Positions 1 to 64,000 of a stretch of 64,000 nucleotides of DNA are shown here, piece by piece. Position numbers and translations under genes: made by a program. The stretch is taken from positions 124,001 through 188,000 of IMG/VR virus record IMGVR_UViG_3300027541_000009. One strand, given 5' to 3'. Within the stretch, counting starts at the first letter, position 1. Each line of letters opens with the position of its first letter. Under the pieces are notes generated by a model. The model did not search any database. It was not told where the DNA came from and saw only the letters and a program-made list of their open reading frames with translations.

Positions 1-582
1 CCAAATTGTGGACAAAGATATATTGATATTCCTCTCCCCTATCAAAGGGATATGTATGCAAGAAATTATACTGCAGTCTCGATTGAAAAAGCAGGAGTGA
101 CTGATGATGATATTGTTATAACAAGTGATGCTGATGAAATTGTAAATCCATTAATTTTAGAAAATCTAAATTGGTTTAATCCTAATAATTTATATGTTGC
201 AATGCAGAGAGCATTTTATTATAATCTTAATACTCATTATCATGATAATTGGAGAGGTTCAAGAATTTGTACTTGGAAAAAAATAAAAAATCTTTCTATA
301 GACAAACTGAGAGATAGTATGTGGAATGAATCTTATCGAATTCAAGATGGTGGATGGCATTGGAGTTATTTTGGTGGTGTGGAAAGATATAAACAAAAAA
401 TGGTCGCAGGTGCCGATGCTCAACCTTCAATAATAGTGAATGCCGAAGATATAGTCAGTGAAAAGAAAGACCCTTTGGGTAGAGGTGTAAATTATTTTCC
501 TGTTCCTATAGATGAATCATTTCCACAGTACATTGTAGATAATCAAGAAAAATATTCAGAATTTATTACGCCATGGAATTGA
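1..582 (+). CDS. GT17-like glycosyltransferase (beta-1,4-GlcNAc transferase family), 5'-truncated by the window edge
   Basis: Frame is open from base 1. Contains SDADEI (DxD-like) and GGWHWSYFGG motifs typical of GT17. Confidence 0.7.
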   Translation, partial: PNCGQRYIDIPLPYQRDMYARNYTAVSIEKAGVTDDDIVITSDADEIVNPLILENLNWFNPNNLYVAMQRAFYYNLNTHYHDNWRGSRICTWKKIKNLSIDKLRDSMWNESYRIQDGGWHWSYFGGVERYKQKMVAGADAQPSIIVNAEDIVSEKKDPLGRGVNYFPVPIDESFPQYIVDNQEKYSEFITPWN

Positions 583-1505
583 TTGAAGGTGTAGCACTTT
601 CAAAACTATGTGATTATTCTTTCGGAGACCAGTCTGGTCAATGGGGGAATATTTTTACATCATTTATGAAAGATGCTAATTTATTGAATCTTGAATTCGT
701 TAATAGATTATTTGAGATTAAAAAAAGCAGAGATTATATGACTCTGTTTATTGATAATATTCGTTTATATAAAAGACATATTGTTGAGGTTAGTGATTCT
801 GATAGACCATATGTCAATTCATTAATGGAAAGGAGTGATTTATTAAATCTTTGCTCAAATTTTCCTGAAATGAATTTTATTATTTTCACAAATCTTGAGG
901 ATACTCCCATTGATGATTATATCTTTGACTTGATACCCAATAATGTTTTGTGCATTTCTGCAGTAAATGCTATTGCTAATGGTGGAAAAGTTATCCCAGC
1001 TCCTTATGGACTGCAGAGAGCAATGAATCCTAATGATATGAGAGTATCTGAAATTAAAGGCGCTTCAAAAAATCTTCCAAATAATCCTCCCGGACTTTTA
1101 TATGTGAGTCACAACGAATCTTCCAATGAAGAAAGGAAGGGAATAAAAGAAATGTTCAGGAATAAATCTTGGGCAGTGGTACATGAAAATAGAGTTTCTT
1201 TTTCTGTGTTTCTTTATAATCTTAGTCAATCAAAATTTATGATATGCCCAAGAGGAAATGCTATTGATTGTCATCGTAATTGGGAAGTTCTTTATATGAG
1301 AAGAGTTCCAATTATGAAGAGGCATCTTTATTTGGAAACTTTATTTGCAGATTACCCTGTTCTTTTTGTGGATAAATACTCCGAAGTAAATGAAAATCTA
1401 TTAATAGAAAACGATCATTTATTCCAAAAAGCTCAAAAAATGGATTTGTCTGGATTGACACTTCCAAAATTTTTTGATAATATCGTAAATAAGTACACGA
1501 ATTAA
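573..1505 (+). CDS. Exostosin/GT47-like glycosyltransferase
   Basis: C-terminal SKFMICPRGNAIDCHRNWEVLY..RVPI motif. Confidence 0.65.
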   Translation: MELIEGVALSKLCDYSFGDQSGQWGNIFTSFMKDANLLNLEFVNRLFEIKKSRDYMTLFIDNIRLYKRHIVEVSDSDRPYVNSLMERSDLLNLCSNFPEMNFIIFTNLEDTPIDDYIFDLIPNNVLCISAVNAIANGGKVIPAPYGLQRAMNPNDMRVSEIKGASKNLPNNPPGLLYVSHNESSNEERKGIKEMFRNKSWAVVHENRVSFSVFLYNLSQSKFMICPRGNAIDCHRNWEVLYMRRVPIMKRHLYLETLFADYPVLFVDKYSEVNENLLIENDHLFQKAQKMDLSGLTLPKFFDNIVNKYTN

Positions 1506-2102
1506 ATGAAGTATCTAACTGATTTTTGTAATAAAGCTTTAAACGGAAACCTAGATTCTGATAGGCATATTATTACAATTTTTTCAATCGCTTTGGCATC
1601 TAAAGGTTCTACATATGTTGAACTTGGTGTTAGGGAAGGACATACCACAGAACCTTTATATGAAGCAGCAAAGTTAAATAACGGACATCTGTGGTCTGTT
1701 GATCTTAATCCACCGTCAGAATTTAAACCAAATAATGGCAACTATACATTTCATCAAGGAGATAGTATCAAGTTCCTTGAAGATTGGCCTAAGGATAAAA
1801 AAATAGATGTTGTTTATGTCGATGACTGGCATTCATATCCTCATGTTAAAAAGCAGTTAGAACTTCTTGATGAATTAGTTGGTCCAACAAGTGTTATTCT
1901 TTTGCACGATTTGATGTATGGAAGCACTGACCCATTCTACCATTCTGATCTTACACTTAAAGATGGTCAATGGGCTGGTGGTGGTCCATATAGAGCAGTA
2001 GCAGAACTTGACCCACAATTCTGGGAATGGTCAACACTTCCTTGGAATAATGGTCTTACTATTTTGAGAAAAAAATACAGTAACAAATATCATCGGAGAT
2101 AA
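1506..2102 (+). CDS. Class I SAM-dependent methyltransferase (Methyltransf_24-like)
   Basis: YVELGVREG motif I, WSVD, GDS, IDVVYVDDWH, LHD. Confidence 0.8.
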   Translation: MKYLTDFCNKALNGNLDSDRHIITIFSIALASKGSTYVELGVREGHTTEPLYEAAKLNNGHLWSVDLNPPSEFKPNNGNYTFHQGDSIKFLEDWPKDKKIDVVYVDDWHSYPHVKKQLELLDELVGPTSVILLHDLMYGSTDPFYHSDLTLKDGQWAGGGPYRAVAELDPQFWEWSTLPWNNGLTILRKKYSNKYHRR

Positions 2103-2104
2103 TT

Positions 2105-3049
2105 ATGTTAGCAGTAAGTATTCATGAACACGCGGGTTTGGGAAACCAAATCTGGAGAGCGGTTTGTTGTCGTGTCTTTGCTGATCGTTTGGGTTATGAT
2201 TATGCGATTAGTTCACCCGGTTGGAGAGGTCCATTTTTAAATTTTGATTTTGGAAAAGATATCTCTCTTAATGTAGAACAAGCATCTGATTTTTATGACT
2301 GTAGAGAACTTCCCGATGGTATCTTACATTATTATGAAGAAGAAAGCATCCATCATAAAACTGCTCCTGGAGAAATTGGAGCAGCAGATAAAAATTTCTT
2401 TACAGTAAAGGATAATACTTATATTAATGGTAACTTCCAGAGGATGTCTTATATTGAAGATTATCGAGATAAAATATGTGACTGGTTATCTTATGACGAC
2501 AAATATAAAGTCCGGGACTATTCTTCGGAAAATATCTGTGTAATTCAAATTAGGGGTGGTGACTACAAAACTGGGCATTCGGTACTACCTGCTGAGTATT
2601 ATCGATTTGCTATGAAGCATATGAAAGAAAATAATCCAGATATTGAGTTTGTAATCATTACTGATGACCCAGAGTTTGCTGGTCAATTAGTTCCTGGTGT
2701 TAAGATTGTTGGATCTGCAATTTCTGAAGAAAAGGATCCTTACCAAAAGAATATCAGTTGGTATATTTATCCTGGTGGTCCAGTATCTATTGATTATAGT
2801 ATTTTGAATACTGCTAAGTATGCTATTATTTCAGCATCTACTTTTGCATTTTGGCCAGTTTGGACTAATAATGAACTTATTAATGTAATTGCACCTAAGT
2901 ATTGGTTTGATTGGTCTCGCTCTAATGGTTGGTGGAGACCTGAAGATGGAATCGTAAATGATGAAAGATGGTTATGGTTGGATACTGATGGAGATTTATA
3001 TCCGGGTAGTGTGTGTAAGGAAGAGCGGGATAATTATTACGTGAAATAA
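2105..3049 (+). CDS. GT11 alpha-1,2-fucosyltransferase-like protein
   Basis: GLGNQIW, IQIRGGDY, ITDD and SASTFAFW motifs. Confidence 0.75.
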   Translation: MLAVSIHEHAGLGNQIWRAVCCRVFADRLGYDYAISSPGWRGPFLNFDFGKDISLNVEQASDFYDCRELPDGILHYYEEESIHHKTAPGEIGAADKNFFTVKDNTYINGNFQRMSYIEDYRDKICDWLSYDDKYKVRDYSSENICVIQIRGGDYKTGHSVLPAEYYRFAMKHMKENNPDIEFVIITDDPEFAGQLVPGVKIVGSAISEEKDPYQKNISWYIYPGGPVSIDYSILNTAKYAIISASTFAFWPVWTNNELINVIAPKYWFDWSRSNGWWRPEDGIVNDERWLWLDTDGDLYPGSVCKEERDNYYVK

Positions 3050-3052
3050 TCT

Positions 3053-4126
3053 ATGAAAATCATTAAAGAAAAAGTATTAAGCGAGAAAGAGAAGCACTAT
3101 TCATATCCAATCAAGGTTGATAGTGATGAAGATGTAGTTTCTCTTAGTGATGCTAAGAGTACGGGAATGATTTTCTTGGGCGAGAGGGAAATAAACTATC
3201 CCAAGTTGTGGGATGGTGAAGAGTTTAAACTACCATTTAATGAATTTTTATTGAAAGAATATGATAATTCCTACTTTAGAATGATAGGTATTGAAAACTT
3301 TACTTATTATTGTGAGGGAAGTAGGGTAGAAGCTTTAAATATAGAACCATCATATGTTGACTTAGAGTTTGACCGAGTATTCTCTGCTCTAAATTATGGT
3401 GGTTATATATGGCAACACTTTGTTCAAGATGCTCTACCCATTATCGCATTTGCAAGAGAATTTCTTGAACAGAATCCTGATGTAACAATTTTATTATATG
3501 AAGGTGTTAATAAGAAATCTATATCTGACTTTTTTCTCAATAAATTAAATTTAAAAAACCCAGTATATTATGTTCCAAATTATACTCCATTTAGGTATGC
3601 TGAAATTTTAGCAAGAGCAAACAAGTTATATCTACTTGATTGTAATAATCATATGCCTTGTTATTGGTGGAATAACTTTTTCTATCAAGAGGCTAATGAG
3701 TTTATATTGAGAGATGAGAAATTTGAAAATAAAAATTTAATTTATCTGAACAGAAACAAAACAGCAACCTCAAGAATTTTTATTAATGAAGAAGAAACTG
3801 TTGATTACTTGAAACAATATGCAGAGAAAAACGATTTGAATTTTATAGATTATATTGACACAAATTATACGATTGAAGAAACATTTGATATTTTTAAAAA
3901 TGCACATACTGTAGTTGGGTGCCATGGCGGAGCAAATTATAATATAATATTCTGCCCTAAAGGTACAAAATTTATAGAGTATGTGTTTACAGATTGCATG
4001 TATACATTGTATAATATTGCTAGCTCTATAGAATTGGATTACTTTATAGTTCCTAATCGCGGAACTAATATGTCCGAAGGTGCTTTAGTAAAAATAAATA
4101 AACTGCAAAGATTATTGGAGAAATAG
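3053..4126 (+). CDS. GT61 (DUF563)-like glycosyltransferase
   Basis: WQHFVQDALP, IYLNR, FKNAHTVVGCHGGANYNIIFC motifs. Confidence 0.75.
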   Translation: MKIIKEKVLSEKEKHYSYPIKVDSDEDVVSLSDAKSTGMIFLGEREINYPKLWDGEEFKLPFNEFLLKEYDNSYFRMIGIENFTYYCEGSRVEALNIEPSYVDLEFDRVFSALNYGGYIWQHFVQDALPIIAFAREFLEQNPDVTILLYEGVNKKSISDFFLNKLNLKNPVYYVPNYTPFRYAEILARANKLYLLDCNNHMPCYWWNNFFYQEANEFILRDEKFENKNLIYLNRNKTATSRIFINEEETVDYLKQYAEKNDLNFIDYIDTNYTIEETFDIFKNAHTVVGCHGGANYNIIFCPKGTKFIEYVFTDCMYTLYNIASSIELDYFIVPNRGTNMSEGALVKINKLQRLLEK

Positions 4127-4127
4127 A

Positions 4128-4667
4128 ATGGATTTTTATTTGGATGGAATGCGTGAAGAGTATTCCAGAGAGTTGACTAATAGTGTGAAGCAAAATACTA
4201 ATGTTTATACTGTTGGATGGAGACCAGATTCTCATATGTGGCAGTATGATTTCTTTAAAGAGAGGAATTGTAATATAACTCTTATTGAAATTTTTGAACC
4301 TAATGCTAATGCATTTCCGAAGGAAGAATATAATGCTACTGTAGTATGTGATTCTGTTGAAAATTTCGCTCAGTATGTAAACAAAGAAGAGAAAGATAAA
4401 AATATTTTATATTGGTCTGATGGTCCAGAGCATCTGGAGATGGATGCTTCTAAAAAACTTTTGGAAGAAGCAAAAGAATATTTTTCTCTTATTATAATCC
4501 AAACTCCAAATGGTGTTTATGAGCAAGGTGAGATGTATGGTAATATTCATGAATCTCATCTGAGTTCTTGGTACGAATCTGATTATGAAGAACTTGGATT
4601 TAAGTTGGATAAAACCCATGGACCTGCTCATAATTTTGATGCTCTGATTGGTTTCTGGATTGGTTGA
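4128..4667 (+). CDS. Hypothetical protein, possibly methyltransferase-fold
   Basis: IEIFEPN, DGPEHL, TPNG..Q...GNIHESHLSSW resemble small class I methyltransferase-like proteins of glycan loci. Confidence 0.35.
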   Translation: MDFYLDGMREEYSRELTNSVKQNTNVYTVGWRPDSHMWQYDFFKERNCNITLIEIFEPNANAFPKEEYNATVVCDSVENFAQYVNKEEKDKNILYWSDGPEHLEMDASKKLLEEAKEYFSLIIIQTPNGVYEQGEMYGNIHESHLSSWYESDYEELGFKLDKTHGPAHNFDALIGFWIG

Positions 4668-4685
4668 GAATAATAAAAATAATAT

Positions 4686-5390
4686 ATGATTAATCTTCCT
4701 GATGTAACTCTGTTTACTATAGACACTACTGGAGAAATTGATAAAACCCTTCGTGCTTTATATACAAGTATGAGTGGTATTAATTATGGTGCTGTTAAAT
4801 TAGTAACAACAAAAGAGCAAATAGAAAAACATAAAGATCAACTTGAAAATGATGGAATTATCTTAGAAGAACCTACAATAGAAGTTAATAATTACAACGA
4901 TTATAATTATTATGTAATTTATAAAATTTGTGAACATATAGAAACATCTCACTGTTTGTTAGTTCAACCAGATGGATTTGTTTTGTTCCCCGAAAAGTGG
5001 GATGATAGTTGGTTGGAATATGATTACATAGGCGCTCCTTGGGAATATGTTGAGGATTCTTATATTGATCCTTTTGGAAATCATCATCGAGTTGGTAATG
5101 GTGGATTTTCTTTGAGAAGTAAAAAACTTCTAAATGTTCCAAATAAAGTTGAAGTTCCTTGGGAGGTAAACAATAGTGATTTCTATTGGATGCCCCCTGG
5201 AGTTGTTAACTATCATGAGGACGGAAACATATGTGTACACAACAGACACATATTTGTTGAGCAAGGATGTAAGTTTGCTCCGGTTGAAGTTGCTGTTAAA
5301 TTTTCTCAGGAAGCAAGAGTTCCTGAGTGTGAAGGGATCACTCCCTTCGGATTTCATTATAGATTGCCTCCAGGAGTTGTATTAGAATGA
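4686..5390 (+). CDS. DUF5672-like putative glycosyltransferase
   Basis: LLVQPDG, YDYIGAPW, VGNGGFSLRSKKLL, FGFH motifs. Confidence 0.75.
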   Translation: MINLPDVTLFTIDTTGEIDKTLRALYTSMSGINYGAVKLVTTKEQIEKHKDQLENDGIILEEPTIEVNNYNDYNYYVIYKICEHIETSHCLLVQPDGFVLFPEKWDDSWLEYDYIGAPWEYVEDSYIDPFGNHHRVGNGGFSLRSKKLLNVPNKVEVPWEVNNSDFYWMPPGVVNYHEDGNICVHNRHIFVEQGCKFAPVEVAVKFSQEARVPECEGITPFGFHYRLPPGVVLE

Positions 5391-6187
5391 TAGGACATAA
5401 TCACTTAGGTAAAAATGGGAGATTTGGGAATCAAATGTTCCAATATGCATCAACGAGGGGTATCGCTGCTGCTCGTGGATATGATTTTATTATTCCTGAT
5501 GGACCAAGAACCGATGAAGAGTTTTATGATGAAGAAAACCAACATAAACTTTTCATGGCATTTAAAATGTCGGGACTTAAAAATGTTGGATTATTGAAAG
5601 CACCATACAAACAAGAAAGTTCTTTCGGATATGATAAAGAACTTGTGAAAAGATGTCCTGATGATATTAATCTCTATGGATATTTTCAATCCGAAAGATA
5701 TTTCTGGCACATTGAAAATGAAATTCGCCAAGACTTTACTTGGAGAGATGATGTTTGGAATACCTGCAAAGAAATATTCGATCAAGTAGTTCCCGAAGGT
5801 AAAGCAATTTCTTTGCATGTAAGAAGAACCGATCAAGTGGAGAAAAAAGATTATCATTATCTTCAGACAGATGAATATTTTGCTGAAGCACTTTCTAAAC
5901 TTCCGCAAGATATTCCTGTAATTGTATTTTCCGATGAACCAAAGTGGTGTCAGAATAGTAATTTGTTTGAGGATGATAGATTTTTAATTTCGGAATCAAG
6001 TGATAATATTCATGATATGTGCCTCATGTCCATGTGCCAATATCATATCATTGCTGCAAGTACTTTTAGTTGGTGGGGTGCTTGGCTTGCTAAAAGTGAA
6101 AAAGTTATTTGTCCCAAGAATTGGTTTGGACCAAGTTCGGATGTTGATGATAAAGATTTAGTTCCTGATGGTTGGGAGAGAATCTGA
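5387..6187 (+). CDS. GT11 alpha-1,2-fucosyltransferase-like protein
   Basis: GRFGNQMFQYA, GYFQSERYF, LHVRRTD, FSD, STFSWWGAWL. Confidence 0.85.
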   Translation: MIGHNHLGKNGRFGNQMFQYASTRGIAAARGYDFIIPDGPRTDEEFYDEENQHKLFMAFKMSGLKNVGLLKAPYKQESSFGYDKELVKRCPDDINLYGYFQSERYFWHIENEIRQDFTWRDDVWNTCKEIFDQVVPEGKAISLHVRRTDQVEKKDYHYLQTDEYFAEALSKLPQDIPVIVFSDEPKWCQNSNLFEDDRFLISESSDNIHDMCLMSMCQYHIIAASTFSWWGAWLAKSEKVICPKNWFGPSSDVDDKDLVPDGWERI

Positions 6188-6942
6188 TGAGATTTTCTAT
6201 TGCTATTCCTGCCCATGACCGTGGAGAAAATGGTTCAATATGGATGAGAGAACTGCTTGATTCCATTAAGAGGCAAACTCTTCTTGATTTGGAAATTGTT
6301 GTTTCTGACCAGAGTAAAAATGATAATATCTTGAATGTCTGTCAAGAATACTCTGATGACTTTGAGTTTAAGTATGTGAGGTATGAAGGAAAAGTTCCCT
6401 GCGAAAATATTAATATTGCTTTAGATGAGTGTGAGGGAGAGATAATTAAGATTATGTTCTCTGATGATATTTTTGTGAACGATTCTGCTCTTGAAATAAT
6501 AGACCAAGAATATAAACAAACTAATTGTAAGTGGGCATTTAGTGGATTCTGTGGAACTAAAGATGGCAAACAATTTTATGATTACAAAACTCCAAAGTGG
6601 TCTGACTATATGTTGGAGGGAAGAAATCTTTTAAGTAGTCCAACAGTTGTCTCTTTTTTGAATACTTCTAAACAACACTTTGATGAAAATTTGAAACTAT
6701 TTTTAGACACAGAATTTTATCATCGCATGAGGTGGGAAAATGGTATGCCTCATATTATTGAAGATACATTAGTTGCAAATAGAGATCATGATGATAGAAT
6801 TAGTAGTCAACAAACCTCTCAATATGATGCTGCAATTGAACATCCGGAAGGTGGGTGGTTAATCAATACCAAAGAATATCATTATATACAGGATAAGCAT
6901 AGAGATTTTTGCATGAACAGGAAGTATCCAGATGAAAATTGA
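6187..6942 (+). CDS. GT2 family glycosyltransferase
   Basis: ATG overlaps the upstream TGA. FSIAIPAH, EIVVSDQS, FSDD (DxD) GT-A motifs. Confidence 0.75.
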   Translation: MRFSIAIPAHDRGENGSIWMRELLDSIKRQTLLDLEIVVSDQSKNDNILNVCQEYSDDFEFKYVRYEGKVPCENINIALDECEGEIIKIMFSDDIFVNDSALEIIDQEYKQTNCKWAFSGFCGTKDGKQFYDYKTPKWSDYMLEGRNLLSSPTVVSFLNTSKQHFDENLKLFLDTEFYHRMRWENGMPHIIEDTLVANRDHDDRISSQQTSQYDAAIEHPEGGWLINTKEYHYIQDKHRDFCMNRKYPDEN

Positions 6943-7747
6943 TTTAAAGGAAGCAACATTTATTATTCCTATTCGGATTGAATCTCAAGATAGGTTGCGT
7001 AATGTTATTACAACAACGGCGTTTCTTCTGGAAAATTTTGATACTAATATCACCATCAAAGAAGTAGATTCAGAATCAGTTTTTCAAAAGGATGCTCTTC
7101 CCATTCTCAAGGATATTTTGGATGTTGAAATAAATGTGAACCATATCTTTGAGAAGAGTGATGATCCTCTATTTCATCGTCAAAGAGTTCTGAATGAAAT
7201 GATTGCCGAATCCAAAACAGAAATCGTTGTAAATTATGACTGTGATGTTTTGCTTCCTTTAGATTCATATCATGAAGCATATCAATCTATTCTTCATCAT
7301 ACTCACGATGTAATCTATCCTTATGGACAAGGAATGCATCAGTATCAGGTTAGAGCAACTGATGAGATTGTCTCTGAATTTTTAGAAACAAAAGATTATC
7401 AAGTGCTCGATAAGAATTCTAATCTTCATACTTCTGACTTTGGTTGGGTTCAGTTCTTTAATCGTAAAGTCTACATTGATGGTGGGATGGAAAATGAAAA
7501 TTTCAAAGCATATGCACCAGAAGATAAAGAAAGATTTTACAGGTTTACTACTTTAGATTATAATGTAGGTAGGATTACTGATTATGTTTATCACTTAGAA
7601 CATAGTCGAGGGGAAAATTCTTGGTTTAGTAATCCACATATGCAATCAAATATGCAAGAGTGGGAAAAAATTCAAACTATGAATAAAGAGCAATTAAAAG
7701 AATATTATTCTAAGCAAAATTATCTTAAAAAATATGTTAGCATTTAA
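6932..7747 (+). CDS. GT-A glycosyltransferase (GT2/GT7 galactosyltransferase-like)
   Basis: TFIIPIR, NYDCDV (DxD), GGMENENF..YAPEDKE, YHLEH. Confidence 0.7.
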   Translation: MKIDLKEATFIIPIRIESQDRLRNVITTTAFLLENFDTNITIKEVDSESVFQKDALPILKDILDVEINVNHIFEKSDDPLFHRQRVLNEMIAESKTEIVVNYDCDVLLPLDSYHEAYQSILHHTHDVIYPYGQGMHQYQVRATDEIVSEFLETKDYQVLDKNSNLHTSDFGWVQFFNRKVYIDGGMENENFKAYAPEDKERFYRFTTLDYNVGRITDYVYHLEHSRGENSWFSNPHMQSNMQEWEKIQTMNKEQLKEYYSKQNYLKKYVSI

Positions 7748-8591
7748 TCAGATTGGAAATCTTGGTAGACTTGGAAATCAAATGTTCGAATATGCAGCAG
7801 TGAGAGGTATTGCTGCCAAGCATGGATATAATTGGTGTATCCCCCCATTCAACAGAAACGGTATTGAAAATTACAGTCTTCATCAGTGTTTTAAGTTAGA
7901 ATCTGTTAAGGAGGAAAACTTAGCAGTCAGAGATGATTTTGGATATGTTCAGGAAAGGTTCTTTCACTTTGATGATGAACTCTTTGAAAATTGCCCAAAT
8001 GATGTAAGTATTCACGGGTTCTTTCAATCTGAAAAATATTTCAAACATATTTCAGATGAAATTAGAAAAGACTTTACATTTCACGATGAGCATCTTGGAC
8101 CATGTAAAGAAATGATGAGTTCCCTTGAAGGACAAGAACCGATTATGCTTCATGTTCGTAGAGGTGATCCTAATCTTACAGACCCTCGTGGATTTAAGTG
8201 GAGTTATACTCAGTGTTCTTCGCAACATCCTCCACAAACAATTGAATACTATGAAAAAGCATTAGCAGAGTTTGATGATGAGCAACCAGTTGTTATTTTT
8301 TCCGACTCTCCCGAATGGGTAAAGGAACAGGAGTTTTTCTCTGGTGATCGCTTTCTTCATTCTGAACCACAGGAAAAATATGCAGATGGTTCCTATACTC
8401 CATACTCCGATTTGTGCTTGATGTCTCTGTGTTCTCATGCTATTATTGCTAATAGTAGTATGAGTTGGTGGGGTGCTTGGTTAATTTCTAATCCAAATAA
8501 AAAGGTCATTGCACCTAAAAATTGGTTTGGACCTTCTTATGCCGATAAAGATACTAAAGACCTTTATGTAGAAAACTGGATTGTGTTATGA
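7734..8591 (+). CDS. GT11 alpha-1,2-fucosyltransferase-like protein
   Basis: GRLGNQMF, GFFQSEKYF, LHVRRGD, ANSSMSWWGAWL. Confidence 0.85.
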   Translation: MLAFNQIGNLGRLGNQMFEYAAVRGIAAKHGYNWCIPPFNRNGIENYSLHQCFKLESVKEENLAVRDDFGYVQERFFHFDDELFENCPNDVSIHGFFQSEKYFKHISDEIRKDFTFHDEHLGPCKEMMSSLEGQEPIMLHVRRGDPNLTDPRGFKWSYTQCSSQHPPQTIEYYEKALAEFDDEQPVVIFSDSPEWVKEQEFFSGDRFLHSEPQEKYADGSYTPYSDLCLMSLCSHAIIANSSMSWWGAWLISNPNKKVIAPKNWFGPSYADKDTKDLYVENWIVL

Positions 8592-9346
8592 ACCGTATTA
8601 ATGATTACTCAGAATTAAAAAATAAAATAGTTTCTTGGATTCAAAATTATGCTTCTGAGAATAATATTAAATCTCTTGTAGTTGGAGTCTCTGGTGGAAT
8701 TGATTCTGCCGTTGTCTCTACTCTCTGTGCCGAGACAGGACTTCCAACATATGTTTTGTCTATGCCTCTTCATTCATCTTTTAAAAATGATGAACTATCT
8801 GATTCTTATTCCAATGTATTGGAAGATAAGTATGATAATGTAACTAAAGTTAGAATTGATTTGACTGGTACATACGATCAACTTATGAAGTCATTTGATT
8901 TCTGGACAGGGGAAGGAGAGTTTACCAAGAATAATCTTGCAAATGCAAATACAAAGTCACGCATTCGTATGGTTACTTTGTATCAAGTTGCTGGATGTGT
9001 TGGTGGTATTGTAGTTGGTACTGGGAACAAGGTTGAAGATTATGGTGTAGGATTCTATACTAAGTATGGTGATGGTGGAGTAGATATTGCTCCTATTGCC
9101 GACCTGTATAAAACTGAGGTTTGGATGTTGGGGGAACATCTTGGTGTTGATGAACGGATTATTTCTGCACCTCCTACTGATGGACTTTGGGAAGATGGTA
9201 GAAGTGATGAATCTCAAATTGGTGCTTCTTACGCAGAACTTGAAGAGGCAATGGAATTTGGGACGGGCAGTGCAGTAAAGATTCTGCAAAGATTTAATAC
9301 TCAAAACAAACATAAAATGATTCCTATTCCAACTTTTACTCTGTAA
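8588..9346 (+). CDS. nadE: NH3-dependent NAD+ synthetase
   Basis: GVSGGIDSAV P-loop, NTKSRIRM, GTGNKVE, GFYTKYGDGG, PIADLYKTEV. Confidence 0.93.
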   Translation: MNRINDYSELKNKIVSWIQNYASENNIKSLVVGVSGGIDSAVVSTLCAETGLPTYVLSMPLHSSFKNDELSDSYSNVLEDKYDNVTKVRIDLTGTYDQLMKSFDFWTGEGEFTKNNLANANTKSRIRMVTLYQVAGCVGGIVVGTGNKVEDYGVGFYTKYGDGGVDIAPIADLYKTEVWMLGEHLGVDERIISAPPTDGLWEDGRSDESQIGASYAELEEAMEFGTGSAVKILQRFNTQNKHKMIPIPTFTL

Positions 9347-9353
9347 TTATTAT

Positions 9354-10238
9354 ATGTCTTTACACTTATCGTTGGACATGAACGGAAATAAAACTGAGGG
9401 TGCGGGTGCTATGATGATGTACCCCATTATGCTCAGTTTTGTTTCCAAATTTTTTGGAGTTGAGTTTTCTTTTTCAGGAGTTAAAGACCTGTCTCACTTT
9501 GAGTATACTGATTATACTGGTGACAGTGAATCTTGGTCCAAATCATTTGAAGAGTTTTTTAATTTTCCTAAGTTAAAAAATCCAGATGAAATAATTAGAG
9601 GTTTTTCTTTTGATCAAAATCTTGTAAATTTTATTGCAGAAAATAGAAATACTAACAAAGAAATTTTAATTGAACTTCCTCAGCATGGTGCAACTTGGCC
9701 CATGATGTGTTTCTGTGAGCAGAATTCTGATATAATTTTTACTGAAGAGTTAGTAAAAGAGGCAAAGAATAATTTGCGATTTAGTGGAGAAAAATATTTC
9801 AATAATGATGAGGTAAATATTGCCCTACATATAAGGACGGAAAATCCAAAAGATGTTGATGCCTCTTCAACCGAAAGGGAACTTTATAATTATGAGAGAG
9901 ATTTCTCTAGATATTTGAATCTGATTGACAGGTTGAAACAAAAATATTATAATAAGAAGACAGTTCTTCATATTTACTCTCAGGGATTTACTAATTCATT
10001 TGAAGAATTTGTAAATCTAACAACAGAAATGTTTGAAGTTAAACTTCATATAGATGAACATCCAATCAGTGACTTATATCATATGATATACTCAGATTGC
10101 TTTATTATGGCAAACAGTGCTTTTTCATATATTGCTTCATTTATGAGAACTGATTTGACCTATGTGAGAGATAATTTTTGGTGTTTCACTTATCCGTCAA
10201 CAATTAAAGTAGACTATAATTTCAATATTCCATTATGA
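9354..10238 (+). CDS. Divergent GT11-like protein
   Basis: EGAGA N-terminal loop, ALHIR, FIMANSAFSY. Confidence 0.45.
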   Translation: MSLHLSLDMNGNKTEGAGAMMMYPIMLSFVSKFFGVEFSFSGVKDLSHFEYTDYTGDSESWSKSFEEFFNFPKLKNPDEIIRGFSFDQNLVNFIAENRNTNKEILIELPQHGATWPMMCFCEQNSDIIFTEELVKEAKNNLRFSGEKYFNNDEVNIALHIRTENPKDVDASSTERELYNYERDFSRYLNLIDRLKQKYYNKKTVLHIYSQGFTNSFEEFVNLTTEMFEVKLHIDEHPISDLYHMIYSDCFIMANSAFSYIASFMRTDLTYVRDNFWCFTYPSTIKVDYNFNIPL

Positions 10239-11008
10239 CTGCAACAATTACCGAAGTAAAAAAGTTTTGGGATGATCGTCCCTGCAATGTCAGACATTCT
10301 TCAAAAGAGGTTGGTACTAAAGAATATTTTAATGAGGTAGAAAGAAAGAAATTTTTTGTTGAACCTCACATCCTTGACTTCACTGAATTTTCCAAATGGG
10401 AAGGTAAAAAAGTTTTAGAGATTGGTTGTGGTCTTGCTACAGTTGGTTTGAACTTTGCTCTTAATGGGGCAGATTATACTGGAGTAGAACTTTCTGAATC
10501 AAGTCTTGAACTTGCTAAACAAAGATTTGAAGTATTTGAGCAGACTGGAAAGTTTTATTCTGGAAACGCTGAAGAACTTTCAACCTTTGTCCCTGCAGAG
10601 ACTTATGATTTGGTTTATTCTTTTGGGGTAATTCATCATAGTCCTCACCCAGAAAAGATTATTTCTGAGATTAAAAAGTATATGAACGAGAATAGTGTTC
10701 TCAAGATTATGCTTTATGCAAAAGACTCTTGGAAAAATTATATGATTGAGTCTGGTCTTGATCAACCAGAAGCACAGTATGGTTGTCCAATCGCTAATAC
10801 ATATACTAAGCAAGATGTGGTAGACTTGTTGGATGGATATGAAGTTCTATCAATTGAACAGGATCATATCTTCCCCTATCAAATAGAACCTTATAAGAAT
10901 GGTGAGTATGTGAGACAACCTTGGTTTGAATCCATGCCTCCGGAAATGTTTAGAGTTCTTGAAAAAAATCTTGGTTGGCATTTACTTATTACAGCAAAAC
11001 TAAAATGA
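10235..11008 (+). CDS. Class I SAM-dependent methyltransferase
   Basis: VLEIGCGLA, GVELS, GNAEEL, YDLVYSFGVIHH. Confidence 0.88.
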   Translation: MTATITEVKKFWDDRPCNVRHSSKEVGTKEYFNEVERKKFFVEPHILDFTEFSKWEGKKVLEIGCGLATVGLNFALNGADYTGVELSESSLELAKQRFEVFEQTGKFYSGNAEELSTFVPAETYDLVYSFGVIHHSPHPEKIISEIKKYMNENSVLKIMLYAKDSWKNYMIESGLDQPEAQYGCPIANTYTKQDVVDLLDGYEVLSIEQDHIFPYQIEPYKNGEYVRQPWFESMPPEMFRVLEKNLGWHLLITAKLK

Positions 11009-12159
11009 AAGTAGGAGTTATTGGGGCAGGTAGACTTGGTATTTGCTTTGCCCTTCTTTTAGAAAAAGCAGGTTATGAGGTTGTAGCCTCTGATGTTAGA
11101 GAAGACTATGTAAATGGTCTTCTACAAAGAACCATTGATACTCACGAACCAGAAGTTCAGCAACTTCTTTCTGAAGCAAAGAATATTACATTTAAAACTG
11201 GAAACTATGATGTTATCCGAGAGTGTGATGTTCTTTATACTCTGGTAGCGACGCCATCTCTTCCTGACGGAAGTTATGATGTTAGTGCTGTTTGGGGTGT
11301 TATCAATGATATTCAAAATGCTCCAGACCTTGGGATTGAAGTTAAAGGTAAATGTTTTGTAGTTGGATGTACAACTAATCCGGGTGATTGTGATAATTTT
11401 CAATCCCAACTCAATGCTTATGGCGTAGATGTTTACTATAATCCTGAGTTTATTGCTCAGGGAAATATTATTAAGGACCTGCAGAATGCAGATATGGTCC
11501 TTGTTGGTGGACCCGAAGGTCAGTATCGCCCATTCATTGAAGAAATTTATAATAGAATTCAAGTAACAGAACCAAGAATTTATTTTATGTCAACGACTGC
11601 TGCAGAGTTAGTTAAACTTGCAGTCAATTGTTTCTTAACTACCAAGATTAGTTATGCAAATATGGTTGGCGAAGTCATGTCTCTTGCTGGTCTTGAAGAA
11701 GAAATTGATCATGTTCTTAAAGCAATCGGTTCTGATACAAGAGTTGGTAGTAAATATCTGAAATATGGATATGGATTTGGTGGTCCGTGCTTACCAAGAG
11801 ACAATCGTTCTTTTGCTGCTTATGCAAAAAAACTTGGTTTAGAATATAACCTTGGAAAAACAACTGATGACTTTAATAATGAACACGCAAAGTTTTTGAA
11901 AACCTACTTTATCAAAAAGAACGAGAATAAAATTCCATTTGCTTTTCATTACATTTCATATAAAGAAGGAACTGATATCCTTACCGAGAGTCAGCAGTAT
12001 CGTCTTTGCTTAGACCTTCTCGATGAGGGTTATAAAGTATATGTACTTGACAATCAAGCAATTCTTGGTCAAGTAAAAGATTTCCTAGAATCAAAATATG
12101 GAGATAGAGTTGTGGTTGATGGAATTCCCAATGAAGAGGTATACTGGATTGATTTGTGA
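11005..12159 (+). CDS. ugd: UDP-glucose/GDP-mannose dehydrogenase family protein
   Basis: GAGRLG Rossmann motif, VATP, YNPEFIAQG, AELVKLAVN, GYGFGGPCLPRD. Confidence 0.85.
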   Translation: MKVGVIGAGRLGICFALLLEKAGYEVVASDVREDYVNGLLQRTIDTHEPEVQQLLSEAKNITFKTGNYDVIRECDVLYTLVATPSLPDGSYDVSAVWGVINDIQNAPDLGIEVKGKCFVVGCTTNPGDCDNFQSQLNAYGVDVYYNPEFIAQGNIIKDLQNADMVLVGGPEGQYRPFIEEIYNRIQVTEPRIYFMSTTAAELVKLAVNCFLTTKISYANMVGEVMSLAGLEEEIDHVLKAIGSDTRVGSKYLKYGYGFGGPCLPRDNRSFAAYAKKLGLEYNLGKTTDDFNNEHAKFLKTYFIKKNENKIPFAFHYISYKEGTDILTESQQYRLCLDLLDEGYKVYVLDNQAILGQVKDFLESKYGDRVVVDGIPNEEVYWIDL

Positions 12160-12971
12160 TGGATTTTAATAAATTGGATAAGAATAAATCAGCATACAAA
12201 CTAAAAAATATTGGACCCATTTATTATCTTAATCTTGATGGACAGCAAGAAAGGAGAGAATATATGGAGTCCCAATTTAAATATTGGGAAGTTGAAAATT
12301 ATACACGCATCTCTGCATACGATGGTCGTGAAGATGACTTAAGTGATATTATAATAGGTCGCTATCCTGAAAATATGACATCGGGTGAGATTGGATGTAT
12401 TACATCTCACCTTAAGGCAATAAAGCATTGGTATGAAACCTCAGATAGTCCATATGCAATCATCATGGAAGATGATTGTAATCTTGATTTGGTGAAATAC
12501 TGGGATTTTAATTGGTCAGATTTTTATGCACATATTCCATATGATTGGGATGTAGTTCAAATCGCAATCATTTGTACTGGTGATTTGCATGTTAGATTGC
12601 ATAAGAGATTTGTTAATGACTTTTCAACAGCTTGCTATCTTATTAATAGACATCATGCAGAAAAGTTATTGAAGTTCCATGTCCGTGGAGAAAAATATAA
12701 ACTGGATAATGGAGTCAAACCTCGTCCAGTTGCGGATGATTTGATTTATAATTCTGGAAATACATATTCAATTCCTCTTCTCTTTTATAGAATTGAACTT
12801 GGATCATCTATTCATCCGGAACATGTTGATATTTTTCATAAAGGAAATCACACTGCACTCTCCGAATTTTGGGAGCAAAATGGTTCTAAAATTAAAATAG
12901 AAGAATACATGGATTATGATCCATATCTGGGGAGAATAACCGAAAATTCTACTTCTCAGCAAAACACTTGA
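12156..12971 (+). CDS. GT25 glycosyltransferase (LPS/LOS biosynthesis-like)
   Basis: YYLNLD...RR, RISAYDG, GEIGCITSHLKA, IMEDD. Confidence 0.85.
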   Translation: MMDFNKLDKNKSAYKLKNIGPIYYLNLDGQQERREYMESQFKYWEVENYTRISAYDGREDDLSDIIIGRYPENMTSGEIGCITSHLKAIKHWYETSDSPYAIIMEDDCNLDLVKYWDFNWSDFYAHIPYDWDVVQIAIICTGDLHVRLHKRFVNDFSTACYLINRHHAEKLLKFHVRGEKYKLDNGVKPRPVADDLIYNSGNTYSIPLLFYRIELGSSIHPEHVDIFHKGNHTALSEFWEQNGSKIKIEEYMDYDPYLGRITENSTSQQNT

Positions 12972-13001
12972 CAAAATTTAAGAATCTCTCTATACTAAAT
13001 A
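12968..13001 (+). promoter_or_regulatory. Sigma70-type promoter (TTGACA-17-TATACT) overlapping a T4-type late promoter (TAAATA) for the porin gene
   Basis: TTGACA 12968-12973, TATACT 12991-12996, TAAATA 12996-13001. Confidence 0.75.
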
Positions 13002-13063
13002 AGTACTTAAGAATTCAGTTGTAATTCTTAACATTTGTCCTATAGTACATAAAAAATAATTTT

Positions 13064-14560
13064 ATGAAACTCAAACAACTGATGCTTGCACCTGTTGCTC
13101 TGGGAATGGTTGCTCCTGTTGCTGCGAATGCGGCAGACCTTAACATGGCAGCAGTCAACCAATATGCAACCTCTGAGCAGGTCACAAGCGTCTCACAACT
13201 GTCTGATGTTCAACCTACGGATTGGGCATATCAGGCACTCAGCAACCTTGTAGAGCGTTATGGTTGCGTTGCTGGTTATCCAAATGGCACCTTCAGTGGT
13301 GGCAAAGCAATGACTCGCTATGAGGCAGCAGCACTTCTGAATGCTTGCTTGGATCGCGTAACAGAAAATACTGATGAACTCAAGCGTCTTGCTAATGAGT
13401 TCCGTGATGAACTCACTGTTATTCAAGGTAAGGTTGCAAGTTTGGAAACCAAAGTAGGTGCTCTTGAAGCAACTCAGTTCTCTACCACCACAAAACTTCG
13501 CGGTGAAGCAAACTTTGTTCTTGGTGGTGTAGATAATGCTTGGACTCCCGGTTCAACTGCAAGTACGAATGTTGGTAATACTGCATTCAACTATGATCTT
13601 CGCCTGAACTTTGACACATCGTTCACTGGTAAAGATCTGCTCCGCACTCGTCTGCGTTCTGGCAACTTCTCCAGTCAACCCTTCGGTTCTTCTTCTTCTC
13701 TGTTCAAACTGGATAAGGCAGAGAGTACCGCAAATGCAGTTACTCTCGACCGTCTCTACTATCAGTTCCCTGCACTTGCTAAGGGTGTAACTCTGACTGC
13801 TGGTGCTCTGGTTCGTAACACTGAAATGACCTGGATTCCTACTGCATATAAGTCGGAAGTTCTTGACTTCTTCCAACTTGCTGGTGCTCCTGGCGTCTAT
13901 AACAAGGCAACTGGTGCTGGTTTTGGTGCCCAGTGGTCACAAGGTAAGAAAGGTTTTGTTGCTGGTCTGAACTATGTTGCTCAAAATGGTGGCGATTCCA
14001 CCAAAGGTGAGTTCAACGAAAAGGGTGCCCTGAACACTCTGGCACAGATTGGTTATCGTGCTCCTAACTACGGTATTGCATTCGGTTATCGTTATGGTAC
14101 TGAAGGCACTCGTGTTCGCACCTTTAATGGTGTTGCTGGTGCTTCTGGTGCTCTTGCTCCAGGTCAAACCTCCAACGGTTATGCTCTGAGTGCTTACTGG
14201 CAACCCTCTAAGTCTGGCATTGTTCCCTCGGTATCTGCTGGTTATGGTTGGAACACTGTAAGTCTGAATGCTGAAGGTGCAGCAACTCCTGCTGGTGCTA
14301 CCGATTCTCAAACTTGGTATGCTGGTCTTCAGTGGAGTGATGTACTTGCCAAGGGTAATTCTGCAGGTTTTGCTGTGGGTCAACCTGGTAATGCAGAAGG
14401 ACTGGATGAGGATGCAACGATGTGGGAAGTATTCTACAAGTATCGTGTAAGCGATAACATTACTATTACTCCTGCAGTGTTCTATGCTTCTAACAACCAA
14501 GCATTCACTGATGCTTCTTCCAACTTTGGTGGTGTAATCCAAACCAAATTTACTTTCTGA
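13064..14560 (+). CDS. Cyanobacterial SomA/B-type outer-membrane porin with SLH domain
   Basis: Signal peptide, SLH (SDVQPTDWAYQAL...TRYEAAALLNACL), coiled coil, FSTTTKLRGE barrel start, terminal TKFTF. Confidence 0.9.
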   Translation: MKLKQLMLAPVALGMVAPVAANAADLNMAAVNQYATSEQVTSVSQLSDVQPTDWAYQALSNLVERYGCVAGYPNGTFSGGKAMTRYEAAALLNACLDRVTENTDELKRLANEFRDELTVIQGKVASLETKVGALEATQFSTTTKLRGEANFVLGGVDNAWTPGSTASTNVGNTAFNYDLRLNFDTSFTGKDLLRTRLRSGNFSSQPFGSSSSLFKLDKAESTANAVTLDRLYYQFPALAKGVTLTAGALVRNTEMTWIPTAYKSEVLDFFQLAGAPGVYNKATGAGFGAQWSQGKKGFVAGLNYVAQNGGDSTKGEFNEKGALNTLAQIGYRAPNYGIAFGYRYGTEGTRVRTFNGVAGASGALAPGQTSNGYALSAYWQPSKSGIVPSVSAGYGWNTVSLNAEGAATPAGATDSQTWYAGLQWSDVLAKGNSAGFAVGQPGNAEGLDEDATMWEVFYKYRVSDNITITPAVFYASNNQAFTDASSNFGGVIQTKFTF

Positions 14561-14579
14561 TAAACTGAAAGTGTGATAA

Positions 14580-15872
<1,293 letters not shown>

Positions 15873-15942
15873 ACCTTAACCTTCTCTTAGTGGACTTTAA
15901 TTTTCATTTCCTTTAGAATTTCTTTGTAGTTATTCACTTTTT

Positions 15943-16905
15943 ATGAAACTCAAAAACTTTATTTCTATTAGTCTTGCTCTTGCTCCTGCTGCTGCATTTG
16001 CTGGGACTACTTTGAACGGTGCAGGTGCCACCTTCCCAGCACCTCTTTATCAACGATGGTTCCAAGATTATGCACGAACTTCTGGGAGTAGGGTTAATTA
16101 TCAGTCCGTTGGTTCTGGTGCTGGTGTTCGTCAATTCCTTGCGGGAACGGTTGATTTCGCAGCAAGTGACGAACCCATCAAACCCGCAGAAGCGGCAAAA
16201 GTGAAGCGTGGTGTTGTCCAGATCCCTATGATTGGTGGAACGATTGCTGTTGCTTACAACAATCCTAGTTGCACTCTGAAACTCACTCAAAAGCAAACTG
16301 TTGATATTTTTGCTGGTCGTATTAAAGACTGGAAGCAAGTCGGATGTGCTGCTGGTCCGATGAAAGTTGTTCATCGTTCTGATGGTTCTGGAACTACTTT
16401 TGCATTCACCAACTCTTTGGAAGCATTTGGTGGTTGGACTTATGGTGTAGGTAAGTCTATTAATTGGCCTACTGGTGTTGGTTCAAAAGGTAACGAAGGT
16501 GTTTCTGGTACTATCAAAAACACTCCTGGTGCTATTGGTTATGTGAATACTGGATTTGTTCGTGCCAACAAACTTAAAGCAGCAGTTATTCAAAACAAGG
16601 CAGGTAAGTTTGTCGGTCCTTCCGCTGTGACTGGTGCTGCTGCTCTGAATAGCATTACTCTGGATGCAAACCTTGCTGGCGAAAATCCCAATCCCTCTGG
16701 AACAAATGCATATCCAATTTCTACTCTGACTTGGATCCTTGCATATAAGAAAGGTAATGGTGCTAAGACTGATGATATCCGTGCTGCTCTGAACTATGCT
16801 TTGAGCACAAAAGCACAGATGATTGCTGATGATTTGGGTTATGTTCCTCTTGCAGGTTCGGTTCTCAACAAATCACGCATTGCTGTTGGGCGTATTGGTC
16901 AGTAA
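15943..16905 (+). CDS. pstS: Phosphate ABC transporter substrate-binding protein
   Basis: GAGATFPAPLY, YQSVGSGAG, VDFAASD, HRSDGSGTT, KGNEGV, YPISTLTWIL. Confidence 0.96.
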   Translation: MKLKNFISISLALAPAAAFAGTTLNGAGATFPAPLYQRWFQDYARTSGSRVNYQSVGSGAGVRQFLAGTVDFAASDEPIKPAEAAKVKRGVVQIPMIGGTIAVAYNNPSCTLKLTQKQTVDIFAGRIKDWKQVGCAAGPMKVVHRSDGSGTTFAFTNSLEAFGGWTYGVGKSINWPTGVGSKGNEGVSGTIKNTPGAIGYVNTGFVRANKLKAAVIQNKAGKFVGPSAVTGAAALNSITLDANLAGENPNPSGTNAYPISTLTWILAYKKGNGAKTDDIRAALNYALSTKAQMIADDLGYVPLAGSVLNKSRIAVGRIGQ

Positions 16906-16936
16906 TTCCTAACAAAACTAGGTATAAATGACTACG

Positions 16937-16973
16937 AGGGGTGCTTGACACCCCTTTATTTTTGCTATATAAT
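16937..16973 (+). promoter_or_regulatory. Terminator hairpin fused to a sigma70 promoter (TTGACA-17-TATAAT) for hli
   Basis: AGGGGTG/CACCCCT stem plus T-rich tail; TTGACA 16945-16950, TATAAT 16968-16973. Confidence 0.75.
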
Positions 16974-17001
16974 TGTGTAACAATTCGTAATAAAACGAAA
17001 A

Positions 17002-17211
17002 ATGACTGTAACAAAAAACGAGTTTGGGCAAATGAATATGTTTGCCAAAGAACCCGCGATGTATATGACCAAGGAAGACCTTGAGCGTTATGGCATCGAA
17101 CCCTATGCAGAAAAAGCGGAGAAAATGAATGGACGCTGGGCTATGGTCGGCATTGTTGCTGGCGCTATTTCTTATGCTCTCACTGGGCACCTCTTCTTTG
17201 GAGTAGTTTGA
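17002..17211 (+). CDS. hli: High-light inducible protein
   Basis: AEKMNGRWAMVG chlorophyll-binding helix motif. Confidence 0.92.
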   Translation: MTVTKNEFGQMNMFAKEPAMYMTKEDLERYGIEPYAEKAEKMNGRWAMVGIVAGAISYALTGHLFFGVV

Positions 17212-17220
17212 GACTTGACA

Positions 17221-17307
17221 ATGACTTCAACTATCTTTACAATAACATCAGTTGCCTTTTTTGTTTTACTGGCAGCATCCGTTGAAAAAATTTGCGAGAC
17301 TTACTAA
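17221..17307 (+). CDS. 28-aa single-helix membrane peptide (not in ORF track)
   Basis: [28 protein letters not shown]; its TAA overlaps the petF ATG (TAATG). Confidence 0.6.
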
Positions 17308-17600
17308 TGACCGTTTTTAATGTCACTCTCCAATCCCCTGATGGCACCGAAACTACTATCAAATGTCCTGATGACCAGTACATCCTTGAAGCAGCAGAAG
17401 AGGCAGGTGTTGACCTCCCTTCATCGTGTAAGGCAGGCGCTTGCTCTGCCTGTGCTGGCAAACTCATTTCTGGCACCGTTGACAACGAAGAACAATCGTT
17501 CCTTGATGATGATCAACAAGCAGAAGGTTGGGTTCTCACTTGCGTTGCTTATCCCACAAGTGATTGTGTAATTCTTACTGAACAGGAAGAGAATCTGTGA
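17307..17600 (+). CDS. petF: Plant-type [2Fe-2S] ferredoxin
   Basis: [36 protein letters not shown]. Confidence 0.96.
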
Positions 17601-17875
17601 GCACTGCTGGTATGCTAGGGCAGTTCGCAATTGCCCTTCAAGAACTTGGGTGGAATGCTGATGATGAAATCTCGGTGGAGATTGGAGGAGTAGCAGTAAC
17701 AGGAACTGCTACCAGTCCAAATGCAAATCCAAAATGGGCAAAACCATTTGGAACTGTATCCTACCAAAACGATGCTTTCATCGTAATTAAAAACAAATCG
17801 AGGAACCCAGTTGTTCCTTCACAACCAAATCCTGAACTTAAACAACACCACCTTTATCAAGGAGAAAACAAATGA
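17597..17875 (+). CDS. Hypothetical protein
   Basis: GTG start overlapping the petF stop, tight operon packing. Confidence 0.6.
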
Positions 17876-17991
17876 AAAATCTTTTTACTGAAAAAGCTGA
17901 GCGTATTAATGGTTGGTTTGCAATGATTGGTTTTGTTGCAGCCGCTGGTTCTTATCTTACTACCGGTCAAATTATCCCCGGTGTGTTTTGA
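17872..17991 (+). CDS. hli: Second high-light inducible protein, 39 aa (not in ORF track)
   Basis: [39 protein letters not shown]; AGGAG RBS upstream. Confidence 0.92.
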   Translation: MKNLFTEKAERINGWFAMIGFVAAAGSYLTTGQIIPGVF

Positions 17992-18002
17992 TAGAGGTCA
18001 AA

Positions 18003-18530
18003 ATGCGTAAAGAGCAATATCAAGTTCCACAAGTACAATTTGTATTCCGTGAGAATAGTGAGTTTGTAAATCGTACATCCGCAGAACTATTCAATGGAAA
18101 GCGTGTGGTCATTTTTAGCCTGCCTGGTGCTTTCACTCCTACTTGCAGTGCCTATCAGCTACCTGGATTCGAAGAGAAATACGACGACTTTATTGGTAGT
18201 GGCATCGACGCTATTTACTGCATCTCTGTTAATGATGGGTTTGTGATGAATGCCTGGGCACAAGACCAGAACATTGAGAAAGTAAAACTCATTCCAGATG
18301 GAAATGCATATTTCACACGCTCTATGGGAATGCTTGTTAGTAAGTCCAACCTTGGTTTCGGTGATCGCTCTTGGCGTTATGCTGCAGTCGTGGATAACGG
18401 AATCATCGAGAAACTGTTTGTTGAACCAGGACAGCGCGATAATGCCCCTGAAGATCCTTATGTTGAGACTACTCCAGAAAATGTTTTTGAATATGTAAAA
18501 TCTACGGTTCGAGAAACTGTTACTGCCTGA
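18003..18530 (+). CDS. Peroxiredoxin (Prx5/redoxin family)
   Basis: FSLPGAFTPTCS, ISVNDGFVMNAW, GFGDRSWRYAAVV. True start is probably 18003 rather than 17913. Confidence 0.92.
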   Translation: MRKEQYQVPQVQFVFRENSEFVNRTSAELFNGKRVVIFSLPGAFTPTCSAYQLPGFEEKYDDFIGSGIDAIYCISVNDGFVMNAWAQDQNIEKVKLIPDGNAYFTRSMGMLVSKSNLGFGDRSWRYAAVVDNGIIEKLFVEPGQRDNAPEDPYVETTPENVFEYVKSTVRETVTA

Positions 18531-18538
18531 AGATAATC

Positions 18539-18563
18539 AAGCGCCCAAAAAGGCGCTTTTTTT
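18539..18563 (+). terminator. Intrinsic terminator, immediately followed by late promoter TAAATA (18565-18570)
   Basis: AAGCGCC/GGCGCTT stem plus T run. Confidence 0.75.
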
Positions 18564-18595
18564 ATAAATATCTTCAGTGTTTATAGAGATAATCC

Positions 18596-19267
18596 ATGAC
18601 CCTAGATCTTCATAACTTTTTTAAGTTTTATGATGATAGCAATTCAAATCATGTTGCAGCGGTTCAGTGGTTAGAAGATAATCTTCCTCCCCAATTTTTA
18701 GACGATGCGGAGACAGATTGGATTGGAATTTTTAGAACCAAACCCCCTACACCAGCGGTTCTAAACGTTCCATATTTCAATCAAGTAGATAACTACAGAG
18801 ATGCACATAGAACTTGCAACTCTTCATCGTGCGCTATGTGTCTTGCGTTCCTCAAGCCAGGAAGCATTAAAGGTGACGATGAATACGTCAAGAAAGTATT
18901 TGCGATTGGTGATACAACGGACCATGCCGTACAGACGAAGGTTCTGGCAGGTTATGGCGTTAAGTCACACTTTAGTTACAATCTATCTTTTGCTGATATT
19001 GATAAAAGTTTGGACGCTGGGAAGCCCGTTGTTATTGGCATACTCCATAGGGGTTCTCTTTCTGCACCTACTGGTGGGCACATGTGCGTTGTAATTGGTA
19101 AGACTCCAGACGGAAAAGGATATTACGTTAATGACCCATATGGATCATTGAATGATAACTATACTGGTCCTGTAACTAACGGTAAGAAAACAATCTATAC
19201 CAAAGCAGTTCTTAAGCACCGTTGGTGTCCAGGAGGCAATGATGGGTGGGGCAGAATCTTCGATTAG
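18596..19267 (+). CDS. C39-like cysteine peptidase (putative lysin) with N-terminal domain shared with the downstream lysozyme
   Basis: YFNQVDN..TCNSSSCAM (Gln, Cys), GHMCVVIG (His), VNDPYG (Asp). Confidence 0.75.
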   Translation: MTLDLHNFFKFYDDSNSNHVAAVQWLEDNLPPQFLDDAETDWIGIFRTKPPTPAVLNVPYFNQVDNYRDAHRTCNSSSCAMCLAFLKPGSIKGDDEYVKKVFAIGDTTDHAVQTKVLAGYGVKSHFSYNLSFADIDKSLDAGKPVVIGILHRGSLSAPTGGHMCVVIGKTPDGKGYYVNDPYGSLNDNYTGPVTNGKKTIYTKAVLKHRWCPGGNDGWGRIFD

Positions 19268-19365
19268 ATTTAAGGCAAAAATGCTTAAAGTGATCAAAGA
19301 ACTTACAAATCATGGAAAGCACGTAGAAGCAAACGAACTTTATCAACGGTATTTCGGAGAAAACA

Positions 19366-20034
19366 ATGGCAAGAATCGATTTACATAACTTCTTCAAGTT
19401 TTATGACGAGAAGAACCCCAACCACGTTAAAGCAGTGCAGTGGTTGGAAGATAACCTCCCAGTCAAATATCTAGAAGATAATATTGATTGGGCGGAGATT
19501 TATAGAGGAAAAAAGACTAGTGCTGCACCAGCAACCACTGCTGCTGCAGCTCCTGTAACAGGTGGTGATGATGTTCCTCAAATGGGCATCAAGTTAATCA
19601 AAGAGTTTGAGGGATGTCATCTGAAGGCATACCCAGACCCCTTGACTGGTGGACTTCCAATCACTATTGGTTGGGGATCTACTCGCAAGAAGGATGGATC
19701 ACCCTTCAAAATGGGTGATACCCTAACACAGGCAGAAGCAGATGAACTTCTTATCGAACAATGTAAGAAAGAGTTCCTTCCTGCTCTGCGTAAAATCCCT
19801 CATTGGAATGAAATGTCAGATGGAAAAAGAGGCGCTCTGCTCAGCTTTGCTTATAATCTTGGTGCCGGTTTTTACGGTGGCGATAACTTTAATACTATTA
19901 CTAAACGCTTGAAAAATAAGGAGTGGGATTTAGTTCCTGATGCTCTTTATCTCTATCGCAATCCTGGTTCTAATGTAGAAGCAGGACTTGCACGTAGAAG
20001 AAAAGCAGAGGGTGAATCCTGGAAGAAGGGATAA
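19366..20034 (+). CDS. GH24 phage lysozyme (endolysin)
   Basis: IKEFEGCHLKAYPD..TIGWGST, ALLSFAYNLG, GLARRRKAE. Confidence 0.92.
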   Translation: MARIDLHNFFKFYDEKNPNHVKAVQWLEDNLPVKYLEDNIDWAEIYRGKKTSAAPATTAAAAPVTGGDDVPQMGIKLIKEFEGCHLKAYPDPLTGGLPITIGWGSTRKKDGSPFKMGDTLTQAEADELLIEQCKKEFLPALRKIPHWNEMSDGKRGALLSFAYNLGAGFYGGDNFNTITKRLKNKEWDLVPDALYLYRNPGSNVEAGLARRRKAEGESWKKG

Positions 20035-20037
20035 ATA
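20032..20037 (+). promoter_or_regulatory. T4-type late promoter TAAATA upstream of the structured leader of the 708-aa gene
   Basis: TAAATA matches the gp55 consensus core. Confidence 0.55.
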
Positions 20038-20092
20038 GTTACAATCATAACTGATTCTTGATCTTAAATGGTCTGAATCTACATAGTCCGAA

Positions 20093-20173
20093 TCCTCTGT
20101 GATTCGGTGATTACTTTACTTTTAAACATAACTTCGGTTTGTTTTGTTTAGTACACACTGAACTCACAGAGGA
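20093..20173 (+). ncRNA. Candidate cis-regulatory leader hairpin sequestering the RBS of the 708-aa gene
   Basis: TCCTCTGTGA-TTCGGTG (20093-20109) pairs with CACTGAA-C-TCACAGAGGA (20156-20173); internal C(UUCG)G hairpin. Confidence 0.55.
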
Positions 20174-20179
20174 CTTTCT

Positions 20180-22306
20180 ATGTCTTACGCTACAAGGGCG
20201 CTTGCTGTAGCGTCTGCTCTTTTAATGGGGGCATCAACAGCAGCATTAGCAGAAACAATATCTGGAACAGATTTCGAGACTGGAGATACTTCAGGATGGA
20301 ATACTGGAACTCAAACAGGAACATTAGATGCCACAATCGACGGAGGAGGAACTGGTGTTAGTGTCGTAGATAATCCAGTTATCTTTAATGCCGGTTCTTT
20401 CCCAGCACAAGGAAGTCCAACATTACAAGATGGTTCTCCTAATCCATATTACGCACCCGCAGTAACACCAACCACTTGGGAGTTTGCTCCTTACGGAACC
20501 GCAGGTGCAGCACTACAACCAAATGGACAGCAAACATTCGACCAGGCAACAGAAGCACTTGGTTTAACCGCAGAACAAAATCAAGCAATAAGAGACCTTC
20601 TTATTCAACAGCAACAAGCATCTGGACTTGGAAATCCAAATCCTACTGATGCTGCTTGGATTACAAAATCAGTCACTTTGGAGACTGGAAAAGTTTATAC
20701 AATGTCTTGGAACTACATTGGAACGGACTATGTTCCTTTCAATGATGGTTCTATTACTTCACTTGTTTATCAAGGAACTGGAACTTCTCCATCAGTAACA
20801 GTTAATAACCAACTTCAAAACTATGCATTACTTGGATTTACTAATCCAGGAACTGGTGATTATTCAACAGGTTCTTTTGGTTCTACTGGATGGCAGTATT
20901 CAACTTATCAAGTAGGTGCTAATGGTGATTATCTCTTGGGATTTGCAGTATTCAACCTTGGAGATACCGCACTATCACCAGTTCTTTTAGTTGATAGTCA
21001 ACCTGGAACTACAACAGCAAATGGTGAAGAATTCACTCCTGTTGCTCCAAATAATCCAGATGCTCCATCTGTTGATGAGGTAGCACCAACTCCAACTCCT
21101 ACACCAGAGCCAACTCCTGAACCTACACCAGAGCCAACTCCCGAACCAACTCCTGAACCTACACCAGAGCCAACTCCCGAACCAACTCCTGAACCTACAC
21201 CAGAACCAGAACCAACACCAGAGCCAACTCCTGAACCCACTCCTGCTCCTGCTCCTGAACCTACACCAGAGCCAACTCCTGAACCACAACCACCAACATT
21301 ATTAAACTCTGTGACTGTTCCTGCACCAGGACTTCCAGTTGTTGTTACCACAGAAGTAACTCATAAGGCATCTGAGAAGGATGGAGTTCAAAAGATTAGA
21401 AGAGACTTTGCAACCACAACTCAAACTCCTTTATTAAGACAGGATACTTATAGTGATGGAACCGTTGTAGCATCATTACTTCTTTCTGTTGATATTGAAA
21501 ATAATCATGATGTTCTTTCTGGACGCACTGACCAGCATGAAGTTTTAGATAAGATTGGTGGTGGATTACAAAATCTGTTTATTTACGAACCAACTGAACC
21601 AACCACAGACAGAGTAAGAGTATTCAATAACAACTATTATGCCTGGTCTTCTGGTGATTATGGATACAATGGTAAGACTTTAATCATTGGTGGTGGATTA
21701 GAGATTGATATTAAACCAACCTGGACTATAGGTGGTCAATATAATAATATGAACATTGATTTGGGTGGTGTTGATAGTACTTCTAAACTCCTCAAAAATC
21801 ATTATGGAATATTCAATATGTTCCGTGGAAATACATTCTCACTCTTAACAAATGCTGGATACTCCCAGAACAAATATAATGTATCCAGAAATGTTCAGAG
21901 TGTCTTCAATAATGAAAGTTCAACAGAAGGAAAAGAGTGGTTTGTAAATAACAGACTATTCTGGCATCTCAATAAGAATGTAACTCCATTTGTTGGATAC
22001 ACTGTTGGTAACTATCAGAGAGATGGATTTACTGAGAAAGGTTCTATTCAATCCAGAAGAACTGTTGATGCTATAAACAAAACTTCACATTCTGGTGAGG
22101 TAGGTCTAAATATTTCACACCGTTTTGGTGGAAAGAAAAAGGATTTATTTGGAGTAACTATTGGTGGTTCTTATGAAACCAGTGGAATGATTGAAGCATC
22201 TGCTTCTGTTGATTATAAGGAAATGGTTATTATTGAAGGAATACATCAAATTAATGATGGAGTTTCTAACACAGCAGTATCTGCAAAACTTAAATTTAAG
22301 TTCTGA
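20180..22306 (+). CDS. Exported protein with Pro/Thr/Glu repeat linker and autotransporter-like C-terminal beta-barrel
   Basis: Signal peptide (ALA-E), beta-rich N-domain, (PEPT)n, amphipathic beta-strands ending KLKFKF. Confidence 0.6.
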   Translation: MSYATRALAVASALLMGASTAALAETISGTDFETGDTSGWNTGTQTGTLDATIDGGGTGVSVVDNPVIFNAGSFPAQGSPTLQDGSPNPYYAPAVTPTTWEFAPYGTAGAALQPNGQQTFDQATEALGLTAEQNQAIRDLLIQQQQASGLGNPNPTDAAWITKSVTLETGKVYTMSWNYIGTDYVPFNDGSITSLVYQGTGTSPSVTVNNQLQNYALLGFTNPGTGDYSTGSFGSTGWQYSTYQVGANGDYLLGFAVFNLGDTALSPVLLVDSQPGTTTANGEEFTPVAPNNPDAPSVDEVAPTPTPTPEPTPEPTPEPTPEPTPEPTPEPTPEPTPEPTPEPEPTPEPTPEPTPAPAPEPTPEPTPEPQPPTLLNSVTVPAPGLPVVVTTEVTHKASEKDGVQKIRRDFATTTQTPLLRQDTYSDGTVVASLLLSVDIENNHDVLSGRTDQHEVLDKIGGGLQNLFIYEPTEPTTDRVRVFNNNYYAWSSGDYGYNGKTLIIGGGLEIDIKPTWTIGGQYNNMNIDLGGVDSTSKLLKNHYGIFNMFRGNTFSLLTNAGYSQNKYNVSRNVQSVFNNESSTEGKEWFVNNRLFWHLNKNVTPFVGYTVGNYQRDGFTEKGSIQSRRTVDAINKTSHSGEVGLNISHRFGGKKKDLFGVTIGGSYETSGMIEASASVDYKEMVIIEGIHQINDGVSNTAVSAKLKFKF
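21086..21286 (+). repeat. Degenerate 12-bp tandem repeat encoding (PEPT)n
   Basis: Units such as CCAGAGCCAACT, CCTGAACCTACA and CCCGAACCAACT. Confidence 0.95.
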
Positions 22307-22342
22307 AATCCTAAATAACAAAGACACTTCATCAAAAGACTG

Positions 22343-22687
22343 ATGGATAATCCAAATAAAAGAGAAAAGTGTATGAGTACTGTTATTCGTATAGCGATTT
22401 TGGGTTGGTCCGCTGCTCTTCTTACTGCCAGTTATGCTGGGGCTCTATCTAAGATGGATCCTACTTTTATTGCTACTGTATTCACAGCATCTGCTGCAAC
22501 TTTCGGTATTAATACAATGAAGAAGGGTGGCGATGAAGATGAGAAGAAAGAAGAACCACGCAGAGAAGTTGTAGTAGAACCTACTCCAGAACCACCAGCA
22601 CCAGAAGTTGCTGCTGAACCAACTCTTGAAGAAAGAGTTGAAGCACTTGAAGAAGGTCAAGTACAACCTCGCACAGGTGGCGCATAA
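22343..22687 (+). CDS. Hypothetical membrane protein (2 predicted TM segments, acidic/Pro-rich tail)
   Basis: Hydrophobic N-half; late promoter TAAATA at 22312-22317. Confidence 0.65.
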   Translation: MDNPNKREKCMSTVIRIAILGWSAALLTASYAGALSKMDPTFIATVFTASAATFGINTMKKGGDEDEKKEEPRREVVVEPTPEPPAPEVAAEPTLEERVEALEEGQVQPRTGGA

Positions 22688-22803
22688 TGGCAAAGTCAGC
22701 AAACAAAGGTAAGAAAGGTTCGGCAGGTTCTGCTAATAACAAAAAGCAGAATTCTGGCAATGCGAACGCCAAAAAGGCAAAGAATGGTGGAAAGAAAAAA
22801 TGA
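22687..22803 (+). CDS. 38-aa Lys/Asn/Gly-rich basic peptide (not in ORF track)
   Basis: MAKSANKGKKGSAGSANNKKQNSGNANAKKAKNGGKKK; start and stop overlap both neighbours. Confidence 0.55.
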   Translation: MAKSANKGKKGSAGSANNKKQNSGNANAKKAKNGGKKK

Positions 22804-22906
22804 TTGAATTTGTTACTTTGGTGGTTGTTGGTCATGTGTTAGTTGGACCTAACTTATGTCAAACTGATTTTTTAAGTGATAATCAAATTTACACATTTAT
22901 ATACCA

Positions 22907-23107
22907 ATGCCAAGAGAATGGAACACTCCAAAACGAGAGTGTTGGAATGCTCCCATCCACCAAATACTCAAAGCTATAGATAATCACACCCGTCTTCATA
23001 TGGAGACGGGTGATTTTTGGCATGAAGAACAGGCCCAGATCTTGAGAAAATATGTCAAAGATTTGAAAATCTGGATTCATAAACAAGAAGGATGGTGGGA
23101 TGAATGA
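22907..23107 (+). CDS. Hypothetical protein
   Basis: ORF in operon; stop overlaps the next start. Confidence 0.6.
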   Translation: MPREWNTPKRECWNAPIHQILKAIDNHTRLHMETGDFWHEEQAQILRKYVKDLKIWIHKQEGWWDE

Positions 23108-23850
23108 AAAAAATTCTCACAGCAATTAGTTTATCATTAGCATTGATTTCTCCAGTAGCAGCAGAATCAATAATTAAAACACAACCAACTGTAAAACCTT
23201 ATAGTTTATCAGCAATGGGTTGTATGATACTTTTGGAATGTACTGAAGGAGTAGAAAGACTTACAGTAGATTCTGAATTACTAAAAGATCCAGACTTTGA
23301 TCCATTTAGAGAAGAACTAAAAGCAATCATTGCAGGACTTGATAAACTTGGAGTTCCTGTTTATGTTGCACCAGAAAGATATTTCACACCAAGGACAGTA
23401 GGATTATATAAACCAGAATATAATCGTTTCTTTGTAAATGAAACTCTTCTTAAAGATCCTAGAGAGTTTCTAGGAACAATGAGACACGAAGGATGGCATA
23501 CAGTTCAAGACTGTATGGGTGGTGGATTAAAAACATCTTTTATGGCACAGGTTCATCAAGATAGTGAGATCCCTGCCTGGGTTATGAAATCTACAAGATT
23601 GACTTATGAAACGATGGGTCAAGGTCGTGCAGTTCCTTGGGAAGCAGATGCTAACTGGGCAGAAGAACAATCAAATGTCACTGCAGAAAAGTTAGAAATG
23701 TGTGCTAAGGGTCCACTGTGGGAACAGATGAGACCAACTCCAATGACAATGGATTGGCTGATTGGTTGTGGATGGATGAAACCACAAGAGGGTAAGTATC
23801 CATATTATCCAAACAAGAAAGCAGAATATTGTGTAGAAGGTAAGTTTTAA
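23104..23850 (+). CDS. Exported putative zinc metallopeptidase
   Basis: Signal peptide (PVAA-E) and HEGWH (HExxH) motif. Confidence 0.55.
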   Translation: MKKILTAISLSLALISPVAAESIIKTQPTVKPYSLSAMGCMILLECTEGVERLTVDSELLKDPDFDPFREELKAIIAGLDKLGVPVYVAPERYFTPRTVGLYKPEYNRFFVNETLLKDPREFLGTMRHEGWHTVQDCMGGGLKTSFMAQVHQDSEIPAWVMKSTRLTYETMGQGRAVPWEADANWAEEQSNVTAEKLEMCAKGPLWEQMRPTPMTMDWLIGCGWMKPQEGKYPYYPNKKAEYCVEGKF

Positions 23851-24002
23851 TGAGCGACTTTCCTTGGGGAGTAATTATAATATTGGGGTCTGGTCTTATC
23901 TTTACTTTATATGTAATCTACTACATATTACGATTAGCACACGAGGAAATGAAAAATGAAGAACCTAGCAATCATTCTGTCAACAACAAGTCTTCTCATT
24001 AG
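23850..24002 (+). CDS. 50-aa membrane peptide (not in ORF track)
   Basis: MSDFPWGVIIILGSGLIFTLYVIYYILRLA...; TAATG overlap. Confidence 0.5.
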   Translation: MSDFPWGVIIILGSGLIFTLYVIYYILRLAHEEMKNEEPSNHSVNNKSSH

Positions 24003-24168
24003 TGGAGCACTTTGCTATGGTGCTTATGTGACTTATAAAAAAGCGGAAGCAATTTTAAACAACCCAGAACAGTTCGTTGGTAAGGTTGTGGAGAATCAAG
24101 TGAATAAAGCATTTGAGAAACTACCAATTCCCAAACTAAATACTGGGAGTATTAAGTTTCCTTTCTAA
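23956..24168 (+). CDS. Hypothetical membrane-anchored protein
   Basis: N-terminal hydrophobic helix; GAGG RBS. Confidence 0.6.
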   Translation: MKNLAIILSTTSLLISGALCYGAYVTYKKAEAILNNPEQFVGKVVENQVNKAFEKLPIPKLNTGSIKFPF

Positions 24169-24608
24169 TGGCAGACAAAGACCCGTATATCTATAGAATC
24201 AAATCAGTATATAAGGTAGTAGATGGCGACACTATTGATGCTGCTATTGACCTTGGGTTTGATATCTCCCTTACTAAACGAATTCGTCTTGCTGGTGTCG
24301 ATACCCCAGAGAGCAGAACAACTGATGCTAAAGAAAAGGCACTTGGTCTTGAAGTTAAAGAATGGCTCAAGAAAAAGTTAGAAGGTCAAACTGACATTAT
24401 TGTCAAAACAGAACTCCCAGATTCTACCGAAAAGTACGGAAGAATTCTTGGACATTTGTTTATTGGGGATGCTGAAGTATCCGCAGTCAATAAAAAGAAA
24501 TCAGTCAATCAAATGATGATTGATGAAGGATTTGCTTGGGAATATTCTGGTGGCACTAAAAAGAAAGATTTTGCTCTATTAGAATCAAAAAGACAAGCGA
24601 GCAGATAA
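24168..24608 (+). CDS. Thermonuclease (SNase-like) nuclease
   Basis: VVDGDTID, RIRLAGVDTPE, EKYGRILG. Confidence 0.88.
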   Translation: MADKDPYIYRIKSVYKVVDGDTIDAAIDLGFDISLTKRIRLAGVDTPESRTTDAKEKALGLEVKEWLKKKLEGQTDIIVKTELPDSTEKYGRILGHLFIGDAEVSAVNKKKSVNQMMIDEGFAWEYSGGTKKKDFALLESKRQASR

Positions 24609-25484
24609 TTTCTTAGCAATCTTTTTAGGAGGGGCATAGAGAGACTTAAATCTTTCTTGCCCCTCTTTTGTGAATTTATCTTTTACTGGTTCATCAATAA
24701 TCACTTTATTCTCAATTTCATATAGGGTATTCTTTTCAATCTCATCACGGATATATTGTTCTACATTATCTGTTTGTGCAACAAGTCTTGTTCCCTCTGA
24801 TGAATATTCAAAAATATCAATATGACCTGCTTCTGCCATCACATAATGGAGAACAGGTTTAACTTGTTTGATTTTAATTTTAAACTTATTCTTTGTTGCT
24901 TCTTTGATAAATGGTTCAGCAGCATTCTTCAATACATTTAAAACTGCTGTGGATGCCATTGTAGCAGCAGTTGTGACTACTGCGACAGCACCAGCCGTAG
25001 CAACAAGAGAAGGGTCAGGTAAATTAATATCGACACCATAAACAGAAAATGTTGGTTGTGGTTTATCTGCTGGAACTTCTGCAACTGGAGTAACAACAGG
25101 AGTTTGAGTAGGGGGGGTTTGAGCAACCTGAGGCAGTTGAGGTGGGGGGGTAGTATCAGGCAACCCCCTTGTTTTTTCTTGTTGTTCTGTTGCTTGTTTT
25201 TCACGCTCTGCTTTTACAGCAGCATCAAACTCTGCTTGAGTTGGAACATTAATAACTGGATATTTAATCGTAGTATTTGGGGCATCAATAACAGGAACTT
25301 CAAGACCACGAACAACAGGTGCTTCTACAGAACGAACATTTGGTCTATCTATAGTTGAGATTATAGATGGACCAGATATTCTGTTGATACTTGCACTCGG
25401 TATGTTAATCGGATTATTTCCGATTATTTGCCTTAAGTTTGGATTATCAATAGGTTGTATTGGTTCCATTGACCACATCCTCAA
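24585..25484 (-). CDS. Hypothetical Pro/Thr-rich protein with one hydrophobic segment
   Basis: ORF track; TPPPQLPQVAQTPP linker and AGAVAVVTTAATMASTAV helix. Confidence 0.65.
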   Translation of the reverse strand: MRMWSMEPIQPIDNPNLRQIIGNNPINIPSASINRISGPSIISTIDRPNVRSVEAPVVRGLEVPVIDAPNTTIKYPVINVPTQAEFDAAVKAEREKQATEQQEKTRGLPDTTPPPQLPQVAQTPPTQTPVVTPVAEVPADKPQPTFSVYGVDINLPDPSLVATAGAVAVVTTAATMASTAVLNVLKNAAEPFIKEATKNKFKIKIKQVKPVLHYVMAEAGHIDIFEYSSEGTRLVAQTDNVEQYIRDEIEKNTLYEIENKVIIDEPVKDKFTKEGQERFKSLYAPPKKIAKKLSARLSF

Positions 25485-26025
25485 CTCTTGGGTACTTCAC
25501 AACAATATCTTCACAAACTTTGTAGTAAGGACTATCAGGATGGAACATAATTCCTGCTTTGTATGCTTCACCACATTTTAATAATCTTACAAGTTCAAAA
25601 TCTAATCTTGCTTTATCAGCTTCGGCTTGTTGTCTTGAGATTTCAACTCTTGCTCTTGATTTGCAGAGTTCTTGTAAAGAACCATCTAAGGGAATATTAA
25701 ATCCCATAGATAATCCAGCATTTCCAGAATAAGATGAAAACTGTTCTGGATCTTGACTAGCATTACCATTACCAATAATAAATGGTGCCAGGGAAAATGT
25801 TGGTCCTTGACAAGAAACACCAGCACCAAATGTATTCATAGCATAAGGGCCCTGAAGCACTTGAACTGCCTGGTTTGTTACATTACCAGTAGCAGATGCT
25901 GAAGGTCCTGCGATGTTTGTATTTGATGGAGCTTGCTGAGCAAATGCAGTCCCTGTTGAAATTATTGCGTAAAGACAGAGATTGATGTAGTAGTTGATTG
26001 AGTTTCTGTGGTGCGATCTATCCAT
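25447..26025 (-). CDS. Hypothetical exported protein
   Basis: Signal-like TAFA-Q; several Cys; exact start uncertain. Confidence 0.6.
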   Translation of the reverse strand: MDRSHHRNSINYYINLCLYAIISTGTAFAQQAPSNTNIAGPSASATGNVTNQAVQVLQGPYAMNTFGAGVSCQGPTFSLAPFIIGNGNASQDPEQFSSYSGNAGLSMGFNIPLDGSLQELCKSRARVEISRQQAEADKARLDFELVRLLKCGEAYKAGIMFHPDSPYYKVCEDIVVKYPRVEDVVNGTNTTY

Positions 26026-26327
26026 GTTTCTTTTGCCACTCCAGGTCCGAGATAGGTTTCACTGAACTGGAATGGAGCACCAGGAGTTGTAATACTATAA
26101 TTTGTATCCTTAGTAGGATTTCCAGGAATGTTGATGTTCGTACCAGTTACAGTATAAGATTCACCAGTTGTATATTCAACTTGGCGGATTGCTTCTACAA
26201 TTCTTGTTGTAGATTCTGTTGTTGCATTGATTGTGCCTCTAGTAAAATTAGGCACAACGCTCTCAGCATAAACGGGAGTACAAATGACTCCCGTTGCTAA
26301 AAGCAAAACGGGAGTTAAATGTCTCAT
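25962..26327 (-). CDS. Hypothetical exported protein
   Basis: Signal peptide PVYA-E; Thr-rich beta character. Confidence 0.65.
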   Translation of the reverse strand: MRHLTPVLLLATGVICTPVYAESVVPNFTRGTINATTESTTRIVEAIRQVEYTTGESYTVTGTNINIPGNPTKDTNYSITTPGAPFQFSETYLGPGVAKETWIDRTTETQSTTTSISVFTQ

Positions 26328-26785
26328 TTGAATACACTCAGTTCAATGGACCTTTGAGCAGTAGCACTTGTTCCAGCACCACCAGCAGTAACAGTAGGAA
26401 CACCAGTTGGTGAAAGAGTACCTGCAAGAGTTCCTTTCTCACCACCAACTTGAGTTACACTATCTCCGTAGAGATTTGGTGTTCCAATAACACCGTTAGT
26501 AACTGTTTGAGTATTAACTGGAGTATCAGCAGCATTGAAACTTTCAGAGAAAGTAAATGCTTGACCTGGAGTATTAATGTCATAGGTTCCAGCACCACCA
26601 ACACCTCCAAAGGATGTTGCTTGGATATTGGTTCCTGACGCCGAATAGGAAGCACCAATTCGAGTTGATTGAACTGCGGCACCATCAACTTTCAATTGAA
26701 CGGAATCAGTGATTTTTGATGTAATTTCAGCAGCATTAACTGGGATTGCGAAGAATAACGAAAAGGCTAATAGAAGTCTTTTCAT
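26324..26785 (-). CDS. Hypothetical exported protein
   Basis: Signal peptide PVNA-A; minus-strand late promoter TAAATA at 26815-26820. Confidence 0.7.
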   Translation of the reverse strand: MKRLLLAFSLFFAIPVNAAEITSKITDSVQLKVDGAAVQSTRIGASYSASGTNIQATSFGGVGGAGTYDINTPGQAFTFSESFNAADTPVNTQTVTNGVIGTPNLYGDSVTQVGGEKGTLAGTLSPTGVPTVTAGGAGTSATAQRSIELSVFK

Positions 26786-26848
26786 TTTCTTATTGTTGTG
26801 ATAAACACTATGAGTATTTAGGAGAGTGTCCCCATTTGGGGAGGGGGG

Positions 26849-26882
26849 TTGACACAGGCGGCAAACCGTAGTATGATAAATA
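26849..26882 (+). promoter_or_regulatory. psbA promoter: TTGACA-17-TATGAT overlapping late TAAATA
   Basis: TTGACA 26849-26854, TATGAT 26872-26877, TAAATA 26877-26882. Confidence 0.8.
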
Positions 26883-26934
26883 GGTAAACAAATGTTACGG
26901 AACGCAACGTTCCCTTAACATTGTTAGACACCCG

Positions 26935-27032
26935 ATAACCGAGACCTATGGGTGTATAAATTACGTCTCTCATATCCCCGCTAAGGGTGCGGGGAGCATA
27001 GTATCTCCACCATTTCCCTGATGGTCTTACTA
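26935..27032 (+). ncRNA. PhotoRC-II-like structured psbA leader RNA
   Basis: GAGAC/GTCTC pairing, CCCCGC-TAAGGGT-GCGGGG hairpin and CCAT/ATGG hairpin directly 5' of a phage psbA; similarity to the motif is recalled, not searched. Confidence 0.6.
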
Positions 27033-27045
27033 ACTGCTTAAAACA

Positions 27046-28125
27046 ATGACTGCTACAATTTCACGTCAACGACAATCGAATACTTGGGAACAATTCTGCA
27101 ACTGGGTCACATCAACCGATAATCGTCTTTATGTCGGTTGGTTCGGAGTCCTCATGATTCCTTGCCTGCTTGCTGCTACGACTTGTTTCATCATCGCATT
27201 CATCGGTGCTCCCCCAGTGGACATTGATGGTATCCGTGAACCCGTTGCTGGTTCACTCATGTACGGAAACAACATCATCTCTGGTGCTGTTATTCCTTCG
27301 TCCAACGCGATTGGACTGCACTTTTATCCCATCTGGGAAGCTGCTTCGCTTGATGAGTGGCTTTACAACGGTGGTCCTTTCCAACTTGTAGTGTTCCACT
27401 TCCTTATCGGTATCTACGCTTACATGGGTCGTGAATGGGAACTTTCATACCGTCTTGGTATGCGTCCTTGGATCTGTGTTGCTTACTCTGCACCTGTGGC
27501 TGCTGCTTCTGCTGTGTTCCTGGTGTATCCTTTCGGTCAAGGTTCTTTCTCTGATGCGATGCCTCTGGGTATCTCTGGTACGTTCAACTATATGCTTGTG
27601 TTCCAGGCAGAGCACAACATCCTGATGCACCCCTTCCACATGCTTGGTGTGGCTGGTGTCTTTGGAGGTTCTCTGTTCAGTGCTATGCACGGTTCTCTGG
27701 TTACTTCCTCACTGGTTCGTGAAACCACTGAGAACGAGTCACAGAACTATGGTTACAAGTTTGGTCAAGAAGAAGAGACCTATAACATCGTTGCTGCTCA
27801 CGGTTATTTCGGACGCCTTATTTTCCAATATGCTTCCTTTAATAACTCACGTTCGCTGCACTTCTTCCTTGCTGCATGGCCTGTAGTTGGTATCTGGTTC
27901 ACTGCTCTTGGTGTTAGCACCATGGCATTCAACCTCAACGGTTTCAACTTTAACCAGTCCATCATTGATTCACAGGGTCGTGTCCTCAACACTTGGGCAG
28001 ATGTTCTGAACCGTGCTGGACTCGGGCTCGAGGTGATGCACGAAAGGAATGCACACAATTTCCCTCTGGATCTTGCTGCTGCTAGCAACACTCCTGTTGC
28101 CCTTACTGCACCCGCAATCGGTTGA
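27046..28125 (+). CDS. psbA: Photosystem II D1 protein, intronless
   Basis: Unmistakable D1 sequence, with E130, H332, E333, H337 and A344. Confidence 0.99.
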
Positions 28126-28151
28126 GTTTTATAAAAACTGAATAAGAATGA

Positions 28152-28177
28152 AGAGACCTTTACAGGTCTCTTTTTTT
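28152..28177 (+). terminator. Intrinsic terminator after psbA
   Basis: AGAGACCT-TTAC-AGGTCTCT plus T run. Confidence 0.85.
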
Positions 28178-28222
28178 ATGGTATTATTCATAAATAGTTC
28201 CATACCAAACTTCCATACCATA

Positions 28223-28585
28223 ATGAAAACTTGTAGTAGATGTGGAGAAACAAAAGAACTTGATAGTTTCTCTAAAAGAAGTAGTAGACCTTCTGGGGTT
28301 CAATCAAAGTGTAAGGATTGTGAACGGGAAGTTCGTAGGCAATATTATAAGACTCACGAATATGCTAGACGCAGATTTAAACTTACAGAAGACCAATATA
28401 ATGACCTAATGAAGAATGAGAACTGCCAAATATGTGATGTGGAACTAACCAAGAAGTGTATAGACCACTGCCACTCTACAAATAAGGTTCGTGGTGTTCT
28501 CTGTAACAACTGCAACACTGCATTAGGTCTTGTAGGAGACAACATCAGCACTCTTCAAAAGATGATAGAATACCTAAATAACTAA
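28223..28585 (+). CDS. Endonuclease VII-family free-standing homing endonuclease (F-CphI-like)
   Basis: CSRC...CKDC zinc finger; CQIC...IDHCHSTNKVRGVLCNNCNTALG His-Me motif; late promoter TAAATA at 28191-28196; position directly after psbA. Confidence 0.8.
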   Translation: MKTCSRCGETKELDSFSKRSSRPSGVQSKCKDCEREVRRQYYKTHEYARRRFKLTEDQYNDLMKNENCQICDVELTKKCIDHCHSTNKVRGVLCNNCNTALGLVGDNISTLQKMIEYLNN

Positions 28586-28600
28586 AAAGTATTCATAAAA

Positions 28601-29335
28601 ATGGACGCACAAGAACTTCGCAATCTTCAAGAAGCATATATGGAAGTTGTTGAAAATCAGCAACTGGATGAAATCTCTGATAGAAAAGTCAAAGGAATGT
28701 TAAGAAAGAGAGATGCACAAGATGTAGATAGTGGTGGTATAAGTGGTGCTTGGATGGCAAGACGCCGCGCTCATCAGGCAGCAGCAAGAAGAAATGTAAG
28801 AACAGGTTCAAATGTTCGTGTCGATTCTGATTTAGCAAAAGAAGAAGTAGATGTTTACGATCTAATTCTTTCACACTTACTTGATGAAGGATATGCTGAT
28901 ACTCAACAAGCAGCAGAAGCAATTATGGTGAATATGAGTGAAGAGTGGAGAGACAATATTATAGAAAGAGAGGATAGTCCTTATGAGAAAGCATCTGATG
29001 CTGCATTAGATAAAAGATATGGATATGGTAGAGCATCTGGTGATAAGCGTTCTTTCGGTAGAGCAGCAAATCGTTCATCTGCTGCCGCTGCCCTTCGTGC
29101 TATTAGAAGAGGTGAAAGAAGTGGTAGTGGAACTTCAAGAGAAGCAGGTGCTGATGCAGTTCATCAGGGTTGGGCAAGAACTGCTAAAACAAGTACAGAC
29201 CAAACACCAGAAAAGAAACAAAGAAGAGCAAAACTTGCTAATACATCATATTCAAATCTTCCCGATGATGAAAAGGAAAAGGATAGAGTATCTTTTGATG
29301 CTGTAAGAGCAACTTATAATAGAAACAAAAGATAA
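28601..29335 (+). CDS. Hypothetical late protein with T4-like cyanophage repeat motifs
   Basis: MDAQELRNLQEAY and DLILSHLLDEGYADT..AAEAIMVNMSEEW segments; late promoter at 28575-28580. Confidence 0.7.
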   Translation: MDAQELRNLQEAYMEVVENQQLDEISDRKVKGMLRKRDAQDVDSGGISGAWMARRRAHQAAARRNVRTGSNVRVDSDLAKEEVDVYDLILSHLLDEGYADTQQAAEAIMVNMSEEWRDNIIEREDSPYEKASDAALDKRYGYGRASGDKRSFGRAANRSSAAAALRAIRRGERSGSGTSREAGADAVHQGWARTAKTSTDQTPEKKQRRAKLANTSYSNLPDDEKEKDRVSFDAVRATYNRNKR

Positions 29336-29367
29336 TAAAAAAGGAGGGATAAAACCCTCCTTTAACT

Positions 29368-29571
29368 TTATTTGGAACTTACAAAATCATTAATGATTTC
29401 TGCTTGTTCTAGAACTTGATTAAGTGTTGGAAACTCTGGATAATCCATTGCTACTTTTTTGTTCTCATCTTCATTCCAACGAACAGCAGTATCATATTCC
29501 ATGCTAAACTGGTCATTAAGCATATTATATGCTTGCTTAAAGATTTCAAATCGAAGTTCATAAGGTGTCAT
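29368..29571 (-). CDS. Hypothetical 67-aa protein with its own sigma70-like promoter
   Basis: MTPYELRFEIFKQA...; AGGAG RBS; minus-strand TTGACT (29641-29636) and TATAGT (29619-29614). Confidence 0.65.
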   Translation of the reverse strand: MTPYELRFEIFKQAYNMLNDQFSMEYDTAVRWNEDENKKVAMDYPEFPTLNQVLEQAEIINDFVSSK

Positions 29572-29671
29572 AGATATTCTCCTAATGTGTGTGATGTGTG
29601 TTTCCACTAAGAAACTATATCATAAATTATCAAAAAGTCAAGTAATAATAAAAACCTATCCTCAGTTTTCT

Positions 29672-29713
29672 GAAGCAACTCCTGTTGCTCTCACTGCACC
29701 TTCAATTGGTTGA
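29672..29713 (+). pseudogene. psbA: Stranded duplicate of the psbA 3' end ([13 protein letters not shown])
   Basis: Matches the D1 C-terminal extension ([11 protein letters not shown]) of the intact gene; followed by a shared AACTGAATAA and its own terminator. Confidence 0.85.
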
Positions 29714-29738
29714 TAACAACTGAATAACTGATATAATT

Positions 29739-29764
29739 AGAGGGTGTAACAACCCTCTTTTTTT
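29739..29764 (+). terminator. Intrinsic terminator after the psbA remnant
   Basis: AGAGGGT-GTAACA-ACCCTCT plus T run. Confidence 0.8.
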
Positions 29765-29887
29765 ATGTCTCATAATAATCAACATCATCCTATGGAACCC
29801 TGGATCATCTGGGCAGGTGTAGGTATGATGGTATTTACAGTTCTTGTATTTGTCTTATTCACTCTCGGTCAGATGTATTGGGGATAA
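29765..29887 (+). CDS. 40-aa membrane peptide (not in ORF track)
   Basis: MSHNNQHHPMEPWIIWAGVGMMVFTVLVFVLFTLGQMYWG. Confidence 0.5.
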   Translation: MSHNNQHHPMEPWIIWAGVGMMVFTVLVFVLFTLGQMYWG

Positions 29888-29900
29888 GCACAAACACTCA

Positions 29901-29934
29901 TTGACTACTTTGTTAAGGAATGTTAAGATAAATA
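29901..29934 (+). promoter_or_regulatory. psbD promoter: TTGACT-17-TAAGAT overlapping late TAAATA
   Basis: TTGACT 29901-29906, TAAGAT 29924-29929, TAAATA 29929-29934. Confidence 0.7.
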
Positions 29935-29955
29935 TGAGAAATAACTAAGGAGGTT

Positions 29956-31017
29956 ATGACTTCTTCTACACTTTCACAACCTATTCAACAACGAGGATGG
30001 TTTGATGTACTCGATGACTGGCTTAAAAGAGACCGTTTCGTTTTTGTTGGCTGGTCTGGACTTCTTCTTTTTCCCACTGCTTATCTTGCTCTTGGTGGTT
30101 GGATTACTGGGACAACTTTCGTCACGAGTTGGTATACTCACGGGCTTGCGAGTTCCTATCTTGAGGGTGCAAACTTTCTTACTGCAGCAGTTAGTACTCC
30201 AGCAGATTCTATGGGTCATTCTCTTCTTCTGCTCTGGGGTCCTGAGGCTCAAGGGGATATCGTCAGGTGGTTCCAACTTGGGGGACTATGGACTTTTGTG
30301 GCGCTCCACGGGGCCTTTAGTCTGATCGGATTTATGCTTCGCCAGTTTGAGATCTCACGACTGGTAGGCATCCGTCCTTACAACGCAATTGCATTCTCTG
30401 GTCCCATCGCAGTGTTTGTGAGCGTCTTCCTGATGTACCCTCTGGGTCAATCCAGTTGGTTCTTTGCACCTTCCTTTGGTGTTGCTGCTATCTTCAGGTT
30501 CCTTCTGTTCCTTCAGGGTTTTCACAACTGGACTCTTAACCCATTTCATATGATGGGTGTTGCTGGTATACTGGGTGGAGCACTGCTCTGTGCTATTCAC
30601 GGAGCAACTGTAGAAAACACACTATTTGAAGATAGTGATCAAGCAAATACATTCAAGGCATTCGAACCAACACAAGAGGAAGAAACCTATTCAATGGTTA
30701 CTGCTAACCGTTTCTGGTCGCAAATCTTTGGAATTGCTTTTAGTAACAAGCGTTGGTTACATTTCTTTATGCTCTTTGTTCCCGTCATGGGTCTCTGGAC
30801 ATCTTCTATCGGGATTATCGGTCTTGCTCTCAATCTTCGTGCTTACGACTTTGTTAGTCAGGAGATTGAAGCAGCCGTCAATCCGGAATACGAAACTTTC
30901 TACACGAAGAATATACTTCTTAACGAAGGGCTTCGTGCTTGGATGGCTCCCGTAGACCAACCACATGAAAATTTTGTTTTTCCAGAGGAAGTTTTGCCTC
31001 GGGGCAACGCACTTTGA
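29956..31017 (+). CDS. psbD: Photosystem II D2 protein
   Basis: Unmistakable D2 sequence ending EVLPRGNAL; AGGAGG RBS. Confidence 0.99.
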
Positions 31018-31021
31018 TTTT

Positions 31022-31048
31022 AAAGACCTCATTGTTGGGGTCTTTTTT
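31022..31048 (+). terminator. Intrinsic terminator after psbD
   Basis: AAAGACCTC/GGGGTCTTT stem plus T run. Confidence 0.75.
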
Positions 31049-31110
31049 ATTTACATAAGACCCAAAGTATGATAAAATATAAATAATAATAGATATTCAA
31101 AGTTAGGATA

Positions 31111-31680
31111 ATGCCCTTAAATAATAAATCAAAACCTTGTGGTGCTTTGATTGGTAAAAAATTTGGAAAACTTACTGTCCTGAAAGAAGAAGTAGTCTTT
31201 AAGAGTGGGAAGAATAGAGTTTATTCAACTTGTAAATGTGAATGTGGTGGAGAAAAAACTTGCGAGAGATATGGTCTTATGAATGGTTCAACTACTAGTT
31301 GTGGGTGTGTTAGGAGAGAAACTACTATTGCTTTTAATAAAACTAAAAAGAAACCAGAAGGTGAATTAAAAAAAGACGATAGAAGATATAGTATGTTTCA
31401 TAATGCTCAACATAGGGCAAAAAGAAAGGGTATTCCATTTAGTATAACTATAGATGATATTATTATTCCAGAAACTTGTCCTTTACTTGGAATACCTCTT
31501 GTATCTACTAATGATAAAAGAGATCCAAGAAATCCTAGTTTAGATCAAAAGGTTCCTGGTAAAGGATATACCCCCGATAATATTTGGGTTATATCTTCAA
31601 GAGCGAATGCCCTAAAATGGGACGCATCCCTACAAGAATTAGAACTCCTAGTAGAAAACCTCAAATGCTTCTCATCTTAG
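31111..31680 (+). CDS. HNH-like free-standing (putative homing) endonuclease
   Basis: KKFGKLTV..CKCECG..NGSTTSCGC N-domain; CPLLG..PSLDQKVPGKGYTPDNIWVISSRANALK His-Me-like core; late promoter at 31080-31085. Confidence 0.7.
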   Translation: MPLNNKSKPCGALIGKKFGKLTVLKEEVVFKSGKNRVYSTCKCECGGEKTCERYGLMNGSTTSCGCVRRETTIAFNKTKKKPEGELKKDDRRYSMFHNAQHRAKRKGIPFSITIDDIIIPETCPLLGIPLVSTNDKRDPRNPSLDQKVPGKGYTPDNIWVISSRANALKWDASLQELELLVENLKCFSS

Positions 31681-31863
31681 TTCTCTTCCAACTTTTTGGA
31701 ATCCTAATGTTTATATTATCTGTTATGCAGGACTTATGATAACTTCTACAACACCATACAAACTCGCAGAAATTATTCGTGATACATGGCCTGGACTTTA
31801 CAGACCACCAGTAAAGACTTATAATAAATCTTCTATAAATATTCCACAAAATTGCAGAAAAAA

Positions 31864-32100
31864 ATGAAGTTCACAGTTTATTCAAAAGATGGTTGCCCAT
31901 ATTGCACAAAAGTTCAACAGGTGCTAGAGTTGGCACAACTGCAACATGTAGTCTACAAATTGAATAGTGATTTTAGTAGAGAAGAATTTTATTCAGAATT
32001 CGGAGAGGGATCTACCTTTCCTCAAGTGATTGTAAATGACCAACACATTGGTGGATGCACCGATACTGTTCAATATCTAAAGGAGCAAAATCTAGTTTAA
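31864..32100 (+). CDS. nrdC: Glutaredoxin
   Basis: YSKDGCPYC, TFPQV, HIGGC. Confidence 0.9.
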   Translation: MKFTVYSKDGCPYCTKVQQVLELAQLQHVVYKLNSDFSREEFYSEFGEGSTFPQVIVNDQHIGGCTDTVQYLKEQNLV

Positions 32101-32459
32101 TGGAAAACACCATTCACGAAGTTTGTAACGATGTAGAAAAAGCAATTGATTATGCTTTCAATGGTCAATTTGTTTTGAGTTTTTATGATTATCTAAAAGT
32201 TCGTGGAACTAAAAAAGTAGAGGTTGAACAATTTATTGAAAGTAATACAGCACACGAGCTGAGTAATCTTGTAATGGATTTGGATGATTATCTTGAGGGT
32301 GGATCAGATGAGATTCATAAACAACTTCGTGAAGGATATGGACATATTCCAAAACCACAAGCAAGAAAAATAAGAAATTACCTTTACGGTATTCTTGAAG
32401 ATGCCTGGAGATATAATCATGACAAAAGACCAGGAAGGAGAAAGAAGCAAACTAAATAA
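32100..32459 (+). CDS. Hypothetical protein
   Basis: TAATG overlap with glutaredoxin; operon position. Confidence 0.7.
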   Translation: MENTIHEVCNDVEKAIDYAFNGQFVLSFYDYLKVRGTKKVEVEQFIESNTAHELSNLVMDLDDYLEGGSDEIHKQLREGYGHIPKPQARKIRNYLYGILEDAWRYNHDKRPGRRKKQTK

Positions 32460-32625
32460 GTCAGAACCTCAAATTAATAGGGGTGTTGAATTATTACTAC
32501 GCAATAGGAGGAGAAAATCATCAACGCCAAAGACTTTTCAAGTGAAGTTTGGTAAAATGATTTCTCTCTTCCGTAGAGAGTTTCATTTCTTTATAGAATT
32601 TCATTTTGATATTAGGAAAAAATAA
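32419..32625 (+). CDS. Hypothetical basic protein
   Basis: ORF track; start adjusted to the internal Met. Confidence 0.55.
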   Translation: MTKDQEGERSKLNKSEPQINRGVELLLRNRRRKSSTPKTFQVKFGKMISLFRREFHFFIEFHFDIRKK

Positions 32626-32643
32626 ACTCTCTGGAGAAGAAAA

Positions 32644-32877
32644 ATGGAAACAGCATATGTAATAACATTCGTTACAATGTTCACATTGCTCTTTTTTATG
32701 GTAGGAGGTATAATAGGTTGGTTAACTTATAGGCATTTGTTGGAGTCAAAACCTCCATATTTACATCCAGAGTTCTTTGATGAAAATGGGCAGGTGATTC
32801 CTGACGAAATAGTATCTGTACGATTTGAAAACGATTACGATTATGACTACGACGAAGACGAAGAAAGCGACGACTGA
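32644..32877 (+). CDS. Hypothetical membrane protein with acidic tail
   Basis: N-terminal TM helix; GGAG RBS. Confidence 0.7.
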   Translation: METAYVITFVTMFTLLFFMVGGIIGWLTYRHLLESKPPYLHPEFFDENGQVIPDEIVSVRFENDYDYDYDEDEESDD

Positions 32878-33418
32878 AAAACCGATTGAAACTCTTCCCA
32901 CAAATCCTTTTATATTTGAGATTTTAGAGCTTACATCAAAGCAAAGAAGTAATGCAAAGAAAGTGGAAGTTCTTAAAACTTATGAACATGATTCCCTAAA
33001 AGCAATTTTTATTTGGAATTTTGATGATACTGTGATTTCACTGCTTCCTGAAGGTGATGTTCCATATGCAAGCACTGGAGAACAAACCTCTTACAGTGGA
33101 ACTCTAAGTGGAAAAATTAATGATGCAGTTTCTAAAATGGATGAGTTAGACTCCAATTCTCTTGGATCTATGGACCAAGGGAAGTCTTCTATCCGAAGAG
33201 AGTATCATATGTTCTATAACTTTGTAAAAGGTGGCAATGATACACTAAGTTCTCTTCGTAGAGAAACCATGTTCATTAATATTTTGGAGGGACTTCATCC
33301 TAAAGAAGCGGAAGTTTTAGTTCTAACAAAAGATAAAAGACTTGAAACTAAATATAAAATAACTAAAGAAATTGTTTCCGAAGCCTACTCCGATATTCAA
33401 TGGGGGGGTCGTTCATGA
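32843..33418 (+). CDS. Conserved T4-like cyanophage hypothetical protein
   Basis: RRETMFINILEGLHPKEAEVL motif. Confidence 0.7.
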   Translation: MTTTKTKKATTEKPIETLPTNPFIFEILELTSKQRSNAKKVEVLKTYEHDSLKAIFIWNFDDTVISLLPEGDVPYASTGEQTSYSGTLSGKINDAVSKMDELDSNSLGSMDQGKSSIRREYHMFYNFVKGGNDTLSSLRRETMFINILEGLHPKEAEVLVLTKDKRLETKYKITKEIVSEAYSDIQWGGRS

Positions 33419-33753
33419 GTACAGCGGTAGGAGAAAAAAGTAAAATGGCAGAAAATAAGACTAAGATTAATAAAGTTCTGCCATATGAATATGGATGCGA
33501 AATTATTTTAGAAAAAACTACTGTAGAAAAAGCAAAAGATTCTTCTCTACCCAATGATGCATATTTAATTTGGTATCTTGTTGATGGTGAAGAATATATT
33601 GATTTGACTCGTTGCCCTAAACGAGTAAATCTTTTTGATATGTACTATGACAAGTATGGTCCAGGTGCTGTTAAAAAGATTGATTTTGGATATGGTAGAA
33701 CCAATCCAAAACTTTGGGGATACAAACAACCTGAGAAAAAGAAGAAAAAATGA
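33415..33753 (+). CDS. Hypothetical protein
   Basis: Overlapping start/stop with neighbours. Confidence 0.65.
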   Translation: MSTAVGEKSKMAENKTKINKVLPYEYGCEIILEKTTVEKAKDSSLPNDAYLIWYLVDGEEYIDLTRCPKRVNLFDMYYDKYGPGAVKKIDFGYGRTNPKLWGYKQPEKKKKK

Positions 33754-33962
33754 GCGCAGGATTTGGTGGTCAAGGAAAAGAAAATAGAATTGGTAAAGAT
33801 GCCAAAATTACTATTGACTTAGATAATATAGACATAGTTTTAAAACAATATAAGAAAATTAAAAAATATAAGAAATCATCTCTGTATGCTATCAAAACAA
33901 TGGATGGCACAGAAGATATTGTGAGTTCATTAATTAAAGAAGCAGAGGAGAATCCGTTGTAA
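33750..33962 (+). CDS. Hypothetical protein
   Basis: ATGA overlap; operon position. Confidence 0.6.
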   Translation: MSAGFGGQGKENRIGKDAKITIDLDNIDIVLKQYKKIKKYKKSSLYAIKTMDGTEDIVSSLIKEAEENPL

Positions 33963-34288
33963 TGGGGAAGCATTACCTACTTAATTTGTATGGATGCTCG
34001 TTTGTCCTTTTGGACGACGAGCGTTGTCTTATAGACTTATTGGAAAACGCGGCAGCAGCGAGCGGCGCTACTGTGGTTCAAACAATTTCAAAAAAGTTTG
34101 AACCACAAGGAGTTACTGTAATATGCTTGTTGTCCGAAAGTCACATCAGCATTCATACATGGCCAGAAGAAGGTAAGGCAGCAGTTGATGTTTATACTTG
34201 TGGTGATTGTAATCCAAAGATTGGATGTGATATTATTATCCAACAACTTTATGCTACCAATCATACATTAAGTTATATTGAGAGATAG
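33962..34288 (+). CDS. speD: S-adenosylmethionine decarboxylase proenzyme
   Basis: GKHY, FEPQGVT, LSESHISIHTWPE, DVYTCG. Confidence 0.95.
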   Translation: MGKHYLLNLYGCSFVLLDDERCLIDLLENAAAASGATVVQTISKKFEPQGVTVICLLSESHISIHTWPEEGKAAVDVYTCGDCNPKIGCDIIIQQLYATNHTLSYIER

Positions 34289-34293
34289 AAAAC

Positions 34294-34309
34294 TGTATCA
34301 GGAAATACA
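34294..34309 (+). promoter_or_regulatory. Candidate NtcA box (TGTA-N8-TACA)
   Basis: TGTA-TCAGGAAA-TACA, upstream of TATAAT at 34341-34346. Confidence 0.45.
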
Positions 34310-34356
34310 CACAAAACTTCCTATATAAGTTGAATAGAGGTATAATAATCCTCTAC

Positions 34357-34661
34357 CGTTCATCCTATGACTAAAGCACTCTTGCTTTTAGCATGGGTTC
34401 CTTTCCTCTTCGTTTCAGCGCCACAAGCATCTAGCATCCAACAGGTTGCAGTTTCTTGCGACACCGCGATGGAACTAATGGACATCGTTAAAAACGACGA
34501 TGTAGTAATTCAAAAGATAGAGGACCGATTGTTATTAGAACTCCGAAAGGATTTCATAGTAAAGTGCTAAAACCTAATAGGACGGAAGTAAGCCGACGCG
34601 GAACGCAATTCGTTCATTCGCTATTCGCAAATAGCGAACGGAAACGCCGACTGAAGGAACG
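34357..34661 (+). ncRNA. Tandem glutamine-riboswitch-like (glnA/Downstream-peptide type) RNA; first P2 loop contains an ORF
   Basis: Two CGTTC...GAACG units with GGAAGTAA and CTGAAG junction words and a repeated GCCGAC, upstream of a DUF4278-like ORF. Confidence 0.6.
34367..34570 (+). CDS. 67-aa putative exported peptide embedded in the RNA element
   Basis: ORF track; hydrophobic N-terminus; two Cys. Confidence 0.55.
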   Translation: MTKALLLLAWVPFLFVSAPQASSIQQVAVSCDTAMELMDIVKNDDVVIQKIEDRLLLELRKDFIVKC

Positions 34662-34693
34662 CTCTTTAACCTAAAAACTAAGGAGAAAACCTA

Positions 34694-34831
34694 ATGTCAA
34701 AAGTAGTTTATCGCGGTGTTGAATACGACAAGCAAAAGCGTCTTGAGTATCAACAGCAAATGATGCAACAACCCCAACAGTATAACGAAAACTATCGTGG
34801 TGTTAAGTTTGTAAAGGAGGGGCATAAGTGA
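34694..34831 (+). CDS. DUF4278-like small protein, 45 aa (not in ORF track)
   Basis: MSKVVYRGVEYD...YRGVKF (two YRGV motifs); AAGGAG RBS at 34680-34685. Confidence 0.7.
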   Translation: MSKVVYRGVEYDKQKRLEYQQQMMQQPQQYNENYRGVKFVKEGHK

Positions 34832-34929
34832 TGAAAAAACTAAACTTTCTTCAACTCATTAAAGAACAAAAACAAAAAGAAGAGAGGCGTCAAAAAGCAT
34901 CTCTTGCTACTCTGGTAGCAGCAAAATGA
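34831..34929 (+). CDS. 32-aa basic helical peptide (not in ORF track)
   Basis: MKKLNFLQLIKEQKQKEERRQKASLATLVAAK; TGATG coupling; GGAGG RBS. Confidence 0.6.
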   Translation: MKKLNFLQLIKEQKQKEERRQKASLATLVAAK

Positions 34930-34934
34930 CTTAA

Positions 34935-34972
34935 GAGGTGGACTTGACTCCACCTCTTTTTTTGTCTATAAT
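34935..34972 (+). promoter_or_regulatory. Terminator hairpin fused to a sigma70 promoter (TTGACT-17-TATAAT)
   Basis: GAGGTGGA/TCCACCTC stem plus T run; TTGACT 34944-34949, TATAAT 34967-34972. Confidence 0.75.
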
Positions 34973-34995
34973 ACCTTTGTCGAGGTTTATAAAAA

Positions 34996-35175
34996 ATGGA
35001 TAGAGAAAAACTTAAACTTATTGTCAGAAACCTTGAGTCTCTGGTAGATTGTTTAAAAGCAGAGATTGAACCTGAGACTGAGGTTAAAGATCCTGTCTAT
35101 GAAGAAATTAAAAATTTTTTAAGTGACTACGACGAAGTATTTTATGACGAGGAAGATGAATACGATGTACGATGA
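34996..35175 (+). CDS. Hypothetical acidic 59-aa protein (not in ORF track)
   Basis: MDREKLKLIVRNLESLVDCLKAEI...; GAGG RBS. Confidence 0.65.
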   Translation: MDREKLKLIVRNLESLVDCLKAEIEPETEVKDPVYEEIKNFLSDYDEVFYDEEDEYDVR

Positions 35176-35875
35176 TTTTGAGTTTATGAAACCAGAAGTA
35201 AAACTCATTAGTGTTACTCCCGATGCAGAAAAGCATATGGCATATTGTGCTCGGGTAAGTAATCCTGCTAATCAGGATAATGATAAGTTTTCTGGTCTTC
35301 TCAAGTATTGCATCCAACATCAACACTGGAGTATCTTTGAACAAGCTTCAATGACTGTTGAAATCAATACTACTCGTGGACTAGCAGCTCAGATTCTTCG
35401 CCATCGTTCATTTACATATCAAGAATTTTCGCAACGATATGCTGATACAAATCTTCTGAATAGCACTATTCCTCTGCCTGAACTGCGCCGCCAAGATACA
35501 AAGAACCGTCAGAACTCTATTGATGATATTCCCGACTATCTGAAACTGACACTGACAGAAGATATCCGCGTTCATTTTGAGCAGTCTCTACGCCTTTATA
35601 ACCGCCTTTTAGAGAAGGGTGTGGCAAAGGAGTGTGCAAGGTTTGTACTGCCCTTAGCGACGCCTACAAGACTCTATATGACCGGTTCTGTAAGGTCATG
35701 GATTCATTATATTGATCTTCGTTCTGCTCATGGTACACAGAAGGAACACATGGAAATTGCAGAACTTGTTCGTTGCATCTTTACTTGCCAGTTTCCTGCA
35801 GTGTCTGAAGCACTTGGTTGGTCTCGTGAAGGGTGTTCTGAGTGTGTTGATGCACCTTCCATCACTATTGAATAA
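35165..35875 (+). CDS. thyX: Flavin-dependent thymidylate synthase
   Basis: HWSIFEQ, RHRSFTYQEFSQRY, ECARFVLP, QKEH. Confidence 0.95.
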   Translation: MYDDFEFMKPEVKLISVTPDAEKHMAYCARVSNPANQDNDKFSGLLKYCIQHQHWSIFEQASMTVEINTTRGLAAQILRHRSFTYQEFSQRYADTNLLNSTIPLPELRRQDTKNRQNSIDDIPDYLKLTLTEDIRVHFEQSLRLYNRLLEKGVAKECARFVLPLATPTRLYMTGSVRSWIHYIDLRSAHGTQKEHMEIAELVRCIFTCQFPAVSEALGWSREGCSECVDAPSITIE

Positions 35876-35904
35876 ATATCCTTACATACAATGGAGGTGT
35901 AACA

Positions 35905-36153
35905 TTGGCAACATATCCAGTGATTAATAAACAAACTGGTGAACAAAAAGAAGTTGTTCTCAGTGTTCATGATTGGGATCAATGGAAAAAAGATAATCCC
36001 GAGTGGGATAGAGATTGGTCTGACCCAAGTACTTGCCCATCATCTGGTGATATTGGGGAAGTGTATGATAGACTTAAAAAATCTCATCCCGGATGGAATG
36101 ATGTTCTTAAAAAAGCATCACAAGTTCCAGGCTCTAAAGTAAAACCCGTTTAA
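35905..36153 (+). CDS. Conserved hypothetical protein
   Basis: TTG start after GGAGG; late promoter at 35873-35878. Confidence 0.65.
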   Translation: MATYPVINKQTGEQKEVVLSVHDWDQWKKDNPEWDRDWSDPSTCPSSGDIGEVYDRLKKSHPGWNDVLKKASQVPGSKVKPV

Positions 36154-36166
36154 ATCTTAAAATCTT

Positions 36167-36919
36167 ATGGCAAGAAGAAGAAGAGAGGATCAACCAATTG
36201 GTGTTGGGATGACTGCAAAACAAATGAAACGCAAGAAACCAATTGGTCTTGATTTGATGAGAGATATTGAACCTCTTACTGATAATCAAAAACTTTTATA
36301 TGGAGCATATGAGAAGGGACAAAATATTGTTGCTTATGGATGTGCAGGAACTGGTAAAACTTTTATCACTCTTTACAATGCACTTCAAGATGTTCTCGAT
36401 GAAAGAAGTCCTTACGAAAAAATTTATATTGTAAGGTCTCTTGTTGCTACTCGTGAGATTGGTTTTCTTCCCGGAGACCATGAAGACAAGTCAAGTCTTT
36501 ATCAGATTCCATATAAGAATATGGTAAAGTATATGTTCCAAATGCCAGACGACGCATCATTTGAGATGCTTTATGGCAATCTTAAAACTCAGGGAACGAT
36601 CAGTTTTTGGAGCACCTCTTTTATTCGCGGAACCACTTTAGATAATGCCATTGTGATTGTTGATGAATTCCAAAACTTGAATTTTCATGAACTTGATAGT
36701 ATAATTACTCGTGTAGGTGAAAACAGTAAGATTATGTTCTGTGGCGATGCTACTCAATCTGATCTTATTAAGACGAATGAGAAGAATGGAATCATTGACT
36801 TCATGAAAGTTCTTCGTGTGATGCCTTCAATTGATATTATTGAATTTGGAGTTGATGATATTGTTCGCTCTGGATTTGTGAAGGAATATATTCTTGCTAA
36901 AATGGAAGTTGGTGTATGA
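36167..36919 (+). CDS. phoH: PhoH-like ATPase
   Basis: GCAGTGKT, IGFLPG, IRGTTL, DEFQN, CGDATQSD. Confidence 0.95.
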   Translation: MARRRREDQPIGVGMTAKQMKRKKPIGLDLMRDIEPLTDNQKLLYGAYEKGQNIVAYGCAGTGKTFITLYNALQDVLDERSPYEKIYIVRSLVATREIGFLPGDHEDKSSLYQIPYKNMVKYMFQMPDDASFEMLYGNLKTQGTISFWSTSFIRGTTLDNAIVIVDEFQNLNFHELDSIITRVGENSKIMFCGDATQSDLIKTNEKNGIIDFMKVLRVMPSIDIIEFGVDDIVRSGFVKEYILAKMEVGV

Positions 36920-37596
36920 GTTTTGTTCATTGTAATTACCTAGGTGATTTGGAATTAGAAAAGAAAGAAACAAATGGCATCCGTCTGTACAATCTTCCTG
37001 ATGGTCAGTGGGTGCCTTCAATTACTTCAGTTACTTCATTCTATAATCGTCAAATCTTTATTGATTGGCGAAAGCGTGTAGGACTTGAAGAGGCAAATCG
37101 TATTACTAAAAAGGCAACAGCAAGAGGAACTGACTTTCACCAAGTCTGTCAGGATTACCTTGAAAATAAATCACTTGTCTGGGATGATTATCAACTCCTG
37201 ACAAAGCATATGTTTCATCATGCGAAACCTTATCTTGATAAGATAAATAATATTCATGCAATTGAGAGAACTCTTTATTCAGAATACCTTGGACTTGCTG
37301 GACGAGTTGACTGTATTGCTGAATATGAAGGAGAGTTAGCAGTTATTGACTTTAAGACTTCAGAAAAAATTAAACCAGAAGAATGGATTGAAAACTATTT
37401 TGTTCAAGAAACATTCTACGCTGCAGCATACTACGAACTTACTGGTAAGGTTGTCAAAAAACTTATTACTTTAATGGTTACTCCTGGCGGTGAAGTCAAA
37501 GTATTTGACAAAAGAAACAAAGGGGATTATATTAAACTATTAGTTCGTTATATTAAAGAATTTGTACATCACAATACTGGGTCAGATGGAGAATGA
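36916..37596 (+). CDS. PD-(D/E)XK exonuclease of T4-like cyanophages
   Basis: PSITSV, RGTDFH, LAGRVDCIAEY, IDFKTS. Confidence 0.85.
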   Translation: MSFVHCNYLGDLELEKKETNGIRLYNLPDGQWVPSITSVTSFYNRQIFIDWRKRVGLEEANRITKKATARGTDFHQVCQDYLENKSLVWDDYQLLTKHMFHHAKPYLDKINNIHAIERTLYSEYLGLAGRVDCIAEYEGELAVIDFKTSEKIKPEEWIENYFVQETFYAAAYYELTGKVVKKLITLMVTPGGEVKVFDKRNKGDYIKLLVRYIKEFVHHNTGSDGE

Positions 37597-37843
37597 ATTA
37601 GAAAAAGCATTAGAAAACAAGTTCTTTTGTCCATCACGATTTGCACAAGAAATTGAAAATCTTGTGCAAGTTAATGTTGAAATGAATTATATTGATGCTA
37701 TTGTTCATTTCTGTGAGCAAAACAATATTGATTTAGAATCAGTTCCTAAACTCATTTCAAAACCTTTGAAGGAAAAGATTAAGTATGAAGCAATGGAACT
37801 AAACTTTCTTAAAAAAACTTCCCGTGCAAAATTGGTTTTTTAA
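37586..37843 (+). CDS. gp33: Late transcription coactivator gp33
   Basis: YIDAIVHFCEQNNID...LISKPLKEKIKYEA..LNFL. Confidence 0.85.
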   Translation: MENELEKALENKFFCPSRFAQEIENLVQVNVEMNYIDAIVHFCEQNNIDLESVPKLISKPLKEKIKYEAMELNFLKKTSRAKLVF

Positions 37844-37898
37844 TCCATTTTTGGGCGGAAAAAATCCCGGCAAAAAAATCCCTATATTACTTTTTTGA

Positions 37899-38495
37899 AT
37901 GATGCCTTTTGATGCCTATAAGTGCTATTTGTCGTTGAAAAATCATTTTACCAAAGACAGTTATGATTATTTTAAGTACTGTGGTAAAAGTAGAGCGACA
38001 GTTCAGTCTTTTTATAAACGGAAGGACAGAATGTGGTTTGAAAAAATATCAAGGCAAAAATCTGATCAAGAAGTTATAGACTTTTTTGTTGCAAACTTTG
38101 TCTCTTGTCCAGATCCAGAAACTTTGTGGATTGGTGAAATGATGAAAGAGGGTGAAGGAAGATATCAAAATTGGCAAAAGAAAATTCAGTCTCTTTCTTA
38201 TGTTTTTAGAGAAGAGAGTCAATCTTTGTTTGAAGATAATAACTTTGAAGATGTTTTTAAGTGCTCAAAGGGACATCCACCTCTTCTAAAAAAGTTCCTG
38301 AGCGGGAAGATTAGTATAGAAACTATGGTGATCTATGACAAAATATTCCTGTTCGGGAACAAGTTTGATAAGAAACTTCAAGACCCAGTGTGGGAAACCG
38401 TCAGTCGTCGGATTAAAAAATATAATCCATTTCTAAATATTGATGTATTTCGTTTTAGGCGAATTTTAAAAGAAATTATTTTGGAGGGTCAATGA
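37899..38495 (+). CDS. gp59: Helicase loader gp59
   Basis: AYKCYLSLKNHFT..YDYFKY.GK, F.KRKD. Confidence 0.88.
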   Translation: MMPFDAYKCYLSLKNHFTKDSYDYFKYCGKSRATVQSFYKRKDRMWFEKISRQKSDQEVIDFFVANFVSCPDPETLWIGEMMKEGEGRYQNWQKKIQSLSYVFREESQSLFEDNNFEDVFKCSKGHPPLLKKFLSGKISIETMVIYDKIFLFGNKFDKKLQDPVWETVSRRIKKYNPFLNIDVFRFRRILKEIILEGQ

Positions 38496-38836
38496 GTTTC
38501 TTTAACTCCGAAGTCGTCCGCTCAGAGATGACTGAAATTGCAGAACTTCAAGAACAAATCTATGGAAATATTTTTAAATTTCCTACGATGAGTAAAGAAG
38601 AAAAACTTGAACATGTTGAAGTTCTTGAAACTCTATTAGATAAACAAAAAGTTCTTTATACAAGAATGAGTTTATCCGATGATCCCGAAGCAGTCGAAAT
38701 GAAAGAAAAAATTGTTAATTCTGCAATTATGATGGGAATGCCTCCGGGAACGGACATGAATATCATTCTCAATAATATGTCCAAAATGCTTGATATCATG
38801 AAGCAGCAGATTGACAAAACAGGTTCTGACCTGTAG
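38492..38836 (+). CDS. DUF1825-like conserved cyanophage protein
   Basis: FFNSEVV, LYTRMSLSDDPEA; syntenic between gp59 and gp32. Confidence 0.65.
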   Translation: MSFFNSEVVRSEMTEIAELQEQIYGNIFKFPTMSKEEKLEHVEVLETLLDKQKVLYTRMSLSDDPEAVEMKEKIVNSAIMMGMPPGTDMNIILNNMSKMLDIMKQQIDKTGSDL

Positions 38837-38884
38837 AATAACGAAGTACACAAAAGCCAAATCCTACTAATACGGAGAAATCTA

Positions 38885-39829
38885 ATGTCTTTTTCTGATC
38901 TTAAAAAGCAATCCAAACTTGGTTCTCTTACTTCTAAACTGGTAAAAGAAGTTGAGAAAATGAGTACAACTTCAGGTGGTGCAGATGAGCGTCTCTGGAA
39001 ACCCGAAGTTGATAAAGCAGGTAACGGTTTTGCAGTTATCCGTTTCCTTCCTGCCCCCGAAGGTGAAGAACTTCCTTGGGCAAAAATGTATTCACATGCC
39101 TTCCAAGGTAATGGTGGATGGTATATTGAAAACTCTCTGACTACTATTGGTCAGAAAGATCCTCTGGGAGAATATAACCGCGAACTGTGGAATAGTGGTA
39201 TTGAGTCTAACAAAGAAACTGTTCGCAAACAAAAGCGTAAACTGTCTTACTACAGCAACATCTATGTTGTAAAAGATCCTGCAAATCCTGCAAACGAAGG
39301 TAAGGTCTTTCTCTTTAAGTATGGTAAGAAGATCTTTGATAAACTTATGGAAGCAATGCAACCTGAGTTTGAGGATGAAACTCCTATCAATCCTTTTGAC
39401 TTCTGGCAAGGTGCAAACTTCAAACTGAAGATTGTGAAGAAAGATGGTTACTGGAACTATGATAAGTCTGAGTTTGGTTCGGTTGAACCTCTGCTGGATG
39501 ATGATGATGCTCTCGAAGCACTCTGGAAGAAAGAGTATTCTCTTACTGCCATCACTGCCCCAGACCAGTTCAAGTCTTATGAAGAACTTGAGCGTCGTAT
39601 GAATATGGTACTGGGTCTCAAGAACTCTTCTCCTGCTCGTTCCCGTGCAGTGGTTGAGCAAGAAGATGAACTCCAAGAGTTCACTCAAACTCCTACTGCT
39701 CAAGAGCGTGTAGTAGAAGAACTAGAACAGTCTTATGCTCGTTCTAAGTCTCCTTCACTTCCTCAAATCTCTCAAGATGATGATGAAGATGATGCTCTTT
39801 CTTATTTCCAGCGTCTTGCTGAAGATTGA
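38885..39829 (+). CDS. gp32: Single-stranded DNA-binding protein gp32
   Basis: DERLWK, AVIRFLP, WYIENSLTT, GKKIFDK, GANFKLK, acidic tail. Confidence 0.96.
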   Translation: MSFSDLKKQSKLGSLTSKLVKEVEKMSTTSGGADERLWKPEVDKAGNGFAVIRFLPAPEGEELPWAKMYSHAFQGNGGWYIENSLTTIGQKDPLGEYNRELWNSGIESNKETVRKQKRKLSYYSNIYVVKDPANPANEGKVFLFKYGKKIFDKLMEAMQPEFEDETPINPFDFWQGANFKLKIVKKDGYWNYDKSEFGSVEPLLDDDDALEALWKKEYSLTAITAPDQFKSYEELERRMNMVLGLKNSSPARSRAVVEQEDELQEFTQTPTAQERVVEELEQSYARSKSPSLPQISQDDDEDDALSYFQRLAED

Positions 39830-40534
39830 TTATTGATATAGTCTGATATTATCAGCTCTCTTCAAGGTGTCGCTCACATACTGAGTGGCACCTTTTTTAT
39901 ATTCCATCATATCTTCCATATCATTGATTACAACACTAATATATTCTGGTTTTAGGACAAAAATATTTCTTTTTTCATTTTCAATTTTTTCTTCATACTC
40001 ATAATTTGTTACCACTCTCACTGCCTCATAAATTGTTTCTATAGTATCCGTAGTTTCTTCATAATATTGCATACCTAATGCATAGTTAAATGGAACTTCA
40101 AGACCGGCGGGAATAATTACAACTCCTTGACTATTTTTAATTTCTATAGTTTCGTAGTGATGTACTCCATTATAGATGTTGTTGTAAATATCTTCTTCCG
40201 AACTTAAACCAGCATCAAATCCATATTTTTGTCTTAAATGGGAATCAAAAACATCTTGAGGTAATGGCCATTCTGTTTGTATGTTGGTAATATTATTTGA
40301 AAGAAGAATTATCCAATCTAAACTTGAGTCTTCATAAACTTTAAATGCTACATTATCTGGGCGGTCATCACCAATTATTTTATATTTTTCGAAAAAAGTT
40401 AAATTGTCTAAAATATCACTTCGTATTACTCCTCTCTTAAATAAATTTTTAACTAAAGAGTAGTCAGATATACCAGCATTTGGTAGTCTGCTAACATATT
40501 CAAAGTTTGGTAGTTTGCTGAAATATGAAGACAT
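39830..40534 (-). CDS. gp53: Baseplate wedge subunit gp53
   Basis: YFSKLPN, DRPDNVA..VY....LDWIILLSN, HHYET. Confidence 0.85.
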   Translation of the reverse strand: MSSYFSKLPNFEYVSRLPNAGISDYSLVKNLFKRGVIRSDILDNLTFFEKYKIIGDDRPDNVAFKVYEDSSLDWIILLSNNITNIQTEWPLPQDVFDSHLRQKYGFDAGLSSEEDIYNNIYNGVHHYETIEIKNSQGVVIIPAGLEVPFNYALGMQYYEETTDTIETIYEAVRVVTNYEYEEKIENEKRNIFVLKPEYISVVINDMEDMMEYKKGATQYVSDTLKRADNIRLYQ

Positions 40535-40535
40535 T

Positions 40536-41882
40536 TTAGTAACCTATGTTTGTAATTACTTGCTCATTACCATATTCATCATCAAATACTGGCTCAAGTT
40601 CTTGGAAAGATAATGTTAGATTATATGATATCATTGATCTTTCATTTATATTTGAGCTCATATATGTCATGTATTGACCATCTGGCGTATAATCAACATT
40701 CATTGATGTCAATGCACACTCCTTAAATTTATTTAAGTATGGATGTTGTTGATTAGATGACATATATGATATTGCAAATGTTCTTGGTGTTTTAAGTAAA
40801 ATAGAAGATTTGCTTCTTTTTACAGACATTGCTTGCTTAAAGTAACGAATAATTTTCATTACTTCTTTTGCTTCTGATGGACTTCTTGGGGATAATTTAA
40901 ATCCAAAAGAAAAAGTTCTAAGACCGGGCCCATTAAACAGCAGTTCTAGGTTATTATTGAACATAGTTCCATATACTCTCTGCTGCAGCTTATCTGTTTG
41001 GGCTGCATATCCCGCTAATGTGGCAGAGAGGGATCTTTGCAAATCTCCAGAATCTACTGAAGATTTCAGTGTGTCTGTCGCAGATCCTACTGCCGGTGTT
41101 GCAGCTTCCGTACCACCTATGATATATTTTTGAGTGATATTGCCGAGAGCTTCTTGAAAGTTATTAATAGGATCTTCTTGCCAACTCACCGAATTACTAT
41201 CAGAAATTCCTGCCGGAATTGGTAGAGTTATGGTTCCAAGTCTTTCTTTACCTATGGTTGGATTTCCTTTATCAATCGTGACAATTCTACTAACTTCTCC
41301 GGTGCTTCCTTGTCCACCTTTTCCCCCAGCTAAAGATGGTCTATAATTTAAAATTGTAAACTTTATACAATCCTGAAATTCTATTGATAAATCTAATGGA
41401 TATCTAGCATCTCCATAATTTAATCTTGTCTTCTCTCTGAAACTTTCGGATTCTCCAAATAGTGCTTCCTTTGCTTCATCACTCGGAAGAGATTCTGGGG
41501 ATTTATTCTGCTCTGGATTTATTGCTTGATTTCCAGATCCAAGACCACCTGCCTTATTATATGCTGCTTTTGCTGTTGGATCAGTGACTCCCAAAGGTGC
41601 TTCAAGTCCACTTTTTTGATTTCTTACTTCTTTTATTAATTGACTATTTGTATTGCTAATGTCTAATTTTTCTTGAGATGATGCATTTGCTGTTGGCTTT
41701 AACTTTCCTGAGGAATCTGTTGCCGCAATAACAGTTCCAGTTGCACTTGGGTTAGTTGCGCTATTTCTTACAACTTGTATGGAAAAATTATTATTTCCAT
41801 TGTCAGTGACAACAGTTTTTACTGCTACTTGTTGATTTCCTACAGTTACTAAACTTGGTTTGCTTGTTTTTGTATTTGCCAC
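40536..41882 (-). CDS. gp48: Baseplate tail-tube cap gp48
   Basis: RYPLD, LPIPAGISDSNSVSW, NNNLELLFNGPGLRTFSFGF.LSPRS, CALTSMNVDY. Confidence 0.8.
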   Translation of the reverse strand: MANTKTSKPSLVTVGNQQVAVKTVVTDNGNNNFSIQVVRNSATNPSATGTVIAATDSSGKLKPTANASSQEKLDISNTNSQLIKEVRNQKSGLEAPLGVTDPTAKAAYNKAGGLGSGNQAINPEQNKSPESLPSDEAKEALFGESESFREKTRLNYGDARYPLDLSIEFQDCIKFTILNYRPSLAGGKGGQGSTGEVSRIVTIDKGNPTIGKERLGTITLPIPAGISDSNSVSWQEDPINNFQEALGNITQKYIIGGTEAATPAVGSATDTLKSSVDSGDLQRSLSATLAGYAAQTDKLQQRVYGTMFNNNLELLFNGPGLRTFSFGFKLSPRSPSEAKEVMKIIRYFKQAMSVKRSKSSILLKTPRTFAISYMSSNQQHPYLNKFKECALTSMNVDYTPDGQYMTYMSSNINERSMISYNLTLSFQELEPVFDDEYGNEQVITNIGY

Positions 41883-41946
41883 TACTTTACTTTTGAGGGT
41901 GGAATTTCTCTAATCAAATATATTTTTACTTCGTAAATTGTGGGTT

Positions 41947-42333
41947 TTATTTATTTAGACGGAATTTTGCATAAGGTATAGATAACATTTCATCAAGTTC
42001 ATCATACTTTATTACATGAAGTTTGCCAGCAACTTCTTCCCAAGTATATTGCCTACCTTCTCTCCAATGAAAATTGATTGCTTTGAATCCCCATCTCTCT
42101 AATGAAGTACAAGCAATCAATGGATGTTGGTCATATTCAATTTCCGGTGTTTTGGGGTTGTATATAAAAGTATAAAATTTTCCTGGCTCTGGATATAATA
42201 CTTCTTCTTTTAAAGAATCCATAATAATTAACATCAAATCTTCTGGGTCATTAGTTCCAGCCTCAGCAATTTTCTTTTTGAGCTCTCTCATTCTTGGGGG
42301 AACACTTGCATATTGCCCGAAACCTTCTGCCAT
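41947..42333 (-). CDS. gp2-like DNA end protector homologue (short)
   Basis: PGKFYTFIYNPK...YDQHPLI...GFKAINFHW resembles the T4 gp2 core. Confidence 0.55.
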   Translation of the reverse strand: MAEGFGQYASVPPRMRELKKKIAEAGTNDPEDLMLIIMDSLKEEVLYPEPGKFYTFIYNPKTPEIEYDQHPLIACTSLERWGFKAINFHWREGRQYTWEEVAGKLHVIKYDELDEMLSIPYAKFRLNK

Positions 42334-42776
42334 TACCCTATACCCAGTTCGTTTTCTGTGATGATCTTGAATCCAATCATATTATCCTTACAGAATTCTT
42401 CTGCTGCTTTCCATTTTGCTTGGTTTGTAGCATAAGTATAGGCTTCGTAGATATATGATTTTGTTACTCTGGATTTCTGCTGTGGAGGAACTGTTTGTTT
42501 TTTCGGTTTAATCTCTACAATATACTTCTTAATTTCTCCAGACTGTTCTCTTACCTTAATAATAAAATCTGGAAAATAATTTCTTACTTTTTGCTTCACT
42601 GGGTCATAATACTTGATGCGAATTTCTTCTGAGCCCCAAGCAATTATATTTTCATTTAAATCACACCAACGGCAGAATTTTCTTTCCCAACTACTTCTAC
42701 AAATAATGTTATTTGGGTCTCCTATGTACTTTTTTGGATATGATGGTTTATATTTACTCTTAATACTTTCTGCCAT
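42333..42776 (-). CDS. gp4: Head completion nuclease gp4
   Basis: KYIGDPNNIICRSSWERKFC.WCD, YFPDF, VEIKP, KWKAA. Confidence 0.92.
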   Translation of the reverse strand: MAESIKSKYKPSYPKKYIGDPNNIICRSSWERKFCRWCDLNENIIAWGSEEIRIKYYDPVKQKVRNYFPDFIIKVREQSGEIKKYIVEIKPKKQTVPPQQKSRVTKSYIYEAYTYATNQAKWKAAEEFCKDNMIGFKIITENELGIG

Positions 42777-42818
42777 TATCCTTACTACATAATATATACG
42801 GTCAAAAAATATTTATAA

Positions 42819-43730
42819 ATGGTATTCGACCCAGTTAGAAGAACAGTAAGGTCAGTGTCGGACATTAAGTCCAAACTACTGAACCCAGCACTAACATCTC
42901 ATTTTGAGGTATCAATTCCCATTCCCCCTGGACTCTCTGGGACTAATGGCAGAAAGTATTTCGAAGCGAATGGAATATATCAATTTGAGGGAATTAAGCA
43001 AGATACTTTGAATTTGCTTTGTTGCGAAACAGTGCTTCCTGGATCTAATATTGCGACCATTGATATTAACAGCGATTATCACGGAACTACTCATAGACAC
43101 GCTTCAAGAAGAATTTATGATGATAGAATTGATATGACATTTTATGTCAACGCTGGCGAATATCTTCCAATTAGATTTTTTGAAGTATGGATGAAATATA
43201 TCGTTGGAGAAAGTGTAGCTCAAGGTCCAGAGAAAACTGAAGGTGTACGCAGACCTGGTTCTTTAGCTACAAATTATTTTTATAGAATAAATTATCCAAC
43301 CAATTATGTTTCTAAATCGGGATTATCTATCACAAAATTCGAAAGAACTGGTTCTAAAGATTTTTATTCTGGAGGAACATTGAGTTATCAATTTGTTAAC
43401 GCATTTCCTATTTCTATATCTTCAATGCCAGTTTCTTATGATACTTCATCTCTACTAAAATGTACCGTGTCTTTTTCTTATGTTAGGTATGTTCTTTACC
43501 CAACTGGAAGTAAAGAACCTCTTCATTCGGACGCCCAATCTTCTTTTGGCGATTTTGTGGACCCAGAAACTCAAGCAATATACAATAATGCACAATTTAG
43601 CATTGGTGATATGGCACTTCCTGGTCTTGATGGTGCTGGAGCTTTGGCAACTTCTTCTCCATCATCCTTTACAGTTGGTGGAGTATCTCAACAAGCAGCA
43701 AATTCTTCTGGAAATTCAGTCAGAGCATAA
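42819..43730 (+). CDS. Tail-tube initiator / gp54-like baseplate subunit
   Basis: LCCETVLPG, FYV, Y.F.NAFP.SI.SMPVSY..S.LLKCTV.F.Y tail-tube-like fold motifs. Confidence 0.65.
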   Translation: MVFDPVRRTVRSVSDIKSKLLNPALTSHFEVSIPIPPGLSGTNGRKYFEANGIYQFEGIKQDTLNLLCCETVLPGSNIATIDINSDYHGTTHRHASRRIYDDRIDMTFYVNAGEYLPIRFFEVWMKYIVGESVAQGPEKTEGVRRPGSLATNYFYRINYPTNYVSKSGLSITKFERTGSKDFYSGGTLSYQFVNAFPISISSMPVSYDTSSLLKCTVSFSYVRYVLYPTGSKEPLHSDAQSSFGDFVDPETQAIYNNAQFSIGDMALPGLDGAGALATSSPSSFTVGGVSQQAANSSGNSVRA

Positions 43731-43770
43731 GCATCTAAATAATCACATCTGATTTTCTCTATAGGTCATT

Positions 43771-44490
43771 ATGCCATTACCTAAGATTTCTACACCGACT
43801 TATGAACTTGAATTGCCTTCAAGTGGAAAAACAATTCTTTACCGACCATTTCTTGTTAAGGAAGAAAAGTTATTAGTAATTGCTTTAGAAAGCGAAGACA
43901 ATAAGCAAATTACTAATGCAATTAAGAATGTCATCAAAAGTTGTATTTTGACTAAAGACATTAAAGTAGAAAATTTACCAACTTTTGACATTGAGTTTTT
44001 ATTTCTCAATATTCGCGGCAAATCTGTCGGAGAAGATGTTGAGGTTAATATTATCTGCCCTGATGATAATGAAACTAATGTTTCTGTGAGTATTAACTTG
44101 GATGATATTAAAGTACAAAAAAATCCAGAACATACCAATAAAATTAAGGTAGATAGTAGTATTATGATGGAAATGAAATATCCATCACTTGACCAATTCA
44201 TCAAAACTAACTTCGATTTTAAAAATGAAAATGCAATGGAACAATCTTTTGATTTGATTGCATCTTGCATTGATAAAATCTATACTGAAGAAGAAGTATG
44301 GTCTACGGCAGATGTAACTAAAAAAGAGGTTACTGAATTTTTAGATCAAATGAATTCCTCACAGTTCAAAGAAATTGAAAAGTTCTTTGAAACAATGCCA
44401 AAACTTTCTCATAAAATCACTGTCAAGAACCCAACTACTGGTGTTGAAAGTGAAGTAGTTCTTGAAGGGTTAGCGTCTTTTTTCGCGTAG
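43771..44490 (+). CDS. gp26: Baseplate hub subunit gp26
   Basis: LPKI.TPTY.L.LPS, YRPFLVKEEKLL, IRGKSVGE, LEGLASFF. Confidence 0.9.
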   Translation: MPLPKISTPTYELELPSSGKTILYRPFLVKEEKLLVIALESEDNKQITNAIKNVIKSCILTKDIKVENLPTFDIEFLFLNIRGKSVGEDVEVNIICPDDNETNVSVSINLDDIKVQKNPEHTNKIKVDSSIMMEMKYPSLDQFIKTNFDFKNENAMEQSFDLIASCIDKIYTEEEVWSTADVTKKEVTEFLDQMNSSQFKEIEKFFETMPKLSHKITVKNPTTGVESEVVLEGLASFFA

Positions 44491-44492
44491 CC

Positions 44493-44675
44493 ATGGTCCA
44501 TATGGACCTCGAAAACTACTTCCGACTTAATTTTGCCTTAGTACAGTACCATAAATATTCTTTATGGGAGATTGAAAATATGATCCCGTGGGAAAGAGAT
44601 GTTTATGTTGGTCTTTTGGAGCAACATCTTGAAGAAGAGAGGATGAAGCAACAACAGCAAAGCTCACAACTGTAA
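44493..44675 (+). CDS. gp51: Baseplate hub assembly catalyst gp51
   Basis: LVQYHKYSL.EIENMIPWERDVYV.LL. Confidence 0.88.
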   Translation: MVHMDLENYFRLNFALVQYHKYSLWEIENMIPWERDVYVGLLEQHLEEERMKQQQQSSQL

Positions 44676-44681
44676 GGCATC

Positions 44682-47030
44682 ATGGCAACAGTAAATGCAC
44701 AAAAAATGATGGGTAGAACGACAACGGTTCGTTCTTCTGCTTTTGCTGCTCAACCTCAACAACAATTAATATCATCCCCTGCAGACACTGCCATCCTGCA
44801 GGACATATCTAAATCATTAACAAATATCATTCAACTTCTCTCTCAACAAAATGTTCAGACAAAGAGAGATGTTGATGAAACAAGAAAAAGTCAGGAAAGA
44901 AGTAGAAGACAGGGTATAGAACTTGGTCTGGAAAGATCTTTTGCAACCGTAAAGAATGTAGCACAATCTGTTGTTGCTCCAGTTAAAAGTATATTAGACC
45001 AGATAATACAATTTTTTGTTACCGTATTTCTTGGTAGAGCACTTATATTATTATTAAATTGGTTTGCGGACGAAAAAAATAGGAGCAAAATTCGCTCCAT
45101 AATGAGATTTTTGAGTGATTGGTGGCCATCTCTGGTTGCTGGTTATATTTTATTTGGTACTGGGTTTGGTAGAGTTGTAAGAAAAGTTGCTGGAGTTGCC
45201 GTTGGGTTAACAACCAGACTTATTGTAATTGCAGCAAGATTAGCAAAAGCAATTGCCACTGGACAAATACTAAAAAGAAAGGGGATTGCCTCCGTATTTG
45301 CTGGTGGTGGAAAAATTGGTGGATTGCGCGGTGGTCTTCTTCAACTTGGAGTTGCCGGTGCAGCTGCTGTTGGAACTGGTCTTGCAATCAATAAATTCAT
45401 GGGTGATGGAGAAGCACCACAAATAGCAGTTCCTGAACCTCAGTCAGTTCCCACAATGGAAGCTGCTGGTGGTGGTCTTGCCGACTTAAAAGGTATTTTA
45501 AAGTCAACTGGAGCAGAAGTATCTTCCCAACTCAATCCATTTACAGCATTTTTAGCTTCTGGTGGTCTTGCTAATATAACTCAAGGACTTGGTGGAAGCA
45601 TTTCTGGTCCAAAGGGAATTGATAAAGTCCCAGCAATGCTTACTGACGGTGAATTTGTTATGTCTCGTGGAGCAGTTCAGAAGTTTGGTGTGAGCACACT
45701 TGAAGCAATGAACTCTGCTGGTGGTGGAACTAATCGCCCCAAAATTGTAAGACATGCAGTTCATGCTGTAGGTGGTGGATTGATTGGAGAAGATCCTAAT
45801 TATAGAGATCCTGTTCTTGAAGATAATAAAAGATTATCTTTAGACCAAAGATTAAAGAGAATAGAAGACCAAGTAGGAGTTCAAAGAGCACTTTCATCCG
45901 GAAAAGGAGTAAAAACACCTCTTGGTGCTGGTTATGGAACAACTTATGGTGGTAGACAATCAATCCTTGTTAAAGGTGGAGTAAAAACCCTTGGTGCAGG
46001 AACGGGTGCCGATAGTATTCCTATTAATGAAATTAATGTCGGTGGAATGAGATATTTTGCTCAAAAAAGAGGAAAGGATATTATATACTCCTCTAATTTT
46101 GCAAAGGGTCTTTCTGGACAAGTTGATAAGTATGGTGCCAGAAATAAAGGATATAGTGGTAAAGGTGGTGGTTTGATGAGTAGTGGTCTTGGAAATGTAG
46201 ATAAAAAGAACCTACCAAAAACTAAAATTATGATGGGACCTGATGGACCTTTTGTTGCTTACTTGTCTTTTAAAGGAGGAGAACCAACTTATCAAAGAGC
46301 AACTGAAAGAAACAAAGGAATGTTGGAGTCTATTGCAGACTTCTTTGATCCAAAAGGTTCTACTGGCAGAGAGGAGACTTTAAACGCAAGAAAAATGCGT
46401 CTCACTGCTATTAGTGATTTGGAAGATATGAGAAGGCGTGGAATGAAAGAAGAAAATATTAAAAAAATGATGAATGAACGCCTTGGACCTAATGGATATT
46501 CAAGAGCAGTAAATGATTCAAATGCAAAGAAAAAGTTATCAATTTCAATTACCCCACAGCAAAGAGAAAGAGAAACTAATGCTAAGGTAAGAACTGCAAA
46601 TCAAGAATTTATGAATAGGGGTGGACTTCTTGGTGGAGTTGGTCGTGGATTAACCAGAATGTTTGGTACATATGACCAAATAGATAAAGCAAATGCTGCC
46701 GACAAAGCATCTGAGGCAAGAATAAAGCAATCTGGTGCTGCGGCAATGGGTAAATACTATTCATCTTCGGATGGAAAATATTATGGAAGTTATGCTGAGG
46801 CGAAGAGAGCAAGAGACTTGAGAATGGCAAAGATAGGTAAAACATCTCCAAACTCAAGACCAATCACCCCAACACCAAAACCAGCACCTAAAGTTGTTTC
46901 ATCTAAGCCAAAAGTTGCTGGAGGTGGAATGGGAGGAGGAAGAGGAAGTGGTTCAAATCCATCAGTTCCATCCTTCAGTGCTTCGTCAAGTTCAAATAGA
47001 AGAAATGCTAATATCTTAGGTATTAGATAA
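44682..47030 (+). CDS. Tape-measure-like / baseplate-associated structural protein
   Basis: Helical N-terminus, repeated A.GG motifs, VPAMLTDGEFVM motif; position after gp51. Confidence 0.55.
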   Translation: MATVNAQKMMGRTTTVRSSAFAAQPQQQLISSPADTAILQDISKSLTNIIQLLSQQNVQTKRDVDETRKSQERSRRQGIELGLERSFATVKNVAQSVVAPVKSILDQIIQFFVTVFLGRALILLLNWFADEKNRSKIRSIMRFLSDWWPSLVAGYILFGTGFGRVVRKVAGVAVGLTTRLIVIAARLAKAIATGQILKRKGIASVFAGGGKIGGLRGGLLQLGVAGAAAVGTGLAINKFMGDGEAPQIAVPEPQSVPTMEAAGGGLADLKGILKSTGAEVSSQLNPFTAFLASGGLANITQGLGGSISGPKGIDKVPAMLTDGEFVMSRGAVQKFGVSTLEAMNSAGGGTNRPKIVRHAVHAVGGGLIGEDPNYRDPVLEDNKRLSLDQRLKRIEDQVGVQRALSSGKGVKTPLGAGYGTTYGGRQSILVKGGVKTLGAGTGADSIPINEINVGGMRYFAQKRGKDIIYSSNFAKGLSGQVDKYGARNKGYSGKGGGLMSSGLGNVDKKNLPKTKIMMGPDGPFVAYLSFKGGEPTYQRATERNKGMLESIADFFDPKGSTGREETLNARKMRLTAISDLEDMRRRGMKEENIKKMMNERLGPNGYSRAVNDSNAKKKLSISITPQQRERETNAKVRTANQEFMNRGGLLGGVGRGLTRMFGTYDQIDKANAADKASEARIKQSGAAAMGKYYSSSDGKYYGSYAEAKRARDLRMAKIGKTSPNSRPITPTPKPAPKVVSSKPKVAGGGMGGGRGSGSNPSVPSFSASSSSNRRNANILGIR

Positions 47031-47032
47031 AA

Positions 47033-50000
47033 ATGAAAATAGTTTCTCCATTCACAACAACTCTTAAATCCGTAAAGGGACAATTTGTTGCAAAGGAAAA
47101 ACTTATTAAGTCATCATTAATTACTCAGAAAAAAAGTATTGATGATAAGAGAAAAAATTCTGAAAGAGAAAGATTTATTGATTATGAATCAAGACTTGAA
47201 AAAACATTAAAGTTTATAGGAAAACCAATAAAGAAGATAGGAAAAAAACTTGGTTTCTTAGATTCCTTAAAACAATTTATTGTTAATGTTTTATTAGGAT
47301 TTGTAGCAGTTCGTCTGTTAAAATATCTTCCACAAATGATGGGATTATTGACCACAATGTTTAAGGTCAGTGATTTTATTCTTGATATGAGTGGCAAATT
47401 ATTAAATGGATTAGTCACATTTGTAGATAAAGGATATCAAGCAGCCGAACATGCAAGAAAATTAGTAAAGACTATTGGCGGACAAAAAGCAGTTGATTCT
47501 TTGGATGGATTGAACAATCAAGCGAATTCTTTAATGAATTCTATCATGATTGCCGGAATGATATTCAGTGATTTTGGTGGAGTTGGTAGTGGAATACCTG
47601 CAGCAAGTCAAGCAATAGAATCTGGCACCGATATTATTCAACAAAAGATAAAAGGAGAAGCAGCAGCAAAAGCGGCAGAAGAAGGATCAAAGGTAGCAGC
47701 ACGAGCAGCAATTGGACCTTTGGGTGCTGCTGGAATAGTTCTTGGCGCAGGTCTATTATCCTCGGCTTTAGGTGAAGGAATATATCAAATTAAAAAATAT
47801 TCCAAAGGATTGAACCAATTCGGTGTTCTCTCCGCAATGTTTAAAGTTCCGATAGCATTCTTAAGTAGTGTTGGAACTCTTCTGGATATTATTGGTGCTC
47901 CTTTTAGATACGGTGTTGAGTTGATTCGTGCTGCAGCAATGAAAATTAATAATGATAAAAGAGGACTTGAAGAACAAAATAAAAATTTGGGAAAGTTTGA
48001 TGCAAGAGTGCGAGACAATATAAGAGAGGGTCTATCTGTATTTGCTCCTCTTTTCTCATTCTTCAAAATGGATAGCGTTGCCAATAAACTACAAACTCCT
48101 GGGTCATTTGGAAGTTTGTATGGGCAGAAAGCAGTTAAAGATATGGGATATTATAGTGGTGGGTTAGTAGTTAAAAAATTTGCTGGGGGTGGATATACTC
48201 AAAATAATAAAGGTAAAAAAGTAGAAATACCAAGAACATTCAATCCACAATCGAGTTCATTGCAACCTGGATCTGCAATAGGCGGAACTGGAATGATGAC
48301 ACAGATTTTTCCATATCCAAAAGAAAATGATAGAATGAATCAATATAACTATATGATTTCTTCTTATGAAAGTTTATATGATGGTGGTTCAATTGGACCT
48401 TTAATGGGGTTAACTGTAAAATCCATTCTTGGAGATAGAATTACGAATAGAGATTATTCTAATGCAAGTGGTTCATTGTCCTCTTTATTATTATCCGGAG
48501 TTTATGAAGAAAATAGGCAAGCGTATAATCAAATATACACATCTTTAGGAACTGATGAATTTAAGAATATTATCGAACAAGAAATCTCAAAAAGTTTGCA
48601 GGACAAATTTTCTCAGATACAAAATCAACTTAGAATTCAATTAGGTCTTCTTCCTCCACCGGGTGTTGCTGAAGAAACAAGTGCGGATGCTTGTGCTGCT
48701 GCTTGCGATACTGGTAGCGGGTTTGCTGTTGCTGGAGATGCAATTGATAAAGCAATTTTAGATTTGATTGCTTCAGTCGAATCTGGACCTAAAGAATATG
48801 ATGCATTTAATGTTTCTCGCGGTGCAACTGCAGGAAAACCAACTCAAATGAGTGTTTCTTGGTTGGCATCAAATGCAAATGGTGCTGTTGGTAGATATCA
48901 ACAAATGCCAGAATATCTTTTAGAGCGTGTAGTTGCAGCTGGTGGTAAAGGAAGTGATAAGTTTACGCCAGAATTGCAAGATAGAACAGCATTAAAAATG
49001 TTATATTCTGGACATGGATTTTCAAGGTGGAGAAGTGGTCAGATGAGTGATGAAGAGTTTGGTAATCGTCTTTCTGCGACTTGGAGAGGTCTTCCCCATA
49101 GTAGTGGTGGAACATATCCTGACAGACACGCTGGTGGAAATAGGGCTGGTATGTCAAGATCTAATTTTATGGCACGATTGGCACAAATAAAAAAAGGTGC
49201 AGGTCCGTCAACTGCAAAAATAGCACCAGGTTCCCCTGCCGCAAATGTAGATCCTTGCATTTGTGACCCAGAAACTCCTGATGGTAGTGGATTAAATATG
49301 GGTGCAGAGAGTGTCTCTACTTCAATTTCTGGTGTTGTAAACCCAGTTCCTTCTCAGAATATTGCTTCAAATAAAGGAGGATATGCTGCTGATACTGGTC
49401 TTGATATTTTAACGCCTATAGGTTCAAAAGTTGTTGCATCTGTTAGTGGAATTTTAGAGTATGCAGAGCGTGGACATGTTGCTCAAATGGGTCAAGATGC
49501 AAATCCAAATATGCCCGGTCAACAAGATCAGCATAGTGTAAGAATAAAATTGGATAAACCTTTTTCACACAAAGGCAAAACAGTTAATTTCTTTTATGCA
49601 ACTCACTTGTATGAACTATCGAGTGCTGTTAAGAATAAATCGGGAATCAAAATAAATGCAGGAACTCCGCTTGGATTATCTGGTGTAGCAAATAAAGTTC
49701 CTCATGTTCATGTTGGTTATGTGGGCGACAGAAATCAAACTTCATTCTTGAATTATCTTGAAGTTAAATCTATGTTAAGTTCTTCTCGTCAGAGTGGTGG
49801 ACCTACTTTATCTGGTGGTATTAGACTATTGCACGAAGGTGAATATGTGATTGATAAAGATTCTGTTGATTTGTTTGGTGGAGTCCAATTCTTCAGTATG
49901 ATCAATGGCATTGAGAATGAAAAACAAAGAAATGAAAAATCATCTCAACTGATAAAGCATTTGAGTAAATATACCGGTAGAAAAATAGACCAAAGACCAG

Positions 50001-50131
50001 AAATAATCGTTGATAATAGTGAAGTGGACTTTATAATGTCTCCTTCGATTCTGACCAAACCTCAGTCCTCTACTACAATTATTGATGAAGAAATTAATTG
50101 GGAACAAGACATACTAAGTATGAGAGGATAA
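47033..50131 (+). CDS. Tape-measure-like virion protein with lysozyme-like and M23-like domains
   Basis: LDLIASVESG..YDAFN..AVGRYQ..QDRTA..TWRGLP; GLDI.TPIGSKV.A..HL..GLSG...HVHVG. Confidence 0.6.
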   Translation: MKIVSPFTTTLKSVKGQFVAKEKLIKSSLITQKKSIDDKRKNSERERFIDYESRLEKTLKFIGKPIKKIGKKLGFLDSLKQFIVNVLLGFVAVRLLKYLPQMMGLLTTMFKVSDFILDMSGKLLNGLVTFVDKGYQAAEHARKLVKTIGGQKAVDSLDGLNNQANSLMNSIMIAGMIFSDFGGVGSGIPAASQAIESGTDIIQQKIKGEAAAKAAEEGSKVAARAAIGPLGAAGIVLGAGLLSSALGEGIYQIKKYSKGLNQFGVLSAMFKVPIAFLSSVGTLLDIIGAPFRYGVELIRAAAMKINNDKRGLEEQNKNLGKFDARVRDNIREGLSVFAPLFSFFKMDSVANKLQTPGSFGSLYGQKAVKDMGYYSGGLVVKKFAGGGYTQNNKGKKVEIPRTFNPQSSSLQPGSAIGGTGMMTQIFPYPKENDRMNQYNYMISSYESLYDGGSIGPLMGLTVKSILGDRITNRDYSNASGSLSSLLLSGVYEENRQAYNQIYTSLGTDEFKNIIEQEISKSLQDKFSQIQNQLRIQLGLLPPPGVAEETSADACAAACDTGSGFAVAGDAIDKAILDLIASVESGPKEYDAFNVSRGATAGKPTQMSVSWLASNANGAVGRYQQMPEYLLERVVAAGGKGSDKFTPELQDRTALKMLYSGHGFSRWRSGQMSDEEFGNRLSATWRGLPHSSGGTYPDRHAGGNRAGMSRSNFMARLAQIKKGAGPSTAKIAPGSPAANVDPCICDPETPDGSGLNMGAESVSTSISGVVNPVPSQNIASNKGGYAADTGLDILTPIGSKVVASVSGILEYAERGHVAQMGQDANPNMPGQQDQHSVRIKLDKPFSHKGKTVNFFYATHLYELSSAVKNKSGIKINAGTPLGLSGVANKVPHVHVGYVGDRNQTSFLNYLEVKSMLSSSRQSGGPTLSGGIRLLHEGEYVIDKDSVDLFGGVQFFSMINGIENEKQRNEKSSQLIKHLSKYTGRKIDQRPEIIVDNSEVDFIMSPSILTKPQSSTTIIDEEINWEQDILSMRG

Positions 50132-50135
50132 GTAA

Positions 50136-53024
50136 ATGGCATACATTACACTCAAGAATCCAACAACTTTCATACTTAAAAAGCAAGTAGTTCGAGTCGA
50201 AAAACTTGTTGGACAAAAAAACAAATTTAAGGATATTGCGTTCAAGCGTCAAAATTTACTGAACGAAAGAAAGAGATTTGAAGAAAAGGAAAGAAAATTA
50301 GAGGATACAACGGATAGTTCTGAAAGACAAGTATCCACTAAGATGCCTGTCAAAAAACTTGGATTTCTTGATGTTGTAAAAAATTTCCTATTCAAAGTTC
50401 TTTTAGGGGCATTTGCAATTAAACTTTTACCCCATGCACCAAAACTAAAAGGTGTTTTGGTGGGTGCAATGAAGTTTAGTGATTTCATTCTTCAGTTTTC
50501 TGGTGCATTACTAAATTCATTTGTCACATTTGTCGATAAAGTTTATCAGATAGTTGATTTTGGTAAAAAACAAGCAAAATTATTAGGTGGCGATAAAGGT
50601 CTACAAAATTATGAGAAAGCATTAGGGACCGCAAAAAATGTAATGAATTCCATGCTTATTGCTGGAATGCTTTTTTCCGATCTGATTGAAATCGATTCTC
50701 AGTCAGGTGTTCAAAGGCAAGCAGTTGATACTATTCAAGAAAAAGTTACTCAAGAGGTTGTTAAAAGGCAAGGATTTAGAGCTTCTATGCAAGCTATTGC
50801 TCAAAGAATAGCAAGCTCCACTGTCGGAGTTGTTGGTCTCGTTGGACTTGCATCATCTCTTGTTGGTGAATTACTTTTTCAACAGAGAAAATTTACTACA
50901 AAACTTGAATCAGATGCTTACAAGAAAGTGGAGGAAGCACAAAAAGATCCAAATCTCATTACGAGGTCAGCCAAACTTGCTTTTTACAATACATTTGCTA
51001 TTCCCGGACTCAGATTTTATAATTTTCTTTCTACCGGTATAGGAACATTGCTTGATATTATTGGTGCTCCCTTTAGATATGCAGTTGAGTTAATAAATTT
51101 TGCGGTGATGTCCTTAATGGGGGATAGTAAAGGAATAAGAACCCAAAGAGAGAATCTTGGAAAACTTGATGCCAGAATTAGAGAGCAACTAAGACAAATG
51201 GTTAATGTTCTTAGTTTTGGACTTCTTGCTAAAAAGAAAGGTTCTTTTGGAAGTTTATATGGTAAAGGTGCCACAGAAGCAATGGGATACGCTGAAGGAG
51301 GAGAGGTTACCAGAGGCGGAATGTATATGGGGGCAGTCACAAGAACAGCAGGTAAAGGAGTTAAGGCAAGAAGAACTGAGGTTATTTCAACTTCTCCGCT
51401 ACAGCCTGGTGTTGATGTTGGAGGTTTATCTCCATATCAAAATTCAACTAATACAAAAATATCAACTTTCTATCAGAATTTTTCTGATGTCAGTATAACA
51501 AATCCATACGAATACTTAGAAAAATCTTATGATATTGTTGGCACTACAAAATTTGTACATCCTTTGCTTGAAATGAGTGTTAAAACTTTAATGGGAGACA
51601 AACCACCAGAGAGTGATTTTAAAGCAGTTGGTGTAGGTCTTAATAATCTTCTGAATGATATTTTAGATACTGCAAAATCTCCAGATGTTAAAGGTGGAGT
51701 AATCAGTGATAAGACAGGACCTATTGATATATCAAATTGGATTAGTTCTATAGTAAAAGATGCTATTACTGATCCAATTAATTCAATTATATCTAATTTA
51801 TCAAATCAATTAACACTGAAGGCAAATAGCACACAAGGTGGGGCAGTAAGTCCTTCCGCACAAAAAGTAGGGGACACCCAAGAAAATCCACTCGCACAAT
51901 TTGGTGGACAAGCACAATTTGTTATTGGTGATAGTATAGCACATGGATTTGCCGGTAGGAGTGGAAAGGGAACTGATAGTGACGACACTCAAGTTGGCAG
52001 GAGTGCGGCAAATGTTTTAAAGATTTTAAAAGCAAAAGGCGATGCCCTTCAGGGGAAATTGATTGACCTTTCAACTGGCATTGCAAATTCTAAGGATGAC
52101 TTTTCTTCTGTTGAATCTCAACTTTCATATTTAAAATCTATAGGAGCAAAAGTTAGAGTTCTTGGAGTTTCTGATACATTCAGTCAGAAAAATGGTGGTA
52201 TTAATGAAAAGTTAAATGAATTGGTTAGAAAGTATGGATTTTACTTTTATGGTGGATTTAGAGGTGGAAAAGACCAAATACATGGAACAGCGGAAGATTA
52301 TTCTAAATTAAAACAAAAAAGAGAAGTCGATACCGCACCAACTTCTGGTGCTGAAGGTATGGGTGGTTTAGACCTCGGAAAAGGATATGGAAGTCTTGGT
52401 AGTAAGATTGCAGGAGAACTTGGAAGATATGTTCAGAAATTGGGTGTTGTTCCGGGAAGTATTCATGAGCATCCAGAATTTGGTGGAGTTCTTGGTAGAC
52501 ACGCTGCAAACTCTTACCATTATCAAGGTAGAGCAATTGATTTAGGTGCGTATGCTTATGAACAAGGTCCGATTCTTGCTGCTATCGCAGAGTTTAATAA
52601 AATGAAAGGTGTTAAACCAGTTCAACTACTACATGCAAGAAATGAACCATCTGAACACAGTGATCATGTGCATGTTGCTTATGAACATGGTGGTTTAATT
52701 AGAAAAACCGATTATGCAGTCACGCACCCAGGAGAATATGTTGTTGATGCTGATTCCGTTAAACTATTTGGAATTCCATTTTATGATTTGATTAATAAGA
52801 CAGAAACTGTTTCTCAAAGAAAAAGAGCATCAGAAAGTTTAATATCCATGTTGAGTCAATATACCGAAGATGGATTTCCAGAAACTGAGGAAGATTATAT
52901 GTATCATGTTCCAGAACAACCAATAACTGCCGTTGTTCCGCCAAGAGTATTGCCTTCACCACCAAAAAATTCCTCTTATATTAGTGGAAGTGAAGATCCA
53001 TCTAAAGACATACTTTTCATGTAG
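50136..53024 (+). CDS. Paralogous virion protein with SGNH-like and M15-like (HAANSYHY/AID/HVH) domains
   Basis: N-terminal similarity to 47033 ORF; VIGDSIAHG; HAANSYHYQGRAIDL...HSDHVHVA. Confidence 0.55.
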   Translation: MAYITLKNPTTFILKKQVVRVEKLVGQKNKFKDIAFKRQNLLNERKRFEEKERKLEDTTDSSERQVSTKMPVKKLGFLDVVKNFLFKVLLGAFAIKLLPHAPKLKGVLVGAMKFSDFILQFSGALLNSFVTFVDKVYQIVDFGKKQAKLLGGDKGLQNYEKALGTAKNVMNSMLIAGMLFSDLIEIDSQSGVQRQAVDTIQEKVTQEVVKRQGFRASMQAIAQRIASSTVGVVGLVGLASSLVGELLFQQRKFTTKLESDAYKKVEEAQKDPNLITRSAKLAFYNTFAIPGLRFYNFLSTGIGTLLDIIGAPFRYAVELINFAVMSLMGDSKGIRTQRENLGKLDARIREQLRQMVNVLSFGLLAKKKGSFGSLYGKGATEAMGYAEGGEVTRGGMYMGAVTRTAGKGVKARRTEVISTSPLQPGVDVGGLSPYQNSTNTKISTFYQNFSDVSITNPYEYLEKSYDIVGTTKFVHPLLEMSVKTLMGDKPPESDFKAVGVGLNNLLNDILDTAKSPDVKGGVISDKTGPIDISNWISSIVKDAITDPINSIISNLSNQLTLKANSTQGGAVSPSAQKVGDTQENPLAQFGGQAQFVIGDSIAHGFAGRSGKGTDSDDTQVGRSAANVLKILKAKGDALQGKLIDLSTGIANSKDDFSSVESQLSYLKSIGAKVRVLGVSDTFSQKNGGINEKLNELVRKYGFYFYGGFRGGKDQIHGTAEDYSKLKQKREVDTAPTSGAEGMGGLDLGKGYGSLGSKIAGELGRYVQKLGVVPGSIHEHPEFGGVLGRHAANSYHYQGRAIDLGAYAYEQGPILAAIAEFNKMKGVKPVQLLHARNEPSEHSDHVHVAYEHGGLIRKTDYAVTHPGEYVVDADSVKLFGIPFYDLINKTETVSQRKRASESLISMLSQYTEDGFPETEEDYMYHVPEQPITAVVPPRVLPSPPKNSSYISGSEDPSKDILFM

Positions 53025-53052
53025 TAAATACTAATATAGAACATACAGAAGC

Positions 53053-54444
53053 ATGGCAAATACACCAATTACTGTTGCACAATCCAGAGATTATAATATT
53101 AAACAGTTTCTTATTGAATCTAATAATAAGTCTAAGAAAAAGGATATCTCAAAAATAATTACTGACTTATATTATTATGAAAGTATTTTAAATCCAGCTA
53201 TCAAATTGGATTTGATGTATGTTGAAAGTGGTAAGACTGTAGAATCAGAAAATGCGTATAAGACTTTGATTGAGGGTATGCCTTTAGTTGGAACTGAAAA
53301 AGCAACAATTAAGATGACTGATCCAAATGATGTTGAATTAAAATTAGACTTGTATATTGACAATATAAAACCAATTGGTCAAGATACTCAAAGAACTGTA
53401 GTTTCTTTAAATCTTGTTTCTAAGGAATCTATTTTTAACTATAAAACAGTAGTTAACTCTCGGTTTGATGGCAAAATATCTGACCATGTTAGGAAAATAT
53501 TAACGGAATCAAAATATCTTGGAACTCAAAAAAATGTAGATATAGAAGAAACCGAGAATAATTATAATTTTATAGGAAATAATCGCAGACCTTTTTATGT
53601 TTTACTTTGGCTTGCTAAAAAATCAATTCCAAAACTACAAACGGCAATAGGAAATAGTGCAGGTTTCTTTTTCTATGAGACCTCAGATGGATTTAAATTC
53701 AAATCAATAGAAAATCTCTTGTCGGAGAATACTCCTTCTGGTTCTAAAAAAAATTATAAAAGTTTAATATTTAATCAAACACCTGATAGTAGGGGAGCAA
53801 ATGTTCCTTCAGGATATGATGGAAAGATATTAGAACATAATATTGACACCGCTACAGGAAATGTTCAGTCCAAATTTGAGATAGGATCTTACTCAACGAG
53901 GACAATTTTATTCGATCCATTTAATTGTTACTATCAAGTCATAAATGCAAATGCGAATTCAAGTGGAACTCCTGGTTCAGAATCAAATTTGCAAAAAGCT
54001 GGTAAAGAATTTCCAAAGTATAATAGTGAATTTTTTAGAGATGGAAAAAATAAAGATTTTACAAGAACACAGTACATGCTAATTGACAGGGGAACATTGC
54101 CAACTGGTCCAGTTTCTGAGCAAATTAATAAATCAAGAGATCCAAATTTTGATCCAAAAAATATTTTGAATCAATCTGTGATGAGATATAATCAGTTTTT
54201 TTCAACTAAGGTTACAATAACAATTAGTGCAGATTTTAGTTTACATGCGGGCGATTTAATTTTCATTGACTCTCCAGAACTATCAAGCAAGGATACTCAA
54301 GAACTTAATAAACAATTTGGCGGGTTTTATGTTATTGCTGAACTATGCCATTATTTAAGTTTAAAGGATGGTGGTTATACTAAGTTAACTTTAGTTAGAG
54401 ATTCTTTAGGAAAAAGGGGAAGTCCATCTTATAATGCAATATAA
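53053..54444 (+). CDS. Baseplate hub protein (gp27/late control D-like)
   Basis: IITDLYYYESI, FFFYETSDGFKFKSIE, GDL.AGD.I, G.Y.I..LCH; late promoter at 53025-53030. Confidence 0.6.
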   Translation: MANTPITVAQSRDYNIKQFLIESNNKSKKKDISKIITDLYYYESILNPAIKLDLMYVESGKTVESENAYKTLIEGMPLVGTEKATIKMTDPNDVELKLDLYIDNIKPIGQDTQRTVVSLNLVSKESIFNYKTVVNSRFDGKISDHVRKILTESKYLGTQKNVDIEETENNYNFIGNNRRPFYVLLWLAKKSIPKLQTAIGNSAGFFFYETSDGFKFKSIENLLSENTPSGSKKNYKSLIFNQTPDSRGANVPSGYDGKILEHNIDTATGNVQSKFEIGSYSTRTILFDPFNCYYQVINANANSSGTPGSESNLQKAGKEFPKYNSEFFRDGKNKDFTRTQYMLIDRGTLPTGPVSEQINKSRDPNFDPKNILNQSVMRYNQFFSTKVTITISADFSLHAGDLIFIDSPELSSKDTQELNKQFGGFYVIAELCHYLSLKDGGYTKLTLVRDSLGKRGSPSYNAI

Positions 54445-54480
54445 AGTTGTTAAATAGTAATAGCATAAAAAAATTCTACT

Positions 54481-54693
54481 ATGGATAATGTAGAACAACA
54501 CATTAAGCATGACAGAAAAATTCTTGACGACCCAACAGTGTCTTCGCAATCAAGAAGACATGCTCAAGATGAATTAGAATCTTTAGAAAGATGGGTTAAA
54601 AACCATCCAGATGATGATCATGACCCTACTGGGTTAGAACTTTATTGTAATGATAACCCAAATGCTCTGGAATGTAGAATTTACGAGGATTGA
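54481..54693 (+). CDS. cp12: Phage-type CP12 Calvin cycle inhibitor
   Basis: C-terminal LELYCNDNPNALECRIYED (CxxxPxxxEC motif); lacks the N-terminal Cys pair. Confidence 0.85.
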   Translation: MDNVEQHIKHDRKILDDPTVSSQSRRHAQDELESLERWVKNHPDDDHDPTGLELYCNDNPNALECRIYED

Positions 54694-56423
54694 TGTCTGA
54701 AGGAACCTTATTTAATCCAGGATTTCTTGGAGCACATTTCAATTGGTGGATAGGGCAAATTGCCAGCGATTCCACTTGGAGAGATAATATGCTCTCAAGC
54801 AAATTTGAGTCTAAAGAGCAAATATCTGGACAATCTCGCAGATATAAAGTTAGAATTATAGGTCTTCATGATCAAGGTGAAGAAGAAATAAGTTCTCAAG
54901 ACCTTCCTTGGGCACAGGTAATGTATCCCGTGACTGGTGGTGGAGGACAAGCAAATGCAGGAGCAACCTCTGCATTAAGGCAGGGGATGTTTGTTTTTGG
55001 ATTTTTCCTTGATGGACAGGATCAGCAAGTTCCTGTTATCATGGGAGTTCTTGGTAATAATGCACAAACGCAACTTGCAACATCAATTGGCGGTAGCAAG
55101 GTAACAAACACTCAACCAGGAAGTCTTGCTGTAAGCGGATATGCAAATCCTGCTGATGGTAATAAAGATCCATATATTAAAGTTCCGGATGAAGGTCTTG
55201 TAATTACCAAACCAAAAGACCAAGATACATCTCAAGAATGTGCTGATATTCCACCGGGAGTTCAAGTAGACCAATATGGATTAAGAAGAGATAGGCAACC
55301 AACTTCTTTCCAATTAAGAGATATTCAAAGTGCTTCTGCTGAAGCAGAGGCAAGAAATCTAACTCGCGGAACTCCAGAGTTTATTAATTTTGTAAAAACA
55401 GCAGTTCAAAATGGAATTAAGGCAAGATGTGAAGCAGCAAATTCTCCAACATCTCCCACAAAACCTGGAGCAACAAAGGAAAATGTAGATGCTGTTCATG
55501 AGCAGTCAAAAGCGGATATTGTTAGAAATGACTATTATCACAGAAAGACTGCTATTCTTTCACCATGCGATAAAGTCAAATCTGCATTAAAAGCAATTCA
55601 AGTTGCTTTAGAAAACCTAACGAAGGATATTGATAAGATTTTGAATGCTGTCCAAAGTTATGTTGATGCAGTTTCTTTAATTTTTAGCCAGATACAAGAA
55701 TTGATTAACAATTTTGCATGTGAAATTGCAAAATACATGAAAATAATCTTTGATAAGATTATGGAATATATAATGAAACAGATTAATAAATCTTTAGCAA
55801 AAACTGTAAATTTGATACCACCAAATCAAAGGAATAAGTATTTTGATGTAAAAAAAAGAATAACCGAATTAATTACTTGTTTATTCAGTAAAATAACCAA
55901 TAATTTGTGTGATCAAATAAGAGGATTTTTGAACGGTCAATTAAAAAAAGAATTGCCGATAAAAACAAAACCATCGACCCCAACAACTCCAATTTGCTCC
56001 GTAGAAGGATTAACTGGAAATATAATATCCGGACAGATGCCAGAAATAAATAAGACAGTTACTAAAATATTAGACAATGTGAATAATTTTCTTTATGATA
56101 TATTGTCTGGAATTGGAGAAATTACCAAGTTTGTAAAAGATAAGAAAAATTTAATAGGAGATGTAACTGGAAGTATTACTTCAGCTTTAAGTTTCAGAAA
56201 TATATCTTTAAATATTTTTGGATGTGAGTTAACTCCAAGTTGTCCTGCATCAGATTATTTTATCATCCAAAATGGAAGTGGTGCAGCAGCAAACTCTCAA
56301 CAACCAAGAGTTGGTGAAGTTGACTCTAAGGCACAAAACCCAACCACAAAAATAACTCCAGAACCAGCTAAACCATTTGCTTCTCCTGGACAAAATCAAG
56401 AAGATTTAAAATCGGATTCATAG
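54693..56423 (+). CDS. gp5: Baseplate hub / gp5 N-terminal OB-fold protein
   Basis: WWIGQI, RYKVRIIGLH, LPWAQVMYP, VFGFFLDG..QQVPVIMG. Confidence 0.8.
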   Translation: MSEGTLFNPGFLGAHFNWWIGQIASDSTWRDNMLSSKFESKEQISGQSRRYKVRIIGLHDQGEEEISSQDLPWAQVMYPVTGGGGQANAGATSALRQGMFVFGFFLDGQDQQVPVIMGVLGNNAQTQLATSIGGSKVTNTQPGSLAVSGYANPADGNKDPYIKVPDEGLVITKPKDQDTSQECADIPPGVQVDQYGLRRDRQPTSFQLRDIQSASAEAEARNLTRGTPEFINFVKTAVQNGIKARCEAANSPTSPTKPGATKENVDAVHEQSKADIVRNDYYHRKTAILSPCDKVKSALKAIQVALENLTKDIDKILNAVQSYVDAVSLIFSQIQELINNFACEIAKYMKIIFDKIMEYIMKQINKSLAKTVNLIPPNQRNKYFDVKKRITELITCLFSKITNNLCDQIRGFLNGQLKKELPIKTKPSTPTTPICSVEGLTGNIISGQMPEINKTVTKILDNVNNFLYDILSGIGEITKFVKDKKNLIGDVTGSITSALSFRNISLNIFGCELTPSCPASDYFIIQNGSGAAANSQQPRVGEVDSKAQNPTTKITPEPAKPFASPGQNQEDLKSDS

Positions 56424-56427
56424 AATA

Positions 56428-59400
56428 ATGACTTTTAATTTATTTTCTAATCCAACAAAAGATGATATTAAAGTCGGATATGTAGACCCAAACTTTGGAT
56501 ATATTACGGAAATAACTATTTGTGAAGCAAATAATTACGCTAAAGATAATCCAGGAACAACTTTTATTTTTACTGATGGCAATAATAACATTAGATATCT
56601 GAATATCAATGAAGTTAATGATTTAACTCCTAACGACTTACTCAATGCAACTGGAGAATGTGACGGAATTCAATCTTACCGTGAGTGTGGACCCCCAAAA
56701 ATTATATTTTTTGGTGGAGATGGTGTAGGTGCTGCAGCAAATCCTATTATTGGTAGAGACGGTTCTTTACTTGCTGTTGATGTTGTTAGAGGTGGTCATG
56801 GATATAAGTATCCACCAATCACTATTGCAAAGGATGATTGTTTATTTGGCAACGGAACTGTTTTAAGATCTATTCTTGGAGAAACTCCAGACCAAATAGA
56901 AGTATTTGAGGGAGAAGAAGATTTTGAGGAATATGAATTATGCGAAGATACTGATGTTGGATATGGAGAATCTTTTGGAGTAAATGGCGAAAATCTTGGT
57001 AGATGGGATCCATCTGGATACACATCAATAACCGAAGACCCCATTAGAAGAGAGATTGATTTATACCAAAGCGTATTAAAAAATCCTTACTGGACTTCGA
57101 GACAAACTAATCCAAGGTCAATTACAGACTCTAATGGAGAAATTTACGAAGTAAATCAAGTTACCTTCCCGAGATGGGGAGAGCATATGAACAAATATGC
57201 AGTTTCTCCAGTTCCTCCATCCGATTTAAAGGGAAGTGATTATAGTGGTCTTGTTTTTAATTTAGAATGGGAAGAGTATTTTCCGATTACTGGAGAATAT
57301 ATCTTTAGAGGCAATTGTGATAATATTGCAACTCTTTTTATTGACGATAATCAAGTTGGCAAGTTAAATGGATTTGCAGAAAATCCAAAACCAATCCAAA
57401 AAACAGTTCAAGAAGGAAGTCATATAATAAGAGTTGAATTGCGTAATCAGGAAATATATGAATCTACAACTACCACTAAACCAAATTTTGTTGAGGTAGA
57501 TTTCACAGTATATGGTCAGGGTGCCTTTAGAGATTTATCTTTTTCATTCACATCCGAAGACGGCAAAGATTCATTTACTATCTTAGGGGCTCAGAGCAAC
57601 AGACAAACAAGAATAGAGAAGATAAAGGTAAGACCTGGAGTAAAATACAAAGTAAAGGCAAAAGAGGACTCTACAAAATTTAAAGGAGTTGAGCAGGGAT
57701 TAGTTAGAAATGGGGTAAAAAGTAAGGAACTTCCTGCGGGTAATGGTAACAAAATTTTTGCGGATTATACTTCAACTAGAAATGACAATGATGATATTCA
57801 GGTTACCACTTCTTTAGGAACTTTTACATCTTCGAATAGAAGAAAGACACCTTACGGAAGAAACACTTATGATCTTACCTTTGAAGTTCCAGGATCCGCA
57901 GTAACTTCCCAGACAGAAACTACAATTTCTCCAAAATCTTGGAATGAAAATCCAATGGGAGTTTCTTTATCTATGGTTGCTCCAATGCCAAACATCCCTC
58001 AAGAGCAACCACCAATACAAACTGGAAGATGTCCACCTAATCCAATTTGGTCTACCAGATTTCCGGGTTCTTCTCAAAAATGGTATCCAGTGAGATTTAC
58101 CAGAGGAAATGCTTGGAGTCCATTCATGAATAGATATGCAATATCTCCGGTTCTTCCTCTCAATACTCCGGGAAGCGATACTGCAGGAGTTACTTTCAGT
58201 AATTCTTGGGAAGTTGATCTTCCTTATGCTGGATTTTATGGTGTTAAAGGAACCAGAGATAATACTGGAAGATTATTAATCGATGGGCAAGAAGTATCGA
58301 CTTTAGATGGATTTAATGTAACCAATCCAAAATTAGCAAAGAAATATCTAACTAAAGGTAGACATACAATTACAGTTGAGGTTAACAATAAACCACAAGA
58401 AATAAAAAAATATGTAGATACTAAAGTTTTTAGTACACAAGATTGGGCATCTCCACCAACTGCCGCTCAGAGCACAGAAGTCTCTTTCAATGTATATGGA
58501 GAAGGGGCAATAAGAGATTTATCCTTTTCATTTACATCTGAAGACGGTAAAGATTCATTTACCATCTTGGGTGCCCAAAAGGTTAAAGAAACAAGAACGG
58601 AAAAAATAAAAGTAAGACCTGGTATTAATTATAGAGTAGTTGCAAAAGAAAATTCTGCAAAATTTAAAAGTGTTGAGCAAGGATTAATTAAAAACGGAAC
58701 TAAGGCAAAAGAAGCCGGTGAAGGTGAAAGTAATAAAATTTTTGCAGACTACATTGCAACCAACAATGATAATGACGACATTCAAATTACAGCTTCATCG
58801 GGTATTTTTAAATCTTCAAATAGAAGAAGAACTCCTTTGGGAAGAAATACTTATGATCTTATTTTTAGAGTTGAAGCGGGAGCTCCAGCAGGAGGTTCTA
58901 CTACAAAAAATGGAGTAACCTACAGCGGTCCAACACTTTTTAAATATCAGGATAGTCGTTGGAGTACATACATGAACGACTTCTCTATTTCTCCAAAAGT
59001 TTTTAAATCTATAAGTCAAGAAGATGAAGCAATTATTGGAGATTTTACATTAAAATGGACTAATGTTAATTTCCCTCAGGGTGGAGTTTATAAATTCAAT
59101 TTTCAAGCAGATAATGCTGCCATATTTAAAGTTGATGGTGTAGAAGTTTATAGCACATCCGATTTTGTTGGGCAAAAAGTTCAATATACATTTAATGCAA
59201 CAGCTGGAAACCATACTATTGAGATAATATTGCAGAATACTAAGTCTGAGGCAAAAATTCGCGATGAGTTTATTTTTGAAAAGAATCCGATGGGAGTTGC
59301 ACTATACATCAGTAAAGATATTCAAAGTTCTTCTTCAGATACAATTGCTTGGACAGACAATCCTATGGCAGTTTCTGCAATTCTGATTCCACCACCATGT

Positions 59401-60057
59401 GCGAAAAAAATAAGTGGTAGAGGAGTTATTGAAAGAGTAGAAATTTTAGATCCAGGAAATGGATATACTCCTCCACCACCACAAGGTGGAGAATATACAG
59501 TTCTACTTGTTTTAGATAGAATTATTGTAGAGAATTCGGGAATTAATTATAACTGTGGGGTTGATCAGATAAAAATTACTCCGAGCAATGGTGCAGTGCT
59601 TGATTATAATTGCGATTCTTTTGGTAGAATTGTTGGAGTTTCAGTTGTTACTCCGGGAATTGGATTTGATGTATATCCAGAAATTACTATTGAGTCAGAA
59701 ACTGGTGTTAATGCCACATTTAGACCAGTGTTTCGTGTTGTTAGAGATCCAATATTAGAAGTCCAACAAATTCCAGAAAAATTAATTCAAGTTACAGATT
59801 TGGTTGGTCTCAAGCAAACTGGATATGTAGATGGAAGAGCATACTATGGTGCCGTTTACTACGATAATGGCATTCCATATGCTGGATTCTATAAGACTGT
59901 TGGAACTCAAGTCAGAGTTTACAACACTCTACAAGAAAGCATTACTGCTCAGGTTACTACAGCTCCAAGCGCAATTCAGAGATCTGGTACTGATATTAAT
60001 AGTAACAATCCAAGACTCAATATTCCAGGAACTCCGCAATCGACAACGGAGCAATAA
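56428..60057 (+). CDS. Large virion structural protein with repeated PA14-like domains
   Basis: Repeats of G.Y.F...DN.A.L.ID..V..G.H.I.VE; internal duplication; GYVDGR..YG C-terminus. Confidence 0.6.
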   Translation: MTFNLFSNPTKDDIKVGYVDPNFGYITEITICEANNYAKDNPGTTFIFTDGNNNIRYLNINEVNDLTPNDLLNATGECDGIQSYRECGPPKIIFFGGDGVGAAANPIIGRDGSLLAVDVVRGGHGYKYPPITIAKDDCLFGNGTVLRSILGETPDQIEVFEGEEDFEEYELCEDTDVGYGESFGVNGENLGRWDPSGYTSITEDPIRREIDLYQSVLKNPYWTSRQTNPRSITDSNGEIYEVNQVTFPRWGEHMNKYAVSPVPPSDLKGSDYSGLVFNLEWEEYFPITGEYIFRGNCDNIATLFIDDNQVGKLNGFAENPKPIQKTVQEGSHIIRVELRNQEIYESTTTTKPNFVEVDFTVYGQGAFRDLSFSFTSEDGKDSFTILGAQSNRQTRIEKIKVRPGVKYKVKAKEDSTKFKGVEQGLVRNGVKSKELPAGNGNKIFADYTSTRNDNDDIQVTTSLGTFTSSNRRKTPYGRNTYDLTFEVPGSAVTSQTETTISPKSWNENPMGVSLSMVAPMPNIPQEQPPIQTGRCPPNPIWSTRFPGSSQKWYPVRFTRGNAWSPFMNRYAISPVLPLNTPGSDTAGVTFSNSWEVDLPYAGFYGVKGTRDNTGRLLIDGQEVSTLDGFNVTNPKLAKKYLTKGRHTITVEVNNKPQEIKKYVDTKVFSTQDWASPPTAAQSTEVSFNVYGEGAIRDLSFSFTSEDGKDSFTILGAQKVKETRTEKIKVRPGINYRVVAKENSAKFKSVEQGLIKNGTKAKEAGEGESNKIFADYIATNNDNDDIQITASSGIFKSSNRRRTPLGRNTYDLIFRVEAGAPAGGSTTKNGVTYSGPTLFKYQDSRWSTYMNDFSISPKVFKSISQEDEAIIGDFTLKWTNVNFPQGGVYKFNFQADNAAIFKVDGVEVYSTSDFVGQKVQYTFNATAGNHTIEIILQNTKSEAKIRDEFIFEKNPMGVALYISKDIQSSSSDTIAWTDNPMAVSAILIPPPCAKKISGRGVIERVEILDPGNGYTPPPPQGGEYTVLLVLDRIIVENSGINYNCGVDQIKITPSNGAVLDYNCDSFGRIVGVSVVTPGIGFDVYPEITIESETGVNATFRPVFRVVRDPILEVQQIPEKLIQVTDLVGLKQTGYVDGRAYYGAVYYDNGIPYAGFYKTVGTQVRVYNTLQESITAQVTTAPSAIQRSGTDINSNNPRLNIPGTPQSTTEQ

Positions 60058-60097
60058 TAACCCTATTAAATAATAGTATATTGAATTTTTACTACTA

Positions 60098-60763
60098 ATG
60101 GCAACAGCCCAAAATACTTTTAATACAAAGGTTGCAACACCGCCTAGAGCAGGTAGAGAGGAACTTCTTGCAGATAATATCTCAAGAAATAATACTGCTA
60201 AGCAGAATTATACTGCAATGAGGTATGGTAATGATCATGGGTCGATTAGTTTCGGTCACATTCACAAAAATGCTGATGTAACTGCCGGTGTTATGGTTCA
60301 GGCATTTGATGCCAGACATTCTGTCATTTTGGATAATGATGGTCCAAGAAAAGGTTGTAGTCAAATTACGGCACCAGGAAGAGTTGTTATTGAGTCTGGA
60401 CAAGATTTAACAGAATCTGAAGAGACTCTTTTTATTCATTCTTGGAATGGTAGTATTGCTATCATTGCTTCTAACGGAAAACTCAGACTTCAAGGAACTG
60501 ATATCGAATTAGTCGCTGTTGGTGAAGGTGGTAGCAAAGGAAACATTCGCATCAATGCAAGCGAAAATATCGAATTAGATGCGAAAAAAGTTTTAGTTAA
60601 TGCCAAATCTTTATATAAATTGGCGACACCGGGAACAGCAGAAATTGTTGCAAATACTGTCATGGAAATTTATGCTCCAATAATTAGAGGGGTAAGCGAT
60701 TCTGTTGCCAACAAAGATTCTAAAGTTGGCGGAAGATCTGTACAATCAAGAAACAACAAATAA
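60098..60763 (+). CDS. Hypothetical baseplate/spike-associated protein (gp5 C-terminal-like beta repeats)
   Basis: Beta-strand-rich; late promoter at 60067-60072. Confidence 0.45.
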   Translation: MATAQNTFNTKVATPPRAGREELLADNISRNNTAKQNYTAMRYGNDHGSISFGHIHKNADVTAGVMVQAFDARHSVILDNDGPRKGCSQITAPGRVVIESGQDLTESEETLFIHSWNGSIAIIASNGKLRLQGTDIELVAVGEGGSKGNIRINASENIELDAKKVLVNAKSLYKLATPGTAEIVANTVMEIYAPIIRGVSDSVANKDSKVGGRSVQSRNNK

Positions 60764-60773
60764 GGAGAAAATT

Positions 60774-61436
60774 ATGGCATTTTTAATGGATGATAATGCA
60801 GTTGGTGGACAATTGATGGTTGGGTCAGGTTTCCCCAAAGCACTTGGGGTTGCTGATGAAAAAATAAGAGGGTCTGGATTTTGTGAAGGACCATTTCAAG
60901 TTGGTGCAGCAGGAGAACATAGCACAGCAAAGGCATCTTTAATGATTGGGCAATTAAAAAATCCCGACGCAAAAACGCAACCACTTTATTCATTGTGGTC
61001 AAGATTATATTCAAGATTTCAAAGCTTTGTAAGAGTTGATTTACTCTTAAAAGCAAAATATGTTGAAGCTGAAGTTGTAAGGACAAAAGTTCTTCAAGCA
61101 TCAATTAAAAACTTTGTAATTGACCACCCATCTAAAGCAGGTAAAAAATTAGTTCATACTTGCCTTGAAGGACCAGAAAATGGTGTTTATGTTCGTGGTA
61201 GAGCATTAAATCAAACAGTAATTGAGTTGCCAGAATACTGGACAGAACTTGTAGATAGTGATACAATTACAGTATCATTAACTCCCGTTGGATCACATCA
61301 GGATATTATAGTAAAAAGAATACAAGACAACAAAATTTATCTTCAAGCAAAAGCAGGAATTCCTATAAATTGTTTTTATCATGTTTTTGCTACAAGAAAG
61401 GATGTTCCAAGATTGATAGTGGAAATTGATTCTTGA
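60774..61436 (+). CDS. Tail-associated protein with FxIxHP...EGP...IELPEYW C-terminal domain
   Basis: AGGAG RBS; C-domain shared with 62824-63597. Confidence 0.55.
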   Translation: MAFLMDDNAVGGQLMVGSGFPKALGVADEKIRGSGFCEGPFQVGAAGEHSTAKASLMIGQLKNPDAKTQPLYSLWSRLYSRFQSFVRVDLLLKAKYVEAEVVRTKVLQASIKNFVIDHPSKAGKKLVHTCLEGPENGVYVRGRALNQTVIELPEYWTELVDSDTITVSLTPVGSHQDIIVKRIQDNKIYLQAKAGIPINCFYHVFATRKDVPRLIVEIDS

Positions 61437-61502
61437 TTGTGAAAATTTGATTTGGATTTTAATACTAAATAACTACTAAATCAGCATAAAAGTAAAAATA
61501 AA

Positions 61503-62423
61503 ATGAGTAGATTAAGTCAATTTGGATTTGGGGGAACAATACCATTTAAAGTAGATCCTAGAGCCATTCCTGTTGAAATTTTGGTAGTAGGTGGTGGAGG
61601 TGGGGGTGGAGTATCATTAGGTGGTGGTGGTGGTGCAGGTAGAGTTGTCTATACCTCAGATACTTTGGTTATTCCTGCAACAGATTATTCAGTAGTTATT
61701 GGTGCAGGTGGAGCTGGAGGAAATTGGTCTGGTTCTCGATATGATGGACTTACTGGATCGGATTCATATTTTTCCAAATTAATAGCTCAAGGTGGTGGTG
61801 GAGGTGGTAGTGGTTCCGGTGGAGCATCCATAACTACTGGTGGGAAATCGGGCGGATCTGGAGGAGGTGCTTCTAATAATAATTCTAGTAGTGTTGGAGG
61901 AACTCTTTACCAATCAATTGCAAGTTATAATTTCGTTTCTTCTGTAGACACTGCGGCTTTCTTAATTAGTTCTGGAAATAATGGAGGACAAGGAAATAGT
62001 GGCGGTGGTGGTGGTGGCGGAGCTGGCGCTGATGGAGGAAGTCAAACCTATGGTGGAAGTGGTGGAAATGGACTCCAATATTCAATTACAGGAACACAAA
62101 CTTATTATGGTGGTGGAGGAGGTGGTGGAGCATATCATCCATACCAATCACAAACTTCTGGTGGATTAGGTGGTGGTGGTAATGGTAATTGGTATACTGT
62201 TGCTGGCGGTAATGGAACTGTTAACACCGGAGGTGGTGGTGGAGGAAATGATAGATATAGTAATGGAGAACCTGCTGGTAATGGTGGATCTGGCATTGTA
62301 ATTATTGCATACAAAGACAGTTATCCAGCTGCCACTGTAGTAAGTGGAACTGTAACCAATCCAACTCGTTCCGGATATAGGGTTTATAGATTTACAACTT
62401 CTGGTTCTATTCGTTTTAATTAA
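61503..62423 (+). CDS. Glycine-rich fibre/adhesin-like protein
   Basis: LVVGGGGGGG, YYGGGGGGG, NTGGGGGG, GGSGIVII glycine-rich motifs. Confidence 0.65.
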   Translation: MSRLSQFGFGGTIPFKVDPRAIPVEILVVGGGGGGGVSLGGGGGAGRVVYTSDTLVIPATDYSVVIGAGGAGGNWSGSRYDGLTGSDSYFSKLIAQGGGGGGSGSGGASITTGGKSGGSGGGASNNNSSSVGGTLYQSIASYNFVSSVDTAAFLISSGNNGGQGNSGGGGGGGAGADGGSQTYGGSGGNGLQYSITGTQTYYGGGGGGGAYHPYQSQTSGGLGGGGNGNWYTVAGGNGTVNTGGGGGGNDRYSNGEPAGNGGSGIVIIAYKDSYPAATVVSGTVTNPTRSGYRVYRFTTSGSIRFN

Positions 62424-62437
62424 TTAAGGAGAAAAAT

Positions 62438-62824
62438 ATGGCACATTTTGCAGAAATTAATCACGAAAATCAAGTTCTTCGTGTAGTCGTTGTCGGAAAC
62501 GATGATTGTAGAGACCAATATGGTCAAGAATCTGAAGAAGTAGGAATTGCATTTTGCAAGTCTCTCTTTGGAGATTATACAAACTGGAGACAAGCAAGCT
62601 ATAATGGCAGTCTAAGGAAAAATTATCCATCAGTTGGATACACTTATGATGATATGAGAAATGCTTTTATTCCACCAAAACCTTATGAAAGTTGGAGATT
62701 AAATGAGGCAACTTGTTTATGGGAATCTCCAGTGCCCATGCCAGAGCGAGATCCAGAAAATCCAGCAATCTATAACTGGGATGAGCAAAATCAAGAATGG
62801 AAGAAGGTGGAGATTAGTCAATAA
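62438..62824 (+). CDS. Hypothetical partner of glycine-rich fibre proteins
   Basis: MAHFAEI, W.QASYN...RKNYPSVGYTYD...AFIPPKPYESW.LNE.TC.WESPVP.P. Confidence 0.65.
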   Translation: MAHFAEINHENQVLRVVVVGNDDCRDQYGQESEEVGIAFCKSLFGDYTNWRQASYNGSLRKNYPSVGYTYDDMRNAFIPPKPYESWRLNEATCLWESPVPMPERDPENPAIYNWDEQNQEWKKVEISQ

Positions 62825-63597
62825 TGGCATATACTTTTGAAAAATATGGGACCTTTACTGGTCCCGGAACAAATGTTGAATTTAGAGATAATGACGATTT
62901 TTCATTAGACCCATTTGATGGTTACTTTAACCTAAGCGATGTTTCAATGCTTTTGGTTAACACTACAGCATCTCCATCAGATTATGTTACTCTGCATTTG
63001 GATGGAAGTAGTACTTCCAATGTAACTCTAGAGAGAAACAGTGGTCCTATTCCAACTTTTAACATTGAGGCAGATCTAACTAACTTTAGTAAAGATGTTT
63101 ATATTGATCGCAATCTTGAAGTACAAAAAACTCTAACAGCAGAGAATTTAATATGGGGAGGAAGATCATTAAATTCTGCAGCTAGTAGCTGGGATGGAAA
63201 AAAAGGATTTGATATTCCCCATCCAACAAAACAAGACCACAGGCTAAGATATATTTGCGTAGAAGGTCCATCTGCAGAAGTTTATTTGAGGGGAAAACTT
63301 AAAGATTCAAATACAATTGAACTTCCAGAATACTGGAGAAATCTTGTAGATTTTGAAACACTTGGAGTAACATTAACTCCTGTTGGACATTATCAAGAAT
63401 TGTTTGTTGATAAAATTGAATGGGGTACAAAGATTATTGTAAAAAATAATTCTGGTGCCACAATCAATTGCGATTACACTGTCTTTGCTGAAAGAAAAGA
63501 TACAACTAAAAATATACCAGAATATGAAGGCTTGACACCTGAAGACTATCCAGGAGATAATAGAGAGTATGTTATTAATGGAAAAAGATATACTTGA
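62824..63597 (+). CDS. Tail-associated protein with FDIPHP...EGP...IELPEYW C-terminal domain
   Basis: TAATG overlap; paralogous C-domain. Confidence 0.55.
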   Translation: MAYTFEKYGTFTGPGTNVEFRDNDDFSLDPFDGYFNLSDVSMLLVNTTASPSDYVTLHLDGSSTSNVTLERNSGPIPTFNIEADLTNFSKDVYIDRNLEVQKTLTAENLIWGGRSLNSAASSWDGKKGFDIPHPTKQDHRLRYICVEGPSAEVYLRGKLKDSNTIELPEYWRNLVDFETLGVTLTPVGHYQELFVDKIEWGTKIIVKNNSGATINCDYTVFAERKDTTKNIPEYEGLTPEDYPGDNREYVINGKRYT

Positions 63598-64000
63598 GTA
63601 AAATACACGAATTATTTCCTTTGATAATTTATCAAGGTGATGTCCAATGTCATGAAGAATTTAAAAAAAATAATTTAGATCGTCTTCGTGATTATTGGTT
63701 TAATGGATATGAGAACGAAAGTCCTGAGTACTCTGGAAAAATATTTGTCCATTCAAAAGAAGAATATAAGTCTTTTTTTAAAGAACTTCGTACTCACATA
63801 GACAATTACTTCAAAATTCTCAATGTAGATTATAGTAAACTGAGTTATCACAACATCAAATCGTGGGTTGGATGCCATTTTAGTGATGAAGAACCACCAT
63901 TAAAACCACATACGCACAATGAATCTAATTTAAGTTATGTTTATTATCTAAAGACTGACGAAACTTCTGATAGATTGTGTATTGTTCAGGATAAAAATAA
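63594..64000 (+). CDS. 2OG-Fe(II) oxygenase-like protein, 3'-truncated (not in ORF track)
   Basis: TTG start overlapping the upstream TGA; LFPLIIY...KSWV...PHTHNESNLSYVYYL; open to the window edge. Confidence 0.6.
   Translation, partial: MSKIHELFPLIIYQGDVQCHEEFKKNNLDRLRDYWFNGYENESPEYSGKIFVHSKEEYKSFFKELRTHIDNYFKILNVDYSKLSYHNIKSWVGCHFSDEEPPLKPHTHNESNLSYVYYLKTDETSDRLCIVQDKN

Follow-up and report, generated by a model that had tools for sequence, protein, structure and literature searches.

We herein show that the leader of a small-protein gene in an uncultured T4-like cyanomyovirus carries a tandem element, assigned by homology to the glutamine riboswitches, in which the first aptamer is folded around a whole 67-codon gene. 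The element occupies positions 34357-34661 of the window, i.e., the whole 64,000-nt stretch of DNA analyzed here (positions 124,001 to 188,000 of the IMG/VR record IMGVR_UViG_3300027541_000009), and lies upstream of an IF17-like (DUF4278) gene. The layout recurs in 68 of 96 distinct phage tandems sampled, which hold an ORF in P2 of one or both units, and standard RNA-family searches miss the split units. The observation on which this study was based is confirmed, since every motif of the original prediction was found where it had been placed (Table 1), with the single correction of wording that the helix looping out the ORF is the inner helix P2, not the outer P1. Chance does not explain the arrangement, as each of the two bipartite patterns occurs once in the 64-kb window and 0 times in 100 dinucleotide shuffles. 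The accompanying interpretation, in contrast, is only partly supported: the tandem glutamine riboswitch, the splitting of its first aptamer by a real ORF, the failure of Rfam to see the split copy and the pairing of CTCTTT with AAGGAG, which is conserved in the clade of the window, hold, while the proposed assembly of both units into one large aptamer is not supported as stated, and the idea that translation gates aptamer assembly fits the geometry but remains inference.

Table 1. Features of the split tandem element and its surroundings; positions are those of the window.
Position	Strand	Feature	Observations
34322..34329	+	TATATAAG box resembling a T4-type late promoter; candidate promoter of the riboswitch transcript (inferred)	A TATA[AT]A[AG] box lies 31-35 nt upstream of CGTTCA in 81 of 188 distinct contexts; a sigma-70 promoter scan found nothing convincing directly upstream
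34335..34355	+	5' hairpin (TAGAGG/CCTCTA) with a conserved TATAAT-containing loop, 1 nt before aptamer 1	Stem covaries among relatives (AGAGG/CCTCT, GGGAG/CTCTC, AGGAG/CTCCT, GGGG/CCCC) while the loop is kept
34357..34368	+	Aptamer 1, 5' half: P1 5' strand CGTTC (34357-61), A (34362), P2 5' strand TCCTAT (34363-68, with A34367 and T34368 of the ORF's ATG)	The 13 nt CGTTCATCCTATG are invariant in 52 distinct ORF-A units
34364..34397	+	Local hairpin that sequesters the ATG and most of the P2 5' strand; competes with P2	In the MFE and centroid folds
34367..34570	+	Nested ORF-A, 67 aa: hydrophobic signal-like N-terminus, then a Cys31...Cys67 domain predicted as two helices	218 relatives in IMG/VR
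34482..34503	+	8-bp hairpin inside ORF-A (codons 39-46) with frozen synonymous sites	In the MFE fold; codons 37-46 nearly invariant at synonymous positions in 52 copies
34577..34605	+	Aptamer 1, 3' half: P2 3' strand ATAGGA (34577-82), C, GGAAGTAA (34584-91), GCCGAC (34592-97), GCG, P1 3' strand GAACG (34601-05)	22 of 29 columns invariant in ORF-A units
34606..34610	+	Linker CAATT between the two aptamers	Linkers are 3 nt in 130 of 196 distinct contexts and 3-6 nt overall
34611..34661	+	Aptamer 2, compact: P1 CGTTC (34611-15)/GAACG (34657-61), 9-bp P2 hairpin (34617-25/34630-38), GGAAAC, GCCGAC, TGAAG	Unique in the window
34662..34685	+	Expression platform: anti-SD CTCTTTA (34662-68) pairs with TAAGGAG (34679-85), extending CTCTTT (34662-67)/AAGGAG (34680-85) to 7 bp	In the MFE fold
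34694..34831	+	Regulated gene: 45-aa IF17-like small protein (DUF4278, two YRG motifs)	Pfam DUF4278 E 0.0024; 5 of 6 homologues match, best E 1.2e-5; PHROG 5049 E 6.6e-9
34831..34929	+	Small ORF (about 32 aa) overlapping the previous stop (TGATG)	No family hit
34933..34958	+	Intrinsic terminator closing the small operon	10-bp stem followed by a T run

The phage carries a PhotoRC-II RNA, and its nearest isolates are the freshwater Synechococcus phages DSL-LC03 and DSL-LC02, which cover under 20% of a 20-kb query. A covariance-model search had been named in advance as a test of the assignment. At the Rfam gathering thresholds no glutamine riboswitch is reported in the window, whereas with an E-value threshold unit 2 (34609-34665) matches the type 1 glutamine riboswitch (RF01739) over the full model at 34.7 bits against a gathering score of 35 (E 7.5e-6), a margin that by itself neither admits nor excludes it from the family. 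Unit 1 gives no hit because of the 208-nt insertion, as had been predicted; the sequence with the ORF deleted in silico was not searched, and identity to natural compact orthologues was used instead. The type 2 glutamine riboswitch (Downstream-peptide motif, RF01704; threshold 33 bits) returned no hit in the window at E <= 10, and its 3' pseudoknot-forming hairpin is not evident. No intron family matched in the Rfam scans either; the flanking halves match a riboswitch aptamer instead.

Comparison with other phages supports the reading of unit 1 as a split aptamer. The downstream gene has homologues in S-PM2, S-CREM1, P-TIM68, DSL-LC02 and S-SRM01, and in S-PM2, S-CREM1 and P-TIM68 it is preceded by two compact aptamers 3-5 nt apart, the pair in S-CREM1 being annotated as a glnA riboswitch (PMC9964418). 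The 5' piece CGTTCATCC and the 3' piece GGACGGAAGTAAGCCGACGCGGAACG of the window are identical to the compact unit 1 of S-CREM1, and only the GAAA loop is replaced, by an extended stem (TAT/ATA) plus the ORF. Compact unit 1 copies score 35.6 and 28.9 bits on RF01739 (DSL-LC02 and S-SRM01, respectively) and 28.8 and 24.6 bits, i.e., below threshold, on RF01704 (P-TIM68 and S-PM2, respectively). In DSL-LC02 and S-SRM01 it is unit 2 that encloses an ORF of 50-55 codons, again with the ATG in the 5' strand of P2. The P1 helix CGUUC/GAACG is present in both units and invariant in all relatives. However, the core motifs of RF01739, the junction CGGAAGUA and the 3' strand GAAGGAACG, are divided between the units: unit 1 has CGGAAGTAA but GCGGAACG, with no GAAG, whereas unit 2 has TGAAGGAACG but CGGAAAC (GGAAAC or GCAAA instead of GGAAGUA), hence each unit is atypical and the occurrence of both motifs in one aptamer is left undecided. 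The same division is seen in all phage tandems.

The nested layout is widespread. In IMG/VR, ORF-A (the nested ORF of the window) has 218 relatives and the unit 2 ORF (ORF-B) has 251; in every full-length copy ORF-A lies in P2 of a unit 1 and ORF-B in P2 of a unit 2, and all four combinations of compact and ORF-bearing units occur. To remove the bias of searching with the ORFs, we fetched 120 viral contigs that match only the 3' half of unit 1, which gave 96 distinct tandems: 28 compact/compact, 41 compact/ORF, 14 ORF/compact (the type of the window) and 13 ORF/ORF. A scan of genome contigs with the 16-mer GCCGACTGAAGGAACG proved poorly suited, since 118 of 120 loci were chance matches and only two short MAG contigs carried real units; thus, it does not show whether host cyanobacteria have nested ORFs. 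Marine versions are present in isolated phages, including P-SSM4, P-SSM2, P-SSM3, P-HM1, P-HM2, MED4-213, P-RSM4 and S-TIM4, where the nested genes are annotated as hypothetical proteins. In the P-SSM4 locus (L406), unit 1 (L406:691-926) encloses PSSM4_169.2 and unit 2 (L406:930-1121) encloses PSSM4_169.3, followed by a YRG protein. Rfam reports no glutamine riboswitch in the P-SSM4 or P-HM2 loci even at E <= 1.

The nested ORFs evolve as coding sequence. ORF-A is open in all 52 distinct copies (66-70 codons), and ORF-B in all but one of 57, the exception, S-SRM01, reading on to a later stop in the platform. Third-codon positions vary most, and synonymous changes make up 61% (ORF-A) and 69% (ORF-B) of single-nucleotide codon differences. 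The two cysteines of ORF-A, C31 and C67, are invariant, and AlphaFold (AF2) places two helices between them, although at low confidence (pLDDT 55), too weak for a fold search. Most nested ORFs inspected share a hydrophobic N-terminus and two cysteines about 34-36 residues apart. Profile comparison with hhalign showed that freshwater and marine unit 2 ORFs are one family (99.3%), while the relation of marine unit 1 to unit 2 ORFs is suggestive only (53%, E 1.4e-4) and ORF-A could not be linked to the other nested ORFs (1.5-1.7% probability, not significant). No function can be assigned to ORF-A, as searches found no Pfam, PHROG or Atlas relative and no match in isolated phages.

Covariation of P2 among cyanophage homologues was another support asked for beforehand, and it was obtained from the wider family but not from the clade of the window, in which TCCTAT and ATAGGA never vary, although the spacer between the stop codon and ATAGGA has 19 versions. 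Compact P2 helices are 99.6-100% canonical in their first four pairs, with three to five pair types per position. ORF-bearing units were detected without using pairing (CGTTCA, an ATG within 16 nt that opens an ORF, and the ORF ending near a 3' half), which gave 184 distinct units. In unit 2 (38 distinct flank pairs) the first six P2 positions are 91.7% canonical, against 71.4 +/- 2.8% for shuffled partners (maximum 79.4% in 1000 shuffles) and 41-56% for shifted registers; position 3 is C-G, U-A or U-G and position 4 is C-G, A-U, U-A or U-G, with no mismatch at either. In unit 1 (17 flank pairs) the support is modest, 88.2% against 81.9 +/- 2.0%, position 4 showing U-A, A-U, C-G and G-C plus five mismatches, and some marine copies have only 3 clean base pairs. 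Moreover, the residue encoded before the C-terminal Asp of unit 2 ORFs tracks the 5' strand (Ile/ATA with TCTAT, Glu/GAG with TCCTC, Trp/TGG with TC(C/T)CA), and RNAalifold on 52 ORF-B units recovers P1, P2 and a further helix between the first and last codons, with A-U, G-U and G-C variants.

The ORFs start, and many of them stop, within conserved aptamer elements. The ATG lies 9-12 nt from the start of CGTTCA; when long P2 inserts were found by base-pairing alone, it lay 9-11 nt away in all but one distinct ORF, and that one was a mis-assigned 5' half. None of the nested ORFs seen has its own Shine-Dalgarno sequence, whereas the downstream gene has a strong one, AAGGAG. Of 107 unit 2 ORFs, 105 end at the UGA of GACUGAAGG, so their last six codons (..DAKAD) are dictated by the aptamer, and 15 of 77 unit 1 ORFs end at the UAA of GGAAGUAA (..IIGRK), the rest, including that of the window, stopping 5-17 nt before the 3' half. 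A ribosome on these ORFs must therefore unwind P1 and P2, and for many of them the binding core as well, while a folded aptamer conversely buries the start codon. This mutual exclusion follows from geometry; its regulatory use is inference.

Folding of the 342-nt leader (z = -3.3 against shuffles) did not recover the long-range P1/P2, which says little for a ligand-stabilized fold with tertiary contacts, but it revealed a conserved competing fold that the original prediction had missed. Nucleotides 34365-34378 pair with 34383-34396 in the MFE fold, and with one more terminal pair the hairpin spans 34364-34397. It is predicted in all 19 distinct variants of the ORF-A 5' region, with one compensatory A-U to G-C change (34375/34387) and several wobble changes, and is about 4 sd more stable than shuffles (about -13.5 against -4.8 +/- 2.2 kcal/mol). 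It is absent from marine unit 1 and from unit 2 ORFs, and explains the frozen synonymous sites in codons 1-11, the second frozen stretch (codons 37-46) forming the hairpin at 34482-34503. Because the ATG is paired both in this hairpin and, at the helix end, in P2, the sequence does not tell us whether glutamine would raise or lower ORF-A translation; hence, the sign of any regulation is unclear in the window type.

The expression platform is consistent with published work on type 1 riboswitches. Of 118 distinct platforms, 37 begin with CTCTTTA, and every such platform among the 25 folded forms the same 7-8 bp hairpin. Other clades place the pyrimidine stretch elsewhere, and across all clades the anti-SD signal is only weak (-3.6 against -2.5 kcal/mol); the CTCTTTA hairpin is specific to one clade. 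This arrangement matches the model proposed for the Synechocystis gifB riboswitch, in which the C following P1 and its neighbours pair with the RBS, and glutamine binding is postulated to melt that pairing and switch translation on (PMC6212724). The downstream protein matches DUF4278, the N-terminal domain of the glutamine-synthetase inactivating factor IF17 (PMC6212724; PMC6316151), thus the position of the element in the leader of a DUF4278/IF17-like gene is also as expected.

Given these results, we favour, at a probability of roughly 0.75, an element in which aptamer 2 is ordinary and aptamer 1 has the same conserved core but a P2 helix closed around a real gene instead of a short loop. 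By analogy with gifB, glutamine binding should release the pairing of the Shine-Dalgarno sequence and switch translation of the downstream gene on. In this view the same nucleotides serve as aptamer strand, start site and, in the clade of the window, sequestering hairpin, and folding of aptamer 1 and initiation or transit of ribosomes on the nested gene cannot happen together on one mRNA. We infer that the element couples glutamine sensing to translation of the nested gene, and conversely makes assembly of aptamer 1 depend on ribosome traffic. What our data demonstrate is the anatomy, the coding status, the conservation and the wide occurrence of nested ORFs in cyanomyovirus glutamine riboswitches, whereas glutamine binding by the split aptamer, which was not assayed, and the existence and direction (ON or OFF) of control over the nested gene are inferred. 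Compact tandems, moreover, show that unit 1 has a role without any nested gene.

Among the alternatives, the one that survives best, although we consider it unlikely, is that the nested ORFs are passengers, i.e., small phage genes sitting in the one place of the aptamer that tolerates insertions, the distal loop of P2, and possibly shuffled by recombination between the repeated aptamer halves, with the riboswitch working as usual and no regulatory coupling. P2 loop length and sequence are indeed free in compact units (10-28 nt), the four combinations of compact and ORF-bearing units are as expected from modular exchange between repeated units, and in the freshwater ORF-A clade the stop codon has moved out of the aptamer, with a variable spacer and no conserved frame. 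Against this, the position of the ATG is nearly fixed, the nested ORFs seen lack a Shine-Dalgarno sequence, 105 of 107 unit 2 ORFs keep the frame ending at the UGA of GACUGAAGGAACG despite very divergent proteins, and geometry alone forces interference between ribosomes and P1/P2.

The single large aptamer of the original prediction, in which GAACG 34601-05 pairs with CGTTC 34611-15 and the outer strands 34357/34657 close a domain combining GGAAGTAA of unit 1 with TGAAG of unit 2, is much less likely. The division of canonical features is systematic across phages (unit 1 has GGAAGUAA but no GAAG, unit 2 has GAAGG but no GGAAGUA), the inter-unit hairpin is feasible (-4.1 kcal/mol) and the linker is never shorter than 3 nt. 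However, the pairing is an automatic by-product of two identical invariant P1 sequences, so that covariation offers no test of it and nothing independent supports it, each unit alone scores near the Rfam threshold, the MFE fold does not use it, and when unit 2 also carries an ORF the proposed inner domain would exceed 200 nt. Still less likely is that insertion of ORF-A destroyed aptamer 1 and left only aptamer 2 functional. Rfam sees no unit 1, and the local hairpin is more stable than the long-range P1/P2 pairing (-13.5 against about -11.6 kcal/mol before any loop penalty), but both halves are kept almost unchanged in 52 distinct ORF-A units whose ORF sequences all differ, and split units are the majority state across the family, including in divergent marine phages. 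Finally, that the roughly 200-nt insert is a structured non-coding RNA domain, as the frozen synonymous sites, the two conserved hairpins and the better-than-shuffled folding might suggest, is very unlikely, since the ORF is open in every copy, the variation in unit length lies largely in the non-coding spacer after the stop, synonymous changes dominate and the protein pattern is conserved.

Tandem glutamine riboswitches (PMC2864571; 157 doublets in PMC9481103) and glutamine riboswitches in cyanophages (PMC9964418; PMC9004378) have been described previously, and the function of the type 1 riboswitch has been shown (PMC6212724). The element shares with RF01739 the P1, a covarying P2, the core motifs, the position in the leader, the anti-SD directly 3' of P1 and tandem occurrence, but P2 of unit 1 encloses a 204-nt protein-coding gene, in relatives either or both units do so, the core motifs are divided between the units and the covariance model cannot detect the split units. 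With RF01704 it shares the conserved CGUUCA...GGAACGG nucleotides and the regulated gene family. Architecturally, the closest analogue is an ORF (homing endonuclease or maturase) looped out of a peripheral helix of group I and group II introns, where a helix of a conserved structured RNA is closed around a gene and the core is left intact; here, however, the RNA is a ligand-sensing aptamer in an mRNA leader, the ORF starts within the helix strand itself and can end in the ligand-binding core, and nothing suggests mobility by homing. In leader-peptide attenuation and dual-function RNAs (trp leader; SgrS/SgrT, RNAIII/hld, tmRNA) ribosome position decides which RNA fold forms and one RNA is both structured regulator and coding sequence, but no small-molecule aptamer takes part. 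The nearest precedent is a one-sentence note that some uORFs of Mycobacterium tuberculosis lie within glycine, cobalamin and ydaO aptamers (bioRxiv 10.1101/2022.06.01.494293), which raises the same question of interplay between translation and ligand sensing, while in our case a conserved 50-70 aa protein family fills a looped-out stem across many phage contigs. In the literature accessible to our searches we found no description of a conserved protein-coding gene looped out of a riboswitch aptamer helix, with its start and often its stop codon inside conserved aptamer elements. Within that literature the architecture is new, while the riboswitch class itself is known.

It is possible, although we hold it somewhat less likely than not, that cyanomyovirus glutamine riboswitches are a natural class of 'gene-in-aptamer' switches, in which the ligand-sensing fold and the translation of a nested small-protein gene control each other, with the start codon in P2, the stop codon in the binding core and, in the window type, an extra start-sequestering hairpin that competes with P2. 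One leader would then integrate the glutamine level and ribosome traffic, and partition expression between the nested protein and the downstream IF17-like protein. On the sample taken here, this class would be the majority form of the phage tandem riboswitch and is missed by current RNA-family models. Riboswitch censuses of phages ("a rare feature in phages", PMC9004378) are therefore underestimates, as about 70% of the sampled tandems have at least one split aptamer. The architecture offers a natural system for asking how translation and ligand sensing interfere on one RNA, for which isolated phage-host pairs are available (P-SSM4, P-HM2, S-SRM01, DSL-LC02). Since the regulated gene family (DUF4278/IF17-like) is linked to inactivation of glutamine synthetase in cyanobacteria, the element bears on how phages read and manipulate host nitrogen status.

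The neighbourhood of the riboswitch provides further features (see table). PhotoRC-II RNA, which scores 84.1 bits on RF01717, marks the window as a cyanophage. The stem of the hairpin directly preceding aptamer 1 covaries among relatives, while its loop keeps TATAAT; it is preceded at a fixed distance by a TATATAAG/ATAAATA box resembling a T4 late promoter, although we do not know whether the hairpin acts as a 5' stabiliser or a promoter element. Inside ORF-A, an 8-bp hairpin covers the invariant KND motif, and its codons are frozen at synonymous sites in 52 copies, which points to an RNA-level constraint of unknown purpose. A weak match to Rfam freshwater-2 RNA (RF02980, 17.1 bits against GA 49.9) rests mostly on the AAGGAGAAAAC..ATG ribosome-binding region and is probably not meaningful.

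Coordinates of features in the window and in other phages
Sequence	Position	Strand	Feature
window	26916-27009	+	PhotoRC-II RNA
window	33962-34288	+	speD (S-adenosylmethionine decarboxylase)
window	34335-34355, with box 34322-34329	+	hairpin directly before aptamer 1, with upstream box
window	34482-34503	+	hairpin inside ORF-A
window	34623-34696	+	weak freshwater-2 RNA match
window	34828-34929	+	ORF of roughly 32 aa
P-SSM4 (L406)	691-1121		tandem riboswitch, ORF/ORF form
P-SSM4 (L406)	416-601		manA RNA, 184 bits
P-HM2 (L407)			tandem riboswitch, ORF/ORF form
S-SRM01 (L005)	1062-1240		nested unit 2 ORF with changed core UGA

The well-studied Prochlorococcus phages P-SSM4 and P-HM2 carry the ORF/ORF form of the tandem riboswitch, and Rfam finds no glutamine riboswitch at these loci; in P-SSM4 the element lies just downstream of pstS and the manA RNA. 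In S-SRM01, the core UGA is changed to GGA (GACGGAAGG), so the nested unit 2 ORF reads on through P1 and ends at the TAA of CTCTTTAA in the anti-SD, a natural variant that could test the effect of the stop position. Two short MAG contigs (L294 and L342), labelled Acetobacteraceae (3.8 kb, freshwater) and Dehalococcoidia (5.3 kb, Red Sea), carry phage-type glutamine aptamer units and are probably mis-binned phage DNA.

Downstream of the riboswitch, the lysine-rich ORF overlaps the stop of the DUF4278 gene (TGATG) and is followed by the terminator; it gave no family hit. S-SRM01 annotates a 33-aa ORF in the same overlapping position. The speD gene lies directly upstream, as in S-PM2, and no terminator was found between it and the riboswitch, so read-through transcription is possible.

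What the first reader, a model, noticed from the sequence alone, without database searches (positions are those of the whole stretch)
34694..34929. Riboswitch-linked DUF4278-like peptide plus coupled basic peptide: possible phage glutamine-synthetase inactivating module
Seen: two unannotated small ORFs follow the RNA. One is MSKVVYRGVEYD...YRGVKF (45 aa, YRGV twice); the other is a translationally coupled 32-aa Lys/Arg-rich helix. A terminator closes the unit. Established: in cyanobacteria, glutamine riboswitches precede DUF4278-containing genes, including the GS inactivating factor gene gifB (IF17), and IFs act through basic residues. Inference: the pair could be a split IF-like system letting the phage tune host GS and nitrogen flux during infection.
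Basis: partly seen in the sequence, partly recalled or inferred. Interest (0 to 1): 0.68.

Follow-up and report, generated by a model that had tools for sequence, protein, structure and literature searches.

The report
Glutamine-riboswitch two-peptide module in a cyanophage
A cyanophage carries a small self-contained unit in which glutamine-sensing RNA controls two tiny, co-translated peptides that are copies of two host peptide families; the link to glutamine synthetase remains a guess, and one of the RNA sensors is oddly split by a gene sitting inside it.

Summary
Window 34341-34965 is one transcription unit. It holds a -10 box, two glutamine (glnA-type) aptamers, pep1 (34694-34831, 45 aa, YRGV twice), pep2 (34828/34831-34929, 32-33 aa, basic helix) and a strong terminator.

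Both ORFs are under purifying selection (pN/pS 0.07 and 0.24). Pep2 is present in 79 of 80 related viral loci, always overlapping the pep1 stop.

Pep1 is a divergent, sub-threshold DUF4278 peptide. Pep2 has no Pfam family. It is homologous (hhalign 96%) to small Prochlorococcus/Synechococcus-type peptides that lie directly behind Glutamine-II riboswitches.

The YRG and helix modules also occur fused, in both orders. They therefore almost certainly work together.

The "split IF7/IF17" reading is only partly supported:
- Pep1 resembles the N-terminal IF17 moiety, which the literature calls dispensable for GS inactivation.
- The helix shows no similarity to real IF7/IF17 GS-binding domains.
- No binding evidence was obtained.

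Unexpected extra: aptamer 1 is not truncated. It is split by a 67-aa ORF in its P2 loop, and the ORF's start codon lies in the P2 stem. This recurs in 27 of 86 related loci, with the pairing kept.

The parts
34341..34346 (+). -10 box TATAAT of the unit's promoter. The transcript should start just before aptamer 1.
   Evidence: Read from the sequence. Relatives have GGTCTATAATGACCTTA directly before the first aptamer. The consensus scan found no full -35/-10 pair here. The start site is inferred.
34357..34368 (+). Aptamer 1, 5' half: P1 strand CGTTC (34357-34361), A, then P2 strand TCCTAT (34363-34368). The last two bases are the A and T of the ATG of the embedded ORF.
   Evidence: The same CGTTCATCCTATG is present in all 10 loci with an ORF in aptamer 1.
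34367..34570 (+). Embedded ORF E1 (67 aa). It has a hydrophobic, signal-like N-terminus and two invariant Cys (C31, C67). It lies in the P2 loop of aptamer 1.
   Evidence: The exact protein was gene-called on 47 contigs. It has no Pfam hit. The AF2 model shows two helices at low confidence, pLDDT 57. It was not found in 401 cyanobacterial genomes.
34577..34605 (+). Aptamer 1, 3' half: P2 strand ATAGGA (34577-34582), conserved core CGGAAGTAAGCCGACGCG, and P1 strand GAACG (34601-34605).
   Evidence: P2 closing pairs across 30 split aptamers average 5.40 of 6, against 0.72 when the partner strand is slid.
34609..34665 (+). Aptamer 2: an intact glutamine riboswitch aptamer of the glnA type.
   Evidence: Rfam RF01739, 34.7 bits (cut-off 35), E 1.2e-5, full-length match. 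Relatives score up to 53.6 bits.
34662..34685 (+). Candidate expression platform: CUCUUUA pairs with UAAGGAG and hides the pep1 Shine-Dalgarno (AAGGAG, 34680-34685).
   Evidence: Hairpin of -7.5 kcal/mol, z -1.8. The Shine-Dalgarno is fully paired in the predicted fold of the leader in 52 of 85 loci. This is weak and inferred.
34694..34831 (+). Pep1: a 45-aa peptide with two YRG motifs joined by a Gln-rich linker. It is a divergent DUF4278.
   Evidence: phrog_5049 E 6.6e-9. 187 clusters of relatives. pN/pS 0.066.
34814..34820 (+). Shine-Dalgarno AAGGAGG for pep2, encoded inside the Lys-Glu-Gly codons of pep1.
   Evidence: Read from the sequence. The pep1 C-terminus VKEGHK is conserved.
34828..34929 (+). 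Pep2: a 32-aa (ATG 34831) or 33-aa (GTG 34828) basic helix peptide. Its start overlaps the pep1 stop.
   Evidence: Homologous to host peptides behind Glutamine-II riboswitches. The exact protein was gene-called on 81 contigs.
34933..34965 (+). Intrinsic terminator: a 10-bp stem, a 6-nt loop and a T run. It closes the unit and overlaps the promoter of the next gene (TTGACT-17-TATAAT, 34944-34972).

Best explanation
Window 34341-34965 is a self-contained phage transcription unit. It senses host glutamine and in response makes two small peptides that act together.

Two glnA-type aptamers precede pep1. Glutamine binding to the start-proximal aptamer is expected to free the pep1 Shine-Dalgarno from a short hairpin. 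This is an ON switch, as shown experimentally for the Synechocystis gifB and Prochlorococcus MED4 leaders.

Ribosomes that finish pep1 can start pep2 through the overlapping stop/start and pep2's own Shine-Dalgarno.

Pep1 is a YRG-repeat, DUF4278-type peptide. Pep2 is a basic amphipathic helix peptide. They are phage versions of two separate families of "downstream peptides" that picocyanobacteria place behind their own glutamine riboswitches.

The two modules also occur fused, as YRG-then-helix and as helix-then-YRG. They therefore most likely form one functional entity that binds a host protein and imposes a "nitrogen-replete" response during infection. Glutamine synthetase is the leading candidate target, by analogy with the IF17 architecture (DUF4278 plus a basic helix). 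The target is not shown.

Shown here: anatomy, coding status, homologies, fusions and riboswitch association.
Inferred: the direction of the switch, the joint action and the target.
For: Anatomy.

Coding:
- Pep2 is present in 79 of 80 loci with a fixed 4-nt overlap.
- pN/pS is 0.066 for pep1 and 0.24 for pep2, against 1.3-2.2 in the off frames.

Pep1 as DUF4278-like. Its N-terminus aligns with real IF17.

Pep2 as a host family:
- The profile hits 15 of 401 cyanobacterial genomes, all of 1.6-2.7 Mb.
- The ORFs found start with the helix.
- 11 of 11 such loci have a Glutamine-II riboswitch directly upstream, 10 of them above the Rfam cut-off.
- hhalign gives 96.4%, E 1e-9.
- NCBI names these proteins hypothetical proteins of Prochlorococcus marinus.
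- The same host genomes carry 2-5 DUF4278 genes at other loci.

Fusions:
- 24 clusters of YRG-then-helix proteins.
- At least 19 representatives of helix-then-YRG proteins, and P0295, which is an in-frame pep1-pep2 fusion.
- P0217 carries the helix plus PF14105 at 38.8 bits.
- P0275 lies at the syntenic site of another phage, before thyX and phoH.

Other:
- The helix part is predicted as a helix with pLDDT 88-95.
- ON-switch behaviour and the DUF4278 link come from PMC6212724.
- The stretch is present in 23 riverine metatranscriptome runs.
Against: - No function is known for either host peptide family.
- Aptamer 2 scores 0.3 bits below the Rfam cut-off.
- The Shine-Dalgarno hairpin is weak (z -1.8) and is predicted in only 52 of 85 leaders.
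- The metatranscriptome data are contigs only and cannot show transcription, ends or level.
- For GS as the target: the helix is not similar to the IF7/IF17 GS-binding domain.
- The DUF4278 part of IF17 is reported to be dispensable for inactivation, and IF-type GS control was previously ruled out for marine picocyanobacteria (PMC6316151).
Confidence: 0.6

Rival explanations
1. One reading: pep1 plus pep2 are a split IF7/IF17-type glutamine-synthetase inactivating factor. The basic helix plays the part of the IF7-like domain that binds GS through basic residues.
For: - The architecture matches: IF17 is DUF4278 plus a basic helix-rich C-domain, seen here in the Kovacikia orthologue behind a glnA riboswitch.
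- The phage has DUF4278-like plus basic helix, also fused.
- Control by glutamine is the same.
- Pep2 has a net charge of about +6.
- Authors have proposed that Prochlorococcus DUF4278 peptides may be IF17-like (PMC6212724).
Against: - There is no sequence similarity between the helix family and 25 real IF7/IF17 C-domains: hhalign probability 0.1-2%, hmmsearch best 1.4 bits.
- The three conserved IF7 arginines have no alignable counterpart.
- The IF17 N-terminal moiety is reported as dispensable for inactivation.
- No IF7/IF17 was found in the small genomes that carry the helix peptide.
Confidence: 0.2
2. The peptides act on something other than GS. As small basic helix proteins they might bind ribosomes, RNA, PII/NtcA-pathway proteins or transporters, tuning translation or nitrogen signalling when glutamine is high.
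For: - The helix family is unrelated in sequence to IF7.
- Cyanobacteria have several small basic proteins with N-terminal helices that affect C/N metabolism through other partners, for example ribosome-associated Ssr3189 (PMC13640635) and PirA, which binds PII (listed).
- The host family carries an extra conserved tail (..GEVTPYRRSVFEERI..) that pep2 lacks.
Against: No positive evidence points to any particular alternative target. The Ssr3189 motif (K9, R14, N15) does not match, and that gene is induced by nitrogen deprivation rather than by glutamine. The similarity was not tested by alignment.
Confidence: 0.15
3. The ORFs are regulatory leader peptides or chance ORFs. Only the act of translating them, or the RNA itself, matters, for example to control downstream thyX.
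For: [quoted passage not shown] The ORFs are very short.
Against: - Purifying selection on the amino-acid sequence is strong.
- Hundreds of clusters of relatives exist.
- The modules are kept when fused or permuted.
- A strong terminator and a separate promoter lie between pep2 and the next gene.
- Host homologues are stand-alone genes.
Confidence: 0.04

Closest known systems
IF17 (gifB) of Synechocystis-type cyanobacteria; the orthologue read here is Kovacikia minuta L102:1634-2077
   Same: It lies behind a glnA-type glutamine riboswitch. It has N-terminal YRG repeats (DUF4278) followed by a basic helical region. It is a small regulator made when glutamine is high.
   Different: IF17 is one chain of about 148 aa. 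Its C-domain (ARxLMxxHHxxVKNRQQ..YWxxIQGK..YDRS) is homologous to IF7 and is the part that binds GS. The phage helix shows no similarity to it. The phage version is 45 + 32 aa in two cistrons.
IF17-like DUF4278 peptides of marine picocyanobacteria behind Glutamine-II (Downstream-peptide) riboswitches, such as PMM1846 / the Yfr6 ORF of Prochlorococcus MED4 (PMC6212724, PMC6316151)
   Same: Short YRG-repeat peptides under a glutamine ON switch, with unknown function and proposed but unproven GS regulation. Pep1 is of this kind.
   Different: Pep1 scores below the Pfam cut-off. It sits behind type-I (glnA) aptamers in tandem, and it is followed by a coupled second cistron.
Unnamed family of 33-56-aa hypothetical proteins of Prochlorococcus/Synechococcus-size genomes (for example WP_209108717.1, WP_269613225.1, KGG00450.1)
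   Same: The N-terminal helix MNxLLxI+xKxxKAxRLxxAQL is homologous to pep2 (hhalign 96%). Every copy examined lies directly behind a Glutamine-II riboswitch.
   Different: Host copies are stand-alone genes, and most have a 20-30-aa tail that pep2 lacks. The riboswitch is type II, not type I.
S-CREM1 gp206 (48 aa, behind the annotated glnA riboswitch), S-PM2 p190/p191, S-SRM01 QPX47983/QPX47984, and phrog_5049 / phrog_545
   Same: The same module at the same genomic place, between speD and thyX/td. S-PM2 and S-SRM01 have the two-cistron form. S-CREM1 has the YRG-helix fusion.
   Different: All are annotated only as hypothetical proteins. The S-CREM1 paper annotates the riboswitch but does not discuss the peptide (PMC9964418). 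DSL-LC02 leaves pep2 unannotated.

Membership tests
Pfam PF14105 (DUF4278) | Whole-protein score at or above the gathering cut-off (25.3 bits) | tested here: not met
   Window pep1 scores 18.6 bits, E 0.0024. All 26 relatives hit PF14105 as their only family, with best E 9.4e-5. The P-SSM2 homologue scores 29 bits, above the cut-off. Pep1 is best filed as a divergent branch, not a certified member.
Pfam PF14105 (DUF4278) | Repeated Y-R-G-x-x-Y/F motifs, starting within the first 10 residues | tested here: met
   YRGVEY lies at residues 6-11 and YRGVKF at 34-39. They are invariant in 26 relatives. The N-terminal 12 columns align with real IF17 (hhalign P 3.4e-5).
GS inactivating factors IF7/IF17 | An IF7-like domain (ARxLMMxHHxxIKNRQQxML...YWxxIQGK...YDRS) carrying the arginines needed for GS inactivation | tested here: not met
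   Real IF7/IF17 sequences came from 30 loci. hhalign of the helix family against the 25 IF C-domain sequences gave probability 0.1-2%. hmmsearch over 36 proteins gave a best score of 1.4 bits.
GS inactivating factors IF7/IF17 | Binds and inactivates glutamine synthetase | not testable with these tools
   This needs biochemistry. The single complex prediction (host GS x2 plus the host 33-aa helix peptide) returned "no answer" and counts neither way.
GS inactivating factors IF7/IF17 | The gifB-type gene lies behind a glutamine riboswitch | tested here: met
   Aptamer 2 ends 32 nt before the pep1 start. The same arrangement was seen for the Kovacikia IF17 orthologue.
Rfam RF01739 (Glutamine riboswitch, glnA type) | Covariance-model score at or above the gathering score (35 bits) | tested here: inconclusive
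   Aptamer 2 scores 34.7 bits, E 1.2e-5, with a full-length match. Aptamers at the same position in relatives score 31.7-53.6 bits. P1 covaries (CGTTG/CAACG in 5 aptamers) and P2 varies widely with pairing kept.
Rfam RF01739 (Glutamine riboswitch, glnA type) | A contiguous three-stem aptamer (applied to aptamer 1) | tested here: not met
   Aptamer 1 is interrupted by about 208 nt that hold an ORF, and Rfam does not detect it. Both halves keep the conserved core, P1 and the P2 closing pairs. Ligand binding is untested.
Picocyanobacterial helix-type 'downstream peptide' family (unnamed, no Pfam) | N-terminal motif N-x-L-x-x-I-[KR]...K...[RK]-L-x-x-A-x-L, and a position directly behind a glutamine riboswitch | tested here: met
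   hhalign of host against phage gives 96.4%, E 1e-9, over 29 columns. 11 of 11 host loci have RF01704 upstream. Pep2 follows the riboswitch-controlled pep1.
Translationally coupled gene pair | Overlapping stop and start codons, with a ribosome-binding site inside the upstream ORF | tested here: met
   The sequence GTGATG at 34828-34833 holds the pep1 stop TGA and both candidate pep2 starts. AAGGAGG lies at 34814-34820. The ATGA/GTGA overlap is present in 79 of 80 loci. Actual coupling is untested.

The most novel reading that the evidence does not exclude
The unit is a glutamine toggle built on an aptamer that contains a gene. The 67-aa ORF E1 lies in the P2 loop of aptamer 1, and its start codon lies in the P2 stem. 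Glutamine-stabilised folding of the split aptamer would therefore shut E1 off, and E1 translation would keep that aptamer open. Meanwhile the downstream aptamer turns pep1/pep2 on. One metabolite would then give reciprocal control of a phage-specific Cys-pair protein and of the host-like peptide pair. Standard riboswitch annotation misses this architecture.
Probability: 0.3. Interest if true: 0.85.

Novelty: new variant of a known kind. Interest (0 to 1): 0.64.

Why it matters
Glutamine riboswitches and their DUF4278 "downstream peptides" are abundant in the ocean's main primary producers and their phages. What the peptides do is unknown, and marine picocyanobacteria lack the classical GS inactivating factors.

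This locus adds three things:
- There is a second, unannotated peptide family, the basic helix, under glutamine-riboswitch control in hosts.
- Phages unite that family with the DUF4278 type, as coupled cistrons or as fusions in either order. That is a strong hint that the two host families work as one system. It also supplies compact natural constructs (48-49 aa) for pull-downs and GS assays.
- Riboswitch aptamers can persist with a translated ORF inside a stem-loop. This raises a testable model of reciprocal control and means that current covariance-model scans undercount such switches.

Tried and rejected
- NCBIfam, PDB sequence searches and the ESM Atlas look-alike search gave no usable lead for pep1, pep2 or the fusion. 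Pfam and NCBIfam gave nothing for the host helix peptides.
- The search for homologous proteins refuses pep2 because it is under 40 aa.
- The search for related loci could not use the pep2 alignment because no conserved block was found.
- The genome-contig scan with pep1 returned only phage contigs binned into unrelated MAGs.
- tblastn of pep2 against phages found nothing, probably because of the low-complexity filter.
- A cyanobacterial plasmid hit (Kovacikia) was an ordinary DUF4278 gene without a riboswitch. It did give access to the genome and hence to real IF17.
- Complex prediction with host GS (two copies) plus the host 33-aa helix peptide returned "no answer" (score 0.00). This is not evidence either way.
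- Thermodynamic folding of the whole leader pairs the first CGUUC with the last GAACG and cannot settle the split-aptamer fold.
- Metatranscriptome contigs show 5-8 times higher unitig depth over 34477-34821 than over the flanks in three runs. I do not count this as expression, because contig depth pools related strains and possibly DNA.
- My first idea, that aptamer 1 is a truncated relic, was rejected once the 5' half was found in front of the embedded ORF.
- The idea that phrog_545 is merely a mixed profile was rejected after genuine helix-then-YRG proteins were found.
- Ames & Breaker 2011 and Garcia-Dominguez 1999 are not in the held library.

Full report
**Setting.** The window is part of an IMG/VR virus record of 99 kb, with CheckV completeness 38%. 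It comes from a T4-like cyanomyovirus.
- A PhotoRC-II RNA lies at 26916-27009.
- speD lies at 33962-34288 and thyX at 35165-35875.
- The nearest isolates are Synechococcus phages from fresh or estuarine water: DSL-LC02, S-SRM01, S-CREM1 and S-PM2.

- ORF1 (34694-34831) encodes the 45-aa peptide with YRGV twice.
- ORF2 starts at GTG 34828 or ATG 34831, both overlapping the ORF1 stop, and ends at 34929. AAGGAGG at 34814-34820 can serve as its ribosome-binding site.
- A 10-bp hairpin plus T run at 34933-34965 is a strong terminator (z -5.6). It overlaps a near-consensus promoter for the next gene.

**Both ORFs are genes.**
- Among 80 related viral loci, pep2 is open in 79, always with a 4-nt ATGA/GTGA overlap. 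It comes in three sequence subtypes that align without gaps.
- pN/pS is 0.066 for pep1 and 0.24 for pep2. The same pep2 DNA read in the other frames gives 1.3 and 2.2 and is full of stops.
- The exact pep1 and pep2 sequences were gene-called on 53 and 81 public contigs.
- The stretch occurs in 23 riverine metatranscriptome runs. These are contigs only, so they show presence, not transcription.

**The RNA.**
- Aptamer 2 (34609-34665) matches Rfam Glutamine RF01739 over its full length at 34.7 bits, against a cut-off of 35.
- Most relatives have two complete aptamers in tandem, directly after GGTCTATAATGACCTTA.
- After aptamer 2, CUCUUUA can pair with UAAGGAG and hide the pep1 Shine-Dalgarno. 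This fits the ON-switch mechanism shown for gifB and for a Prochlorococcus DUF4278 gene (PMC6212724). For this locus it is inferred.

**Pep1.**
- PF14105 (DUF4278) is its only Pfam hit. It is below the cut-off here (18.6 bits) and in all 26 relatives tested, and above it in the P-SSM2 homologue.
- PHROGs places it in phrog_5049.
- Its first 12 residues align with the N-terminus of genuine IF17.

**Pep2.** Pep2 has no Pfam, NCBIfam, PDB or Atlas lead. It is nevertheless not an orphan.
- A profile of pep2 sequences hit 15 of 401 sampled cyanobacterial genomes, all small ones of 1.6-2.7 Mb.
- The hits are 33-56-aa ORFs that begin with the same helix, such as MNNLLQIREKIKKANRLYQAQL....
- 11 of 11 of these ORFs examined lie directly behind a Glutamine-II riboswitch, 10 of them above the Rfam cut-off.
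- The profile-profile comparison gives 96.4% probability, E 1e-9.
- NCBI lists them as hypothetical proteins of Prochlorococcus marinus.
- The same genomes carry 2-5 DUF4278 genes elsewhere.

Hosts therefore have two kinds of glutamine-riboswitch peptides, encoded separately. The phage has one of each behind a single tandem switch.

**The two modules belong together.**
- S-CREM1 and 24 clusters of relatives encode a single 48-49-aa protein: a YRG motif followed by the helix.
- An exhaustive profile search found 134 representatives. At least 19 have the helix followed directly by YRG motifs. One of these, P0217, scores 38.8 bits on PF14105.
- P0295 is an in-frame fusion of a window-type pep1 N-half with the helix.
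- One helix-then-YRG gene, P0275, sits at the syntenic site of another phage, before thyX and phoH.
- AF2 models the fusion as one long helix, with pLDDT 88-95 over the pep2-like part.

**Test of the IF reading.**
- I reached a cyanobacterial genome (Kovacikia minuta) through a DUF4278 protein.
- Its four glnA riboswitches all precede DUF4278 proteins. One of them is a clear IF17 orthologue.
- With that orthologue I collected IF7 and IF17 from 104 of 301 genomes. None of the small genomes listed had one.
- The helix family, phage or host, shows no similarity to the IF7-type domain: hhalign 0.1-2%, hmmsearch at most 1.4 bits.
- The literature states that the DUF4278 moiety of IF17 is dispensable for GS inactivation, and that the C-terminal arginines and lysine matter (PMC6316151).
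- So the unit resembles IF17 in architecture and control, but it is not a member of the IF family. GS remains a candidate target only. A complex prediction gave no answer.

**The split aptamer.** What looked like a truncated first aptamer is a split one.
- CGTTCATCCTAT (34357-34368) lies directly after the -10 box.
- The ATG of a 67-aa ORF (34367-34570) overlaps the last two bases of that stretch.
- ATAGGA plus the conserved core and GAACG follow at 34577-34605.
- Of 86 loci, 27 carry such an ORF in aptamer 1, in aptamer 2 or in both.
- The two ORF families, E1 (67-69 aa, with a signal-like N-terminus) and E2 (49-55 aa, with its stop inside the aptamer core), are paralogous and share two invariant Cys.
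- They were not found in 401 cyanobacterial genomes.
- Across 30 split aptamers, P1 is always complementary. The P2 closing helix keeps 5.40 of 6 pairs, against 0.72 for slid controls. For 124 intact aptamers the figures are 5.17 and 0.85.
- The helix differs between lineages: UCCUAU/AUAGGA, UCUAU/AUAGA, UCUCAU/AUGGGA, UCCCA/UGGGA.
- In locus L153 both aptamers are split, and Rfam sees neither.
- I found no description of this in the searchable literature. Two key papers were not available.
- A plausible consequence is mutual exclusion between aptamer folding and initiation on the embedded ORF. This is inference.

**Verdict.**
- The finding is real and well delimited.
- It is a phage version of the known "glutamine riboswitch plus small peptide" theme, with new features: a second peptide family, coupling and fusion of the two, and an aptamer that contains a gene.
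- The specific claim of a split GS inactivating factor is not supported by sequence and remains an open hypothesis.

Noticed in passing
window 34357-34605; also L001, L003, L004, L153 and 27 of 86 related loci: A glutamine aptamer is split by a translated-looking ORF lying in its P2 loop, with the start codon in the P2 stem. P1 and the P2 closing pairs are kept as well as in intact aptamers. ORFs occur in aptamer 1, in aptamer 2 or in both. Rfam does not detect the split copies.
   Followed up: yes
window 34367-34570 (E1); E2 for example at L001:1307-1459: A phage-specific family of small proteins with two invariant Cys about 36 residues apart. The aptamer-1 form has a hydrophobic, signal-like N-terminus. 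In the aptamer-2 form the conserved aptamer core also encodes its C-terminus, D-A-K-A-D-stop. The family has no Pfam hit and was not found in 401 cyanobacterial genomes.
   Followed up: partly
window 26916-27009: A PhotoRC-II RNA (Rfam RF01717, 84 bits), a known cyanophage cis-regulatory motif.
   Followed up: no
window 34944-35175: A near-consensus promoter (TTGACT-17-TATAAT) overlaps the terminator. It is followed by a conserved 59-aa acidic ORF (phrog_878) that recurs between the peptide module and thyX/td in S-PM2 and S-SRM01.
   Followed up: no
L088-L092 (genome contigs): Contigs carrying pep1 relatives are binned into MAGs labelled Bacteroidota, Acetobacteraceae, Poseidoniales, Rhodospirillaceae and Dehalococcoidia. 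They are most likely cyanophage contigs mis-binned into those genomes.
   Followed up: no
P0028, P0197 (pep1 relatives); P0220-P0223, P0230 (host helix peptides): Two kinds of annotation artefact. Some 45-65-aa pep1 relatives are named "tagatose-1,6-bisphosphate aldolase subunit AgaZ/GatZ" by one source. Several host gene calls run through the riboswitch DNA, giving 100-130-aa proteins whose real start is the MNTLL helix.
   Followed up: partly
L101, L104 (Kovacikia minuta genome): Besides the IF17 orthologue, two further riboswitch-controlled DUF4278 proteins have different C-terminal helical tails (..ARELVIQHRLKAERRDQSVLERFEEAIG and ..HRANLLRNLERRLQVAKERGDQNLISLLEAE..). The DUF4278-plus-variable-helix design may therefore be general.
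   Followed up: partly
window 34477-34821 in runs X2-X4: Metatranscriptome unitigs over the riboswitch and pep1 have 5-8 times the k-mer depth of the flanking genes. This could reflect high expression, or pooling of related strains that share this conserved stretch.
   Followed up: partly
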